Made by a program: the position numbers and the translations under genes. DNA of 63,306 nucleotides, the filler included, from Globobulimina sp. (lineage: Eukaryota), in NCBI GenBank assembly GCA_003354225.1. It is 27 parts of 27 records of this genome, joined end to end, with 100 filler letters (N's around TTAATTAATTAA, not from the genome) between each part and the next. Parts side by side here need not be neighbours in the genome. Positions count along the whole stretch, not along the records: positions 37,589 to 39,836 come from PIVH01007898.1; 26 more parts are not named here. One strand, given 5' to 3'. Each line of letters opens with the position of its first letter. Within the stretch, counting starts at the first letter, position 1. The notes under the pieces were generated by a model, which made no database searches, was not told the origin of the DNA, and saw only the letters and a program-made list of their open reading frames with translations. Shown here one piece after another: positions 1 to 63,306 of this stretch.

Positions 1-448
1 AAGTTATTGCAGTTTGGGAAAGTATCGGATTTGTTCAAATTTGTAATACTGAATATTGGGTGAGATGTGAAGCAGAAAATACATTGGTTGAATAAAATAC
101 AAATAATTTAACAAATTAAGAAACATTAACAAATTATCTGAATGGTTGCAAATCAGAACTTTTTGTTTTACATATCCACTTTTTCTATGAATTACTTCAG
201 CATCAACATCATTATTTGTATTTGCATGAATATATCCAATTAAACAACTATAGTAACCCTAATTTAACTGCTACCGCGGAATTCAACTCCGTATTGGTGT
301 CGCAGTAGTACGTCCACAATGAAGATTTGGTCGCTGTATCGATGTCAAGTGCAGGGAATACATATACCGACGTAATACCGTGAATTGTTTTTTGAATGTT
401 AGTGAATATTAACAGTTTTTTTTAATTTTTTTTCCAAGTTGGGAAAGA

Positions 449-2251
449 ATGGCCTATCTGTCAAAACAAACCGAAAGTGTTGTCAATCAACTCCCCAAAA
501 CAGACAACCCACACTTAGATGAATTATTACGTATAATGGTCGGTCGCTTTGAAGTATTAGTAAACCGTGGCTTTTTAGCGCCACATTTCCTCACCAAAAT
601 GGTTCAAAACCCTCAAGAAGTCGTAAAATTCATACGTCAAAACCGAGCCGTAGTAGCAGACACTTTAAACAAACGTTTAGACAAAAAACAACGACCTTCG
701 CCACAACAATTAGAGCGAATGGGCATAGTCCCCAAAGGCTATTGGCATTATGGCCACGACCTAGCCACCAAAGCAAAACATCGTCGTAAATCCTCCGCTG
801 GCCAGGACCTCGAAGTTATGTTAAAACTGCGGCCCCCAAAAGAAGAAATTATAAAAAAAGGCGTTGTGCGCAAAGCACAGATGGAATATGGCGACTACTA
901 CGAATTGGATGACACCAAATTAGATGACATGATCTACGAAGATGAGGATAACGCATACTACGACACTGCCGATGACCAATTTGATATCATGTTAGGCAGC
1001 AATCTGCGCCTAAACCCTGATGGAATACCATGGGAAATCTCCATTTTATCGAGTTTATTATTTAAAACCATCGCAGAAGCGCTGAAACGATCATGTCTCG
1101 ACACACAGCAGCAAGAAAGCATTGTGTTGCAGGAAATGATTGAAATGAACACTGAGATGAAGTCCTTACGCGATGTGTTGGACAAATACTTGTTAAGCAA
1201 TGATATCTCGGCCACTGTCATACATGAACAGGACGAGAATATGGTTCGTGATAAGTTCCACAGCATACAAGAAAAGTTACTGCATATCAGCCAGCGGCAG
1301 AATAGAATCCACGAAAAGTTGCGTATATTGCACTCAGTGGAACGGTCTATGATTCAGTTACAGAATAATTACCAAATCCGCTTGTCAGCGTTGAAGAAGA
1401 GTGAAATGAAAATTTTGTCGAGTTTACAGGAGGAGAAGCAGCGGAGGGACAGAGCCCTTAAGATTATGTATGCAGAAAAGTCGCACAAATCGTGGGCAAT
1501 GACCAAGTTGGATTATACCATCAATATCATCCATTCCTGCGCGGCCGCCCAGGACAGCTATGTTCAGAAAGACGATGTTGAGTTTGTTTCTGAGCTGGAA
1601 AAGTTTCTGGCTTCCTTGCGGAATATAAGCGAACATCAGAAACAAATCGTACATGAGTTTGATACCATTATTGACGATTTGGAGTGCAGTTTGTTGTCGG
1701 TCCGATATGATATGAGTAAGGTTCGCACCATGACGTTTAAAAAGATATACGATTTGCATAAACAAGTGCAGATCGCAGAGAGTTTGGAGTTAGGCAACCG
1801 ACGGATATCGGTGGCCTCTGCCACGGAGATTGAGAAGGAACGACGCCATCATAAGATTAAGATACGAGTACGTATATATGTATATATGTCTATATTTATA
1901 TATATTATATACTTTTTTTATATAGAGGCAGTTGAATACATTGAATAAAGAGATTATGGGTTTGAAGTTGAATGATTATTATGTGATTTATGAAAAGAAT
2001 TTGCGAGAGATTATTGATATAGAAACGATAATGAGTCATAAGCACTGCAAAGCATATTTTAGTGTGTATTTGCAATGCATGGCGCAGTGTATAATGGATA
2101 TTGAACTGACGTTTAATAATTTGAACAGTGAGTTGCCGCCAATGGATGGGGGCAAAGTGAATAATTTATGTAATACGTTGTATGGCATTGAGAGTGTGTT
2201 GAATGAGATAGATATTAATGGATTGTCGTTGGGCGAGAAGTTGTTGATTTG
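449..2251 (+). CDS. RPEL-repeat (G-actin-binding) coiled-coil protein, possible RGS-like region; 3' partial; intron 1868-1925
   Basis: Motifs LNKRLDKKQRPSPQQLERMGIV and LEVMLKLRPPKEEIIKKGVV fit the RPEL consensus. A 58-nt GTACGT...TATAG intron joins ORF 449 in frame to ORF 1932 (IR|RQLNTLNKE). Confidence 0.7.
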
Positions 2252-2351
2252 NNNNNNNNNNNNNNNNNNNNNNNNNNNNNNNNNNNNNNNNNNNNTTAAT
2301 TAATTAANNNNNNNNNNNNNNNNNNNNNNNNNNNNNNNNNNNNNNNNNNNN
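2252..2351. other. Artificial contig-joining spacer (N44-TTAATTAATTAA-N44), first of 26
   Basis: The same 100-nt spacer recurs about every 2.35 kb (starts 2252, 4603, 6953, 9303 ... 58615, 60961). TTAATTAATTAA gives stops in all six frames. Contig lengths fall steadily from 2251 to 2246. Confidence 0.99.
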
Positions 2352-3219
2352 GCATAAATGGAATATATAAGAAACGATTGAATTGGAGAGTTACTTCCAA
2401 TTACAATTTGTTTGAAATCTCCATTTTTTTTAATTTCTAATTTCAATTTTAATTTTTGCCGATTTGAAACGTTAATTTGTGCAAGGATAGTAAGAAAAAC
2501 CTTAAAAACTTTACTTTTGAGTAGTAGACAATGGAACCTTTGATTAAATTTCGCCTATTTGTAACCAACATTTCCCAACGATATATCCAAAAAGATAACC
2601 CAGGTTCAGTTATCATTGAAAGAAATGCATTAAAGTCAGTTGAGAAGTTCAGAGGTTCAGAAGTTGAATTATTAATGATCTACGATACTTTTATCCACCA
2701 ACTTCCGAACATCCGAACCTCTCAAGTCTCAACGCATAAACTTCTAAACCTCTGACTTTAATGCATTTTATACAGAAACTTTGTGTTAGTTTGCTATAGC
2801 TTTGTGTTGGTTTGTTCATATTTGTACGACAACTTAGATTTGAATGACATATATTATGATAGCATCATATCGAAAATTATTTTCTTCAAATCTTGCTACT
2901 CCATATTATTCAAAAACGCTGTGCTAATAAAATTGACAGCATGCAAGCAACATTAAAAAAAATACTCTCATAATAAATCAAAAATACACAAACTGAAAAA
3001 TGTAAAAAAAAATGAATAAAAAAGAAAAATTGAATAACAAAATTCGTAATTGTTGGTAGGTCGCAATGGCAAATGTACACATACAAAATGAATAGAAATA
3101 TAAAATTACGACCTACCTCCAAATATTTTAGAATTTCTGAATAAATCAACAATATTAATATTAATACAAAACATGCAACACACAAAACAAATACACGTAA
3201 TAATATAATATAATATCCA

Positions 3220-4137
3220 TCAAAACATTGAATTTACTCTTTTCACTCCTTTCCGTCTCTTTCGTTTTTTAATTTTATTCCTTCTCCTCCTTTTTGGTAC
3301 ATATACGTTAGGTTTCTTCTTCAATGCCATTCCTAAATTAATCACCAATCCCGCATCGGATTCGATTCCTTCCTCATGGTATGGCCCATTGCTTAGATCC
3401 ACAAACTATATACAATGCAAATACAAAACAAAAAGTAAAAACCCAAACGTTTGCACTTTGCAACTTTGTAGTTTGTACACACAGACAAACAAAACACGCA
3501 CATAATTATAATCGACACTTCTTTTGTGGGTTTTATGCGTTTTACTTTTACCGCGATCCGAATATTCAGAAGATGCGTCATTATCACTTTCAATAATATC
3601 CATTTCATCAAAATATGCCTTGCAAATATTCAACGTATTCTGTTGTATAATATCACTTTGTAATTGCCCCTTTAATTTGTAATCGACTGCATCTTGAATG
3701 CTTTCCTCGTCTTCCTTCCCTTCGCTTTGGTCAATCGATGTATTTATATCGACGGTGCTATAGCTGCTATTATTTGTATGTCCGCTGGGATTGTCCGGCA
3801 AGTCAATGGTTGCAATGCCGAGATCTAATGATGATGCGTCGGAACAATAGGATTCTTCAATCATTATAGGTGCCGGAATGGGGAGGAAACGTGATTTGCT
3901 ATCAATGGATTGCTGTTGGGAGGGATTGAATTTTATGGTATTTGTATTTCGAATCAGTTTGCGGTGTTTTGATTTGTTTGTAGGAGATGGGGCTTCACCT
4001 TTTAATATTTCAATATAATTGGGGACGCAAAAGCATTTATAGCATTTTTTATTGTCTTGTGCTTTATTTCTATTGTTGCAATCGTCTGTTATTGCTTCAA
4101 GGAGCTGGATGGTGTTATCTACGTAGGTATTTCCCAT
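3220..4137 (-). CDS. Hypothetical protein with acidic middle and basic C-terminus; intron 3406-3501
   Basis: ATG at 4137 (MGNTY). A phase-0 GTGCGT...TATAG intron joins ORF 3406..4269 to ORF 3220..3402 in frame. Confidence 0.6.
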
Positions 4138-4433
4138 GGTTAGTAAGGAGGAAAAAGATTTTAAAATTGTTTTTAACTTTATCTCAAACTTTCGTAAAAA
4201 ATATGCAGAAAAAGCAAAATCATTTATGCAAGTTGATGATGATACTGTGCTGTTGGTACATGGATACATTAGGAGGTGCGCGTTGTTCTTTCGACGGGAG
4301 ACGAACTTGGATGATTAGTGTGGTGTGGTTGCACCATGTTTCAGGACAAGTGAGTGGTAGCAGAGGTATCTCTGGTCACAGTGATACAGAATCTGCACGA
4401 ATTGGCTGTACAACATGTTCTTTGTTTTAATTG

Positions 4434-4489
4434 ACTTTGTGCTGGATTTGCAAACCTAAGACAAAGTTATAACAAACCCAGTACAAAGT
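4434..4489. repeat. About 56-bp hairpin / mini-MITE repeat, copy 1
   Basis: ACTTTGTGCTGGATTTG ... CAAACCCAGTACAAAGT form 17-bp inverted repeats (15/17). The reverse complement aligns with 4781-4842 in the next contig. Confidence 0.65.
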
Positions 4490-4780
4490 GGCGGAGGCTA
4501 CGCTGTATTCACAGAATAAGTTTGAGAAATATTGTGTTGGATATCCATTTATGGGCTGTACTGTATTTGCCTTATTTGTAACGGTGCCATTGTATCTTTT
4601 ATNNNNNNNNNNNNNNNNNNNNNNNNNNNNNNNNNNNNNNNNNNNNTTAATTAATTAANNNNNNNNNNNNNNNNNNNNNNNNNNNNNNNNNNNNNNNNNN
4701 NNTATAATTGAATAAAATGTATACAACTTATCGACCAAGTGGAAACGCTTAATTATCTGAGAAACTCTTTTCAAATCCGG

Positions 4781-4842
4781 GTTTGTTCTGTGTTTGTTAT
4801 AAGTTATAACTAGGTCTCGGCTTTGCAAATCCAGAACAAAGT
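4781..4842. repeat. About 60-bp hairpin / mini-MITE repeat, copy 2
   Basis: TTTGTTCTG...CAGAACAAA inverted arms. Shares TTTGCAAATCCAG(A/C)ACAAAGT and GTTTGTTATAA with the reverse complement of 4434-4489. Confidence 0.65.
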
Positions 4843-4880
4843 AAGAACAAATTTATAATTGAAACAAACAACAGATTATT

Positions 4881-6029
4881 TCAAGGAATTAGCAGTATTT
4901 TATTGACTGTTTGTCGAGACTCTAACAAATCATGTGCTTGTTTCACATCATATAATTTGAATTCATGTCCTATCGCAATCTTTAATTTGCCATCTTTAAT
5001 CCATTGAAATACATCATCATATATCTCATATATTTCTTGTTTGTTTGTAACATAATGCCTCAAACTCGGACGTATCAAACTAACCGAACCTTGTTTAGTT
5101 AACTCCAATATATCAAAATCTGGAACTTTCCCAGATGCATTACCAAAATAAACAATCCATCCTCTTGTCTTGACACATTTCAATGAATCTTCCCATGTGT
5201 TTCTACCAATTCCATCAAATACAATGTCAACCCCCGTACCCACTGTTAGTTCCATAATCTCCTCATAAAAATTATCATATCCAATTATCACTGTATCAGC
5301 ACCAGCTGATTCTGCAATGTTATATTTCTTTTCATTTCCAACAGTTGTAATCACCAAATTCGAATGCAATATATTTTTAATAATTTGTATTAATATATTT
5401 CCTGTACCTCCAGCTCCAGAATGAACCAATACAGATTTATTTCTGTTTATATTTGTTATGCTATGTGATAAATAATGCGCTGTTAATACTTGAATGCCAA
5501 TCGACGCTCCAACTTTGTGAATGTAATCATCATTGTTACTGTCTGTGCTTTGGTTTATAATTTGTATCATATCCGCTGTCATTTTGATGAGTGATAATGT
5601 ATTTTCATCGCATAGTAAATGTGTTGAATATGATCCTTGTATACTGAACCAAAATACTTTGTCCTTTACAGCATATTTTGTAACATTTCCACCAATCATT
5701 TGAATAATCCCTGATCCCTCCAAACCAATGTTTGTCACACCGGGATATAACCCATTTCTATGATAAGTATCGACGTAATTAATGCCTGATGCTTTCACTT
5801 CAATCAACACATCGTTTGGAAGTAAATCATTGTCTGTTGATGGAATGTCAAATGGTTGGAACAGTAATTTTTCGGCACCACCTCGATCTTGTGCATCCAC
5901 AACAATTCTGTATGGTTTATTAATGTCAATATTCCCATCACATGTTGCAAATGATCGATTCGGATCAGAATCAACATTTGCGTCGCAAATTGCAATTAAA
6001 ATAGAGATTTCCAACCAGTGAAGCGACAT
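4881..6029 (-). CDS. qor: NADPH:quinone oxidoreductase (zeta-crystallin/QOR, MDR family) with a short hydrophobic N-terminal extension
   Basis: Motifs VKASGINYVDTYHRNGLYP, GLEGSG, VLVHSGAGGTG, GVDIVFDGIG, FGNASG and AHDLLESRQT. Likely start is the ATG at 6029 (MSLHWLEISILIAIC); the longer ORF extension is antisense to the neighbouring gene. Confidence 0.9.
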   Translation of the reverse strand: MSLHWLEISILIAICDANVDSDPNRSFATCDGNIDINKPYRIVVDAQDRGGAEKLLFQPFDIPSTDNDLLPNDVLIEVKASGINYVDTYHRNGLYPGVTNIGLEGSGIIQMIGGNVTKYAVKDKVFWFSIQGSYSTHLLCDENTLSLIKMTADMIQIINQSTDSNNDDYIHKVGASIGIQVLTAHYLSHSITNINRNKSVLVHSGAGGTGNILIQIIKNILHSNLVITTVGNEKKYNIAESAGADTVIIGYDNFYEEIMELTVGTGVDIVFDGIGRNTWEDSLKCVKTRGWIVYFGNASGKVPDFDILELTKQGSVSLIRPSLRHYVTNKQEIYEIYDDVFQWIKDGKLKIAIGHEFKLYDVKQAHDLLESRQTVNKILLIP

Positions 6030-6051
6030 TATAATTGATAATTTATAAAGT

Positions 6052-6831
6052 ATGTTTTTGAAAAGTTTTTCTGTTTGCAGATGTGGTCGGATCTGCGTCA
6101 GCAAAATAACACATAAACCACTGCCTGGAATTACAAACATTACAAGTAGACGTTCCTCAAACCGGACTGATACGTCGAGTGACTTTGTACCTGATGATAT
6201 TATAAGATTTTGGTTTGGTGATATAAATTCAAGAAGGACTGTAATACCACATGAAGTTAGTAACAAATGGTTTATGGGCGGCAAGGAGTTTGATGAGCAA
6301 ATAATTACATTGTTTGGTGGTTTTATGAATAGTATATTGGGTGAAACATCAAGTTTACTTAAAATATGGTTATCATCATTGCAGGGCACAGTGGCATATA
6401 TAATTATTGCGGATCAATTCGCGCGCAATGTATACCGTAGTACACCAAAAGCATTTGAAAACGATGAGTATGCACAAAATGTTGTATATAAATGTATAGA
6501 GAATGGAAATGATAAAAAGATATTTGAATTACATCCTGCATTTAATGCGTTTTTGTACATGCCATTGATGCACAGTGAGAATATAAAAGATCATGATATG
6601 TTCATACAATGTCAGGAATGGATGTTGAGTAATTTGGAAAAAGACCATCAGTTTTATAGTTTTTTAGAGAGACAAACGGAAATTTCCAAAGGTCATAGAC
6701 AAATTATAGCAAAATTTGGTAGATTTCCGCAAAGGAACGAGATTTTAGAAAGAGAATCAACTGAGGAAGAACTACAATATATTAAAGACCATAATTTGAT
6801 GCGACTAATCCATAGAACACCTCCATCATAA
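6052..6831 (+). CDS. DUF924 family protein with possible mitochondrial presequence
   Basis: IIRFWFG, WF..GKEFDEQI, IIIADQFARNVYR.TP.AF..D, FLYMPLMHSE and H..II.KFGRFPQRN.IL.R.ST.EE are DUF924 hallmarks. The N-terminus is rich in R/S and lacks acidic residues. Confidence 0.88.
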   Translation: MFLKSFSVCRCGRICVSKITHKPLPGITNITSRRSSNRTDTSSDFVPDDIIRFWFGDINSRRTVIPHEVSNKWFMGGKEFDEQIITLFGGFMNSILGETSSLLKIWLSSLQGTVAYIIIADQFARNVYRSTPKAFENDEYAQNVVYKCIENGNDKKIFELHPAFNAFLYMPLMHSENIKDHDMFIQCQEWMLSNLEKDHQFYSFLERQTEISKGHRQIIAKFGRFPQRNEILERESTEEELQYIKDHNLMRLIHRTPPS

Positions 6832-7053
6832 TACTAATCGCCAACAAACGCATTGCCGCAACAGTTTCATTCTTAATTCTTTTTATCATAATTTTTACCT
6901 TTGCCAGTCACTAGAAACGGTTTGCTTCGACCGTTGCCCAATAAAAATATAANNNNNNNNNNNNNNNNNNNNNNNNNNNNNNNNNNNNNNNNNNNNTTAA
7001 TTAATTAANNNNNNNNNNNNNNNNNNNNNNNNNNNNNNNNNNNNNNNNNNNNT

Positions 7054-9067
7054 GATTACGAAATTGATTGTGCAAACCGCGAAGATGAACGATTTGACAC
7101 AGATGGAAATGAGTGTGTACCATGTGAAGAAAGAGGATATTTTTGTCATGACAGCACCGCCAAATGTATACCACCACAATGGAAATGTGATGGATGGAGT
7201 GATTGTCAATTATGGGATGATGAAACATATTGTACACCATGCACTGATCTGCAATTTCAATGTAATGATGGTAAATGTATCGATATCTCATTATTATGTG
7301 ATTCCCATAACGATTGTTACAATGCAGAAGACGAAATACATGATATTAATGGTGACGATTGTCCAGGTACTGTTACTACTGCATATTAATAATTTAATTT
7401 TACTCCTTTTCTCATTCACTCATAAACATATATGACACTCAAAAAGCATGTCCATTCACCTGTGATACTGATACCTGTCTAACAGCGGATAAACTATGTG
7501 ATGGACACTTTGATTGTAGTGATAAAACCGATGAATGCAACACAAATATTTGTTCCAACAACCAACCAATTGAATGTAGCCAAAGCCAGAGCCAGACACA
7601 TAGCACTGTCTCACCCATAGCCACCGTCTCTCCATCTCCCTCTGCACCACATGCTAGCAGACCCATTAAAACCCCTTACGACGATACACCAAACTGGAAA
7701 TATTGTCCGAGTGATATTGTGTGGTTAGGCTTTGTCAACTCACAGCATAATGAGCATAATATTAATATGACAGCAGCAGTGTATTGGATTGAGCCGAAAG
7801 TGAGAGAGGAAGGCAAATATTATACAAAATATAGTACATCCTATAATTCTGGTGATCGGTATGCTGTTTATGTGAAATGATGCATTTTGTTTTGTTTATT
7901 TATTTATTATATATTTAGATTTGCTGCAGGTTTCTATACAATTGAATATATTGCCAAGAAAATGATGGCCAATGGTACCAGCTCCAACAGTACTGATGAT
8001 CCAATTTTTTGTTATTTGCGGGTTCTTGTGTTAGGTAAATCGGTCTGTTTTTATTTTCTTTGTGATATATAAATTTTGAATATTTTGCTGTAGATGGAAT
8101 GAGGGATTATTTAATTGCAGAATGTGAAGCTCAATCTCAAAATGACTACTTAGAATGGGAACTTGTAGTGGATGATAATAGTTATTCGATTGCTTATTTT
8201 GATATTGGTCAATATACAGCAAAAATTGAGCGGGCGAGGTTTGTGCCACAAAATGACAAATTCCATACAGATTGCTACGCGAGAATTGCATTTGAGACTG
8301 GTCTCATTCAAAATGACGAGGAAATTGTGATTCAACAAACTGTAAATTGGATGGTCTCTCACTTGTATGCATTAATTGGATTGATTGTTGGTGTTGTTTT
8401 GTTATTTATTATATTGTTGATTATTATTATTATTTTATGGAGGAAACAGGTTGAAATGAAGGAGTTTATCCTGGCTGATACTTATGATAAGGATGAAATT
8501 CCCAGCTCTGAGGATGACGGCGATGAAAGTATGGATATTCTGCAGACATTACAACAAAAAAGACCGTCCACCATTGATTTAGATATAACAACACCTGGCG
8601 GAGTGGGATATTTATCAGGAAATAACAGCATCAATACTCATAACCATATTCATGGTCAGATGCCATATATTACATCAATAACATCATCACATTCATATTC
8701 CGGGAGGTCAAATGGTAATAATAATGCAAGTAGAACGCAATTTGAATATAGTTTGGGCCATTTGAATAATAATATCAATGTTATGAAGGAAAACGATCAT
8801 GAATTATCAACAAATATTGATGATATTTCTGACACTGATTCAAGTGACTCAGAGGATGATAATGATAATTTATTACGTTTAAAAACAAAAAATAGTAAGA
8901 ATAGAAGAGGACAAACACCACCACGAAGACCAAGTATTCTCGGTGTTAATTATGAACAATTGAAATTGTTACAGGATAAGGATAATAAAAAAAAAATGGA
9001 TCGTGATGCGGATAAATTGTTGGAGGCCGAATGGGATCGAGAATCGCAAACATCACAAGGGTTCTAA
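7054..9067 (+). CDS. Single-pass membrane protein with LDL-receptor class A repeats; 5' partial; introns 7367-7446, 7859-7918, 8035-8093
   Basis: Frame from 7054 (missed by the ORF track) reads [47 protein letters not shown] and [20 protein letters not shown]. Three GT-AG introns keep the frame into ORF 8099, which has a TM helix ([23 protein letters not shown]). Confidence 0.85.
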
Positions 9068-9402
9068 ATTTAATTGATTGATGAGAATTATTATAATTGT
9101 TTTATGTTTTTTTAATTTTTGGGGGTGTTTTTCTATTTTTTGGGGGTGTTTTTTTTATAATGTGTGTTTATGTTGTATGACCTTTATAGTTTTTATCGTT
9201 TTTCATTTTTCTTTTTTTTTGCAATATATTATTGTTGTTTTATCCCCTTGGGAAAAGCGAATTTTTTGAGCTTCCCATGGGTTTTGTTTACTTAATATGG
9301 AANNNNNNNNNNNNNNNNNNNNNNNNNNNNNNNNNNNNNNNNNNNNTTAATTAATTAANNNNNNNNNNNNNNNNNNNNNNNNNNNNNNNNNNNNNNNNNN
9401 NN

Positions 9403-10655
9403 TTTGACTTTGTGGAAATATAAAATGAATAATTATTTTGTTGCAGACAAAAATGATACGGCAAATGTTCGCAAATGTCTCCATTCTCTTCAAATATCGC
9501 TTGTTTATCAAACCAATCATAGTATTCTTTTGGTTGATTTATTATTTTATTTGATAAATTCATTTCATTTTCATTTCGTTTCCATAATGTTGCCGATCTC
9601 TGATACTTACAATTTGAACGTATTAAATAATTATCAATATTCGAATACACACTCAATCCACCAAAACATGATTGAACTTGAAAATATTTCTTCTTAGAAT
9701 GTCGCGGCGGTGAATATCTTCTCCAATGTCTCCAATTGGGCCAAGTCCAGGTTCCATTCAATAAAACCGTTGCAAAAACATCATGATTGTATGGGTCATT
9801 TTGCACTCCGCGAATACACAAAACATTGTTATTATTCACAATCATATTTTTTGCTCCATACTGTAGTTCATGCCAACTGTTAATAAACTTTGTTGCATCA
9901 AATGAAATTGTATCAAAATCCACCATCATTATTTGGTTAAAATTAGTTTTTTGTTCTTTTAAATAATTTGATATATATTTTAATAAAAAATTTCGAAGAT
10001 GGATATATTTATGAATACGAGGTGTGCTGTCATTATAATCCGCCATTGAATTCCAACTGTCATTAAGTATTATTTTGTTAATATTTGCCATATGATTATT
10101 GATTTGCATCTGTTGTTGTTCGTTATTGTTAACGTTGATACATTCTTTGTCACTCATATGCCATTTATACCAATCGCATTGAAATGAAGTGGTGGTTCTA
10201 GACCATTTTTTTAATAATTTTGGTGTTGAATCTTCAGAATTTGACTCAAATATAAAAAATATTGTATTTTTAAATAAACACGAAACTGATTCCAACTGAA
10301 ACAACAATTTACTGATTACGTCCTCTGCATCTTTTACCATTCCAAGGATTACAAGACTTTGGTCCATAAAATATGGCGCCTGACATAAATATGTTGGAAT
10401 GGATGGATTTCTATGCTTGGTCGCCCATTTGCTTTTCTTTTTTGTTTTTGGTTTTTTGTTTATTTCCTGATCCGTTTCTAAGAAACGTGTTAAATTATAA
10501 TTATTGTTTGTTAAATTATCAATAACAAATACATTTCTATTGCGATCATGACTCGTTTTAACAGCATCCCAAAATGAACCAAAATAAAACCAAACTGACC
10601 AGAAATATGCAGAGAATGATAAGAGAATTAATGTTCTAAAATGAAATTTCACCAT
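9403..10655 (-). CDS. Type II membrane glycosyltransferase, CAP59/cryptococcal mannosyltransferase-like; 3' partial
   Basis: N-terminal TM anchor, then IFESNSEDST..LL..W, RI......RN..L, a DxD motif (MVDFD), VQSCFGGLSVY and CEH..YH. Confidence 0.7.
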
Positions 10656-10768
10656 TAAAAGTTGAGAATAATTTTCTTGATGTAAATTCCCAGTGGCTGC
10701 AAAATCGTTATTTGTTCCAAGTTTGGTTTGAATTCACGTACTGTACTATCTTCCGCTCTATACTGGTT

Positions 10769-11510
10769 ATGGAATTTGTGACAGTTTACTACATCACACG
10801 AAGAGGAACAACAGCACATGATCATAAATTATACAGTACAATATTATCATTGTTTATTTGTTATTTGCTGTATAATGCAACATCGAGTCTGGAATATCCA
10901 ACTGTCATGACACTAACTTCTGTGTTTTATACATTAGTTGAATATCAAAGAAAAGGGCAACCCCTATGCAGTGAAGCCACAATATTTGGATTATCCTATC
11001 AAGAGGATTTGGTGCATTTTTAAGAGGGTTTGGTGAAATGGGGGCTTTTATGTTGTTGGCGTTTATAGCATCTGATTATTATTTAAATCCGACGAAATTT
11101 ATTGACACAAACAATACATTATTATTTGTTGCTGTTATGGGCGTTTATTTATGTGTTATGATGATTGTATTTCCTTCATTCACAAATAAAATCGAAGTAT
11201 GACCGGCATTCGAATTTTGTGTTTCTTGTTAATTATGGCATCAATTGATTGTTGTGGTTATATTTTGTTATCAAATGCAGGTAGAGAGAGATTAAAATAT
11301 TTTTTTATTTTTGAATCTTTGTTGGTGTTTCAATGGAATTTATGTGGATATTTTATCTCAAAGAAACGTTATATTGCGATTGATGCGAAAGGTACAGTCT
11401 GTACACATGGAGGTATTCAGATATTGTTATTATTGTATGATTCAATCGTTGAAATGGCTGTGATTTTATCGCCTTTTGTCGTGACAACACTAAAAACACA
11501 AAAATTGTAA
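10769..11510 (+). pseudogene. Frameshifted multi-pass membrane protein remnant
   Basis: Hydrophobic coding segments continue across different frames (ORF 10712..11023, then GFGAFLRGFGEMGAFMLLAFIAS..., then ORF 11199) with no convincing introns. Confidence 0.4.
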
Positions 11511-11752
11511 TTCACAAAAAGATACAAATACAAAATATTAACAAACCCGGATAGTTTTTTCAATTTATTTTTATTTTTTTCCGAAAGAGAGCGTGTTTTT
11601 CCGTATTTATTATTCCGTATTTATTATTGAATATTATTGAATTGAATTGAATNNNNNNNNNNNNNNNNNNNNNNNNNNNNNNNNNNNNNNNNNNNNTTAA
11701 TTAATTAANNNNNNNNNNNNNNNNNNNNNNNNNNNNNNNNNNNNNNNNNNNN

Positions 11753-13922
11753 GCACAACAACATATTCCGCAGAAACAAATTAAAATCGACCCAACAAAG
11801 CCATGGTTCAAGAAAGCCATATTGCAGTTAATTAGACGCAAACATGCTGCTGCCATATCATCCCATCACTTTCCCAATGACTTGCAAAAGAAAAGACGTG
11901 CAAAACATCTGAAAAAGCGCGTTGAAAAGGAGGTAAAAAACGCTATTTTATCATATTATAAAGACCTTTTTCAAAATTGTACAACACCTAAACAATTTTG
12001 GGATGCAATTAGAAAAGTCACCAAAGGTCCCCGGCAACCTATTCCTCCATTAATTGTTGCAGAAGGCCCTCCGATCACTGATGATGTAGGAAAAGCTAAT
12101 GCTATCGCCGACGCACTGGATAAAAAATGGAATTTACTTGATGGCCCATCTCCTTCAGTCCAAGTCGCCACAGAATTTGAACCTGATTGGCTATGTGATA
12201 CTGACTTTGTCGAGAGAGAAATCTTGAAAATACCATTATCAAAGGCACCGGGCGCAGATTCTATACCAGTGAGACTTTTGCAAGAAGCTGTTAATATCGT
12301 AGCACCTGCAATAACTGCAATCATTAATCGTTGTGTGCGAGAAGGAAAGTTTCCTACAGACTGGAAACATGCCATCATCTGTCCCATTCCTAAATCTGCG
12401 GAATCAACATCTCCAATGGATTACCGACCAATTAGCCTATTGTGCTTTATGGCAAAAATTGCAGAAAAATGGTTATTGTCATTGTTGTTACCATATGTGG
12501 ACCCAAAATTAAGTGACACTCAATTTGGTTTCAGACACGGTCGCTCAACTGAGGATGCATTAGCCTATTTTGAAAAATTGGTGTGTGATGGATTCGAAAA
12601 ATGTAAGAATTCTACTCGAGTATGTACTATATTTTTTGATGTGAAAGCAGCATTTGATACAGTACCATTGTCTAGATTATTAAAATGCTTAGAGAAACAA
12701 TATAAAATACCACCATATTTACTTGCTGTATTGAAATCATTTGTTAGTAAGCGCACCCAATGTGTTAGAGTAGGCTCAGATTTGTCAAGTATTAGAAATG
12801 TACTCAGTCAGTGGTACACCACAAGGTGGTGTAATGTCAGCCGCTCTGTTTGCTGCCTATATTAATTCTGTTTTAACAACAACATTATCTCCATCTGGAA
12901 GGCTTATTGGTTTTGCAGACGATTTAGTATATGTTATGTCCTGTTGTTAATGTGACTTCAGAGGCTGGAATCCGTCGTGACCTCGAAAGTATTGCCACTG
13001 CTTTTGGTGATTTGGGTTTACAACTCAATATCACTAAAACAAAGTGTATGCTTTTTTCGGTGGCGCCCGGTGAACAGCAGTTTTCTTTTGATCCACCACT
13101 TACTATAAATGACAATGTCATTGAATGTGTGACAAGTGTTAAATACCTGGGAGTACACTTAGACAGCCGACTTACATTCGCTTCTCACACCAACAAAAAG
13201 GTGGCCGCGGCTAAGTCGGCACTAGGTGCCCTCCGTAGAACTGTCAAATGTCATCTCCCTTCAGTTATTCGAAGTGTCTATCAGTCAATTGTAAAACCCT
13301 CATTATTATATGCTTGTACAGTGACTTATCCTGTTAATATTAGTGATCGATATAGATTAGAAAGGGTGCAAAGTTATGCAGCCAAACTTGTACTTAACAA
13401 ATTTGATATATCCTACTCAGACATGTTAGCAAACCTTAAGTGGAAACCTATTGTACGTACAGTATGTGAACGACGGTGTATTACTTTTTATAAATATGTT
13501 CATGGACTACGTTTCTTACCATCTGAATGTATTCTTGTCCAAAATAATGTACGTACTACACGGCAAAGTAATTCTTATCATTCTCTGGTTGTTAGGGTAC
13601 CTGGTACAAAACTGACTCGTACTACAAAAACTTGTTTATATGTTTCTAGCTTAATTTGGAACCGTTTAAGTGAGACTGTCGTTAATATTAATGTAATGAA
13701 ATTTATTAGTTTTGTGAAGTCCAAACATTTTTCTGACGAATGTATTAATGTAATAGACTTAAGTAGAGTGTAATGGTGCATATACATACATATACTTAGT
13801 AATGCGTTCTGTGTAAGTGTTCCTCTAGTCAAAGGCTTTACGTATTACCTGCCTTGGCAGTTGTAAAGCCTGGTCTGTATGTACTTGAATATGCGGATAA
13901 AAGTTTAAACAACAACAACAAC
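11753..13922 (+). mobile_element. Non-LTR retrotransposon (LINE, CR1/L2-like group), RT region and 3' end, two frameshifts
   Basis: KAPGADSI, WKHAIICPIPK, DYRPISLL, QFGFR..RSTEDAL, FFDVKAAFDTV, SGTPQGG (after a TCAG duplication at 12804-12811), FADD at 12912-12923, VKYLGV.LD..L.F..H and LERVQ. The element ends in (AAC)5 at 13908-13922. Confidence 0.93.
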
Positions 13923-14343
13923 AATCCACATTGCTTTTCCAGATATTTTGGCTGTTTTCACGATATCCTGTGGGGTAATCACACCACTCAACAATTTGGA
14001 ANNNNNNNNNNNNNNNNNNNNNNNNNNNNNNNNNNNNNNNNNNNNTTAATTAATTAANNNNNNNNNNNNNNNNNNNNNNNNNNNNNNNNNNNNNNNNNNN
14101 NATGGTCGTCACCAATTGTTGAAGAATGGTTACGATTATCCACTGTTCCAGAATATAGGAATGTTTATTATAATCAATATCCACTATCCAAACATCCAAA
14201 TCCAATATCCTTTAATTTTCCAGCTCAATTTTTAGCAAACGCACACGTTGTATTTGGCTATGTTCGATATATTTTCAACAATGAGATATTTCCAACATCT
14301 TTAATTATATTAATTTATATGTATCTGTAAAAATATACATTAT

Positions 14344-14702
14344 TGTACTCATTATGGTTTTACTCGATTTACTCGATTTACTCGATTTACTCGTTTTACA
14401 TCGTTTTACTCGATCGTTTTACTCTGGTTTTACTTTGTCATTTTACTTTTTTTGGAGACCAGTGTAAAACGAGCAAGTAAAACGAGAATCAGTGTAAAAC
14501 CACGTAAATCGAGTAAAACGAAGAATTATATCACAGACGTAAATCGAGTAAATCGACGTAAATCGAGTAAATCGACGTAAAACCACAATGAGTAAATCGA
14601 GTAAAATGAGTAAATCGTGTAAAATGATATGCCTTGGTCGTTTTACGTGGTTTTACGTGGTTTTATGTCGTTTTATGTCGTTTTACGTCGTCGTTTTACG
14701 TG
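14344..14702. repeat. Three blocks of 9-10-bp TTTACTCGA/TTTTACGTCG-type repeats in alternating orientation
   Basis: (TTTACTCGA)n about 14359-14400, reverse-complement (GTAAATCGA)n about 14503-14625, forward-type again about 14637-14702. Confidence 0.85.
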
Positions 14703-15197
14703 AGCTTCTTGTCGTTTCAGTGCAAAATGTCGCCTAGCCTCATTTTTCCGGCGTATTTTCATGATCCAAACATTGTAAACGTTTCTGTATAATATTTTGA
14801 ACATAAACCATATTGCGTTCAAAACCGTGATTTGAACAATCAACAAAACAAAGCTCTGAAAAATGTTCTTGATTTTCAAAGGTATCGACATTGCAAATCA
14901 TCTCAGTAAACACGCGATAATGACTTGGTTTAAATTGTTTACGTGTTTTATATAATATTTCCAACACTTTCTTACAATTACGGCCTAAAATAAATGCTTT
15001 TTGTTTGAAGCCAACTGTGCCAAAAGGTGTATGTTTGACAAAATTTAAATATTTACTATGATAATAATTGCTCCGGAAATGTTAACCGGATTTCTCTCGA
15101 ATTATTTGCTTTGATAAAGTCTTGAAAATATGATATTATTGTTGGACTTTCCATTGTTTCAATTGGAATATAAACACCATCCGATATTTTATGTGTT

Positions 15198-15731
15198 TTA
15201 CTCTCCGCATAATTTGTATTCCCTCTTAATCATTACAATTCTTTTTTTAATTACAGCCATTACATATGACTCAGCTGTAGCTCCCGGATATGTTTCTGTC
15301 TTTGTTTCTTGTTCAATTTCATTAAATGATAAACCTATTTTATGTGCTAAATAATTACAAACAAATAGTTGCGCGAATTCATTGTTGCTCTCTGTAGCAA
15401 CACACATTAACTCCTTGCAATAAAATGGAAATATTCTCATCATTGTAAATGGACAAACCCAAATTGGTTCTCGTTCATCAACATATTTGGCAATGGCGAC
15501 CCATTCAAGTGGTTCTTTCTTTTTCCATTGTTTTTTAAATGCGTATGATATCCATTGAACATTTGATTTTGCGTCTTTTTCAATTAATTTTCTTGGGCGA
15601 GCCTTGCGTAACACGTCCTCATCAAAATAATTAACTTCTTGAGCGGCGCCAGGATTTAATGAAATAGGCACGCCACATATTACATTTTCTATATATGCTT
15701 TCACATTTGACAGCATTGATCTTTGTGCCAT
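15198..15731 (-). CDS. Hypothetical protein, probably frameshifted downstream (pseudogene-like)
   Basis: 177-aa ORF. Coding-like sequence continues in another frame (ESKTHKISDGVYIPIETM...). No family recognised. Confidence 0.35.
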   Translation of the reverse strand: MAQRSMLSNVKAYIENVICGVPISLNPGAAQEVNYFDEDVLRKARPRKLIEKDAKSNVQWISYAFKKQWKKKEPLEWVAIAKYVDEREPIWVCPFTMMRIFPFYCKELMCVATESNNEFAQLFVCNYLAHKIGLSFNEIEQETKTETYPGATAESYVMAVIKKRIVMIKREYKLCGE

Positions 15732-16451
15732 GTTTTAAAATGTTACAAAAAAAACATCAAAATTTTTTTTAGTCCACAATGGTCGCCATGAACATTCAAA
15801 AACGTTTGTTGCTGAATCTGATACAACACCGATACATTCATCATTGGGTATCATCAAAAAAGCATATTCTCATAATTTAATTCATTCATCATTGGGTATC
15901 ATCACATTGATGAGAATATATGCATTTAATGTATTTTATGATGAGAATATATGCATTTTTGATGAGAAAATATGCATTTTTGATGAGAAAATGGATGAAA
16001 ATACAAGCATTGCAATACAAATGTTGCATGACCGTGACTGCGCATTAAGAAGTTCTGATGAAAAATAAATCTCAAAATCTAACAGTGCATATCATCAGGT
16101 TGATTGGACAATTTTTTTTTTTGAAATTGGGTCATTATTTGTGAAGTTATGTCGCAATAAATTATGAGGGAAAATCGCCAAAACAGCTCGATAGAAATAA
16201 GATGTGCAAAAGTTAATGGTTGGCCACGATGATGTTTGTTTGGGTGTGAATATTCACACAATTCCTTTGCTTTAATTCATTATCATTGCCGACTTGTTAG
16301 TGTGTGCCATGTCACACAATTCCTTTGCGTTTATCTCGACATGCCATGACNNNNNNNNNNNNNNNNNNNNNNNNNNNNNNNNNNNNNNNNNNNNTTAATT
16401 AATTAANNNNNNNNNNNNNNNNNNNNNNNNNNNNNNNNNNNNNNNNNNNNC

Positions 16452-16491
<40 letters not shown>

Positions 16492-17145
16492 CTTCGATCA
16501 TATATAAATAAATAGTGAACCTGTCAAGAACACTACTGTATATAAATAAAATTTTACACTAGGTCCTGAGTCTCATCGCAGTTGCAAAAAAGAAAAAATG
16601 TCTTATGGTAGTTGCTTTTAATCATAAAAATGTTTTATATGATTTACAATTTGAATTTCAATTTGAAGGAAATATATTTTATTATTACCACGATTTTTTA
16701 TGTTGACGATTTACAGAACGTTCCACTGTAAACTAGACGTCAGGTTTACCTTCTAAACTTTTACATTTGCGTTTGAACCCATGTAGTATCTCCATTTGCT
16801 TCAGGTTTACACCGACATTTTGTATCTCCATTTCCCAACAAAAATAAAAATACAATTACAAGAATTGTTGAATCAACTCATGTGGTCTGGTATACACAGG
16901 AGAAATATTTTGTCTGGTTTACCGTGGAAACTTCTGTATATTTGTACACAATAATATTAAATAGAAAAAAAAAATGTGAGTTTTTGTGATAAGAATGATT
17001 TTAAGGTTTTCACGAAGTGGGTTAGTCATCGAATGCCGAAACGCAATGACAGTTCGAACAAAAAACAAAAACATTGGAATAAACTCAGAAAGAAAACAAA
17101 AGGCAAACATCAATACAAAAAAGGTATTTTAATTTTGCAATAAAA

Positions 17146-17856
17146 ATGAAAGATTATGATAAGAATCGTTTTAATTTTAATTTAGGTTATGCAGATTTAT
17201 CAGAGTTAGCAAACATTTTTCGCTCAATAGATTCAAATAAATCAAAGAAGAAACCCAAAAATACTAACTCAAGGAATAAATCAAGGAATAAATCGAAGAA
17301 TAAACCTAATTATGAACCAAAGTTAAATCAGTCATCAAATGATAAGTCATCAAATAATTCAAACGTTACTCCGTTTGTTTCGCGCAAAAACAAAAAAAAG
17401 ATTGAAAATAAAGTGAAATCAGGTAAACAATTGAGAGCGTTGCCAAATAGTATTCTAATCCCAAAGTGTTCATATTGTGCTAATAAATTAAGAATAAAAC
17501 GTGGTGATAAATGTTACAGCGGATATGCATCGATATCATGTGATTATTGTGGCAGAGAAGATATTCACGGCGAAGTGTGGCATTGTAACAAATGTGAAAA
17601 TCAATTGCAAAGAAAAGGATTTAATTTATGTAAAACGTGCGGATATTTAATATCACATAAACGACAAAATGAGATTCGTCGTGTTGCGCCACCAACGGAT
17701 GACATGGGATTACTTTTTAACAAATCCACAAGAAATAGAAGTACAACGCTCGATGGATTTACAATTTATAAAAATAATGAGATCAAAAAAACATTGAAAA
17801 TTGGTTTTGGTAAAAATACTAAATTATGTCCGTTTGACTGTGAGTGTTGTTTCTAA
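17146..17856 (+). CDS. Basic protein with Cys-rich ZZ-like zinc finger
   Basis: CSYC...ISCDYCGREDIHGEVWHCNKC...GFNLCKTC pattern in a 236-aa ORF. Confidence 0.6.
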   Translation: MKDYDKNRFNFNLGYADLSELANIFRSIDSNKSKKKPKNTNSRNKSRNKSKNKPNYEPKLNQSSNDKSSNNSNVTPFVSRKNKKKIENKVKSGKQLRALPNSILIPKCSYCANKLRIKRGDKCYSGYASISCDYCGREDIHGEVWHCNKCENQLQRKGFNLCKTCGYLISHKRQNEIRRVAPPTDDMGLLFNKSTRNRSTTLDGFTIYKNNEIKKTLKIGFGKNTKLCPFDCECCF

Positions 17857-17909
17857 AATGCTAAACTGAATTATTATGTTCTTTATGTACAAAAGTTAAC
17901 AAACACAGA

Positions 17910-18601
17910 TCATTGATTTGCATTCTGTGAAGCAAAGATTTGTTTATTTCTGCAAGGTCGACATATCACATATTTTCCAATTGTTATATAACCTAAATAG
18001 TAAATATACAAATATATATTTATATTTTTTAATATAATATAATATTAAATTTATAATATACTAAACTGCCAATGGTTCCCAGAGGAACAGAACAGGCGCA
18101 ACAAATAAAACATTCATTATGATATATTCTATTTTGTTGGTCTTCAGTCCATGAATCTTTAATTTCTCTTTTGCATCCTGCACAAAATAATTTATTTATA
18201 TTATTCATATTATTTATATTATCCATGGCCATTTGCTGTGGCTTTGGTTGTGCTTTTTGTTGTTGTTGTTGTTTTGCAATTGGTTTGGCTTTGAATTCTG
18301 CCTTTTCCTTTGGTTTACATTGAACATTATAATTATCAACAAATTTATCAAATGGATCTTGTTTCTTTTTGGAATAATATGGCCGTGCTACTGGTTGTTC
18401 CATTGCTCGTTTTTTAATTGGTATATTTTTTGCTTCTTGTTTTTCTTCAAATGCATTGTAATTTATATTTGTTTTATCATTAATCACCATTTTTTGTTCC
18501 TTGTTATCCAAAGGTGTTTCTTCAGATTGTTTTGGCAACAAATCCTTGTTATTTGTACTTGATCCATACGTATAATTCTTGCTCGCTCCGAAATTGCCCA
18601 T
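17910..18601 (-). CDS. N-myristoylated LIM-domain protein; intron about 17993-18066
   Basis: MGNFGAS start. CAGC...YHNECFICCACSVPL is completed after a phase-1 intron by YITIGKYVICRPC; stop at 17910. Confidence 0.8.
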
Positions 18602-19454
18602 TACATTTTCATTTGGGTTTGTCTCGAGCTAGTTTGGTCAGTCTTGAAGGCAGTGATGTTATTAAGAACCATCACAACATGTTTTTGGCCGTCAAGATCN
18701 NNNNNNNNNNNNNNNNNNNNNNNNNNNNNNNNNNNNNNNNNNNTTAATTAATTAANNNNNNNNNNNNNNNNNNNNNNNNNNNNNNNNNNNNNNNNNNNNA
18801 CTATCGACTTTCACATCAGACTGTTTTTTATGTACGCTCATGAAAATTCCCATCGTTGTTACACACCACAACTTTACGAATACTGAAAAACATAATTTGA
18901 ACGGCACAGCTGCCTCTCGGGGCAACAATTACGTGAAAGCCTGTATATACAGGCTTTCTCTTTTCCAGAATAATACGACCCACTGGAGTTATGGTCCGCC
19001 CCTGTAAATTCACCTCTAAACCACCATTAAGGGCAAAAAAAACCTCGAAGAGTGCTTTATCGCCCCAACGAGATGGTGATTAGTTATTTTTTTATTCTAT
19101 TATAAGGATAATTTACTTTAGAAAAGCCGTCAAGAAAATTTACGTTTTTCGTAAATCTGCTATTCTGCAGCAGGGAGCGCAATGTCAGTGCTGGTCTTCC
19201 ACGTCAATGATGCAGTGATATGTTGAATTGGTGTGAATATCAATAACCAATACAATAACATGGTAACTATTGCAATTACTTCCACACGAGACGTTTGTAC
19301 ACTTATTTAATCTGAAAGAGACGTTTGCGATTTTCTGAAAGAGGCGTTTGCGACTTTACTTTAAATATTTTCACTAACACACATGTACAGCACTGACAGT
19401 GACAGCAGTCTATAAAATAGATATCTTGAGTTTGTTACACTTTGTTTTGTGTTG

Positions 19455-20546
19455 TTAAGGCTTTAAAATATCAGGATTGCATATCATTGAACCTGAATCA
19501 ATCCAATGCTGCAACGAAGATACTCCGCGGGATCTTATTTCATCGATATCCACACGCATTTGCAATAAATATCGTTGATGTGATTTGAAATATTTATTTT
19601 CCTCTACACATTCAATGTTATTTTTTAAACACAAATTAATTTTTGAAATGTAATATTCTAAACACTGCATAAATATTATAATATCTCCAATATTGTTTTT
19701 TTTTTCGTTTCTATATTTATGAAAAACAATGTTTTTTCCTTAAAAACAAGTGCTTCGATACAATATAAATAAAAACCATCTTAGAAATGGTCGCGATTCG
19801 CACATTATAATGTGTTCAAACAAATATAGTAACTTTAAATATTCTTTATGTCGAATACAAAACAAAAAATATCGATAAACTCTCATAATATGTTTCATAT
19901 TATTTCTTATCAATAAATCATTGTTGTTATTATCATCAATTTTCGTTTCTTCATCACATTTTTCGTGATTTGTGGGATCCATATTATCATTAAAATTGTC
20001 AACAAAAATCATTGTGGGATCCGTCAATAATGTGTTTGCGGTAAGATCGCAATCATTGCATTCATTGATAATGTTTTGAGTGATTTTTTGTGTGAATAAT
20101 AATACGACGTTATTTGAATGATTATTAATTTTGCCCAATGCGTTAAACAATATATTATCGTTTCTATTGTGATGCTGAATACATTGTAATAAATGAGATG
20201 AAAAATGAGAAAATTTTGCAAAATGATAAAGTGAATCAAATGAATGAAATGAATTTTTTTGGACAATAAAATGCTTTGATTCTCCATTTCTATCTAATGA
20301 TTGAATATTTAATATATCTCTATTTAATGCATTATACCATAATTTCCATTTATTTACATCATTATATGTGATCCATTTTGACCATATTTTGCAAGTAACC
20401 ATTATTAATTGCAATTCTGTCAAATTGAGAAAAGTGCACAAATGATACAAAACATCTTCACAAATATTGTTGACAGTAGTGCCAGTTTGCTTGTTTTGTG
20501 CAATATTGATACGAGGAACACTTTGTTGTTTAGTTTGTTGGTTCAT
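19455..20546 (-). CDS. F-box protein interrupted by one in-frame TAA (19740-19742)
   Basis: F-box motif EDVLYHLCTFLNLTELQLIMVTCKIW. The frame stays open past the TAA (GKNIVFHKYRNE...) into ORF 19455..19670. Confidence 0.6.
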
Positions 20547-21552
20547 TGTTCATTAACAGCACTGGCAAGACAGCAAAAAACTGCAATATCTAACATGAAC
20601 AATCTCACCAGTTACTACTAGTAGTAGGCTCACATATTGGTTGAAAGAATCTGAAATCTGAAATCTGAACGAACTTGTTTTTACAACCTGAAATCGTAGA
20701 ACAATGAAAATGAATATAAATATATTTTTATAAATACTAAAATATATAAATGTATACACGCATGCAAACTTCACTTTTTTTTTTATACATATTACAGTAT
20801 ACTTTCCCCGTACTTGGGTTTAGAGATTATCCTTTATATTATCCTCGCACAATACAGAGGAATCTAAAAATCTAAAAAGTAACCTCTAAAAAGTACGGCC
20901 GAACTAATTTAATTGTTTTTAAATTCGTCAAACTGCTCCAGAAATTTAATAGGTCCATCTTTCGACGAAGCACCTTTAAAAGGCAGGGTATCCCTTTTTT
21001 CATTTTGTTGATTATCAGCAAATTTATCATCAGAAAAATATTCATTTTNNNNNNNNNNNNNNNNNNNNNNNNNNNNNNNNNNNNNNNNNNNNTTAATTAA
21101 TTAANNNNNNNNNNNNNNNNNNNNNNNNNNNNNNNNNNNNNNNNNNNNGGGGTAACCTGGGAATTTGCTAAATGACATTCAAGAATTACGCATTTCAATC
21201 GATTTTTCATCATTTTAATTTATTTTATTTCAAGCTTTTTATTTTATTTTATTTATTTTTACAAAGTTTGAAACATGAGACAAACAGCAAGCTACCCGCC
21301 TTGCGGTCATGCAGTACTGTTTGGGTCATTCAATATTTAATATCAAAAAATGCAAAACGATACTGCTCCCCGGCGATTGCGGTCACGCAGATACCGTTTG
21401 CAGTGGTCAGACTCCCAGCAATTGTGGTACTGTCAGCCTCTTTGTTTCACTTAGTGACGACTGCATGATTAAAATGATGATAAAGATGAAAAGTTTTGGT
21501 TAGTTTAAGAATGTTGGAAATGTACAATGCTGTTTTGGTTCGTGTTACGTTT

Positions 21553-22247
21553 TTAATCATCACACAAGTCAATTATTGAATTATTATGATTGGTATTGAT
21601 ATTATTATGATTTCTCAATGTTGGGAGAAATAGATCAATTGATGTGTTTTCCGCTTTTTTTAATTCAACATGAGATTCAGTATAAATTCTAACATCCGTT
21701 GCAAACTGCTCAATTACTGATTCAAACGCATTGCATCCAATAATAAATTCTTTATGATGGTTTTTTCTCTCTTTAAACATTATAAATCGTTCAACATAAT
21801 TTTGGTGAGGTTCATCTATGTTATTTTGTGACAGCAATATTAAACTGTCACCAATTTGAAATGTTAATGTAATATCCGTTGTTAAATGCCATTCCGTTGG
21901 ACATTCTCCTTTGTTTTGTTTATAATTAATTTATAAAACAGCAAAATCATAAAAATTGTAAAACATTTTCTATCCGGATCTGGAATTGTTAAAATTTCAG
22001 AATTCGAATGATTATTAATTCTATGATCACAAATAATGAATATTAAATCTTCCATTTTTTTCCATGGTTTGTGCTTATGACTATTTACTACATCTTTCCA
22101 TTTCCTTTTTTTTCTATTTCGTTTTCGTTTTCTATAACTTTGATTTTTCTCTTCCTCTTTCTCTTCAATCACATCATTAATATCATTAATATCAAGCATT
22201 CCTTTTAAACGGAAATCAACAAACATATAAATTGAAACCCACTCCAA
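21553..22247 (-). pseudogene. Frameshifted hypothetical gene
   Basis: The two ORFs link by a frameshift near 21920 (INYKQNKGECPTEWHLTTDITLTFQIGDSLILLSQ). Confidence 0.35.
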
Positions 22248-22997
22248 TCAAGCATGTAGCATCTTCAATTATTGAAGGCCTGACCCTCCATGATATCGAT
22301 AAATAGTGACCAATTGTTCCACGCAATCAATAAATGCATAGCCGCATTAGTTACATTCCAAAATGTTACTGTTTTATTAATATATTTGTTTAAGCCTCCC
22401 GTAACATATATTAATATTTCTAGCCATCCCGTGAATTGATCTGATTTAAGTCCGTGATGTCTGGCTTCTTGTTCACTGCGGTCCAGACAGTTTGTTTGTC
22501 AAAGATTGATAATCAACAACATGTTCTAAATTTTGGTTCTTTAAGTATTTCACCACTTTATTTTGAAACACAGGTAATGCACTTTCAATATATTCGCGAC
22601 TGTGACCTGCGACCATCTGCCATTAACAGTAACTCAAGCTATCAACTGATTACAGCAAAGTTTTTGCTGCTCACAAATATATAAATATTAAATACAAAAA
22701 CAACAAAGTACAAATTATTAAATTGATTATTATTGTTGTGGTGGTTGCTGTTGTTGTGGTTGTGGTGGATCCACAAATTTAGTTGTCAATGCATTCATTA
22801 TTCTTATTGTATCATAATATCTTTGTCGTTGTAAACTTAATTGTCCATTATTATTATGTAAACTTAATTGTCCAGCTGTATCTGCAATCAATTATGATTT
22901 ACTCTATTTATATCTTTAATTATCAAACTCCGTCTTCTTATTACTTATTTTCCTAGCTGAATTAATTATAGCCTACCTAATACTAATCAACTACTAC

Positions 22998-23164
22998 AAA
23001 ACGTACAAACAACATCTTATTCACTGGCAAGAGGCTAAGCGTGTATTGTAGATCAAACTAATATACACATGGATTGAAATTTTAAATGAACAAAACGTAC
23101 AACCAACATCTTATTCAAGCAAGTGTATTGTAGATCAAAACTAATAAACACATGGATTGAAATT
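22998..23164. repeat. Imperfect tandem duplication (about 75-85 bp, two copies)
   Basis: AAAACGTACAA.CAACATCTTATTCA...GTGTATTGTAGATCAAA.CTAATA.ACACATGGATTGAAATT occurs twice. Confidence 0.8.
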
Positions 23165-23300
23165 AAGGACTGGCTTTAATTTATAATTAGTGGATAATCA
23201 ATTACCCGAAGTGAAAAGGTGAGGGTTTCTACCTTTTGTTAGTTTTGAAATGTTTCATAATCGTGGAATAATTAGTGATAATTAGTGGATAATTTTTAAT

Positions 23301-23397
23301 TACAGTAGTGTTCCCGATAAGAGGTACGCATATTAGTACTAATATATATATATTAGTTACTAATATATTTATATTCTGGAGCACATGTCACGCATTT
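23301..23397 (+). mobile_element. Terminus of Tc1/mariner-pogo-like DNA transposon or MITE (TA|CAGTAG...), copy 1
   Basis: 79 nt identical to 35062-35140 in another contig. Identity starts at (T)TA-CAGTAGTGTTCCCGATAAGAGGTACGC, and both copies lie at contig ends. Confidence 0.75.
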
Positions 23398-23583
23398 NNN
23401 NNNNNNNNNNNNNNNNNNNNNNNNNNNNNNNNNNNNNNNNNTTAATTAATTAANNNNNNNNNNNNNNNNNNNNNNNNNNNNNNNNNNNNNNNNNNNNAAG
23501 CCCTGAGAAAGAAATACAATACAATTAATTTTTGCATACACACAATTCAATGTTTTAATGGATTATAACAATTGTTGCATTTG

Positions 23584-24903
23584 TTATTTTTGATTATATG
23601 TACGTCTTACCATTGTAATACATATCAAACAAACGAATACAACAATAACAGAGATTAATATAACACCACCTTCCGATAAACCAAAATTATTCTTTTTATG
23701 TGGAGCATTTGGTTCTGCTGTTGTTTGGTTGTTATTATTTTTGTTGATTACAGTTAAATATTGTTCATGATCTATAAATGCAATGAAATCATCATTTTCC
23801 ACAGTAACAATATAACCAACACCACCAAATGTATGATTTGAATCGTTTGCATAATAAATTAATTCAATCAGAGGTGGCTTAGTTAAACAAGTTCCATTTA
23901 ACGGAATAGTGCTATAATTTTGTAAAATATCCCAATTGTCAGTAAAATTAGTGCCAGCTCCATCAAATGGATCGTTAGTATCTCTTACAAATGCATATTG
24001 TGCATTGAATACACTCATTGCCATTTCTCTGATACTCCATTCCTCATAATACTGTCTGTCGCAATTAATATATTGACAAAACTGTAATATTCCCCACTTT
24101 GATGGAACATGCAAATTAATGATATCCTGTGTGGACCAAACCCAGTTATCCTCAGCAACCCCTTCAATTTTTGAATAAACATAATTTATCACCAAAACAT
24201 GATATTGAACTCGGCTAAAATTTATCCTCCAAAATAATGTGCCGTGTGAAGGATGTTCATAGCTTTGATTGACCAAAATATCGTTTATAGGAAATCTAAT
24301 TTCTGTGCTCCAATAAAAACTTTTTATTTTTGGATTATTTACTTCTCCATTCACGAACGTGCCACATTTTAACAATGGTTTCATTGTCCAACCAGTTTCG
24401 GGATAAACTCTTGTTGAATTTTCAGACCCTCCGACATTGTATGGCTTATTTATACTTAGCATCCACGTTTTGTTTAAAGCGTTCATTTCAAATTCTTTAT
24501 AATAACAATTGCAACCATTTGCATCAAAAAATACTTCGATATCATTTTCGTGAGCAATTATCATATCATCCTCAGTGTAATTGGCCCATATTTGAGGTTC
24601 CATCATTATGGCACCAACATAAATAAATTAATCATCCCACCGGATTTTCATTCTTGTGTCAAATCGCGGGATTACCTCATTCTCAATGTCAATAAAATAA
24701 TCACTGAATTCGATTTCTTCCCAAGCGGCATCGTCTAATTTTCCATCTAATTCAATAGATTGACCTGGACGTAATTTGGGTGAAAGATATTGTTTAGGAT
24801 ACTTTTCGGGAAATGTACAATCAAATTCTTTACTATATGGCTGATTAAAGGATAATAGTAGCACAAATAACATTGGTCCAAAATTATCGAAAACGTTTTT
24901 CAT
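23584..24903 (-). CDS. CBM9-like (DOMON-like carbohydrate-binding) type I membrane protein, interrupted by in-frame TAA (24628-24630)
   Basis: Signal peptide, then IELDGKLDDAAW, TRMKIRWDD*FIYVGAIMMEPQIWA, NDIEVFFD, YKEFEMNALN, WRINFSRVQ, EDNWVWS and LHVP..WG, and a C-terminal TM helix. Confidence 0.8.
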
Positions 24904-24980
24904 GTTTAAACTTACTAACTTACTTTTCATGTTTAAACTTACCCATACTTGGGAATTTCTCACATATATCGCTTTAAAGA

Positions 24981-25514
24981 ATGCAAAAAGTTATGCAATT
25001 GATAAATGAAGTGTTAAATTGTTTGCAATTGGAATTTCCACCACATCCAACTTATTATAAACAGAAAGAATCAATATCTCATTTGTATTCTTTGCTAACA
25101 CCACAATATGTCGAAGAAAAAATAATTTTGCCATTAGGATATAAAATAACAGAATTCTATCAGCTGAAAGATGGCGGAGGAGTCATCAATCCAATATTTA
25201 TTATAAAAGTCATTCAATTGAATCGACCTAATGAAGCTCAACAGTGGTTATTAAGAGTTTGTAATCCTCATTCATTTTGGATAAATAATAAAACACAAAT
25301 TGAGGTTAATAGCATCAAAATGATATAGATTGGGTAAAACAGTATGGATCAGATATGATATTTTATACAATAACATGGTGGGATGAACTGGGTGAGCTAA
25401 ACCGCAGTCATGAAATTCCAAGCTTCATTAGAGTTTTCCTATTTGACCTTCATTTTGCTCATGATCAACTTTTTTTAATCATTTGTGAATTGTTAGAGAA
25501 AAAGCTTAAGTAAA
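24981..25514 (+). pseudogene. Aminoglycoside-phosphotransferase/choline-kinase-like N-lobe, internally deleted and frameshifted
   Basis: GGGVINPIFII...WLLRV.N......KTQIEV fits the APH N-lobe. It then shifts frame to a short C-terminal-like segment; catalytic motifs are absent. Confidence 0.5.
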
Positions 25515-25846
25515 TGTTCGTCTAATCCTTATTTATAATACAATACGATCTTTGTTTACAGTTTCTAATCGAGACGAGAAGATGAGACGAACATTTACTT
25601 ATACATATTTTCATAATCATTGTCGTTCATGTTTTAGGATCCATCGACTTTTGGGATTTTGGAACTTTGCGATTCTTCTGTCCCGCTGCAGATAGAAACG
25701 TTTCTCAAGGTTTTGAGCAGGTTTTTCTGTCAATCAGCAACGCATTNNNNNNNNNNNNNNNNNNNNNNNNNNNNNNNNNNNNNNNNNNNNTTAATTAATT
25801 AANNNNNNNNNNNNNNNNNNNNNNNNNNNNNNNNNNNNNNNNNNNN

Positions 25847-25985
25847 TGTTTGGGTGTGGTTAATGCGAGAATTTGGTGGTTGTGTTTGGGTGTGGTTAAT
25901 GCGAGAATTTGGTGGTTGTGTTTGGGTGTGGTTAATGCGAGAATTTGGTGGTTGTGTTTGGGTGTGGTTAATGCGAGAATTGTGT
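25847..25985. repeat. 36-bp G/T-rich minisatellite, about 3.8 copies
   Basis: Unit TGTTTGGGTGTGGTTAATGCGAGAATTTGGTGGTTG repeated head to tail with no spacers. Confidence 0.95.
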
Positions 25986-26031
25986 GGATGTTTTGGGTGT
26001 GAATTGCGCGGCAAACACAATCAGACAAGTT

Positions 26032-27504
26032 TCAAAAAATGTAATTTATATATAAAAAACATACCATTGCAAATGTGCTAAATCTCCGCTCATAAACAGG
26101 CACCATACAACACATTTTATTATGTTTATTTATTTTAATAATCATTTGGTAATTATTGTCGCCCAAAATATCTGCTTCATTATAAATTATAAATATATTA
26201 TTACATACTGTTTCTGTTAATTTATGTTGCGAAATTTCTGATGATTTCTTTTTTGATTCCTTGCAGATCTGCATACTGTCTTTTTTATGCTTTAATGTAT
26301 TCCCATAATCCGGCTTTATATTAATATTCTTTATAAATTTATTACATGTCTTCTTCTCGCAATACTTTGTACCGCAACACTTATAAATAATTAATTTTGA
26401 TCCATATCGACCTTCTAAATAATCCATTTTCGTCGCTTTAATAATTGCATCTTTATCTTTACCATCAATAAATGAATAATAATCTGATTCCAATGGATCA
26501 CAAATAACTGATATTTTTGATACATTTATAGCTTCGTGATTTCTCTTTGTTTGATAATTATAATAAGCCGCTGTTTCTAATAACGGCGTCATAGCCAACG
26601 GTTTTGAAATAATATTTTGATTCAATGATTTATGTAATTCTTTAAAAATAATGACATGTAATTTGCCATTCATCCATTTAATACTTACATTCTCATTGTT
26701 GCTATATTCGATGTTCATCTTTATATTATTTAATAATAATTTACATGGATTAATATCTTGCGACTCATACGAAATATCTTTATATTCTGATTCGCCATTA
26801 ATTTCATTGACCGCCAACCCAATATTTTCATTCAAATCATGCATAAATAAATTGTTGTTGTTGTTGTTGGTAATAGCCGGTGGAATTGATTCGTCATTTA
26901 AATTAAATGTAGGCGGTGATTGTATGTTGTTTCTCATCGGTTGTAATTGTGGAGAAACTATAGGATATGATGGAGTGCAATTTGTTGTGGTTGGTGGTAG
27001 TTGTGGCGTCGTTGGAATTGAATCGTTGTGATTCGACTGTACCATTTGATTGGTATTTGACTGTGCTGATTCAGTGACTAAATTAGAATCACCAAATAGC
27101 GGAACTGATGTTGGCTGCATGCTCGACATTGACATGATAAAGTTTTTAATGTCGGGCATTTAATGTAACCATAAAAACAGCTTTGCGGAAAAGTTTTTAG
27201 ACTGCCGCAAATCTGTTTCACAACTACAAAAGCTCCACACTTCTGTTCCGCAAAAAAGTTGCCGAGGCAATGCGTGATAATCCAATGAATCATTGTTTGT
27301 GTGTAGAATTAAATGGAATGTGCGTAATTGTTGTAATTTCACCATGGGAAATACCTCATTTTCACCCACGATATTCCAATGCATAGATAATGAATGTAAA
27401 CATGGGTCGAAATGACCGCTGTAATATTCGTTATACTGCCGCAACCGTAATTTTCTGAGAAAAAAATCAGTTTCAATATCAGCGAAAGATAACGTTTTTG
27501 TCAT
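26032..27504 (-). CDS. Hypothetical protein with Cys/His-rich (GCM/WRKY-like?) region; one in-frame TAA at 27160-27162
   Basis: The upstream ORF ends LWLH-TAA directly before the in-frame ATG of the 375-aa ORF. Contains YKCCGTKYCEKKTC...CNNIFII...KHNKMCC. Confidence 0.45.
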
Positions 27505-28195
27505 AATTGATTTGTTTACAAAACTTAATTTGAGTATGTTGCACATGCAAAGTTTGCGGATCGTCACCGTCACTGTCACTGTCAGCGTCTTCCAATGATA
27601 AATTGGGTGGAAAATGCACATGTAATTTTGCCAGGAAGCATCAAAGGAATATCATAATACGTATTATGTTGCAATTGGATGGTATTTATACAATGTTTTA
27701 TACGCGATATAATTGTTGATTACAATAGTGATTATTCGCAGAGATAATATCAAGTGTCTCATTACCACCAGCCGTTAAAATGTATAATTTCTGTATTTGG
27801 TATCAATTTAGGCAAATATTGAATTAAATAATTAAACCATAATAATGATTTTAATCCATTCCAATATGCTGCAAACGACGTCTAATGGCTATATATATGA
27901 TTTTATTTTTTATTTTTTTTTATTTTTTATTGCAAAATCGCCTGTTGTTTTTGAGATTGCTTTTAAACTAAGATAGCATATGCATATGTTACATAGATGT
28001 TTCGTATGTAAACCGCTATCGTAGTTTAAAAATCCAATCTCGGCTAGAAGTGACTGTAAAAGTGACATGGTCTAACATGTTAAGCCTCCGAACTTNNNNN
28101 NNNNNNNNNNNNNNNNNNNNNNNNNNNNNNNNNNNNNNNTTAATTAATTAANNNNNNNNNNNNNNNNNNNNNNNNNNNNNNNNNNNNNNNNNNNN

Positions 28196-28579
28196 TTCGG
28201 ACTTAGTTTAGTCGACAAACATGCAGTGGCCCTAGGAATTGGTGTTGGTGTATTGGGTTTAGGTGGTACTATATGGGGAGGCTCTAAATATTGGGAACGT
28301 ACTGATGCAGCGTGTCAAGCATATAAAAATGCAAATAAAGTCACAACAATGTTGGCTAAAATGATTAAGCAATCTCTGAAACTTGAAAACGGAATAAAAT
28401 TATTGGATGACACACAAGAAAAAGTAAAAAAAGAGTGTGATTATTTAAAAACTGCAGCATCGACAAGAAGGATGAAGACGGCTTTGTGTGTTATCGATGA
28501 ACATTTATCCAAATATATTGTGCAAGGCCAAGTTGTCATTAAAACAGTAAATGCAGCCTGTAAATCTTATATTAATTAA
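28196..28579 (+). CDS. C-terminal part of hypothetical membrane/coiled-coil protein
   Basis: Gly-rich hydrophobic segment followed by a helical region; open from near the contig start. Confidence 0.4.
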   Translation, partial: FGLSLVDKHAVALGIGVGVLGLGGTIWGGSKYWERTDAACQAYKNANKVTTMLAKMIKQSLKLENGIKLLDDTQEKVKKECDYLKTAASTRRMKTALCVIDEHLSKYIVQGQVVIKTVNAACKSYIN

Positions 28580-28894
28580 ATTCTGTCTTTGCATGTTTCT
28601 ATTTTATTTTATTATTTCTATTTTATAAAATCTGTCTTTGTGTATGTGTTCCATTAATATATGAATGGATTTAACAATTACCAAAGATTTATATTCAATA
28701 TTATTATTACCAAAGATTTAACAATTACCAAAGATTAAAACTTTCATTATCATAAAATCATAATATTCGATCAGTCAAACTCATCATCATTGAAAATCAT
28801 GCATGACATTAATTTAATGGTTAAAATCTGTAGGAATTAAAAACCTCAAAGCTTAAGTTCACACTCACACAATTATAAATGGATTGCTTTCATT

Positions 28895-30073
28895 TCAAAA
28901 TCCCTGCAAATAACATTTTTTGAATGCATCGCATTTGCACTTACAAATTGGACAAACCAATTTGATCACATCCTTTTGAGATCGATAACAATCCCAACAA
29001 AGACACAAATGCATGCAGGGAATTGCAATTGTATCAATTTGATTCATTGAACACACCACACACAAATGGGTATCGACATCCATATCCTCATTCTTTTTAT
29101 ACTCATTATTATCTTTCTTCATTTTATTCGACGTTAATAAATGAATGTGATCCAATAAAATATTTCTGTCCCTTTTATACAAAACAACATCTCTCAAAAA
29201 TAAGTCATTGATTTGCTCCAAATCTTTACCAGTTACATTTTTATTCTTTAATACACCAAATAATTTTTCATATTTATCCTCCATAAACTTTCCATTTTCA
29301 ATAAATTGCATCCATTCAATAACTTGTGTGCTGTTCCACGAATTCCATTCTTTCATTATTTCCATCTCTTTGTTGATAATTTTTGAATTTAATATTTCAA
29401 TTTGTGTATCAATGTGTTTCCATATTTCATGATCAATTATGTCCAGCATTGAGATTACATTATTTTCCAAGATTATTAAATGTCGTTTTATATTTTTTAA
29501 CGATAAATCACATTCTTTATCAAAATCTTCGTTGTCTTTAATAGTTTTCATCACAAAAGATAGTTTCTGTTCAATTGTACTATGATTTGTTCCTATTTTT
29601 AATTGGTTTTTTAAATTATAGGCAGCTAATTTTGAATGAGACCAAACTGACTGATTCGCTGATTTCTGGTTTTCTGCGTTGTGCAAACCAGTGTTTTTCA
29701 GAGTGATTTGAGATTTTAGTTTGGATAATAACTGAGGATGAGTTGTTTCTTTATATTCAGCCATTTTGTGTTTACATTCAGTTATTTCCTGTTTAATGCA
29801 TTGTAACTCTGCAATATATGTTGCGGAGAGTATGGTTGGTTCGACTTTGAATACGTTTGACAACGTTGATTTAAGTTGTTTTTGTGCATCATGGAAAACT
29901 GGCAATTTGTCAATTATATTCAGTACTTCATCGGCCACAAAATCATGTTTGATTTCTTTATTAATATTATTTTGCTCTGTTACAACGTCCATTTTTTTAT
30001 CCTCTTGGTCATCATGGACATGATGTATTTTCTTTGCCTTTGATTTCCTTCTAAAACGCCAGAGAATCGACAT
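28895..30073 (-). CDS. Coiled-coil + SAM-like + C3HC4 RING E3 ligase
   Basis: WNSTQVIEWMQFIENGKF...VTGKDL...DRNILL.HI (SAM-like) and CVVC...AIPCMHLCLCWDC...CPICK (RING). Confidence 0.85.
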   Translation of the reverse strand: MSILWRFRRKSKAKKIHHVHDDQEDKKMDVVTEQNNINKEIKHDFVADEVLNIIDKLPVFHDAQKQLKSTLSNVFKVEPTILSATYIAELQCIKQEITECKHKMAEYKETTHPQLLSKLKSQITLKNTGLHNAENQKSANQSVWSHSKLAAYNLKNQLKIGTNHSTIEQKLSFVMKTIKDNEDFDKECDLSLKNIKRHLIILENNVISMLDIIDHEIWKHIDTQIEILNSKIINKEMEIMKEWNSWNSTQVIEWMQFIENGKFMEDKYEKLFGVLKNKNVTGKDLEQINDLFLRDVVLYKRDRNILLDHIHLLTSNKMKKDNNEYKKNEDMDVDTHLCVVCSMNQIDTIAIPCMHLCLCWDCYRSQKDVIKLVCPICKCKCDAFKKCYLQGF

Positions 30074-30544
30074 GTTTATTTAACACTGGACCAACAAAAA
30101 AACTTTAAGCTTGTTGCAGAAAATTTTTATTACAGTGTTGTTTTATACAATACAGAATCATTTAGATGACTTGTTTGAAATTGTGAAGATATTCTAAACT
30201 TATATAAATTAAAGTTTTTCAAAACTCGAAAAGTTTCATCTGTAAATGTTTGTGTTAGCAGTGTCCTGTATATCGTTGATATTAATTCATATGCAAATAT
30301 TGGATCCGTATACAGACCACTGAGACCAGCAAATGGATATTCCAGCGCTCTTCAAGCATTAAGACATGAATGGGATCGTACTGCATACAAAGTGCTCAGT
30401 TTCGTATCATTTCTATTACATAATTAATGGACACACACATTATGNNNNNNNNNNNNNNNNNNNNNNNNNNNNNNNNNNNNNNNNNNNNTTAATTAATTAA
30501 NNNNNNNNNNNNNNNNNNNNNNNNNNNNNNNNNNNNNNNNNNNN

Positions 30545-32792
30545 CTGATATAATAACTGCTTAATTTGTTGAAATACAATTTGCGACCCATCCGCTTGCA
30601 AATATTTTGATAATGTATTCCTTATAAAATCAATTTCAATCAATATTTGAAGTGCGCCGTTGGGAGAGAAGGAATCAATTTGTTTTATGGTAGATAGTAA
30701 ATGATCAGAGACCTTCTCTAACAATGAAATTAACACATTATCTAATTCTTGTTTTGACGAATTATAAACTTCATTATGAATAAACACAAAATGTAACAAT
30801 AACTGCAGGCAATGATTCCTTATCCCTTTGATCTCACTCAATGTCTCCCAATTAATGCCATCACATAACAACGAATTATCGATGACGCGATTTAACAGCA
30901 ACGTTTTACACCGCACGTACTTATCAAACACCATTTGTTCCACTGAATTATACAAATCAATTAAATTATTCTTCGATGATTCCAAAATGGAAATATATTC
31001 AATCCCGATAATGCCCGATTTTTTGATATATTTTGTCCAAATCCTTTCTAAAATAGTTTCTTTTGTATAAATGCTGTTCCCTAAGATATACAACAACTTC
31101 TTATCCGACGATTTCTCGCTATAATTACTCAAAATATTGATTTTATCATTATTCACATTCTCATTCTCCCCGTCCACGTCACGTAAACTGATCAATTCAT
31201 GCAAGCAATCTGCAAAAATCTTATGTGATTCAATAAAATAAGAAGCAATCAACGGAACTAACCACAATGCATTCAATGAGTATGATTGTATATTATTATT
31301 CTGATCAATGTCCTCCTCATCCGATCCCGACATGGATGAGATATCATCTCTGAATGGTAGAAATTGCTCGGATTCATCCTCGATGTCAACCTCTATTGGT
31401 GGCAATTGATTTTGTTGCGGTACGTATTGGTCGTCCGCATCATATATGCTTTTAATACCAATGTCAACCACAATTTGCAGCGTTTTTGCAATGTGGTCGC
31501 TAAATATCAACGGAGTGGTGGTCACCCCTGGAATGTCGCGATGTGGTTTCCATTGTTCAATGCATAAAGTACTTAAAATATATTTCAATGATTTCTCAAA
31601 TAAATTGTTCAAAAAAGATTGCACGATTTGTGAGATCAAATGGTCAATGCCATAGACATAAAATGGATCGATTCCGATGCATTTTATCTCGCTGTAGGCG
31701 GACAATAAAAATTTTAAGATCTCTTTTGAATGCGCTTTCTTTCTGTTTTTATCCTTGACATTCACCGCCAATTCAATATAACTGATAAACTTCGCAGTAA
31801 CTTCACCAAATAGCTGTTTTACAATCTTTTCCTTTTCGTAATCTTTTTTGACTTTTCTCGCTTTCTTATCTTGTGTATTTTGATAATTATCTTTGCTAAA
31901 TTTCGACTCAATGATTGATTTCGACAGCTTCCAAAACGAAGGAATATCGGAAATAAAACACTGACACAACTTCTTTATGGATTGTTGACATTCGTTCAAT
32001 TTAAGAATGATTGCTTTATGTCGCTGTTTCAAGAAATAAATGGCGGGATTCGTGTCGCAATCCAATTGAATCAAATACAAAATGATGCGTTCCTGCTCAT
32101 CGCTGAAAGTATCACAATCCGACTCTGATAATTTGAGCAATAAATCTTCCTTCAACGTCGCAATCGTATTATTCAATTCAAATAAAATCTTATTCAACAA
32201 AGTATTTTGATTAATTTGCGATTTCAATGCATTCACTCGCTTATAAATCCGAATAATTTGCTCGTAATTTCGCATCATAATGTGATATTTTATAGTTTGC
32301 GGCAACGTGAATAGAAATTTAAACGAAGGCTGTTTGATTAATTGCAGTGTCTCATACAATATCTTTGCTTTCTTGGTGCGTTGCAATACATTGCCGTAGA
32401 TATTGCAGGCATTGCTATCAATATCCAACAATCGCTGCGTGATTTCCTTGCTATTTACCAACATGTTACCGGAGCTGTCATTGTTTTTTAACATTTTATG
32501 TATGGAATCGATGGTATCTTTGCAATACACAAACTCATCAAAATGCTCACTCACTAATTCCTTCATTTTGTGCGACTGATCGCGCACAAACTTCTCGATT
32601 TTATCCAAACCGTTTTGTAACTCATCGAAATCAGTTTCGTTGTGGATCTCCACCAAAAAATTAGTGGCATTGAAATTTTCATACGTAATACACGGCGAAT
32701 ATTGATAATAAGTATCGATGATATCGTTGATGTCGTTGGTTCGCTCAATGCGCAAATCGAAAAACAATTTCTTTTTCTTATTGAACGCCTCA
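30545..32792 (-). CDS. EXOC2: Exocyst complex component 2 (Sec5), internal fragment
   Basis: MKELVSEHFDEFVYCKDTIDSIH, FKFLFTLPQTI, Y..II..YKR, C.TNPA..FL, L..FVFIHNEV and FSPNGALQILIEIDFI...L are Sec5 hallmarks. Confidence 0.88.
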
Positions 32793-33012
32793 NNNNNNNN
32801 NNNNNNNNNNNNNNNNNNNNNNNNNNNNNNNNNNNNTTAATTAATTAANNNNNNNNNNNNNNNNNNNNNNNNNNNNNNNNNNNNNNNNNNNNAACCGCAA
32901 AAAAAACAAAAAAAAAAAAGAAAAAAAAAAAAAAAAAGAAAAAATAAAAAAAAAAAAAAAGAAAAAAAAAATTAAAAACAAAAAAAATAAAAAAACTAAA
33001 AACACCGTTTCT

Positions 33013-34779
33013 TTGTCTGACTTAAATGACATTGCCGACCAATGGGCCAATGAAAAACCACTACGTTCGCCGTCCGTCACTCCTTCGCATAAATCGAATG
33101 ATAATCCATTTGACAATCAACCGCAACAAACGCAGCAACAACAACCGCTATCTGCACAACAGCAACAACAACACCACCAACACCAACAACAAATGCCGCC
33201 ACACAAAGACCTTCCAAATGCAGATCATTATAATGCACCGCAATTGAATGCAAATATTGCAAATATTCCAAATATTCCGCAGCCGCAATTAAATCCACCA
33301 ACATCGAAATTGCAAGAATGGGTTTCATTGGCAAAACAACCTAAATTCAAATCGTCCGCTACCTCCGCTTCTTCTTCTTCCTCTGTCTCTGCCGCGGCCT
33401 CTGTTTCTTTCCCAGCTGGCAACAACAAACCAGATGTCGTAAAAGGAGAGTTATCACAAAACAAAGTATCACAAACACAAACAACAAACTATCGACGAGC
33501 TCCACATCACCAACAATACACACAACAAACACAAATAAATTCGCGTCAAATACAACAGCAACAAGCGCCGCAACAACATCATCATCAACATCCACATCAA
33601 CATCAACAAAATCATCCTCATCCTCATCCTCAGCAACAACAAAGCCACAGTTTATCGAGTGAGCGAGAACGAGAACGAGAGGTTTTATCCACTTGGGATC
33701 GCTTAAAAGAGTCAATTGTTTGTGGTGATCGTATATTTATTGAGATCCCCTGTTCCTCAAAGTCGTCGCCTTACATCTTAGTGTCGACTGCATCCATATT
33801 ACAGGAATGGAGTGATAGATTGGAAGATTTTCATCGATGGTGTACCCAATATGGGTTATGCCGATTTTTACCAATATCGCAATGTGCAAACAATTATAAT
33901 CAGAATAATAATTCGCGTGCAGTGATATTGGAATTTTCATTTGTAAACAATGCAAAAATTGCTCGTGAGAAATTAGAGAAAAAATTATCGAGCAAAATAT
34001 CTTTTGTTGAATGGAGGTTTGGCCACGCATACTTTTTCAAGCATTCCTATGTGAAACTGAATGAAGAGATAATTATGACAGGCAAAGAGTTCAAGCGCAT
34101 GGACCAGATCCTGCTCAGCAAGGCCACCAAGAAGAGCCAGGCCAACAACAACAAGAACAAGAACGGAGTGCTGCGGCCCTGGGAGGCCTATCCACACTTA
34201 TCACTCCCTATCGATTATCAGAGCATAATATCCTCGCCAGAGCCGGACGAAGCGACCACCACATCCAGCAATTGCAACACAAACACAAACACCACCACCA
34301 CCACCAACACCCGCAGCAGCAGCAGCGATGACACTGACAATGAGAATGAGAATAACAGCCAGCTGATATATTATGAGGAGGATCCGCAACAACGACAAGA
34401 AGAAGAAGAAAACACTGAAGAAGAGGAGGAAGAGGAAGAGGAAGAGGAAGAGGAAGAAGAGGCCAAAAGAAATGTAAACGTGGAAGGGAATAAAATAATT
34501 TATGCGGATCGGATATTGTATATTGGCGATATTGTGTATATGACGTTGTATCCGCGAGTTCCATTTATCATTCATAAAAACATTGGTAACGGATATGTAG
34601 AGATTTTGAAGCCAGATAATACAAAAGAATGTGTAGCAATATCGTGTTTACAAAATGCATTATCTTTTCCCTCATTACATCAAGATACAAAAAATGAAAA
34701 TGAGTTAAGATTTCGGCAATCATTGTTAGAAGCTTTGAGTGAATGTCAATTGGATTACTTATTAGTTTGTATGGAATAA
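33013..34779 (+). CDS. Q/H-rich low-complexity protein with RRM-like central region and poly-E tract
   Basis: 588-aa ORF. Central ..FHRWCTQYG...AVILEFSFVNNAKIAREKL...VEWRFG is RRM-like. Confidence 0.6.
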   Translation: MSDLNDIADQWANEKPLRSPSVTPSHKSNDNPFDNQPQQTQQQQPLSAQQQQQHHQHQQQMPPHKDLPNADHYNAPQLNANIANIPNIPQPQLNPPTSKLQEWVSLAKQPKFKSSATSASSSSSVSAAASVSFPAGNNKPDVVKGELSQNKVSQTQTTNYRRAPHHQQYTQQTQINSRQIQQQQAPQQHHHQHPHQHQQNHPHPHPQQQQSHSLSSEREREREVLSTWDRLKESIVCGDRIFIEIPCSSKSSPYILVSTASILQEWSDRLEDFHRWCTQYGLCRFLPISQCANNYNQNNNSRAVILEFSFVNNAKIAREKLEKKLSSKISFVEWRFGHAYFFKHSYVKLNEEIIMTGKEFKRMDQILLSKATKKSQANNNKNKNGVLRPWEAYPHLSLPIDYQSIISSPEPDEATTTSSNCNTNTNTTTTTNTRSSSSDDTDNENENNSQLIYYEEDPQQRQEEEENTEEEEEEEEEEEEEEEAKRNVNVEGNKIIYADRILYIGDIVYMTLYPRVPFIIHKNIGNGYVEILKPDNTKECVAISCLQNALSFPSLHQDTKNENELRFRQSLLEALSECQLDYLLVCME

Positions 34780-35062
34780 CCAAAGTAATTTAACATTGTT
34801 GTATTTTATTTGTTTGTCTAATTTCAATGGTAGATTGATTTTACAATATATTTTGACACCTCACACCTCACACTTGTATTGTTAACATGAACAAGTATCC
34901 TCGCACATTATTGCAATTTCATACAATTTGACAGCGTCCGTAAACCCAATGCACCTGCACCAATCCTGATTTTGTATTATAAAATGCCGAGCCTAGGTTT
35001 CCTAAATAGCTGCCGAGGCGAACATTCAGGGGCAGCGCCGGTGCAAAAAGCTTTAAAAAACT

Positions 35063-35140
35063 TACAGTAGTGTTCCCGATAAGAGGTACGCATATTAGTA
35101 CTAATATATATATATTAGTTACTAATATATTTATATTCTG
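35063..35140 (+). mobile_element. Terminus of Tc1/mariner-pogo-like DNA transposon or MITE, copy 2
   Basis: Identical to 23301-23378; begins TA|CAGTAG. Confidence 0.75.
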
Positions 35141-35332
35141 NNNNNNNNNNNNNNNNNNNNNNNNNNNNNNNNNNNNNNNNNNNNTTAATTAATTAANNNN
35201 NNNNNNNNNNNNNNNNNNNNNNNNNNNNNNNNNNNNNNNNAAATTTACAGACAGCGACTCCTCTCTTTTTAGTTTTTATATATTTAAATTCCTAAATGAA
35301 TTGTTTATGTCAAAGTGCCGAAACACTAACTT

Positions 35333-36402
35333 ACTGTCGCATTTGAATCCGAATTGAGATAAGATAAAATTATGAAAAAAATACAAAAAAGTTCTCACAT
35401 CTTTCACAAAGCGAGAGAAATGAAATAGCAATATTATTAGAGAAAAATTATGAACAAAAAGATATTGCCAAAGCACTAAACAGGTCACCGTCAACAATAT
35501 GCGAAGAAATCAAACTGAACAGTGTAAACGGAAAATATAATCCAAAGAAAGCACATGACAAAGCAAGGACAAGAAGGAAGAGTTCCAAGTATCAAGGAAT
35601 GAAGATTGTTAAAAACAAAGAATTGAAAAGTTTTGTTGAAAACAATCTTTTAAAAGACCAATCTCCAAGAGCAATATCGGGAAGATTAAAGAAAAGAGAA
35701 AAACAGCTATCCAATGTTTCAAAAGACAGTATTTGCAGATATGTTAAGAGCGTTTATGGAAGAAAGATAGAAGTACACAGGAACAAGAAAAAGAAACGAC
35801 GAAGGAAAAGACAGCCGAAGAGTGAAAAACTTAAAGACAGGACATTCATCGCCAAAAGACCCAAGGTTATCAACGATAGAATGAGAGTTGGTGACGCTGA
35901 AGCTGATTTCATTGTCTCGGGCAAATCAGGTAAGGGAATATTACTTGTAATTGTGTGTAGAAAACTAAGAATTGCATTTATTGAGCAAATACTTGATGTT
36001 AATATTAAAAATGTTCACAGAGCCTTTAAACGGATACAAAAGAGGTTCCCAGAGATGAGAACCATTACAACAGACAACGATATTCTTCTTCAAAGGCACA
36101 AAGAGTTGGAAAAGATTCTTGGTGTTAAAATATATTTTTGTGATCCGTATTCTTCTTGGCAAAAAGGAAGTGTTGAGAATACCAACGGAGAAATTCGCAA
36201 AGACATTCCCAAAAGCAGTGATATTTCTAAGTATTCAAAATACAAAATTAAAAAGATTGAAGAGAAAATTAATAATCGTTTTATGGAATGTTTAGGTTAT
36301 TTAACTCCCTCTGAAGCTCTTAAAAAGCATAGAAAAAGAAAAAGGCGCTAACGCGCTTTGTTAAAAGCTTAGAAAACTCAATTCGGTTTGAGACCGTCCA
36401 GT
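35333..36402 (+). mobile_element. IS30-family insertion sequence (bacterial)
   Basis: 26-bp imperfect IRs ACTGTCGCATTTGAATCCGAATTGAG (35333-35358) and CTCAATTCGGTTTGAGACCGTCCAGT (36377-36402), 18/26 match, flanking the transposase. Confidence 0.85.
35372..36351 (+). CDS. IS30-family transposase; ATG is one base out of frame at an A7 run
   Basis: HTH FSHLSQSERNEI...IAKALNRSPSTICEEI lies in frame upstream of ORF 35599. DDE motifs are GDAEADFI, ITTDND and PYSSWQKGSVENTNGEIR. Confidence 0.9.
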
Positions 36403-36456
36403 GGGGCAGACCTAAAACAGGCATAAAGGACAAAAGGTTTCTCTTTGTCAACAGCT

Positions 36457-37405
36457 CGTAATGGTTCAATAGCTTTGCAACACCCTAGGAGAATATATTA
36501 ACATTTAATTATTATGACATACACAATAAATCCAAACCTTCCAAAGGTTAGAATGCAAGCCGTTAGGCTTGTAAAACAAGACAAGTGGTCGATAAGGAAA
36601 GTAGCTAAGCATATGGGCTTTAACCCAAGCACAGTAAGTAGATGGTGTAAAAAAGATGCAAGTGGAGGAAGAAGACCAATAAGGACAATATCTTCGAGGC
36701 CTAACCATCATCCAAAAGCTTTAAAGAGAGAGCTTGTTAGTGAAATTATCAAACAAAGACAAAAGAATAGGAGATGTGCTGAAGTTGTTCACCAAGAACT
36801 TCTAAGAAGAAATATCGTTGTTAGCTTAAGCTCTGTTAAAAGAACCTTAGATAGATGTTGTTTAACAAAGAAGAGAAGTCCCTGGAAGAGACCTCATGAT
36901 TTTACCCCTCGTCCTGAGGCTAAAAAACAAGGTGATTTGGTTCAAATTGATACCATCCATATTATGGGACCAGATGACAAAAAGATATATGTATATACTT
37001 TGGTTGACTTACACTCTAGGTGGGCTTATGCAAAGGTTGTCTCAAGAATTAGTGCTACTAGAAGCGCAAGGTTTGCTCAAGAAGCACAGCTAGAAGCTTC
37101 ATTCCCATTTATCATGATACAAACAGATAACGGCTCTGAGTTCTCCACAAGGTTCACTCATGATCTCAAAAGGATGGAGATAGGACACAGACATTCTAGG
37201 GTTAGAAAATCCAACGATAATGCGCACGTAGAGAGGTTTAACAGAACACTACAAGAAGAATGCTTAGACAAGATTCCTCGTAAGATACTTAGGTTTAAAA
37301 AGGCTTTAAAAAATTACTTAATTTATTACAATACAGAACGACTACATATGGGAATTAATTATCAAACTCCACAAGAAGTGTTGCAAAGGTCTTGACCTTT
37401 ATACG
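36457..37405 (+). mobile_element. IS481-family insertion sequence (bacterial)
   Basis: IRs CGTAATGGTTCAATAGCTTTGCAACAC (36457-36483) and GTGTTGCAAAGGTCTTGACCTTTATACG (37378-37405). The right IR overlaps the stop codon. Confidence 0.85.
36514..37395 (+). CDS. IS481-family transposase (HTH + rve integrase core)
   Basis: SIRKVAKHMGFNPSTVSRW, SSRP.HHP, GDLVQIDT, YTLVDLHSRW, IQTDNGSEF, NAHVERFNRTLQEE and YN.ER.H.GI...TP. Confidence 0.93.
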   Translation: MTYTINPNLPKVRMQAVRLVKQDKWSIRKVAKHMGFNPSTVSRWCKKDASGGRRPIRTISSRPNHHPKALKRELVSEIIKQRQKNRRCAEVVHQELLRRNIVVSLSSVKRTLDRCCLTKKRSPWKRPHDFTPRPEAKKQGDLVQIDTIHIMGPDDKKIYVYTLVDLHSRWAYAKVVSRISATRSARFAQEAQLEASFPFIMIQTDNGSEFSTRFTHDLKRMEIGHRHSRVRKSNDNAHVERFNRTLQEECLDKIPRKILRFKKALKNYLIYYNTERLHMGINYQTPQEVLQRS

Positions 37406-37452
37406 GGGGGAGAGAATTGTTTGTGGAAAACTAAAGAAAACCTTTGGACCTG

Positions 37453-37461
37453 TGATATAAT
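37453..37461 (+). promoter_or_regulatory. Bacterial extended -10 promoter element (TGnTATAAT)
   Basis: TGATATAAT downstream of the IS481 element, pointing off the contig end. Confidence 0.45.
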
Positions 37462-37588
37462 TAAACTGTTTTTGAAAACAACAATAAANNNNNNNNNNNN
37501 NNNNNNNNNNNNNNNNNNNNNNNNNNNNNNNNTTAATTAATTAANNNNNNNNNNNNNNNNNNNNNNNNNNNNNNNNNNNNNNNNNNNN

Positions 37589-38169
37589 CGAATGCCCCTT
37601 TCCGTGTGCACTTCATTGTTGGTGGCGCTGGGAGTGAGTGCGAGGATCATATTATTATTTTTTATTCGGGGCAGGCTGTTTTTTGTTATGCAGACATACG
37701 TCCTTTGGGTGGTCTGGGCAGAATCTCCCATGGCTGTATTGGGTGTTTCCATGCTGGCTCCATATCATTGACTTGTATGTAGATATTTTATATGTATGCA
37801 TTGTTTTGTTTTTTACTGCCAAGTCATATATATATTTTGTTAACTTTGCAAGTCTCTATTTGTGTTGACAATGGCTGGGACAAATGGTGTTGAATTGTGT
37901 GAGGATTTGTATCTGGTGATTAACATTATTAATATGGATGTTGACCATAGACATAAGCATGTGAAGAATAGGTAGTTTTTGTAAGAACATATTGTGTCTA
38001 AGCAGGAAAGTGATTGTGTTGGTTTGGCTTTCGGTTTATATTTACTGTTTGCTTTCATTGCTGAGGGATGAGGCCGTTGCTTGGCAGATGATGTGGTGGT
38101 GACTGGTTTAGCTATGTTGGACCCCATGTTGCGTGACTTGACGAGTGAAGTGCGACGATGTGACGCCAT
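37589..38169 (-). CDS. Type II membrane protein, intron-containing, 3' partial
   Basis: ATG 38169, TM helix YLFFTCLCLWSTSILIMLIT, coding continues after GT-AG introns. Confidence 0.5.
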
Positions 38170-38230
38170 GACTTATGCGTTTGTTGACTAACTTGACTTA
38201 AATAGTGGAGGAAAAACATCCTTGCTAAGG

Positions 38231-39836
38231 ATGTCAAACAAACACTCCAAACGTAATGACAAATCAAAGAGAAAGAAAAAAAATAAACCACGTTCACGTA
38301 CAACTTCGAATTCTGTGATTACTCCACGAACCAAAAATAAACCTGCGAAGTTCATCTGTGAATTGTACCCAAACGCCCAAAACCTGCACATCTTTTTATC
38401 AACGCATTGCAGAATTAGCAATCTCACGCAACGCATCCAATCCTATTTTAAACCCTCAAATCCGGATGCTTCCAAACTGTATGATTTGGTGATGGAATTT
38501 TTCAACAAATCGCTAATATGCCTCACCACCTCTCCTGCTCAAATCCCGTCTATTTCGCCAGCAACAAACATGAATACCATTGTGGAGGATTTTTTGCATT
38601 GTAAATTTGCCAAAATAGGCTATGACCGCAGAGACTCTGTGTTGACAAATTCCTATTGTTTTACAAACAGGCAATATGCTGGAAGTCGCAAATATATTCC
38701 TTTATTAAATATAGATAACGTAACCATTAGCAATGCGAATGACAGTATTAACTATTTATTAACTTCCAAACAATGCAAGATATTGCACGAGTTAATCGGC
38801 GACGATATGTTATATTTTTTATTAAACACAACCACTATATTTGTGCCTGTAATGTTCAAAGTCAATCAATATTGGCAATTAATTGGAGAGCCCGCATCCG
38901 AAATATTATGGGGTCAGAGAATTAAAAAGAAACTTAACAAAATGCAGGAAACAAAAGCGAAAAAAGAGGGGAAAAAGTACAAAATATACAAGTCAAAATA
39001 TAAGAAACAGTCTCACAGCAAAGGATATTTGATGTTGAGTGATTTCAATAAAAGAAAATGTCAATGTCGACAATATGTAAAGGATGAGGGACAGAAAGCG
39101 AATGAAGCAAAAGTGAATAAGTCGGTGATTCAATGTTTTTTATGCAATAAGTTAGCGACAACCGACCATGTTTCAGGTCAGAAACATATGAAAAAAGCCA
39201 ACGTCTTTATACGGCGAATAAAAATGGAAACAGAATATCCGATTCGATGCATAATGTGTAAGGGTAAAAATGTCAGGTTGAAGACTCGAAGGGCGTGGAA
39301 CTCGCACGTCATATTTATGCATCAGAAAGATTTATTAATGTTTTATGGAAAGTCAACTGAGATCACAGAAAAGCAAAAATATAAACATGTGAGGAAACAA
39401 ATTAAGAGGACTCCAAAGGCAATGCCGACGCCATTAAAACCCAGACAGTCATTGTTAGGCAAACGGAAAGCTCACTCATTGGATTTATGGAACCAACACA
39501 AGAAATATCGACGCTTAAATCACGACTCAACCAGTATGTGTAATGTATATTTACTCTATAAATATATAAACACGTTTTATGATTGTTTAACATGATAATT
39601 CCGATGGACTTTGATTGACTGACAAAAGGTGTGGCAGATCGAAGGAATACCAATGCGATGAAGAAAGGATTGAAAAAAAGCAGTTAAGTTTGTGTTTATG
39701 TTTGTAGAAATAATATTTTTTACATTGTTTCTATATTAATTGTAGAGAATAGTACTTATATTCGCTTCCATGGCAAAACAGCACGTTCAGCTTTGAAAGC
39801 GTTCGAAGCTAAAAAGAATATAAAGAGACGAAATTT
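38231..39836 (+). CDS. TERT: Telomerase reverse transcriptase N-terminus (TEN/GQ domain) followed by two zinc fingers; 3' partial
   Basis: LYPNAQNLHIFL, FFNKSLICL, SVLTNSY and NDSINYLLTSKQCKILHELIGDDMLYFLLNTTTIFVPVMFKVNQYWQLIGEP match the TERT GQ motif (human [26 protein letters not shown]...YQVCGPP). Likely intron donor at 39534. Confidence 0.8.
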
Positions 39837-39936
39837 NNNNNNNNNNNNNNNNNNNNNNNNNNNNNNNNNNNNNNNNNNNNTTAATTAATTAANNNNNNNN
39901 NNNNNNNNNNNNNNNNNNNNNNNNNNNNNNNNNNNN

Positions 39937-41660
39937 TGACTCTATCCGATATTCGTGAAGCGTACGACTGTCGCGTACGACTCAAAGATGGTCGCAATGA
40001 GTTGCTCGTCACCATCGAGATCGCGAATGCACCCAATTCCAAGCGCGAAGTAAGCAAAAATGATATTAATGGGAGCACCGTGACTCGGGGTGATATTTTC
40101 GTGCGTTTTTTTAAACGATACAAGGTTGAAAATACACATCAATTAGAAAAACAATTATTAGCTAAACTAACCACAAAAAACCTTGAACTGCACTCTGAAA
40201 CGGACCAAGCATACAATTTTGTGCATATTCCACAGAGAGAGCCCCAAACAATTACCATAATCGACGACGATGACAACAACACCACCGTACAACACAAAGA
40301 TAACACAAACACAAACAATCACAAATCGATATCACCGCAAATTATAAGTATTAAAGAAATAACGCCACCAATCAATCACAACAAAAAAAGGAAAATTGGC
40401 ATCATCAATATTTCGGGAAATAATAAATATGGAAATCCATTTTTAAACACATCACAAAATGCATGCAATACTAATAATAGCCAAAATATCAACGAATGCG
40501 AATTGACATTGCCATCCTTGACCGATCGGACATATTTAACCGATACAAATTCAAACAACTCGACGCAGAGTACTTGTTCTTCACTGTCGCAGCAAATCAG
40601 TGCGCCACCGGCAAAACGACAGAGGTTAAATAACTGGAACAATAATAATAATATTAACAACAGTGTATGCATTGATGCATTGTATACAAAAATTAAACTG
40701 TTAAGTAACAAAAATATCTTATTTCTAGCCATTTTTTATCCTTTCACCAATTATTTGCGTATTCTGCATAATCATCATAATAAATATAGCAAATTGGAGG
40801 AGATGATAAAATTACATCGTTTGCATTCGGATGGCAGTGATAATATATGTACAATGAATGGATGGTGTGACAGCATGAATAGTTTAGAAAGCGGTGTGTT
40901 GCATTTATTGACTATTTACGCGTCGATCCAACAACAAAGCCAACAATTTCGCGCTAGTATAAACTCCGAAAAAATGCAATTCGATACGCTAGAAAAGGAG
41001 AACAATATTCGTAATGAAGCACATTTACAATTGACAGCAAATGTGACTGCGTTAAGCACACAATTAACTTCTGTGGATGCACAGATTCGTAATTTAGTGA
41101 TGCAAAGACAACAAATACAACAACAATTAAATGCAACCAAACAAACTATGAATACCAATAAATTGTCGATTAATAATTATAATATGTTAAAGCAACAATA
41201 TATCAATCAAATGACGCAGAGAGTTAAAACTATCACCAATGCACAGTCGTTGTTGCCGGTGATCAAAAATATAAATAACAGATATCAGCAAACCATCGAG
41301 AAATTGAGAGAGAAGCTTGGAAAATTTGAAAGTAATTCGGGAGAATGGAACTACACCCAAATTGTGCAATGGTTTAAGCATATTGAAAATGGCAAGTTTA
41401 ATGATAATAAGTACATAAAATATATGAATCATATTATAAATGATAAGATGAATGGCGTTTCTTTGAAGAAGGATATGGATGATATGGAAATGAAATGTTA
41501 TATAAATGATGAAGATGACAGGAAATGTATAATAAACAATATTGAGCGGCTGCAAAAACAGCAAAATAATTCTACAAATTGTACAAATATTCTTGTTCAA
41601 GCGATTGAAATGTTGGAAGAAGAAGACCGATTGAAAAAAGAAACGGAACTTAAGATTTAA
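39937..41660 (+). CDS. N/Q-rich coiled-coil protein with C-terminal SAM-like domain; 5' partial
   Basis: WNYTQIVQWFKHIENGKF...MNGVSL...DRKCIINNIERL resembles the SAM-like domain at 28895-30073. Confidence 0.7.
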
Positions 41661-41809
41661 TGCATGTACATGTATGATCTACAGAAACTTTTCGCGATTG
41701 TTTGACTTTTTGAGGTTTTTATAACTGTGTAGGAAGACTTCAAAAATATTAAAAACTATTTGAACGGCCCACACCTAAAAACTCCTTAACAATCCCAGTA
41801 GCCACTGCC

Positions 41810-42127
41810 ATGGAGTACGATAACGCTGTATTTAAAGTGCAACAAAAATCAATGCATGACTTATTAACGAATTCTGATACTCATGACATTTCATTTGTTG
41901 TCGGTAACACTGAGGCAAAAGAAGAATCTCAGACATTCCATGCTCACCGTTTCATGTTATCCAATGTGAGTCCTGTATTTAGCAAAATGTTATATGGCAA
42001 AATGAAAGAAAGTGAGAGCAACGCAGTGATACCATTACCAAATGTTACCAAAGAAACATTCCAATGTGTTATAAATTTCGTATATTGCAATGATCCAAAT
42101 ATCAATTTAAAGATGTATTTAATGTAA
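41810..42127 (+). CDS. BTB/POZ-domain protein (truncated or frameshifted)
   Basis: DISFVVG...FHAHRFMLSNVSPVFSKML.G.MKES...IPLPNV..ETFQCVINFVY. Confidence 0.85.
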   Translation: MEYDNAVFKVQQKSMHDLLTNSDTHDISFVVGNTEAKEESQTFHAHRFMLSNVSPVFSKMLYGKMKESESNAVIPLPNVTKETFQCVINFVYCNDPNINLKMYLM

Positions 42128-42284
42128 GATCTGTATCTAATATTTACCCAAAAAAGGCCGGTAAAAGTGGAATTACTCCACTCCNNNNNNNNNNNNNNNN
42201 NNNNNNNNNNNNNNNNNNNNNNNNNNNNTTAATTAATTAANNNNNNNNNNNNNNNNNNNNNNNNNNNNNNNNNNNNNNNNNNNN

Positions 42285-42789
42285 ATCACAATATAACAAA
42301 TTAAATAAAGATTTACGAGAAAAATTGATTGTTTTCAATGATAATGATAATAAAATAATTTCAAATCCATTAAATTTACCAATTTCACAAATCAAATTTA
42401 TCACTGAATATAAATGGAAAATTGATAAACAACAATTTCTTAAATTTAAACAATTGAAAACAGGCGAAAATTTACATGGTCCTCAATTTAAATATGCATT
42501 GGATGATGGTGTTGGCGATGTGGTATTTGTGTGTTATATTTGTAGATCAGGTGCAGAAAAAACTGATTTATCTTTTTATGGAATTATAATTAAAAAATTG
42601 CCAGCAACAATATCATCCATTAACATTTCATGGAGTTTTTTATTTGAAGAAGCAAACTATGAAATTGGAGAACAGTCTGTTGCATTAAAAGAAGGTGGTA
42701 ATATTGGATATGGTGGATGTTCAAATGATATATTTAATCAATTAAATTGTTTATGTATTATGACTTTTGTCCGTATCACAAAAAATTAA
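42285..42789 (+). CDS. C-terminal MATH/TRAF-like domain protein; 5' partial
   Basis: YKWKID...F..FK....G..L.GPQF followed by a beta-rich region. Confidence 0.45.
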
Positions 42790-43367
42790 TTTTGGTGTCT
42801 TTTCTATGATGTTTTTTGTGTTTGATTTTATTTGTTCGGCAATTCTTTGTCTGTATTTTTGCGTGTTTTTGAATTGCTAAAAACAAATAAACAAATAAAC
42901 GCATGTTGGTTTCAAATGGGATTTATCTGTGCTTAAATATCCAGACAAAGAACCAACGCATAATTTATGTTTTGTTAACTTACAGAAAACAGATTGTGAT
43001 GATTTGTGTGCCGTGCGTATATTTGCTAAAATCGATGATGTTATGATTGGTTTAGTGGAGGAATAATCAGACTGATGACGATGATTATAAAAAAGTATTT
43101 TACGTTGTTTTTTTGTGTTATTGCGCCATTGTTCTTGATGTTACAGCATGTTTTCATTTAATTGATTTAAAGATGTGTCATATATAAATGTGTTGGTATA
43201 TTTATTCGTTGTTCGACCATGTCAAGTGTCAACCGTTGGTCAAGTCGCGATCGCAAAACCTTTCAAGTGAAGTATAATTTTAGTTCATTCAATGATGCAA
43301 AAACTCAATGAAACACGCTAACATCACGTGATTGAATAAATAACATAAATGAAATTAACTAAAAGAA

Positions 43368-44310
43368 TCAAAGGCAATACGTATCTATTTCATCATCAAT
43401 ATCATGTGCAGCAACACCTATCCTCACCGCATTCGCAACCTTTGATCTCGCACTAGAATCTGCATATTTTCCTATATGCGCCAAATACTTTTCTTTATCA
43501 GGCAATGTACGTTTGACACAATCCATATTCATAACATATTCATACCACTCATGGTATGCCTCCAATTCAGGATCATCTGTGGGAATTATATATTCCTTAC
43601 CACGGTAATATTCAAACACATAATATCTATATGCCCATGGTATCAATGCTATGTCCGCATTGCATAATTGATTACTGTCCAAAAACAATGAGCCACTGGT
43701 TTTACATAATTCCTTTCAAAGTAAGTCTACTGCTCAAAAAGCAAAATGCATATTAAAATTATTGGTGCATGTTTCTTTTCAGCGGCACACTTACTTTTGA
43801 AAAAGCTTTCAAACCATTTAACAATTTGTGGAAATGTTGCATTCGCTCCGATTCTTCCGTGCGAACAAGAACGCCATAGTATGGAGAACAACATTCGCGA
43901 TTTAATTTATCAGTCCATATTTTGGATCTTGCTGCTTCGAATGGATCGGTTGAGATCAATCTATCACCGCCAGCTGCATCACTCATAGAATCAATAAATT
44001 CCACTGCTATTAATGATTGATATATACTTTTAGATTCCACAGATTTGCCATGTTCATTGATTGGAATCAATGTCGGTACGAGAGCTGATGGATTTGCACG
44101 TATTAATTCATCCGATTTCCAATGATACCACCATTCTTTACCAGTACCTGTTACATTATGTTCATCTGTGCGTTGTTGCCACCCGAGAGCTTCAATCCAT
44201 TCATAGTTCATACGAGTGCAGTGATGTTGCAACGCTATGGTAGTGCGGTGTGCAAAGGGGCAAAACCATGCTGATAGGTATCGGAATTTAGGTATTGTTT
44301 TGGTTGCCAT
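43368..44310 (-). CDS. Glutathione S-transferase, omega-like; intron 43713-43794
   Basis: SAWFCPFAHR, NPSALVPTL, QSLIAVEFID and ADIALIPWAYR. An 82-nt GTAAGT...AAAG intron joins KAFSK|ELCKTSGSLFL in frame. Confidence 0.9.
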
Positions 44311-44398
44311 TGCAGGTAGAGATTTTAGTGCTGTAGTTTATTTTCTGTGGCGTAAAAACTGTGCCCAAAACAAAACGTAGAGCATTTATGCCACACTT

Positions 44399-44501
44399 TT
44401 TCATAAACTTAAGTTGCATCAGATTCGCGTAACTTATGTTTGAAACTTAAGTTCATGAAATTACATATTTTTCGAAATATTCAAAACATAAGTTTATGAA
44501 A
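44399..44501. repeat. About 100-bp foldback / MITE-like element
   Basis: TTTCATAAACTTA (44399-44411) and TAAGTTTATGAAA (44489-44501) are perfect 13-bp inverted repeats, with internal AACTTAAGTT repeats. Confidence 0.55.
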
Positions 44502-44840
44502 TTACATTTATTCAGAAGCTGGCACCACGGCANNNNNNNNNNNNNNNNNNNNNNNNNNNNNNNNNNNNNNNNNNNNTTAATTAATTAANNNNNNNNNNNN
44601 NNNNNNNNNNNNNNNNNNNNNNNNNNNNNNNNAAAAACATTTTTGCACAATGTCAATTTTGATATTTAATGACAACCGGCCTGGTATAAAACAGGATTAC
44701 AGGAAGACCTGTGAACATAAATTAAATGCAATTTAAACATAATTATACAAAAGAAAAAAGCAATAAAGTTACAACTTAATTATTACAAGAAACAGTCATT
44801 TTTTACGTTTTCATACACATTAATTCAGCTGCTATTGGGC

Positions 44841-46337
44841 TCAAACTGCATATGTTAATTTTATATTCATGCAAAACAAAAAGAGATTAAAAATATATAT
44901 TACAGTAACTGTTCGCACAATTTCCTCTAAATATTCACAATTAATAACCAACCGATCCGAACCAATCCTTTTCATCTTTTTTGTAAATAAATTATTTATT
45001 TTCCCACTAATATCCGTTATGCTATTTTCCTCTCCATCATCATCATTAATTTTATATTTGATTAATATTTCTTTTTGCATCTTATTATCAGCAATAACTC
45101 CGCCATTTGTTTGATGATATTCTGTTAACCATTTACTAAATGTATCGCGAAACTCTTCTTTTGTAATCACGGGTTGTTGCACCATCTTCACTCTTTTCAT
45201 CCATTCACCAATTGGTTTCATTAAAAATCTCAATTCTGTCTTATCAATATGTGGTGCTTTGGCCTCACCACTCTCCTACAAAAAATAAACAAAAACGAAT
45301 TAATTTGCACATTATAACAAATTAATTTGCAAATTATAATATAACATTATAACTTTATGAGCTGTGGCAATGGACAAAATAACAGTTAACAATAAGATAT
45401 CATCCACTTCCTCCACATCAATGGTGTCATTCCCATCGCGATCTAATTTACTCCATACTTGATCTAACGTTGCTTTATTCATTGTTTTCTCAATAAACTG
45501 TGCTAAACATAAAGGTGAATTTGCATCCAATGGATCATCATCTTCAATATATTTAGCATCAAAGTAAAACGATATTAAATGAATAATGTCACATAATATA
45601 TCTTCGTCTTGTATTTCTATAGCAAATTCACGTTTTTTTTGTTCAATATAACAACATACTAAGTATGAATTACGTGGATGAACATTTTGGATTTGAAGCT
45701 GTGAGATATACATGGAATGATATAAAAATACATGAACATTTGTTAAACGATGTAATTGGGTTTGAGTTTGATGTTTATTGGCCGAAAAATGGTGTTTCAT
45801 ACTAAAACAATTGTCATTCTCGCAGGTTCGGTCTTTTTTGCGCATATTATCAATAATATAGCCGCGAATTTCAGAATATTGATAATGATGGTTATGTTTA
45901 AGATGATCCGCATCAGATTCAAATTGGAAATAATCGTTTTCAAATACTAACTCATTCACATCCTTATACTGATCAAAATCAATTGTTTCAGTGACCATTG
46001 TACGTAATTTCTTTTTATTTGTTAAATCTTTAATATCTAACCAGGCATTATATTTTTTGATAATTTTTATACAACGAATAAGTGCTTCACATTTGGTGAT
46101 ATCTCCTGATAATATACATTCTGCGATCTTCTCCTCCTCCGCCTCCTCCTTCTCCTTCTCTTTCTTTTTATTTTCTGTATAGTCTTTTATTAATGTTTCA
46201 CCATCTTTTATTGCTGATGTATCTCCATTTAATAAGGGGTCTGTCATTGGGCTTCTTTGTCTTTTTATTGTGGTGTTATACGGGTCTGCTTTAACCGGAG
46301 CACTGGGACCGCAACAGGAAGAATCGCTTGAACCCAT
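44841..46337 (-). CDS. N-myristoylated EF-hand protein; intron 45276-45353
   Basis: MGSSDSSCC start (myristoyl/palmitoyl-like) and EF loop DRDGNDTIDVEE. A phase-0 intron links the two ORFs. Confidence 0.75.
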
Positions 46338-46980
46338 TACCTCAAAAACGTATTTGCTACTAAATAAAAAAAGTGTTGCTTAAAATTGGACTCGCGAGTT
46401 ACAGCAGTTACACGGAGTTAGACTTTATATAACCAATTTTTTTACTTTATTTATTTATCATTTGTATCTTTCGGCAAATAAAAAAATAGAAAAACGAAAC
46501 AATGAAAATTAGCGCAATAGTTGTGACTGCAGTGCTTGTTTTAAAAGCTGAGCATTTGCTGTGAGCTGGATTTGTTTGATCGAAATATAATATGAATAAA
46601 GATTAGCACAAATACAATGATAAAATAAAAAAAAAGCCAGAGTTTTCAAGGAAAAAAAAGTCATGATAAGGGGAAAAAAGTCATGATAAAGCTTTATAAT
46701 AACCAACAACATTTGAAAACTCTGGAAAAAACAACATAAACAAATAAATTTAAGCATTCCCATACTGCTCCTATTTTCATTTTAATTTGTCAGCTATAAA
46801 AATATAGAATATTTGAGGACATTTTATTTTATGTATTAAACCTAACATTTTTATCAATACATTTCCCAATACATAATAGANNNNNNNNNNNNNNNNNNNN
46901 NNNNNNNNNNNNNNNNNNNNNNNNTTAATTAATTAANNNNNNNNNNNNNNNNNNNNNNNNNNNNNNNNNNNNNNNNNNNN

Positions 46981-47145
46981 TTTTCCGACAAAATAAATCC
47001 GAGAATTATAGAAACGTTTTCTGACAAAATAAATCCGAGAATTATAGAAACGTTTTCGGGCAATATAAATCCGAGAATTAGAGAAACGTTTTCTGACACA
47101 TTTTCAGAAACGTTTTTAGGACATTTTCAGAAACGTTTTTCAAGA
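46981..47145. repeat. 36-bp tandem repeat (3 copies) decaying into shorter GAAACGTTTT units
   Basis: Unit TTTTC(C/T)GACAAAATAAATCCGAGAATTATAGAAACG. Confidence 0.9.
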
Positions 47146-48879
47146 ACATTTTATTTTGGTTTGTTGTAAAATATCACAACAATATGCCAAATATCTATAA
47201 CATACTAAAAATTGCATATAATAATTGGATTTTGGATGATCAAAAATTAGCGGCAATATTCCCATTGGAAAAGTTCAAAATTAGTGATAAATGCTATGAT
47301 AAATTGGATCAAATACTATCTCCGAATACGTTCAAATTAGAATCAGATCAAAAAGAGTCAGATTTAATGGATAAGAATTTGATAAAATTTTGCAACGTCG
47401 GCAAAATTATTATGATGGATAACAAGAAAATAAACTGCGATAATTTGGATAAATGTGTAGGTTTTATGTGTTGTACGAAATTGACGGAATTAAATATCAT
47501 GAAAGGAAGAGATGACTGCATTTGTAAAAAATATCCGAATGTGATGTGGAATGAGAAAAAATGGAAATCGACAGTTACTGGACAAGCAGTAAAAATAAAT
47601 AGATCCTCATGTTTCAGCAAAATATGCAAGAAACCTTATTTTGGAAAATGTGGGCGAGGAATAACTGGAAAAAGACAGTTTAAAACAAGAACGAGAGAGC
47701 ACGTTGGCGACGTATTGAAAGTATATAAATTATTAATGGATAATAATTATTATGACGAAACAGGCAAAATCCGCAACAATATAGGTACATTGGCATTGAT
47801 TTTAAAGAGAATAAAAAAGGATTATACGGGAGAGGTATTACATTGCCTTGGTATGGATGGGTCGAAGTGCTATGAATCAAAACATGCATTTTAAAACAAT
47901 TTAAGGGCGATAACAGATTTGTAATTGAGGCAAAATTATGTAAAGAAGAAATCTATTATCAAACGCAATTTTGTGCCATTACTCATGGTATGAACAGCGG
48001 GAAAGACGCAAACAATACGGGAACGTTTACAAGAGACTTTACCAAGAAAGTCGACCAACAATTAATGGATTTGGAGCGAGATTTGAGAGTGAAAGAATTT
48101 GCAAAAATAACAAAAATATTAGAAAAAGATAGATTAAAATCAAAAAAGGATATCACAAATCTGAAAAACGAATTGAATTTCTCCTCATTTTTCCATAAAA
48201 ATAACAATAAATTATCAGCGTCATTCACAGGTATTAACTTATCGAAAATATCAGAAAATGATACCGTATTAGATATAGATTGGGAGACTTTTAATAATGA
48301 CAATGTCAATTTTAATTTGAATGCGTCGATATTGGATAACGAGGAGGCAAAATTAACACAAATCAATACAGCCTTAAACCAATCATTAATTATGTTATCT
48401 CAACAAGTTCCCATTCATCTAAAAAACCAAACATTGGAATTGGAAGACTTATTGAAACAAAAAAACGTTTTGAGTGACAACTTAAAAACAAAAACTCAGA
48501 ATTTATCAAATGTTTCATTAATTTCAAATAATTATAATACATTAAACACATTAAAAGAGAATGGATTGAGTGAATTGGTAATAAATGATGCGGATTTAAT
48601 GCATTTCGACGAGAATTCAATAACCACGCATCTAAATGACATAAATTTAGATTTAGATTTGACGTTTAATAATGTACAAAATGGACAAGATATTTTAGAT
48701 TTATTCGATGAAGATTTGGACGCTATAAATAATACAATGGATATTAGTCCAGAGCCAGAGCCACATATTACGTTTAAAAGCAAGTGGGAGCGTTGGGAGA
48801 GAGAAGAATTATTGAATTCGAGTGATGAGAATCGAGATAAGCCGTTTACATCGATCTTGTAGCTGGTGGAGTCGTATCG

Positions 48880-48928
48880 TTTTTATTCAGTTTTTATTCA
48901 GTTTTTATTCAGTTTTTATTCAGTTTTT
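48880..48928. repeat. (TTTTTATTCAG) x4 microsatellite in the PLE 3' region
   Basis: 11-bp unit in tandem. Confidence 0.9.
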
Positions 48929-49183
48929 AGGCATTTGCCATATTGTCAAAGTTGCAGTATTAGTTTTATTTTTATTGTTGTTAGGGTGAATAATTTGGGT
49001 TCGGACTTTTACTTTTTATTTTTTGTTATTTAAGAATCATGTTTGTGTTTATGATTCATATTATCTTTGGTGTGATATATACAATTTTGTGAACTTTTCA
49101 CGTGTGATTTTCTGTATGGTGGTTTGTTTGAGTGTTTGCAAGTTTTTTTATTGTGATTGATTGTGTAAAACTTCAATTAAAAA

Positions 49184-49225
49184 CACTTTGACAATGGCTA
49201 CTTTAAGTTAGCCGAAAGCTCAGTG
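49184..49225 (+). ncRNA. Minimal type I hammerhead ribozyme, U3-A8 core variant
   Basis: CACT-TTGACAA-T-GGCTA-ctttaagt-TAGCC-GAAAGCTC-AGTG gives stem I CACT/AGTG, stem II GGCTA/TAGCC, palindromic AGCT stem III and a UC cleavage site (after 49221). It sits at the 3' end of the PLE. Confidence 0.75.
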
Positions 49226-49327
49226 AANNNNNNNNNNNNNNNNNNNNNNNNNNNNNNNNNNNNNNNNNNNNTTAATTAATTAANNNNNNNNNNNNNNNNN
49301 NNNNNNNNNNNNNNNNNNNNNNNNNNN

Positions 49328-51574
49328 TTAATGCAAAAATTATTATTGATATTTAAACATAGCGATTGTTATAATACAGTGGAGAGATTGGAAATTATTA
49401 TTCGTGAAATAAATAATTCCATAATATCGCAAGCAAGCAAATATATTTCAGGGGAAGAAATCTTTGGCTTTCTTGATGATGACAATGCCGATGAAGCTAT
49501 TAATAAAATCGAAGAAACAATAAATGTGTGTCTCTCATTTAAATCCATATTTTTAGAATGTAAATCTATCGCAATATCAATGCAAGAATTAAATAATTCA
49601 AATGCGAGTTCATTAGTCGAGTCATGGCAAAAACTGTCAATCGATAAAATGTTTAATAGGTTTGACATATTTATGGAGAGATGTCGCGACGTGCAGTCAT
49701 TTACAAAATTAGTGGATCAATTTAGTAAAATGGAAAAAATATATATTGGTGGTACGCAAGGCAAAGAATTAACGCTACAAATCCGCGAAATTTATGAGAA
49801 ATTCAATAAATATAAAAACAAATTTAAACTCGTCCGCTATGATATGATGGATATAAAGGCATTGCAGTTTGATGCCGATTTTTACGAATTTCGACAAAAT
49901 ACAAAGTATTTGGAAAAGAGATTAGCGACCATATTATGCAAAGGCTTTGATGACTTAACTACTATGCATGCAAGATTTCAATTATTGGACGGATTTGATG
50001 GCTTATTAAATAGACCAATATTAAAGGAGGAATTTAAAAATAAACAATGTCTATTAATAAACAATTTCATTTCCCAATTACGCGATTTACAGCTACAATT
50101 TAATCAAAATAAGCATGATCCGCCCATTCATACGAATTTACCAAAAAGGTCTGGCTCCATAGCATGGTGTCGCGCCTTTAAACACCGAATAATACCAAAT
50201 ATGAATAAATTACGACAAATTATATCGAAATCTAATCAGGACAACGATTATGATAAAATGAAAGAAACCCATCAAATTTTTCAAAGTTTTAGCAAAGATA
50301 TTGATGATTTTGAAAGACAACAAATTGAACTTTGGAAAGATGAAATTGATGAAACATCCGAAGAAAATTTGAAAAAAAATATTTTAATTCGCATTGAAAT
50401 CGATGGTATAATGAATATTCAGGTCAATTTTGATCCAACTCTTAAAAAACTATTACGAGAATGTAAATATTTTAAGAAATATAACATTAATATACCACAA
50501 AAAGCATCTGACATTGATTCGAAAGCAGATCAATATAAAAATCAAACCTGTCAATTGCAACTAATCACAAACAAATACAATTTGATGGTATCCTCGTTAA
50601 GCGAGGCTGAGAAGCCATTATTGAATGAATATATCGCATCCATTGATAAGTATATGGCGGAAGGTTTTAATGCAATTAGTTGGAAATCAAGAAATGTGAA
50701 TCAATTTATTGCAAACATTCAACAAGAAACCAATTCAGTTTATAAAATCTATCAAACCATGAAAATAAATGTGAATAAAATGAGAGAATTATTGATTGAG
50801 TTTGGAGAGATTGCTTTATGTGAACGAAAGAATAAGGCAGTATCTGTCGATGAATTTGCTGATTCCATTGATAAAATACAAAAAACGCGATTTAGTGTCC
50901 TCAATAATATAAACAATGAATGTGAACAATTAATTAAGCAAATCCATTCTTGTTTGACTAAAATATCAGTCGGTGATCCAAAATGGAAAAATTATGTAAA
51001 ATTCATACAAGAAAATATATTATGTGAATTGGCGACCATTGTAGAAACTTGTGTGGATTGGATGATTCAACAAATTGATGATGATGACGGCGAGAAAACA
51101 AATGGCGAAAATGACGAAAAGCAACAGCAACAGCAAGAAGAGCCAGAGCCAGACCACGACGAAGGGGAACATTCAATAATGCAGCAATCCGCATTGATTG
51201 AAGTGCAATTAGCTTTATTTGGACAAGACATCAAATTTACAACCACCACTCAAAAAAAGTCACATCCGCACCCATCTCAACAATCGCAGCCGCAGCATGG
51301 TGATGTTTGGCAGAAGATGTCTGGAATAATATTATCATTCTTTAAAATTGGTGAAATTATGAAAAAAATGATTGGTGAAAATGATTTATTGCAATTAGAA
51401 AGATTGAAATTAGGCATTGAAAAATTGAATAAGTTATTAAATAAAAATAAAACAAAATGTGTACAATATAGACAAGAATTTATTGAATTTGAACATTTAT
51501 ATAAAAAAGATCGAAATCGTGAATTTAAAGAATTTTTATCATGTGGTGGTGGTGGTCCTGCCGCGGAGAATAAT
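49328..51574 (+). CDS. Axonemal (outer-arm beta-like) dynein heavy chain, N-terminal tail (DHC_N1) fragment
   Basis: YNTVERL..IIREINN.II.QA..YI, F.KMEKI.IGGTQGKELT, FDADFYEFR...LEKRLA.IL..GFDD, NLP..SG.IAW and VNFDP.L..LLRE.KY. Confidence 0.9.
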
Positions 51575-51674
51575 NNNNNNNNNNNNNNNNNNNNNNNNNN
51601 NNNNNNNNNNNNNNNNNNTTAATTAATTAANNNNNNNNNNNNNNNNNNNNNNNNNNNNNNNNNNNNNNNNNNNN

Positions 51675-51996
51675 TCAATCTAACCAAATAGTTTTGTGTC
51701 AAATCTTTGATCTTAAAAAAATATATGTTTTGATGGAGTTTGTACACTTTGATCGGTAATGATTTTAAGAAATCGGGATCATTAATTAGAGGCATTGCAG
51801 CCAGAGTGCCTTTTTCGTTTTCAATGTGATCTCTGCCGGCAAATGGCACATAATAATAATTGCTGGAATGAGTGTAGAATTTGTGTTTTTCATATTTCTT
51901 TCTGAGTGGTTTTTGTTTGCTTGGATATTTTCTACGCAATGGATATGTTAATTTATATTCATCATATTCCTCGAGATATTTCTTGGGCACAGACAT
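51675..51996 (-). CDS. Hypothetical protein N-terminus, 3' partial
   Basis: Open from ATG 51996 to the contig edge. Confidence 0.4.
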
Positions 51997-52222
51997 GTTG
52001 CTCCCAAAAGTTTTTGATGATTAAGAAGTAAAGTGAGGTATTAAAAAATACGAAATTTATAAAAGTAAGAATTCGGAAACACGTTGCTTGCCTAGAAAAA
52101 ACAATTTGAATAATATACTATTAATGAAAGATAAAAAAAAATGGAAATAATCAATTGACACTAAATTCGCTTTAACAATTATTGAGTTTGCTCTCACACT
52201 CATCAAGATCAGTCATGTCAAA

Positions 52223-53365
52223 TCATTTATCATTTAGTTTCGGGTTAATTACTCCTGAGAACTTGAAACGTGGATCATGATTCAGAAAGCCAGGCGCAGC
52301 ATTTAACATTTCAAAAAAGGTACTCTGCCCTGAATCTGTTAATTTTGCCAAAAATGCTCTAATCATACCACTGTAAAACCATCCAATATGTTTACGTTTG
52401 AAAGCAGAAGAAAATCTTACTGAATGCGCTACTGTTCGTGGAGACAAATTTTCAACACCATGTATCCATAATGGACAGTTGAGCAAAACATCTCCTGGTT
52501 CCAAAATAATATCCATGTAATCTGATGTTGACACGTTGTTTTGATTTAAAACAGGATATATTTGGTTATCAATATCGATTTTGCCATACGCTGCAGAATG
52601 TTTCTTACAACTAATATAAAGTGCTCTGTTGTTAATCCAATTGCAACCGAATGCATCCAAGTGGTCTGAATCTATCAAAATCCATCTTTTCCTGCCGGCT
52701 AATTGGAAAAAGAAGTTATACCCCAATGCCGCATGAAGTGCAGAACCTGTTCCAATGCCTCGTGACATGAAAAATTGACTGCCAAAGTATCTGTAGTTAC
52801 CGATGAAACGTCTCATACGATTACCAATGAATGAAATGTATTCCTTCTCAGTTCCTAATTGATGAAGGGTGTGAACAATGTGCTTGGAATACTTTTCCAG
52901 TGTCAAATAATCATTCAGTGAGATGAACTCAGGCTTATCAGAACCATCAATCGCGTCTGATGCACCAATAATTTTGTTTGGAGAAGTTACTTCGATGGTG
53001 CGATTACCCCAATATTGAAGCATTTTTTCTGTGATCATTTTTACACATAAATCTTCTTCATCTTTTCGACAGTTTGAATAAGTCTTGTTTTTGCTAATGT
53101 GGCTGTATTTAAGTACATTTCTCAACACCACAGGATGTTTGCATGGTGGACTCGCATACTTAATCCAATTGTTCCATGAATCCTTTGGAGCAAACTTTTC
53201 ATATTCAGCAGGTTCAATTATTAAATCGGTATAGAATATGAGTGGTATTTTCTGTATTACTTGATACCAATTCTCCCATGTTTCGTTTAAGTCTTCTACT
53301 TTCAAGTAAACAACTACGCTAATCAAAATTGGCATAAATAACAGCATCAGTTGTCTTACAGACAT
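52223..53365 (-). CDS. Membrane-anchored JmjC/Cupin_8 Fe(II)/2OG oxygenase-like protein with HxA motif
   Basis: N-terminal anchor, PVVLRN, GTGSALHAALGYNFFFQLAGRKRWIL and ILEPGDVLLNCPLWIHGVEN. Confidence 0.85.
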   Translation of the reverse strand: MSVRQLMLLFMPILISVVVYLKVEDLNETWENWYQVIQKIPLIFYTDLIIEPAEYEKFAPKDSWNNWIKYASPPCKHPVVLRNVLKYSHISKNKTYSNCRKDEEDLCVKMITEKMLQYWGNRTIEVTSPNKIIGASDAIDGSDKPEFISLNDYLTLEKYSKHIVHTLHQLGTEKEYISFIGNRMRRFIGNYRYFGSQFFMSRGIGTGSALHAALGYNFFFQLAGRKRWILIDSDHLDAFGCNWINNRALYISCKKHSAAYGKIDIDNQIYPVLNQNNVSTSDYMDIILEPGDVLLNCPLWIHGVENLSPRTVAHSVRFSSAFKRKHIGWFYSGMIRAFLAKLTDSGQSTFFEMLNAAPGFLNHDPRFKFSGVINPKLNDK

Positions 53366-54036
53366 TTCAAATCCAAATCGGTTTGTTTTGAGTGTTGTAT
53401 GTTTTGGTTTAGATTTTTTTTTGTAGTTTGCTTTCCTAAGATAAATTTAGCGATTTTTTTTTGTAGTTTGATTTTTTTTTGTGTGAAGCTAAATTTAGCG
53501 ATTTGAATTCATAATCAAAACTAAATCTGCATAATTGCGGTCCAACTGCATAATTGTGGAAAACGTTATTACAATCACATGAATCTGGAGAATCTTTAAT
53601 ACGTCTAATATCCTCAAATGTACATTGTCCACCATTCTATTTATTCGGAGGACTCCGTTTATACATGTAGTTAGTTTGAAAAAAAAAGACGATTCGTCGT
53701 CATCGTCAGGTAACCCAAAATTAAAAAAATTTGTACAAAGTGTAATATTCATATCAAAACAATATTGGGTATAGTGTGTTTTGTTGAACAATGTCTTATA
53801 TGTTGTTTTGTAATATTCGTAAAACTTGGACTTTTTTCGCAGTCATTTTAAACAATGTCATAAACAGTCTGTTGCTAGGAATCATTGTTGTTGTTTGTTT
53901 TTGCATAAATAAAAACAATATNNNNNNNNNNNNNNNNNNNNNNNNNNNNNNNNNNNNNNNNNNNNTTAATTAATTAANNNNNNNNNNNNNNNNNNNNNNN
54001 NNNNNNNNNNNNNNNNNNNNNTTCGATTCTAAGTAT

Positions 54037-54555
54037 ATGGCATATGGGAAATTGAACATTTTATCAAATGATATTGATGCCTATGAAGCATATTTAATTG
54101 ATATCATTTCATCTGATCAATTCTTACAATCTTTTAATCAAAATATGAATATAAAATTGTATTCAATGGATGCGTTTCAATGCATGGCAATTGACATAAA
54201 TAATAATATTGTTATGGATATAGATCAAGATATTGATTTAGATATAAATATAAAATCAAACTCGAATCATACACAAATTATAATTATATTTATTGTAATT
54301 GGTATTTTGTGTAGTATAACATGTACAATTTGGTGTCGTTATGGCCTACGGAAACACTGTCATTATTACTATTCTCTATTTAAGAAATCACTGCCAAATG
54401 ACGAGGATATTAATATCAACCATCAACACCAAGACAATACACAAAATAAAATCAAAAACCCGAACGAAATCGATAAAAGTCCCAGACATTGGGGCTTCAC
54501 GAATGGCCATGGCAAATATGGTGAAGTTAAGCAACAACCAGGTTTGGACAATTAA
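54037..54555 (+). CDS. Single-pass membrane protein fragment
   Basis: TM helix IIIIFIVIGILCSITCTIW. Confidence 0.45.
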   Translation: MAYGKLNILSNDIDAYEAYLIDIISSDQFLQSFNQNMNIKLYSMDAFQCMAIDINNNIVMDIDQDIDLDINIKSNSNHTQIIIIFIVIGILCSITCTIWCRYGLRKHCHYYYSLFKKSLPNDEDININHQHQDNTQNKIKNPNEIDKSPRHWGFTNGHGKYGEVKQQPGLDN

Positions 54556-54782
54556 TGCATGACATTTTCACCGGAAAGGTGTCAACGATGACTAGTTCAC
54601 TTTACAAGAAACATTAAATCAACACAAATTGCTGCAAAGTGAGCTAGTAATCGCTGCCATGATCGGTACGTCAGTGACACTAAGTTTTCAGTTAAAAATG
54701 CCATACATTTCTGCATGACAACAAAGCACAACACGAGCATATAACCGCCTCATCGCCATTACAACCGCAAGAAAGAAATCGA

Positions 54783-55517
54783 GTGGCATCTGATTCAAAA
54801 TCTACTGCCACCGCCACAACCACTGACGAGAAAGAGAACGATAACTATTTTATCAATCGGCAACGATCCCGTACCTTAAACATAAAACAACATCCACTGT
54901 ACCATGAGCACCACAAACGAGGGGCGCGACTAAATCGCCACATGCATATGAATTTGCCCCATGTGAAATCAATGCGGAGTTTAAGTAGCGTTGATATTTC
55001 TGAACTATTCCAATCGCCCACCCGTTCGCATTCCCATTCGTATGTATCAAAGGAAGGGCAGTTTACGTCCACACACAATAATTACCATATTTATGCCAAC
55101 ACAATGCCTGTTTTTTCGTTACATCCACAATTAAGCATAGCCAACGACGCATTGATTGAGATATCGCATACCTCCACTATTGAGCAGATGGACGACGATT
55201 TGGATGATTATCAAAGCATTGCAATGGATGACAATGAAGAGATTAAAAATGTGCAAAATGATGGTACGTACAGCGATGACTCGTTGGAGCATTGTATAAC
55301 ACCAATGTTGGGCGCGCAAAATGTGGCAGATGAACATAATAAATTAAGTGATGATACTGAGCCGGAATTGCCATTATCACCGTGTAATAGCGATACATCG
55401 TCACAATCCGAACAAGAAACAGTTGCTATTATAAATCGTCATATTACAGTCTCTTCGCTGTCATCTTTCGGGTCTTCCATAAAATATGATACTTCCAGTG
55501 AGCGCACAAAATTATGA
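54783..55517 (+). CDS. Ser/Asp-rich disordered protein (possibly the tail of the upstream membrane protein)
   Basis: 244-aa ORF; start uncertain. Confidence 0.45.
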   Translation: MASDSKSTATATTTDEKENDNYFINRQRSRTLNIKQHPLYHEHHKRGARLNRHMHMNLPHVKSMRSLSSVDISELFQSPTRSHSHSYVSKEGQFTSTHNNYHIYANTMPVFSLHPQLSIANDALIEISHTSTIEQMDDDLDDYQSIAMDDNEEIKNVQNDGTYSDDSLEHCITPMLGAQNVADEHNKLSDDTEPELPLSPCNSDTSSQSEQETVAIINRHITVSSLSSFGSSIKYDTSSERTKL

Positions 55518-55780
55518 TGTCAATCTTTTTTTTTTTATTTGTGTTTTATTCTTTCTATTATTTTTTTCCCTTTATTTTATATTGTTTATTTATTATGAAA
55601 TTATATTATTATTTTTTTCATATTTTTTCTGTTTATTATTTAGTTTTTTCTTGAATTATAATTCGTAAAAGAATTGGAATTAAATCAATTAATTGCAAAC
55701 AATCATAATGATAGCACCTAGTACCTGTAACTCTATCATTGTCTGTCAAGTAGACCCAAAATTGTTGAAGTGTTCTTAGC

Positions 55781-56268
55781 ATGTCAGATAATAATGACTC
55801 AGATGGACTGTCGTCAGTATCAACGCATGGTTCTATGCCATCATTAATGAGTGATGATGAATCCGATACTGACGAGGATTACAGTACAGGCTCACATTCA
55901 GATGATTCTGCACAACAAAGATTGATAATAAATGCTCCCGATAATAATAATAATAATAATAATAACGGTAACAATCTCGCACCAAACGATATGGAGAATG
56001 ACGTAGAAAATGAATCAGATGGCATGTCGTCAGTATCAACGCACTCTTCAATGCCACCAATAATGGATGGTGATTCAGATAATGCCGCTGTTGATGATAA
56101 TAATGTCAATTCCTCTGATCATGATGATGAACCTCCAAATAATAATAATAACAATTGGGGAGGCGGTCCATTTCTCGTTGTGAACGAACACGAAGAAGAA
56201 GAAGAAGAAGAAGAAGAAGAAGAAAACCAACAACAAGAACATAAGGTAGATTTGAATGAATTTTGGAA
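55781..56268 (+). CDS. Acidic low-complexity protein N-terminus, 3' partial
   Basis: Duplicated SDG(L/M)SSVSTH(G/S)SMP motif; poly-N and poly-E tracts. Confidence 0.55.
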
Positions 56269-56987
56269 NNNNNNNNNNNNNNNNNNNNNNNNNNNNNNNN
56301 NNNNNNNNNNNNTTAATTAATTAANNNNNNNNNNNNNNNNNNNNNNNNNNNNNNNNNNNNNNNNNNNNTATTCGTAAATGTTTGTGATTTCACACGCGTG
56401 GACTAAAAATATCGCTGATATTAAACTATATACACTGCTAAATAATGTTGCTATGATGGATGGCCATAATGTACCGTATCTAAATGCCCATGGTAAGCTA
56501 TATGTTTTTTGATTGTGTAAAGTATATTGATGTACAGTACTGCTGTATTTAGAAGAGATTAACCAACGTTAACATTCCGGCACCGATACATAATTTTATC
56601 ATGTTGATGGTGCATATTATCAACGATGATGTTGCTTTTGTGTCGGAATATTTCTTCAATAATTTTGTGTCGGAATGAATTGGATCACTATTTGTGTTAC
56701 TATCACACAAAGGTGTCTTCAACATCGGAGTATTAGTATTTTATGATTCTTGAAATGTCGGAAAAACAGTCAAGTTAATTTTTCTAGTAACTTGCACTTG
56801 CAGTAATTTCCAGCACGCCCACAGCAAACCAAACTGGTCTCGCAATAGAATTATTCAAACCTAGGTGATGGACCTAAGTAATTCAATTATGCGTTGAACC
56901 TAAGTTTTCCAAAAAGTAGGATAAAAATAACGCAGGTTGTGTTTTCAACAGAAAATAAACTTTGTTACTAAAAGCTCTAATAGAATA

Positions 56988-58177
56988 ATGTCCTCGTTCA
57001 ATTTCTATCCACAAACAGCGAAATCAAACTGCATCCCTGTGAACTACATATATAATGAATCACTGGCAACACCATCTTCACCATCCACCTTAAATCCTGA
57101 CGCATCATCATACACTCCAATAAACAGTCATTTCCCACCATCATTGAATGCCGAAGCAACACCATATTTACCGTTACCATCCAAACTAAACATTCCCCCA
57201 CCAACAACGACGCAAAAAACACCCTGTCCCTCTTTTGCATATTATTCAGATATAAATTCATCACAAATCTACAATGCAACCTGCAAATACCTGGAGCGAG
57301 ACACCCAAAACATGACTGACATCGATACAGATACAATGGCCAGTTCCTCCGCAATGGACACACCCGTTCCCGCCTCCATCACCTCATCGATATCCGTATG
57401 GTCGCACACCAATCACATTGATTTGATCAATATTGAAGCATATGTACCTAATCACAAAACAGATATTGATCAAATAGACAAAATCATCCACAAAGATGCT
57501 GTGCATCCTGTCATCGCCGCGCTAACCAAACAAGAATCAGCTGCCTTGTTGCAAGCACCTGTATGGCGCACAGACGACATAGCAATGGAGCTGGAGATCA
57601 GCAAAATAGCTATGGATGAGGAGGACTACCAATACATATTACATCCACACAAAAAACCAGTAAAATATGGCTATGTCCAAGCAAATGCGAGCATACATAA
57701 CAAAGAATCAAAAATAGCAAAAGAGGAAGGCATATCTGCTATATATCCGCCTCATATTCAATATATGCAACAATGTATGTAATGTAACTGATTAAATTCT
57801 GCACGAATTAACTAATTATATAATATTACCAAAAACGTATTGTTTTTGATATATAAACAGCTGGCACGCCTGCAAGAGGCGAGTTATATGCTACAAAAAC
57901 ATCGAAAATAGCCTCAGATGCAATATCGAAAAAGATAATTACAACAAAGCCAACACATATACAGCACAAAAATGTTGCTGATCTAACCATATCAAATACT
58001 AATTTATACCCACATAAAACGTCACACATTGCAATGGATCCGGAGGGGGTTAGTTGTGATACGAGGCCTATTATGAAGATTGCCTACGATCCGATGGGCT
58101 GCGCGCGCGTTTGTGCCGAATCGCGTATTGCTGTGACTGGCATTAAACAAATATCGTATGTTTACTGCCAAACATAA
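56988..58177 (+). CDS. Hypothetical protein with two PAM2-like motifs; intron 57775-57860
   Basis: STLNPDASSYTP and SLNAEATPYLP. A GTATGT...AACAG intron opens a second exon of about 105 codons. Confidence 0.55.
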
Positions 58178-58912
58178 CACTACAAAGTATATATTTGATA
58201 TTGATGGGATTTCCATTCTTCTGTCCAACCATTAATAATAATGGCCGTTGTGAGTAATTTTAACACATTAATTATATTATAATTTATTTCACTTCTTTGG
58301 ACTGTCTGGGTCCTTTTCAAATGTCTATAATATGTATTGTCACATTCGTAGTGATCCAGAATCGAATGCTATCGAAATTATTTTGACTTATTACATTTGC
58401 TTATTACGAAATGTTTGTTTATAAGTATTTGCTTTTTTTTTTTCTTCAATTTCTGTTGAGTTTTTGTACCATATTCTCAAATTTTATCAAACTGATTTAT
58501 TTTTCAAAGTTTGTATTTTTTTTTCTGTATATTTTATATGTTATAAGTTTAAGTTTTACTTTTTATTTTTACCATATTGTCTAATTTTATTATTTGTGTA
58601 TCAAATTACCGCAANNNNNNNNNNNNNNNNNNNNNNNNNNNNNNNNNNNNNNNNNNNNTTAATTAATTAANNNNNNNNNNNNNNNNNNNNNNNNNNNNNN
58701 NNNNNNNNNNNNNNATTGAATTAAAATCAATAAGTACATCTTCTTTAAAATGGACATCTTTGACGTAGTGAAGTTTGTTTTCGATGAACCAATGTGCTCG
58801 AATACCCTTGGCAACCAAAGTCGCGTCATTAAAGGCTTAACTAAGAATGAAGTAATGTACATTTGTTTAATTTGTATACAGAGCCGAGGCCGATAACGTT
58901 GTTCACGAAGGA

Positions 58913-60960
58913 ATGTCGTTTAAAATGCCGCAGCCAATGCCATTTTACCCCAACCAAATGGGCTGGCAATGCAATTATCCAAAGAGGTTCCTCAACAAAC
59001 ACAAGCAATATTTCTCGCCATTCCGCGAGTTCCTAATTGAATGCAATGAAAATGGCATCATCAGCAGGCAAGAGACCGTGTCTATGATACCGGTGCTATT
59101 CCTATCCAAGTATCTAAGCTCTGACGATATTGTGCTGGATATGTGTGCTGCTCCCGGCAATAAAACCGCACAGATGTTAGAATTATTAAATTATGATTTA
59201 AATGGACAGTATTTAGCGGGCAAACACAAGGGATTTATAATTGGGAATGATGCGGATGAGAAAAGAGCGCATATTATGGTTCACCAATTGAAAAGACTTG
59301 GAATTAATAAGTTTGTCGTAACCAATAAATTGGCGCAGTGTATACCGCGATTAAAGGCCTTTGATGGCACAGATATTGCGATTGATAATATTTTATGTGA
59401 TGTTCCATGTTCCAGGTACTACTATCTCCCCCTACGAATTAATAAAATAAAATAAATATGAATTAATTTAATACAGTGACGGTACGTTAAGAAAAAGTTG
59501 CGATTTATGGAAAAAATGGACCACTGCTTATGGAAATGGGTTGCATTCTGTTCAACTTTCCATATTAATCCATGCTCTCCACTTAGTAAAAGTATGTATA
59601 ATATGTTTATGTTTGACTTAATTGACGGATTTATATGGATTTATACACTGTGCATAGCCCGGTGGACGAGTGTTATATTCGACGTGTTCCTTTAATCCGA
59701 TTGAGAATGAAGCGGTGATTGCCAGTGCTTTATTGCAATTAAATCATTATTATTCAAAATTGGATGAAAATGGCGCTGTCGAAGTAAGTGTGGAATTGGT
59801 GGATTGCAGTAAAGATTTGCTTGAATTGAAGAGAAACAAAGGATTGAATGAATGGTATGTATGGGATAAAAATATGACTGATATGTATGAGACCTATGAC
59901 GACGTTGCTAACAACAGAAGGAAATTTGTGAAGAGGACCATGTTTAATCCGGTGTTTCGACAGAAATGTCAAGCAATTAAAGATAAAGTAATGCAATATT
60001 TGCAATTACAACGTTGTATGAGATTTTTACCACATTTCCATGACACCGGTGGATTTTTTGTAGCTGTCTTACATAAGAAAATCATCAAAAAAAACAAGGA
60101 TAAAAATAAAAATAAAAATGAGCAAAGCGACGAATTAAAAGATGGCGGGATATTGGACAACGAGGCTTTATTTGAAATTGAAAGAAGAGAATTTGACCGA
60201 AGAAATGTATGGAATGATAATGTACCATATTTTAAAATGAATAAATTACAAACTTATCAAGTTGAATTAGCACAATTAGTGACACATTTTGGGCTCAAAA
60301 TACGTGACCATGACCATAATGAAGAGAAAAAGAATGAAAATGACGACAATGATATCGATCAAGTGCCATATTTTGATCCTAATGAATTATTAGTTCGCGG
60401 CTTAGTGAATCCGAGATCTTTATGGTTTGTTCCCAAATCCATTGCAAATATTATAGCAAATCCATCCAATCATCACTTACGAGTTAAGTCCGAACAAATA
60501 CATCCTGAAAATCCGAAATTATAAAATCCGAAATATATAGATTTTGCAAAGTGGCTGTCGTGCATTTGTTCGCCATGACACTAAAGTGACCGAACATGCA
60601 TGTAAATGGAGGTTGGGCCAGGACGGCTGTTTGTTTTTAAGTAAATATTTAACGAAACAAATTGTACGTTTACCCATAGAATTATTTCTAATGCATTGCT
60701 TTTTGGGGAAGTTAGAATTTGAGAAAGTGGAGAATTTGGAGAATGGCAAATATAAACCGTTGGTAGATGATGTAATGAGGAAACAAACGGGTGGACCAAT
60801 TGTAATCTCACTGAATGAAAATGCGATGAGTGTTATGATGAATGATGCGTATAAGTCATTGAGTGGATGGAAGTGTTATCATCGGATTGATTTAATGGTT
60901 AAGAAACATCAAATATTGTTATTACAGACACATTTGAAGAATATTTATAAGGATGAATGT
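58913..60960 (+). CDS. NSUN2: tRNA (cytosine-5)-methyltransferase NSUN2/Trm4; introns 59416-59476, 59592-59657, 60483-60540; partial
   Basis: G.ISRQETVSMIP, VLDMCAAPGNKTAQ, spliced LCDVPCSSDGTLRK, GLHSVQL.IL, PGGRVLYSTCSFNPIENEAV and CMRFLPH.HDTGGFFVAVL. Confidence 0.95.
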
Positions 60961-61623
60961 NNNNNNNNNNNNNNNNNNNNNNNNNNNNNNNNNNNNNNNN
61001 NNNNTTAATTAATTAANNNNNNNNNNNNNNNNNNNNNNNNNNNNNNNNNNNNNNNNNNNNATTCAAAAGCAACTGCGGATGAAAAGAAAAAAACTATGAA
61101 ATATGCACATTTCATATAAAATAAGTATTAAAGTATTCAGAGACTGAGAGTGAAAAATAAAATAAATAATGAAAAATAATTTAAAGAAAAATATTATTAT
61201 TACAATATTATTTGCCATTGTTTTCTGTTTTATTTTTCATTATTTGTTATTTTATTTGTCATTGTTTTTCAATTTATTTGTCGCTGAGATGTTGGCGTTC
61301 GACTGAGCAGACTACTAAACCGATTGAGGAAATGTTGGAGGATCCGCCGCGGAAAAAGTGAACGAGAAGAAAGAAGTGGAAATTGAGATATTTGAGTTGA
61401 ATGCCGAGAGTCCGACGTATAAAGAAAATGGGGAAACATTGCAATGTATGGAATATAAAAAAGGTGATCGGGACTGGCAAACTGGAAGCAATGGCTGTAA
61501 TATTGGCGGATTGCAAGCTTATCAAAAATATTTGCTTGTTATTAATGCAAATGTGCCATCAGTCGGTATTAAAAATATTCGCGTTTTGTTGGGAGTTTTT
61601 AACTAACTGCTTCAGTAAAACGC

Positions 61624-62577
61624 ATGTCGCAAACGAGTAAGTTTACAAATGGCGATGGGAATAGCATAAATAATGCAATGGATCGCATAAATCCAGCTGT
61701 AAATAACATAGAAAATGACGCGATGTGCATTATGGATTTCCCGACAGCGATAATAGACGAAATATTTATATTTTTAAAAATCGTCGATTATGTTTGTAAT
61801 GTGATGTTAGTCTGCAAAGAGTGGAATATTAATAGCAAGGATATGATGAATAAATCGCGGTTAATACGGCAAATGGTATACCATTCATGTAAACACAAAT
61901 TAATTTATACGGAGTCGATAAGACGGAAACAGTCAATCACAGCATATGATATCATGCATGAATATGAATTAAGCGCATCATTCACAGCCTGTTCCTATAC
62001 ATTAATGAGTGCAGCCACGCAGTTTCCAGAGGGATTGGAGGACGACGGACTCTATCTTGCGGCTGTAAGGAGCGCATTGATTCCATATCCATTGTACTTC
62101 GATGTAAATGAGGCTGCGGTGAGAATAAGAACGAGTTATCAGTATTTATTTAATTATATTCATGTGTTACATTTTGGGCCACCAACTGAGCAAAACAAGC
62201 ATCAGTTATTTATCCTTTTAATGCGCTTATTATTTAGCGGCGGCGCCTTATGTTGCGGATTTATGCTGGATTTGTTAGTGGAAAAATATGAAAAACATGA
62301 AAATGTCGCAAATCGTAAAAAGGTAAAAAGGTTTTTTTGGTTCATGTTTGTTCGTATGTTTCGATCGTATTTTAAACATTACTCATTTTATATGAAACAT
62401 AAACAAATCTGGGTCATAACCCAAAATTTTTATTGCTTATTGGACGTTGCTCAACGAAATCTGCAGCAATTTGAACCCATTTGTTTTGGAAACATACCGT
62501 GGATCGTATGGGCCAATAAGATGGAACGATGCAATAAGAGTCATGAACTTTGCTATATTGTCAAGCAATTGCAATGA
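61624..62577 (+). CDS. F-box protein
   Basis: IMDFPTAIIDEIFIFL.......VMLVCKEWN. Confidence 0.75.
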   Translation: MSQTSKFTNGDGNSINNAMDRINPAVNNIENDAMCIMDFPTAIIDEIFIFLKIVDYVCNVMLVCKEWNINSKDMMNKSRLIRQMVYHSCKHKLIYTESIRRKQSITAYDIMHEYELSASFTACSYTLMSAATQFPEGLEDDGLYLAAVRSALIPYPLYFDVNEAAVRIRTSYQYLFNYIHVLHFGPPTEQNKHQLFILLMRLLFSGGALCCGFMLDLLVEKYEKHENVANRKKVKRFFWFMFVRMFRSYFKHYSFYMKHKQIWVITQNFYCLLDVAQRNLQQFEPICFGNIPWIVWANKMERCNKSHELCYIVKQLQ

Positions 62578-62926
62578 ATTATATTTCTTTAAATGTATAT
62601 AAATCAACTCTGCATTTCCTCGTAATGTTGGTAGCTTCGTGTGATGTTATCATCGATATAATCGATATAAATATAAACGTCATCAAAATCTGTGCCATTC
62701 TCAACAAATGTTCTTATTTTGACTGAAAAACGTTTGCCACGCTTTTGTTCCTTCATCAACAGAATTTGCTGTCTCATTAGATTTGTTTGTTAACGTTTTG
62801 CAGGTTTCAGTTCGTAGCGACGTCATTATGTAAATATTTTTTTTTTGTGCTGATAATAATAATAGAAAAAACTTAAAAGCTATTCAGCACATATTTATAG
62901 TATCTGTCAAAAGAAAAGACGCAACA

Positions 62927-63306
62927 ATGTTCATCATATATTTGTTGGTTATGATTAGTAAATTGCATGCACAGAATTTGGTGGAAGAATTCTTTCCCCA
63001 TCGTCAATTTGAGTGTAATGCAGCTGGAGAAACCTATGAAACTGAATTTACTTTTTTACAAGGTTTAGGTCGTGGATTTGTTCATGCCGAGCCGCATAGA
63101 ATCTTTTTTGAATATTATTTCCCTGCTCAACACTGGGTTGCTTTTGCTACGGCAGACCAATCCATTCAAGGTGAAAAAAATGAATGTTCCTTATGTTATT
63201 TTGATAATTATTATCCACTCCCACCCAATAAAAACCATTCCAATTTATACCCAAACTGCATCGAAGAATGTTTAGATGAAACCATATTTGTCGGCACTGT
63301 CAATTC
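62927..63306 (+). CDS. Secreted protein N-terminus, 3' partial
   Basis: Open frame MFIIYLLVMISKLHAQNLVEEFF... to the window end, with a signal-peptide-like start. Not in the ORF track. Confidence 0.55.
   Translation, partial: MFIIYLLVMISKLHAQNLVEEFFPHRQFECNAAGETYETEFTFLQGLGRGFVHAEPHRIFFEYYFPAQHWVAFATADQSIQGEKNECSLCYFDNYYPLPPNKNHSNLYPNCIEECLDETIFVGTVN

Follow-up and report, generated by a model that had tools for sequence, protein, structure and literature searches.

The gene and its transcripts

The window analyzed here, a stretch of 63,306 bases with a G+C content of about 30–38%, is composed of 27 contigs of 2246–2251 bases each, ordered by falling length and separated by spacers of 100 bases (N44-TTAATTAATTAA-N44). 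Because the contigs are joined by spacers, those that adjoin one another in the window are not genomic neighbors. The contig at 37589–39836 (~2.25 kb) carries a long exon whose product is composed, from its N-terminus onward, of a basic tail, a domain with the predicted fold of the TEN domain of telomerase, a Lys-rich linker, two apparently altered matrin-type fingers and an NLS-like motif. The exon lies within a plus-strand, stop-to-stop frame of 467 codons (38192–39595) whose first ATG stands at 38231. Together with two small downstream exons, it is probably the 5′ end of the telomerase reverse transcriptase (TERT) gene of its organism, a protist with AT-rich DNA that is probably a foraminifer. 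The features of the locus are as follows.

38231..39533, plus strand: coding exon 1, from the first ATG to the splice donor (434 codons and one base)
38231..38341, plus strand: basic N-terminal tail, residues 1–37, predicted to be disordered (pLDDT 30–41)
38333..38908, plus strand: predicted TEN-fold domain, residues 35–226, with the block LIGDD..YFLL..WQLxGxP (Foldseek, VIA-align and a wide structure search)
38894..39115, plus strand: Lys-rich linker, residues 222–295, with predicted long helices (222–258 and 269–295, low pLDDT)
39134..39187, plus strand: finger 1, residues 302–319, C-x2-C-x7-H-x5-H, apparently matrin-type with a five-residue deletion
39248..39322, plus strand: finger 2, residues 340–364, C-x2-C-x15-H-x4-H, apparently matrin-type with a three-residue insertion and a shorter His-His spacing
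39458..39520, plus strand: bipartite NLS-like motif at the end of exon 1 (KRK, about ten residues, KKYRR)
39534..39628, plus strand: intron 1, 95 nt, GT..AG, skipped in X6 and X7 contigs and kept in X1 record 3
39629..39682, plus strand: exon 2, 54 nt, probable 3′ boundary; X7 record 21 covers 39629–39678
39683..39745, plus strand: intron 2, 63 nt, GT..AG, with probable boundaries from the window sequence and the joint from 39678 to 39747 in X6 and X7
39746..39836, plus strand: exon 3, with its frame open to the contig end; the gene runs on past the contig

The gene model draws on contigs of four public runs (X1, X2, X6 and X7) that we placed on the contig at 37589–39836. The X1 contigs are DNA-like and span 39391–39836 straight across the introns. 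Those of X2 are mostly at least 99% alike to the contig and those of X6 and X7, which come from one sample, about 90–99% alike; judging from their spliced forms, all three of these sets appear to be RNA-derived. A joint from 39533 to 39629 is seen in contigs of both X6 and X7, X2 contigs are spliced at 37771/37845 and at 39535, the X2 contig that ends at 39535 has a loose end of 17 letters matching the first bases of exon 2, and the intron bins have zero X2 depth. The exon end at 39533 put forward in the initial annotation is therefore a real splice donor. At the 3′ boundary of exon 2, five letters lie between the two sides of the joint, and the placement fits a GT donor at 39683.

Within exon 1, X2 records 7, 9/10 and 11 tile 38233–39535 without a joint, X6 record 18 covers 39140–39533 and then splices onward, and no joint inside 38231–39533 was found in any of the four runs. 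Since spliced contigs cover the exon and none is jointed within it, the fingers are part of the mature message; their Cys and His codons are not spliced out, and we could rule out that the fingers arise from intron retention. The TEN domain, the Lys-rich linker and the two Cys2-His2 motifs do lie in one exon, as had been read from the sequence, and all of them are present in spliced, RNA-derived contigs. An in-frame insertion of 6 nt behind 38286 is found in runs X1 and X2, and the alignment of relatives shows an N-terminal tail that differs in length between them.

Upstream of the exon lies a minus-strand gene from which 37772–37844 (CT..AC) is spliced out in X2, X6 and X7. Other contigs of the window carry eukaryotic genes (dynein heavy chain, Sec5 and a CAP59-type mannosyltransferase), a LINE-like reverse transcriptase, and bacterial-looking genes (an IS481-type transposase and DUF924). 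A scan for bacterial promoters and terminators gave counts at the level of shuffled sequence and is irrelevant to a eukaryotic gene.

A small family of relatives

A word-index search returned a single relative among 1611 candidates, P0002, a protein of 358 aa that belongs to the foraminifer Bolivina argentea (EukProt set) and is 45% identical over the N-terminal domain. An exhaustive phmmer search with residues 30–232 against 1.84 billion representatives found only P0002 and three further sequences: P0003 (489 aa), P0004 (599 aa) and P0005, a fragment of 226 aa. Identity over the domain to these four relatives is 40–57%. The TEN domain starts 13–41 residues from the N-terminus in P0002, P0003 and P0004, and P0005 starts inside it. 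The genomic contigs encoding P0003 and P0004 measure 4.7 and 8.1 kb, and the contig of P0005 18 kb. P0003 and P0004 both end a few residues after RRLNxDS, the motif that closes exon 1 here; as they stop just past this motif, each is probably an ORF call extended into an intron rather than a complete protein. Word-index searches for longer relatives gave none among 183 candidates of 796–2270 aa and none that was new among 6806 candidates of 357–2000 aa, the latter being a search that missed P0003 and so overlooks true relatives. A scan of JGI metagenomes gave 80 pattern matches, none of which was confirmed.

The N-terminal domain

By sequence, the N-terminal domain matches no known telomerase. 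Pfam assigned no family to the whole ORF at E<=10, phmmer against PDB sequences returned six rows at E<=10 and a profile built from the five TEN sequences returned three, with telomerase in none of them, and the ESM Atlas gave no usable match to residues 35–232. TEN domains are poorly conserved in sequence, and the missing match to TERT therefore weighs little.

By predicted structure, the domain matches telomerase and little else. An AlphaFold model of the whole exon, made from a five-sequence alignment, has a mean pLDDT of 53.4, with values of 72–89 over residues 41–125, 62–86 over residues 171–225 and below 50 in the loop at 127–171. In the Foldseek comparison of this model, TERT chains of human, Tetrahymena and two yeasts fill ranks 1–14 of 75; the best row is human 7trd_A with an E-value of 2.2e-4, the first row that is not TERT has an E-value of 2.4, and the TM-score is 0.64 when normalized to the 154-residue Tetrahymena TEN crystal chain. 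A second model, made from the TEN domain only with a five-sequence alignment (mean pLDDT 47.3), places telomerase or isolated TEN chains at all of ranks 1–11 of 40, none of them at E<=0.001. VIA-align applied to the Foldseek list scored 12 TERT entries at Z 6.1–12.3, the next entry being at Z 3.8; human and Tetrahymena TERT gave Z 12.3, 12.1 and 11.5, and the best, 7trd_A (Z 12.3, rmsd 3.0, 145 aligned residues), superposes model residues 35–225 on hTERT 7–178. When 48,161 representative chains were searched independently of Foldseek, the five best were TERT/TEN chains (2b2a_A at Z 11.8, yeast 9swo_A at 10.0, 6d6v_A at 8.8, 5npt_A at 7.4 and 7bg9_A at 6.1); after them came matches of single long helices to the linker, at Z <=5.3.

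We therefore regard a TEN fold for this domain, predicted from models, as nearly certain. It is very improbable that the domain is something else and that the likeness is an artefact of modelling or of chance, as one might argue from the failure of every sequence method to match a TERT, the low mean pLDDT of both models and the single Foldseek row at E<=0.001, obtained with the whole-exon model. Such an artefact is hard to reconcile with the fact that only TERT chains come out on top with two models and two aligners and from four distant lineages, that the matches span the whole TEN domain (hTERT 7–178; residues 15–189 of Tetrahymena TERT), that the gap to the next rows is wide (Z 12.3 to 3.8 in one search, 11.8 to 5.3 in the other), and that the matching core has a pLDDT of 72–89. 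Chance would hardly produce agreement of this breadth over a whole domain. The initial annotation had called the TEN domain clear; it is so by structure (Z 12.3), where the comparison with TEN chains suggested at that time puts TERT/TEN chains on top, and not by sequence, where the Pfam and PDB searches fail. LIGDD and the block that follows it agree with what we take to be the GQ region of TERTs. The position before LxxxIGDD, which the initial annotation describes as a near-invariant Trp, is Cys in four of the five family members and Met in the fifth.

The linker, its zinc fingers and the NLS-like motif

The linker that follows the TEN domain has a Lys content of 20% and contains a conserved GYLxLSD..KRK patch in four of the five sequences. 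Within exon 1 it leads to two Cys2-His2 motifs that lie where the initial annotation had placed them (residues 302–319 and 340–364). When the protein was shuffled 20,000 times and scored with a loose motif (C-x2-C-x7..16-H-x3..6-H), two or more motifs appeared at a rate of 0.00015 over the whole exon and of 0.0002 when only the linker was considered.

The affinity of these motifs is seen best through P0004, which has four fingers, each with a spacing of exactly C-x2-C-x12-H-x5-H, that pass the Pfam models zf-met (85.1 bits, E 2.8e-24, four stretches) and zf-C2H2_jaz (E 1.4e-21). BLASTP aligns the finger region of the exon with fingers 1–2 of P0004 (35.4 bits, E 5e-7, 19 of 65 residues identical), with a five-residue deletion in finger 1 and a three-residue insertion in finger 2. 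From this positional homology, the two fingers of the exon read as altered copies of canonical matrin-type fingers. Neither has the canonical C-x2-C-x12-H-x5-H spacing, and finger 1 is without the stretch that carries a conserved aromatic residue in P0004. The earlier label 'matrin/U1-like' is thus upheld by homology to P0004 and not by the fingers' own spacing, which is non-canonical, nor by any Pfam model.

Finger number varies in the family, with none in P0002, two in P0003, two in this exon and four in P0004; P0005 ends upstream of the region. P0003 has spacings of x2/x8/x5 and x4/x8/x5, and its fingers, with which BLASTP does not align those of the exon (E 3.0), are matched to them in the multiple alignment only. 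P0002 has no Cys or His in the finger region, so the fingers are dispensable in at least one relative, and their varying copy number together with this loss suggests a role that is accessory rather than essential. Relatives with TEN and kept Cys and His, of the kind that the initial annotation had proposed to look for, exist in P0003 and P0004, and P0002 is a relative without fingers. Taken as a feature of the family that is present in mRNA, the fingers are very likely real.

The end of exon 1 is itself conserved, with BLASTP E-values of 4e-8 and 6e-8 against relatives. Its NLS-like motif is present in all four of the sequences that reach this point, with a second half that reads KKYRR, KKFRR, RKYRR or NKYRR, and by its bipartite form it may act as a nuclear localization signal. 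A review locates the NLS of TERT in the linker that separates TEN from TRBD (PMC7658794).

A probable full-length TERT and its rivals

The gene product is likely a full-length TERT, in which TRBD, RT and CTE would follow past the contig end. X6 record 18 (1994 nt) extends 1457 nt beyond 39834 and X7 record 21 extends 245 nt beyond the contig end, and the first 30 letters of the extension are open in frame. A transcript that reaches at least 1457 nt past the contig favors a long protein, with the proviso that a contig across two genes does not prove that they share one transcript. Set against a full TERT is the size of the family's database members, none of which exceeds 599 aa. Neither TRBD nor RT lies on the contig at 37589–39836, as had been noted from the sequence. 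The 46 other ORFs of at least 130 aa in the window matched 27 Pfam families with no telomerase family among the 25 listed, and the only RVT_1 ORF in the window (11753–12862) matches LINE-1 ORF2p and not TERT.

These observations could also describe a stand-alone protein of TEN and fingers, a reading that we consider unlikely. Such a protein would be a TERT-derived paralogue, or else telomerase would be naturally split and this its N-terminal half, acting in trans beside a catalytic subunit that lacks TEN. All of the database relatives are short (226–599 aa) and none contains TRBD or RT, which are likewise missing from this contig and from the families listed for the other ORFs, and human and Tetrahymena telomerase can be reconstituted with TEN complementing in trans. 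P0003 and P0004, however, are probably short because their ORF calls extend into an intron, P0005, which starts inside TEN, is an exon-sized piece, and the frame here is open to the contig end and through 30 letters of the loose end, in a transcript at least 1457 nt longer than the contig in X6. The 27 contigs of the window are small and come from a far larger assembly, so absence from the window means little. That the telomerase of this lineage is naturally split, with TEN, fingers and NLS forming a protein of their own or the head of an RT-less protein, is less probable still. Under such an arrangement the TEN-finger protein would pair in trans with a catalytic subunit that has no TEN, and the fingers might tether it to the telomerase RNA, as covalent linkage does elsewhere.

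A different doubt is compatible with a true TERT and concerns the linker only, namely that the two fingers, left over from an ancestral matrin-type array, are in decay, bind neither zinc nor nucleic acid any longer and act as nothing more than linker. We regard this as possible, if rather doubtful. In its favor, x7/x5 and x15/x4 differ from the x12/x5 spacing found in each of P0004's four fingers, the exon protein matches no Pfam finger model at E<=10, the best finger of P0003 stays under the Pfam cut-off (19.4 against 21.2 bits), the Cys and His residues are wholly lost in P0002, and the model is of low confidence at both fingers (pLDDT 51–66), where it has the shape of a hairpin and a helix. 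Decay does not readily explain that all eight ligands are kept in the exon, and all eight in P0003, despite the indels, or that the Trp preceding the first His in finger 2 is conserved in all three of the finger-bearing sequences. Nor does it fit the changes seen in X6 (~93–95% alike), where six are among those listed for codons 302–364, four of them silent and two conservative (E335D and N357D), and none of those listed falls on a Cys or His; in the next part of the linker, which varies freely, 7 of the 11 changes listed for codons 375–419 alter the residue. These listed changes give a hint, from sequence comparison, that the ligands look to be under constraint.

Comparison with known telomerases

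Compared with the TERTs of human, Tetrahymena and yeasts, the protein read here as a full-length TERT shares an N-terminal TEN fold (Z 12.3 with 7trd_A, 11.8–12.1 with 2b2a and 10.0 with 9swn/9swo), a basic and largely disordered linker after TEN, and an NLS-like motif inside this linker, where TERTs are said to carry an NLS (PMC7658794). It differs in having folded-looking Cys2-His2 modules within the linker and in having no detectable sequence similarity to solved TERTs, the comparison being confined here to the N-terminal exons. Compared with the Pfam families zf-met (PF12874) and zf-C2H2_jaz (PF12171), the exon's fingers align to the first two of P0004 and finger 1 keeps H-x5-H, whereas Cys and His are separated by 7 and 15 residues where the canonical spacing is 12, and finger 2 has a His-His spacing of 4.

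Our search for literature on a TERT with matrin-type or C2H2 fingers returned a single relevant paper, on the yeast holoenzyme (PMC7619062, 2026). It reports that yeast Est2 has a zinc finger in the fingers of its RT domain, an unconventional zinc ribbon, so that the statement in the initial annotation that it knew of no TERT with zinc fingers in the linker does not extend to TERTs at large. The same text describes zinc fingers (ZnFs) predicted by AlphaFold3 in the TERTs of plants, insects, kinetoplastids, dinoflagellates, as well as oomycetes, at positions that vary among species and for which independent origins are suggested; as far as that text goes, Rhizaria and Foraminifera are not named among the lineages that bear them (PMC7619062). 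What the exon shares with these ZnFs is a putative zinc-binding module added in a lineage-specific manner. It differs in that Est2 has a zinc ribbon inside the RT domain (PMC7619062), whereas the C2H2 fingers of the exon stand in tandem in what would be the TEN–TRBD linker. A tandem matrin-type array in this linker thus looks new as a variant, within an emerging pattern. On the telomerase of foraminifera or Rhizaria we found nothing in titles and the opening lines of abstracts or in passages of one review.

Proposed mechanism and implications

In a full-length TERT of this kind, the TEN domain may play its usual role, in which it holds on to the DNA primer and to the short template hybrid and serves as a docking site for recruitment factors, and the NLS-like motif would import the protein. 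The matrin-type/JAZ class of finger binds A-form double helices, that is, double-stranded RNA or an RNA-DNA hybrid, and the title of the Pfam family assigns dsRNA binding to the class. The two fingers could accordingly be imagined as adding a built-in, sequence-independent grip on a stem of the telomerase RNA or on the hybrid of template and primer, a grip that may stand in for an accessory RNA-binding subunit.

If the gene is a TERT, it provides a first handle on the enzyme for its lineage, and the linker, which is usually seen as a disordered tether, would hold a variable array of fingers (0, 2, 2 or 4). It also bears on the idea that a TERT may acquire nucleic-acid-binding modules of its own instead of accessory subunits, which the ZnFs at differing positions of other TERTs have already raised (PMC7619062). 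The fingers could, moreover, serve as bait for the telomerase RNA of these organisms.

The gene beside the TERT-like gene

Within the contig at 37589-39836, the TERT-like gene (exon 1 at 38231-39533, plus strand) lies head to head with a second spliced gene, of which we list the following features.

37589-38175, minus strand: spliced gene
37772-37844, minus strand: intron of this gene (CT..AC), spliced in X2, X6 and X7
37628-37699, minus strand: intron of this gene, spliced in X2 only

Here X2, X6 and X7 are public sequencing runs with spliced contigs, and X1 is a run with DNA-like contigs. The ATG that opens the minus-strand frame lies near 38169, so that some 60 bases separate it from the ATG of the TERT-like gene, and the run contigs cover this gene at a depth approximately 5-10 times higher than the TERT exon.

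Variation and exon structure of the TERT-like gene

In both X1 and X2 a 6-base in-frame insertion follows 38286, within the basic N-terminal tail of the TERT-like protein; here these runs differ from the window either by allele or by assembly. The related 226-aa fragment P0005 derives from an ORF that starts within the TEN domain and ends short of the finger region, and its gene seems to carry additional introns inside the stretch that forms one exon in the window's TERT-like gene.

Other contigs of the window

The window is composed of 27 unrelated contigs of 2246-2251 bases each, sorted from longest to shortest and joined by spacers of the form N44-TTAATTAATTAA-N44 (2252-2351, 4603-4702 and onward to the last at 60961-61060), and the order of neighbouring contigs therefore carries no meaning. 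Three open frames on its plus strand are listed here.

11753-12862, plus strand: RVT_1 ORF that runs off the start of its contig
36502-37392, plus strand: ORF with HTH, IS481 leucine-zipper and rve/rve_3 domains (contig 35241-37488)
39939-41657, plus strand: 573-codon open frame with many Asn and Gln runs

The RVT_1 ORF was rejected as part of TERT, its PDB match being LINE-1 ORF2p (E 2.2e-9); it is a retrotransposon. The Asn/Gln-rich frame matched no Pfam family at E<=0.001. The ORF at 36502-37392 looks like a bacterial IS481-type transposase. Matches to rve and HTH_38 occur in another ORF of the window as well, and one further ORF matches the bacterial DUF924. Associated bacteria may be the source of some assembly contigs.

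Follow-up and report, generated by a model that had tools for sequence, protein, structure and literature searches.

The introner IE1 of Micromonas pusilla, in the sections of its description on which we draw (PMC11282704), is a MITE-type element present in thousands of copies, with a 3-bp target duplication. A broader set of non-autonomous TIR-DNA introners from aquatic hosts, treated by Gozashti in the parts of two papers used here (10.1101/2022.06.06.494994, PMC12130899), follows the scheme 'carry 5 prime, co-opt 3 prime'; about 72% of those families are unclassified at the level of the superfamily, and the first of the two papers, in the part used, requires at least four similar introns for an introner family. 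Among foraminifera, Reticulomyxa filosa is scored with 0 introner families in the portions used of both survey supplements (PMC12130899, PMC9860276), and 'foramini' has 0 matches in the main text of both Gozashti papers. Our literature search found no paper on foraminiferal introners or on the AGTAAGT family described below.

Here we report a GST intron of Globobulimina sp. (assembly GCA_003354225.1) that is spliced and probably derived from a mobile element, whose parent family can be traced; two other introns are its probable sisters. Its proposed origin resembles that of IE1, as portrayed in the same sections of PMC11282704, in that a short non-autonomous TIR element would carry the donor, take the acceptor AG from the duplicated target and keep the length of the mRNA. 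Unlike IE1 as described there, it belongs to a set of three recognizable, decayed introns, with a duplication of 6 bp proposed for the introns and of 5 bp in young copies; the hairpin fills the whole intron, and the acceptor would combine the last duplicated base with the next host base. The locus shares with the Gozashti TIR-DNA introners, as covered in the cited parts of those papers, their scheme, the aquatic host, the non-autonomous character and, in most cases, an unclassified superfamily. Since three introns were found, against the minimum of four in the family rule quoted above, we file the case as a transposon-derived intron. As to recent activity, the near-identical young ends include none shown as an intron, and the three introns are decayed. 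The mechanism class is already known; what the case adds is its probable occurrence in foraminifera, scored without introners in two surveys through the Reticulomyxa filosa entries cited above, and the linking of a spliced intron to a parent mobile family whose terminus and duplication length are taken from independent copies.

Results

The window, that is, the whole 63,306-nt stretch of DNA analysed, strings together contigs of about 2250 bp, separated by N44-TTAATTAATTAA-N44 spacers about every 2350 bases, so that contigs adjacent in it are not adjacent in the genome. One of these contigs, G000:C7900 (2248 bp), encodes the GST gene on its minus strand. Exon 1 (43795..44310, minus strand) comprises 172 codons from the ATG and matches Pfam GST_N_2 with 26.2 bits against a cut-off of 25; exon 2 (43368..43712, minus strand) includes the stop codon and completes a spliced product of 286 aa. 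Between them lies an 82-nt GT-AG spliceosomal intron in phase 0 (43713..43794, minus strand), nearly all of it one hairpin, which reads GTAAGT...AAAG from 43794 to 43713. Its removal fuses AFSK|ELCKT, and this junction is ungapped against all 40 aligned homologues (40 of the 63 found).

The intron is removed from RNA at these GT-AG ends. Contigs from X2, X4 and X5, three of the four runs compared (two studies), skip exactly the 82 bases on the minus strand; the kind of runs X1, X2, X4 and X5 is not on record, and the skipping contigs span the gene body only, in the manner of transcripts. The joined form is AAA|GAA, with the same junction in all three spliced alleles, and this is the spliced form, as distinct from the AAG GAA expected of an empty genomic site under the insertion model set out below. 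The X1 contig reads through the intron unspliced; its single base difference from the window falls at 43765, in the hairpin loop, and its arms are identical. The first-pass annotation had placed the palindromic intron at 43713-43805, an interval that includes 11 exon bases; the 82-nt intron itself is borne out, as are both inverted arms.

The predicted fold of the intron has an energy of -22.1 kcal/mol (z -3.75), which none of 200 shuffled sequences equals, in line with the comparison the first-pass annotation had proposed. With the 11 exon bases included (43713-43805, minus strand), the values are -27.8 kcal/mol and z -5.0; the plus strand across the intron span folds less well (z -2.8; 3 of 200 shuffles as good). 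The accompanying remark that the other introns checked show no such foldback can be set against 70 introns predicted from 516 kb, which have a median z of 0.04 and of which two reach z <= -3; the screen is crude, contains false calls and misses the GST and phosphoglucomutase introns, so that it serves as a coarse control only and is too noisy for statistics on acceptors or branch sites. In the predicted fold the GST donor is base-paired, as the alternative in the first-pass annotation, a hairpin that sequesters its own 5' splice site, would have it; the spliced contigs nonetheless use this donor. Behind a T-rich tract, three AGs (GAG, CAG and TAG; 43727..43735, minus strand), ending at -20, -17 and -14, are bypassed; each would break the frame, and the distal AG is the only one joined in the contigs of the four runs.

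We read the intron as an inverted-repeat element of 76 bp (43720..43795, minus strand; AGTAAGT ... ACTTACT), an internally deleted and decayed member of a family, followed by one copy of its duplicated target. Base 43795, the last of exon 1, is read as the first base of the inserted element. The proposed 6-bp duplication comprises an exonic copy, TTCAAA (43796..43801, minus strand), and an intronic copy, TTGAAA (43714..43719, minus strand), which match at 5 of 6 positions; length readings of 2, 4 or 6 bp can be made. The acceptor AG takes its A from the end of the intronic copy and its G from the host base at 43713, so that the duplication would supply the acceptor, and element and duplication together account for every base of the intron. 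The 5' arm (43768..43795, minus strand) holds the donor GTAAGT, and the 3' arm (43720..43759, minus strand) yields, on its opposite strand, the GTAAGT at 43721-43726 noted in the first-pass annotation. An 8-bp direct repeat in exon 1, TTTGAAAG, was discarded as a target duplication, since the empty site would be out of frame.

Two further introns have the same build. The facing-hexamer pattern GTAAGT..ACTTAC occurs at 57 sites, about the number estimated for chance; 36 of the 56 sites other than GST were folded, most proving unstructured, and L018, L019 and L016 were chosen among the folded sites by fold and flanks. L019 contains a 77-nt intron (z -3.1) at HRDLK|PEN in a protein kinase, which we take to be of CAMK type, and L018 an 88-nt intron (z -5.2) at ELK-I|TFTPMHG in a phosphoglucomutase (PGM) whose nearest named relatives are those of Ammonia and Reticulomyxa. 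Both are predicted to be spliced, judging from the conserved frames restored by their removal. In the GST, kinase and PGM introns, the exon ends in TTNAAA-A, and the intron starts with GTAAGT and ends in ACTTACT-TTNAAA-G. The target duplication matches at 5/6 positions in GST and at 6/6 in both kinase and PGM, and in each of the three introns the AG at +7 brings back the reading frame. A pattern for the whole build matches these three loci exclusively (control, 0), although the count is a lower bound, as the searches used exact patterns. The three introns do not retrieve one another by BLASTN, and PGM is tied in by its build together with the likeness of its arms to the GST intron arm (21/28). 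For the PGM site, the model predicts Val before insertion where the protein now has Ile; Val stands there in 6 of the 7 best homologues, a common swap that adds little weight.

The arms also lead to a dispersed repeat. The one-arm pattern derived from the introns occurs at 53 sites against 26 and 34 in controls, so that the total is not enriched; about half of these sites, however, are near-identical ends of one repeat. In 28 such young ends, GTAAGT is preceded by A without exception, whereas one position further out the base varies; the family terminus is therefore 5'-AGTAAGT. Comparing the flanks of young copies as 12 x 15 left/right pairs, we found 4 five-base matches against 0.39 expected (p 0.001) and no six-base match; the corresponding duplications, TTTAA, AGAAA, AAGGG and CAATT, are 5 bp long and have no base preference. 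One full young copy, L193, is without a duplication. Three whole copies, of 230 bp, 417 bp and 1.7 kb, have arms built of repeats of about 11 nt, and the 230-bp copy as query gave 82 matches, among which 38 candidates were scored. The 1.7-kb copy (L230:398-2104, G000:C8946), whose arms are likewise repeat-built, carries an inward pair of tRNA-like modules that score 52.8 and 46.6 bits with the Rfam tRNA model, above its cut-off; ARAGORN, which found no tRNA in eight loci, does not call them. Also captured within this copy is part of a host gene on C1895, 240 bp at 90% identity, resembling the gene-fragment capture of Pack-type elements. Its 102-aa frame matches no Pfam family under E 0.05, and no transposase linked to the family was found, this longest whole copy included.

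How close the GST arms come to this family depends on the copy taken for comparison. The 5' arm is 24/28 identical to the family end L295, and 13/15 at positions fixed by no pattern, L295 being a variant end found by a separate pattern; the background for a match of this level is 2.9e-6 per position in 20 unselected contigs. Its identity to L212, another family end, is 21/28. The family-finding pattern came from the intron arms themselves, so the arm score of 14/17 is partly circular. Against a typical young copy, the unfixed positions agree modestly in the GST arms (p 0.01-0.09) and strongly in the kinase 3' arm (p 0.0003), and in the PGM arms there is no match (p 0.16-0.7). The two GST arms show a C/G difference that is also present in the PGM intron, the intergenic copy L087 and the young family. 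From this comparison, the terminal inverted repeats of the GST intron appear to be shared with a dispersed mobile family. The first-pass proposal of a MITE-derived intron is supported: the arms match a family that is dispersed and has a sharply defined end, the target site is duplicated, and two further introns are built alike. Its check for copies by BLASTN in G000 returns the GST intron alone, and it is the arm pattern that reaches the dispersed family.

The family has two end types, L and R. The GST 3' arm, taken on its opposite strand, favours the L type (33 vs 23; 21 vs 17 beyond the fixed positions), and the GST 5' arm has a G that occurs in 6 of 15 ends of the R type and in 0 of 12 of the L type; the kinase 3' arm fits the R type clearly (38 vs 21). 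These arm types suggest that the GST and kinase introns were probably inserted in opposite orientations. The suggestion in the first-pass annotation that such an element can be spliced in either orientation survives in part: each end offers a donor, and the kinase and GST introns apparently differ in orientation, but the host target, rather than the plus-strand CAG within the arm, would provide the acceptor, and the contigs show the GST copy spliced in the sense direction only.

Other searches mark the reach of the family. A covariance model of four elements in both orientations returned, in 242 kb, its training set and L016 (37.8 bits) only, and in a further 206 kb nothing under E 0.06; unselected contigs totalling 173 kb gave nothing credible for the 16-base end motif at up to 4 mismatches. 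Patterns for the outer A-run and the inner arm yielded decayed or doubtful non-intron copies only (L063, L087, L086, L245, L246/L247, L250). Two candidate copies, L061 and L088, proved to be coding sequence, and L186 and L248 were unsupported as introns. At L016:1500-1570 (G000:C2309), between genes, lies a very strong hairpin (z about -9 to -13) whose ends are AGTAAGT; its arms are related, and it has no clear duplication. Short elements with AGTAAGT ends also occur at L246:27-133 and L247:1501-1607, seemingly one locus (4/5 flank match; no intron evidence), and at L250:1300-1411, L245:572-662 and L231:2753-2828, none shown as an intron. L063:1499-1612, L087:1190-1275 and L094:1319-1432 are decayed hairpins with GST-like arms that lie within longer non-coding stretches or a longer intron.

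Discussion

Based on the above data, we think it likely that a short non-autonomous inverted-repeat DNA element entered the GST coding sequence and became an intron. In the proposed sequence of events, a derivative of the 5'-AGTAAGT family of about 76 bp would land in Ser-Lys-Glu codons and duplicate 6 bp. Each of the three introns would then consist of target, element, target and G, with the donor GT at element position 2 and an acceptor whose A closes the second target copy and whose G is the host base that follows, splice sites that are seen in the sequence and, for GST, in the spliced contigs. By simple arithmetic, the mRNA would gain the first A of the element and lose the host G, so that its length would stay constant; Lys would be kept in GST and kinase (the GST change being synonymous), and Val would become Ile in PGM. 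The arms would have decayed later, leaving the hairpin and the plus-strand donor as presumably functionless relics of the terminal repeats.

The choice of the distal AG would call for a branch site close to the end of the intron. Branch sites follow a YTNAY-like consensus, and the first AG downstream of the branch point is the one used; by this rule, the branch should lie after the three skipped AGs. The motif CTTAC, whose A occupies position -10 relative to the end of the intron, is a candidate in all three introns, in GST at 43721..43725 (minus strand), within the 3' terminus of the element. The reversed terminus ACTTACT would thus provide the branch site and cause the upstream AGs to be skipped, a step for and against which we see the chances as evenly balanced; pairing of the upstream AGs within the stem is an alternative. 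At this locus it can be examined directly whether a single terminal repeat is able to give rise to both donor and branch site.

A point against the element reading is the length of the duplication: young copies duplicate 5 bp, yet the three introns need 6, all TTNAAA, since a 5-bp duplication with the same AG would shift the frame by one. The 6-bp cases may represent an older subfamily with a taste for TTNNAA, rare events selected by frame, or a two-A terminus with a 4-bp duplication. It is unlikely, though worth weighing, that the same de novo insertion occurred with other boundaries, by an older, Kolobok-like sister family that has the terminus 5'-AAGTAAGT and duplicates 4 bp, TNAA. Because the target is near-palindromic, duplications of 2, 4 or 6 bp fit the three introns equally well, each length at the price of a single mismatch in total; moreover, the kinase site is exactly TTAA, and Kolobok elements, in the part of PMC9587614 used, have TTAA duplications and RR..YY ends. 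Against these boundaries, TTAA occurs in one of the three introns only, the young terminus has one A before GTAAGT with a mixed base beyond it, and the young duplications are of 5 bp without TTAA preference. We had ourselves considered a TTAA/Kolobok assignment and dropped it once the young duplications proved to be 5 bp and non-TTAA.

We also judge it decidedly unlikely that the element inserted in or beside a pre-existing intron and replaced most of its sequence. This would agree with the kinase site, which is common to a distant paralogue of 38% identity: L045:1508-1580 (G000:C340) has an intron at HRDLK|PEN, as does L019. This intron does not fold (z -0.06), but its first 11 bases are all those of the young terminus and TTTAAA stands near its end, so that L045 may be a second insertion at a codon hot spot; three other kinases examined lack the intron. 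At HRDLK|PEN, either insertions have struck a common run of codons more than once or the intron position is old. Hairpins within longer introns do occur (L094, L063), and because the terminus mimics a strong donor, old donors would look alike in any case. At the GST locus, by contrast, element and duplication fill the intron and leave no room for older sequence. Among 68 metagenome loci encoding GST relatives, 58 span the intron site, and 56 of these 58 are uninterrupted there, including 13 loci, from fewer organisms, with introns elsewhere; many of the loci may be transcripts and none is shown as foraminiferal genomic DNA, and neither a genomic orthologue from foraminifera nor an empty allele turned up. 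In the two others, L164 and L165 (near 2113-2190), which encode a GC-rich GST homologue, an intron lies 4 nt upstream of the position studied here, which would suit an older intron. The comparison tends to speak against an ancient conserved position, one of the three features that the first-pass annotation had named as refuting its reading.

That no mobile element was involved, the hairpin being a local fold-back duplication or having been selected for splicing regulation, is very improbable. The inverted match does extend from the intron into the exon end, and BLASTN finds a single copy; a near-palindromic target would explain the run into the exon, however, and the arms match unlinked loci, their C/G difference recurring in the PGM intron, L087 and the young family. 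Least credible of all is a truly two-way intron in which an antisense transcript splices the 62-nt plus-strand GT...AG span (43721..43782): the GTAAGT and the TTTCTTTTCAG ending at 43782 are present as the first-pass annotation had pointed out, but that cut would leave an element remnant, the contigs of the four runs (which drop rare forms) contain no such joint, and the plus strand across 43301-44330 has no long frame, the longest being 87 aa. The CAG at 43782 lies inside the arm, and the splice signals on the plus strand follow from the inverted repeat as a side effect.

Returning to the insertion of an AGTAAGT-family element as the preferred origin, we compared the parent family with described superfamilies. 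Maverick/Polinton ends, in the portions of the sources used (PMC8097293, 10.1101/2023.08.22.554363, PMC6839031), have AG..CT termini, an (AGT)2 repeat and 5-8-bp duplications; the family here likewise ends in AG..CT, has a short repeat, AGTAAGT, that is not an exact (AGT)2, and makes duplications in the 5-8-bp range. The protein-primed polymerase family PF03175 has 34 matches in G000 (L277-L281 and 29 more), some in frames of more than 1000 codons. Maverick genes, such as those for polymerase, integrase and capsid, were found neither in the 230-bp, 417-bp and 1.7-kb copies nor next to any family end on these short contigs, and no family end lies beside the polymerase at the 5 of 34 loci read, contigs being too short to link ends to cores. 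In the rows of the Gozashti survey supplement covered (4 of 6 places), no introner family is finally classed as Maverick. We therefore regard as doubtful, if instructive, the idea that the parent is a non-autonomous Maverick/Polinton derivative whose ends would act as donor when forward and as branch site when reversed; copies with a 6-bp duplication ending in A before a G would make frame-neutral introns either way, and the frame would filter such rare 6-bp events from a family with mostly 5-bp duplications.

Two other groups share features with the family. As in Kolobok and T2-MITE elements, in the parts of PMC9587614 and PMC6004289 used, the termini are RR..YY (AG..CT here), and one intron can be read as TTAA; unlike in those elements, the young duplications are varied, 5 bp long and not TTAA. 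The KolobokP lineage makes 3-5-bp duplications according to the same parts, so that the parent family may belong to the Kolobok superfamily. The long arms made of short repeats (about 11 nt here) and the variable length, from 230 bp to 1.7 kb, recall Foldback-type Galileo as described in the portion of PMC3573991 used; in contrast to Galileo, no P-type transposase is shown, and the long copy has tRNA-like modules and a captured host fragment. Whatever the superfamily, old element-made introns of this kind escape similarity clustering, yet can be traced via their ends.

Some observations concern the GST gene itself. Among named proteins, the closest come from two foraminifera, Bolivina argentea (81%) and Nonionella stella (75%), after which come mostly unnamed and diatom sequences, up to about 70-76%. 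Together with the PGM relatives, these two point to a foraminiferan host. Outside the two foraminiferal proteins, the named relatives are nearly all from diatoms or other stramenopiles, and lateral transfer of the gene (43368-44310) is possible on these protein comparisons. A second copy of codons 1-47, at G000:C43896:3-143 (L003), has 98% protein identity and ends before the intron; it is probably an allele. Upstream of the GST start, contigs from several runs break or diverge at window position 44316, and a 41-bp direct repeat (78%) at 44399-44517 overlaps a 20-bp inverted pair (90%).
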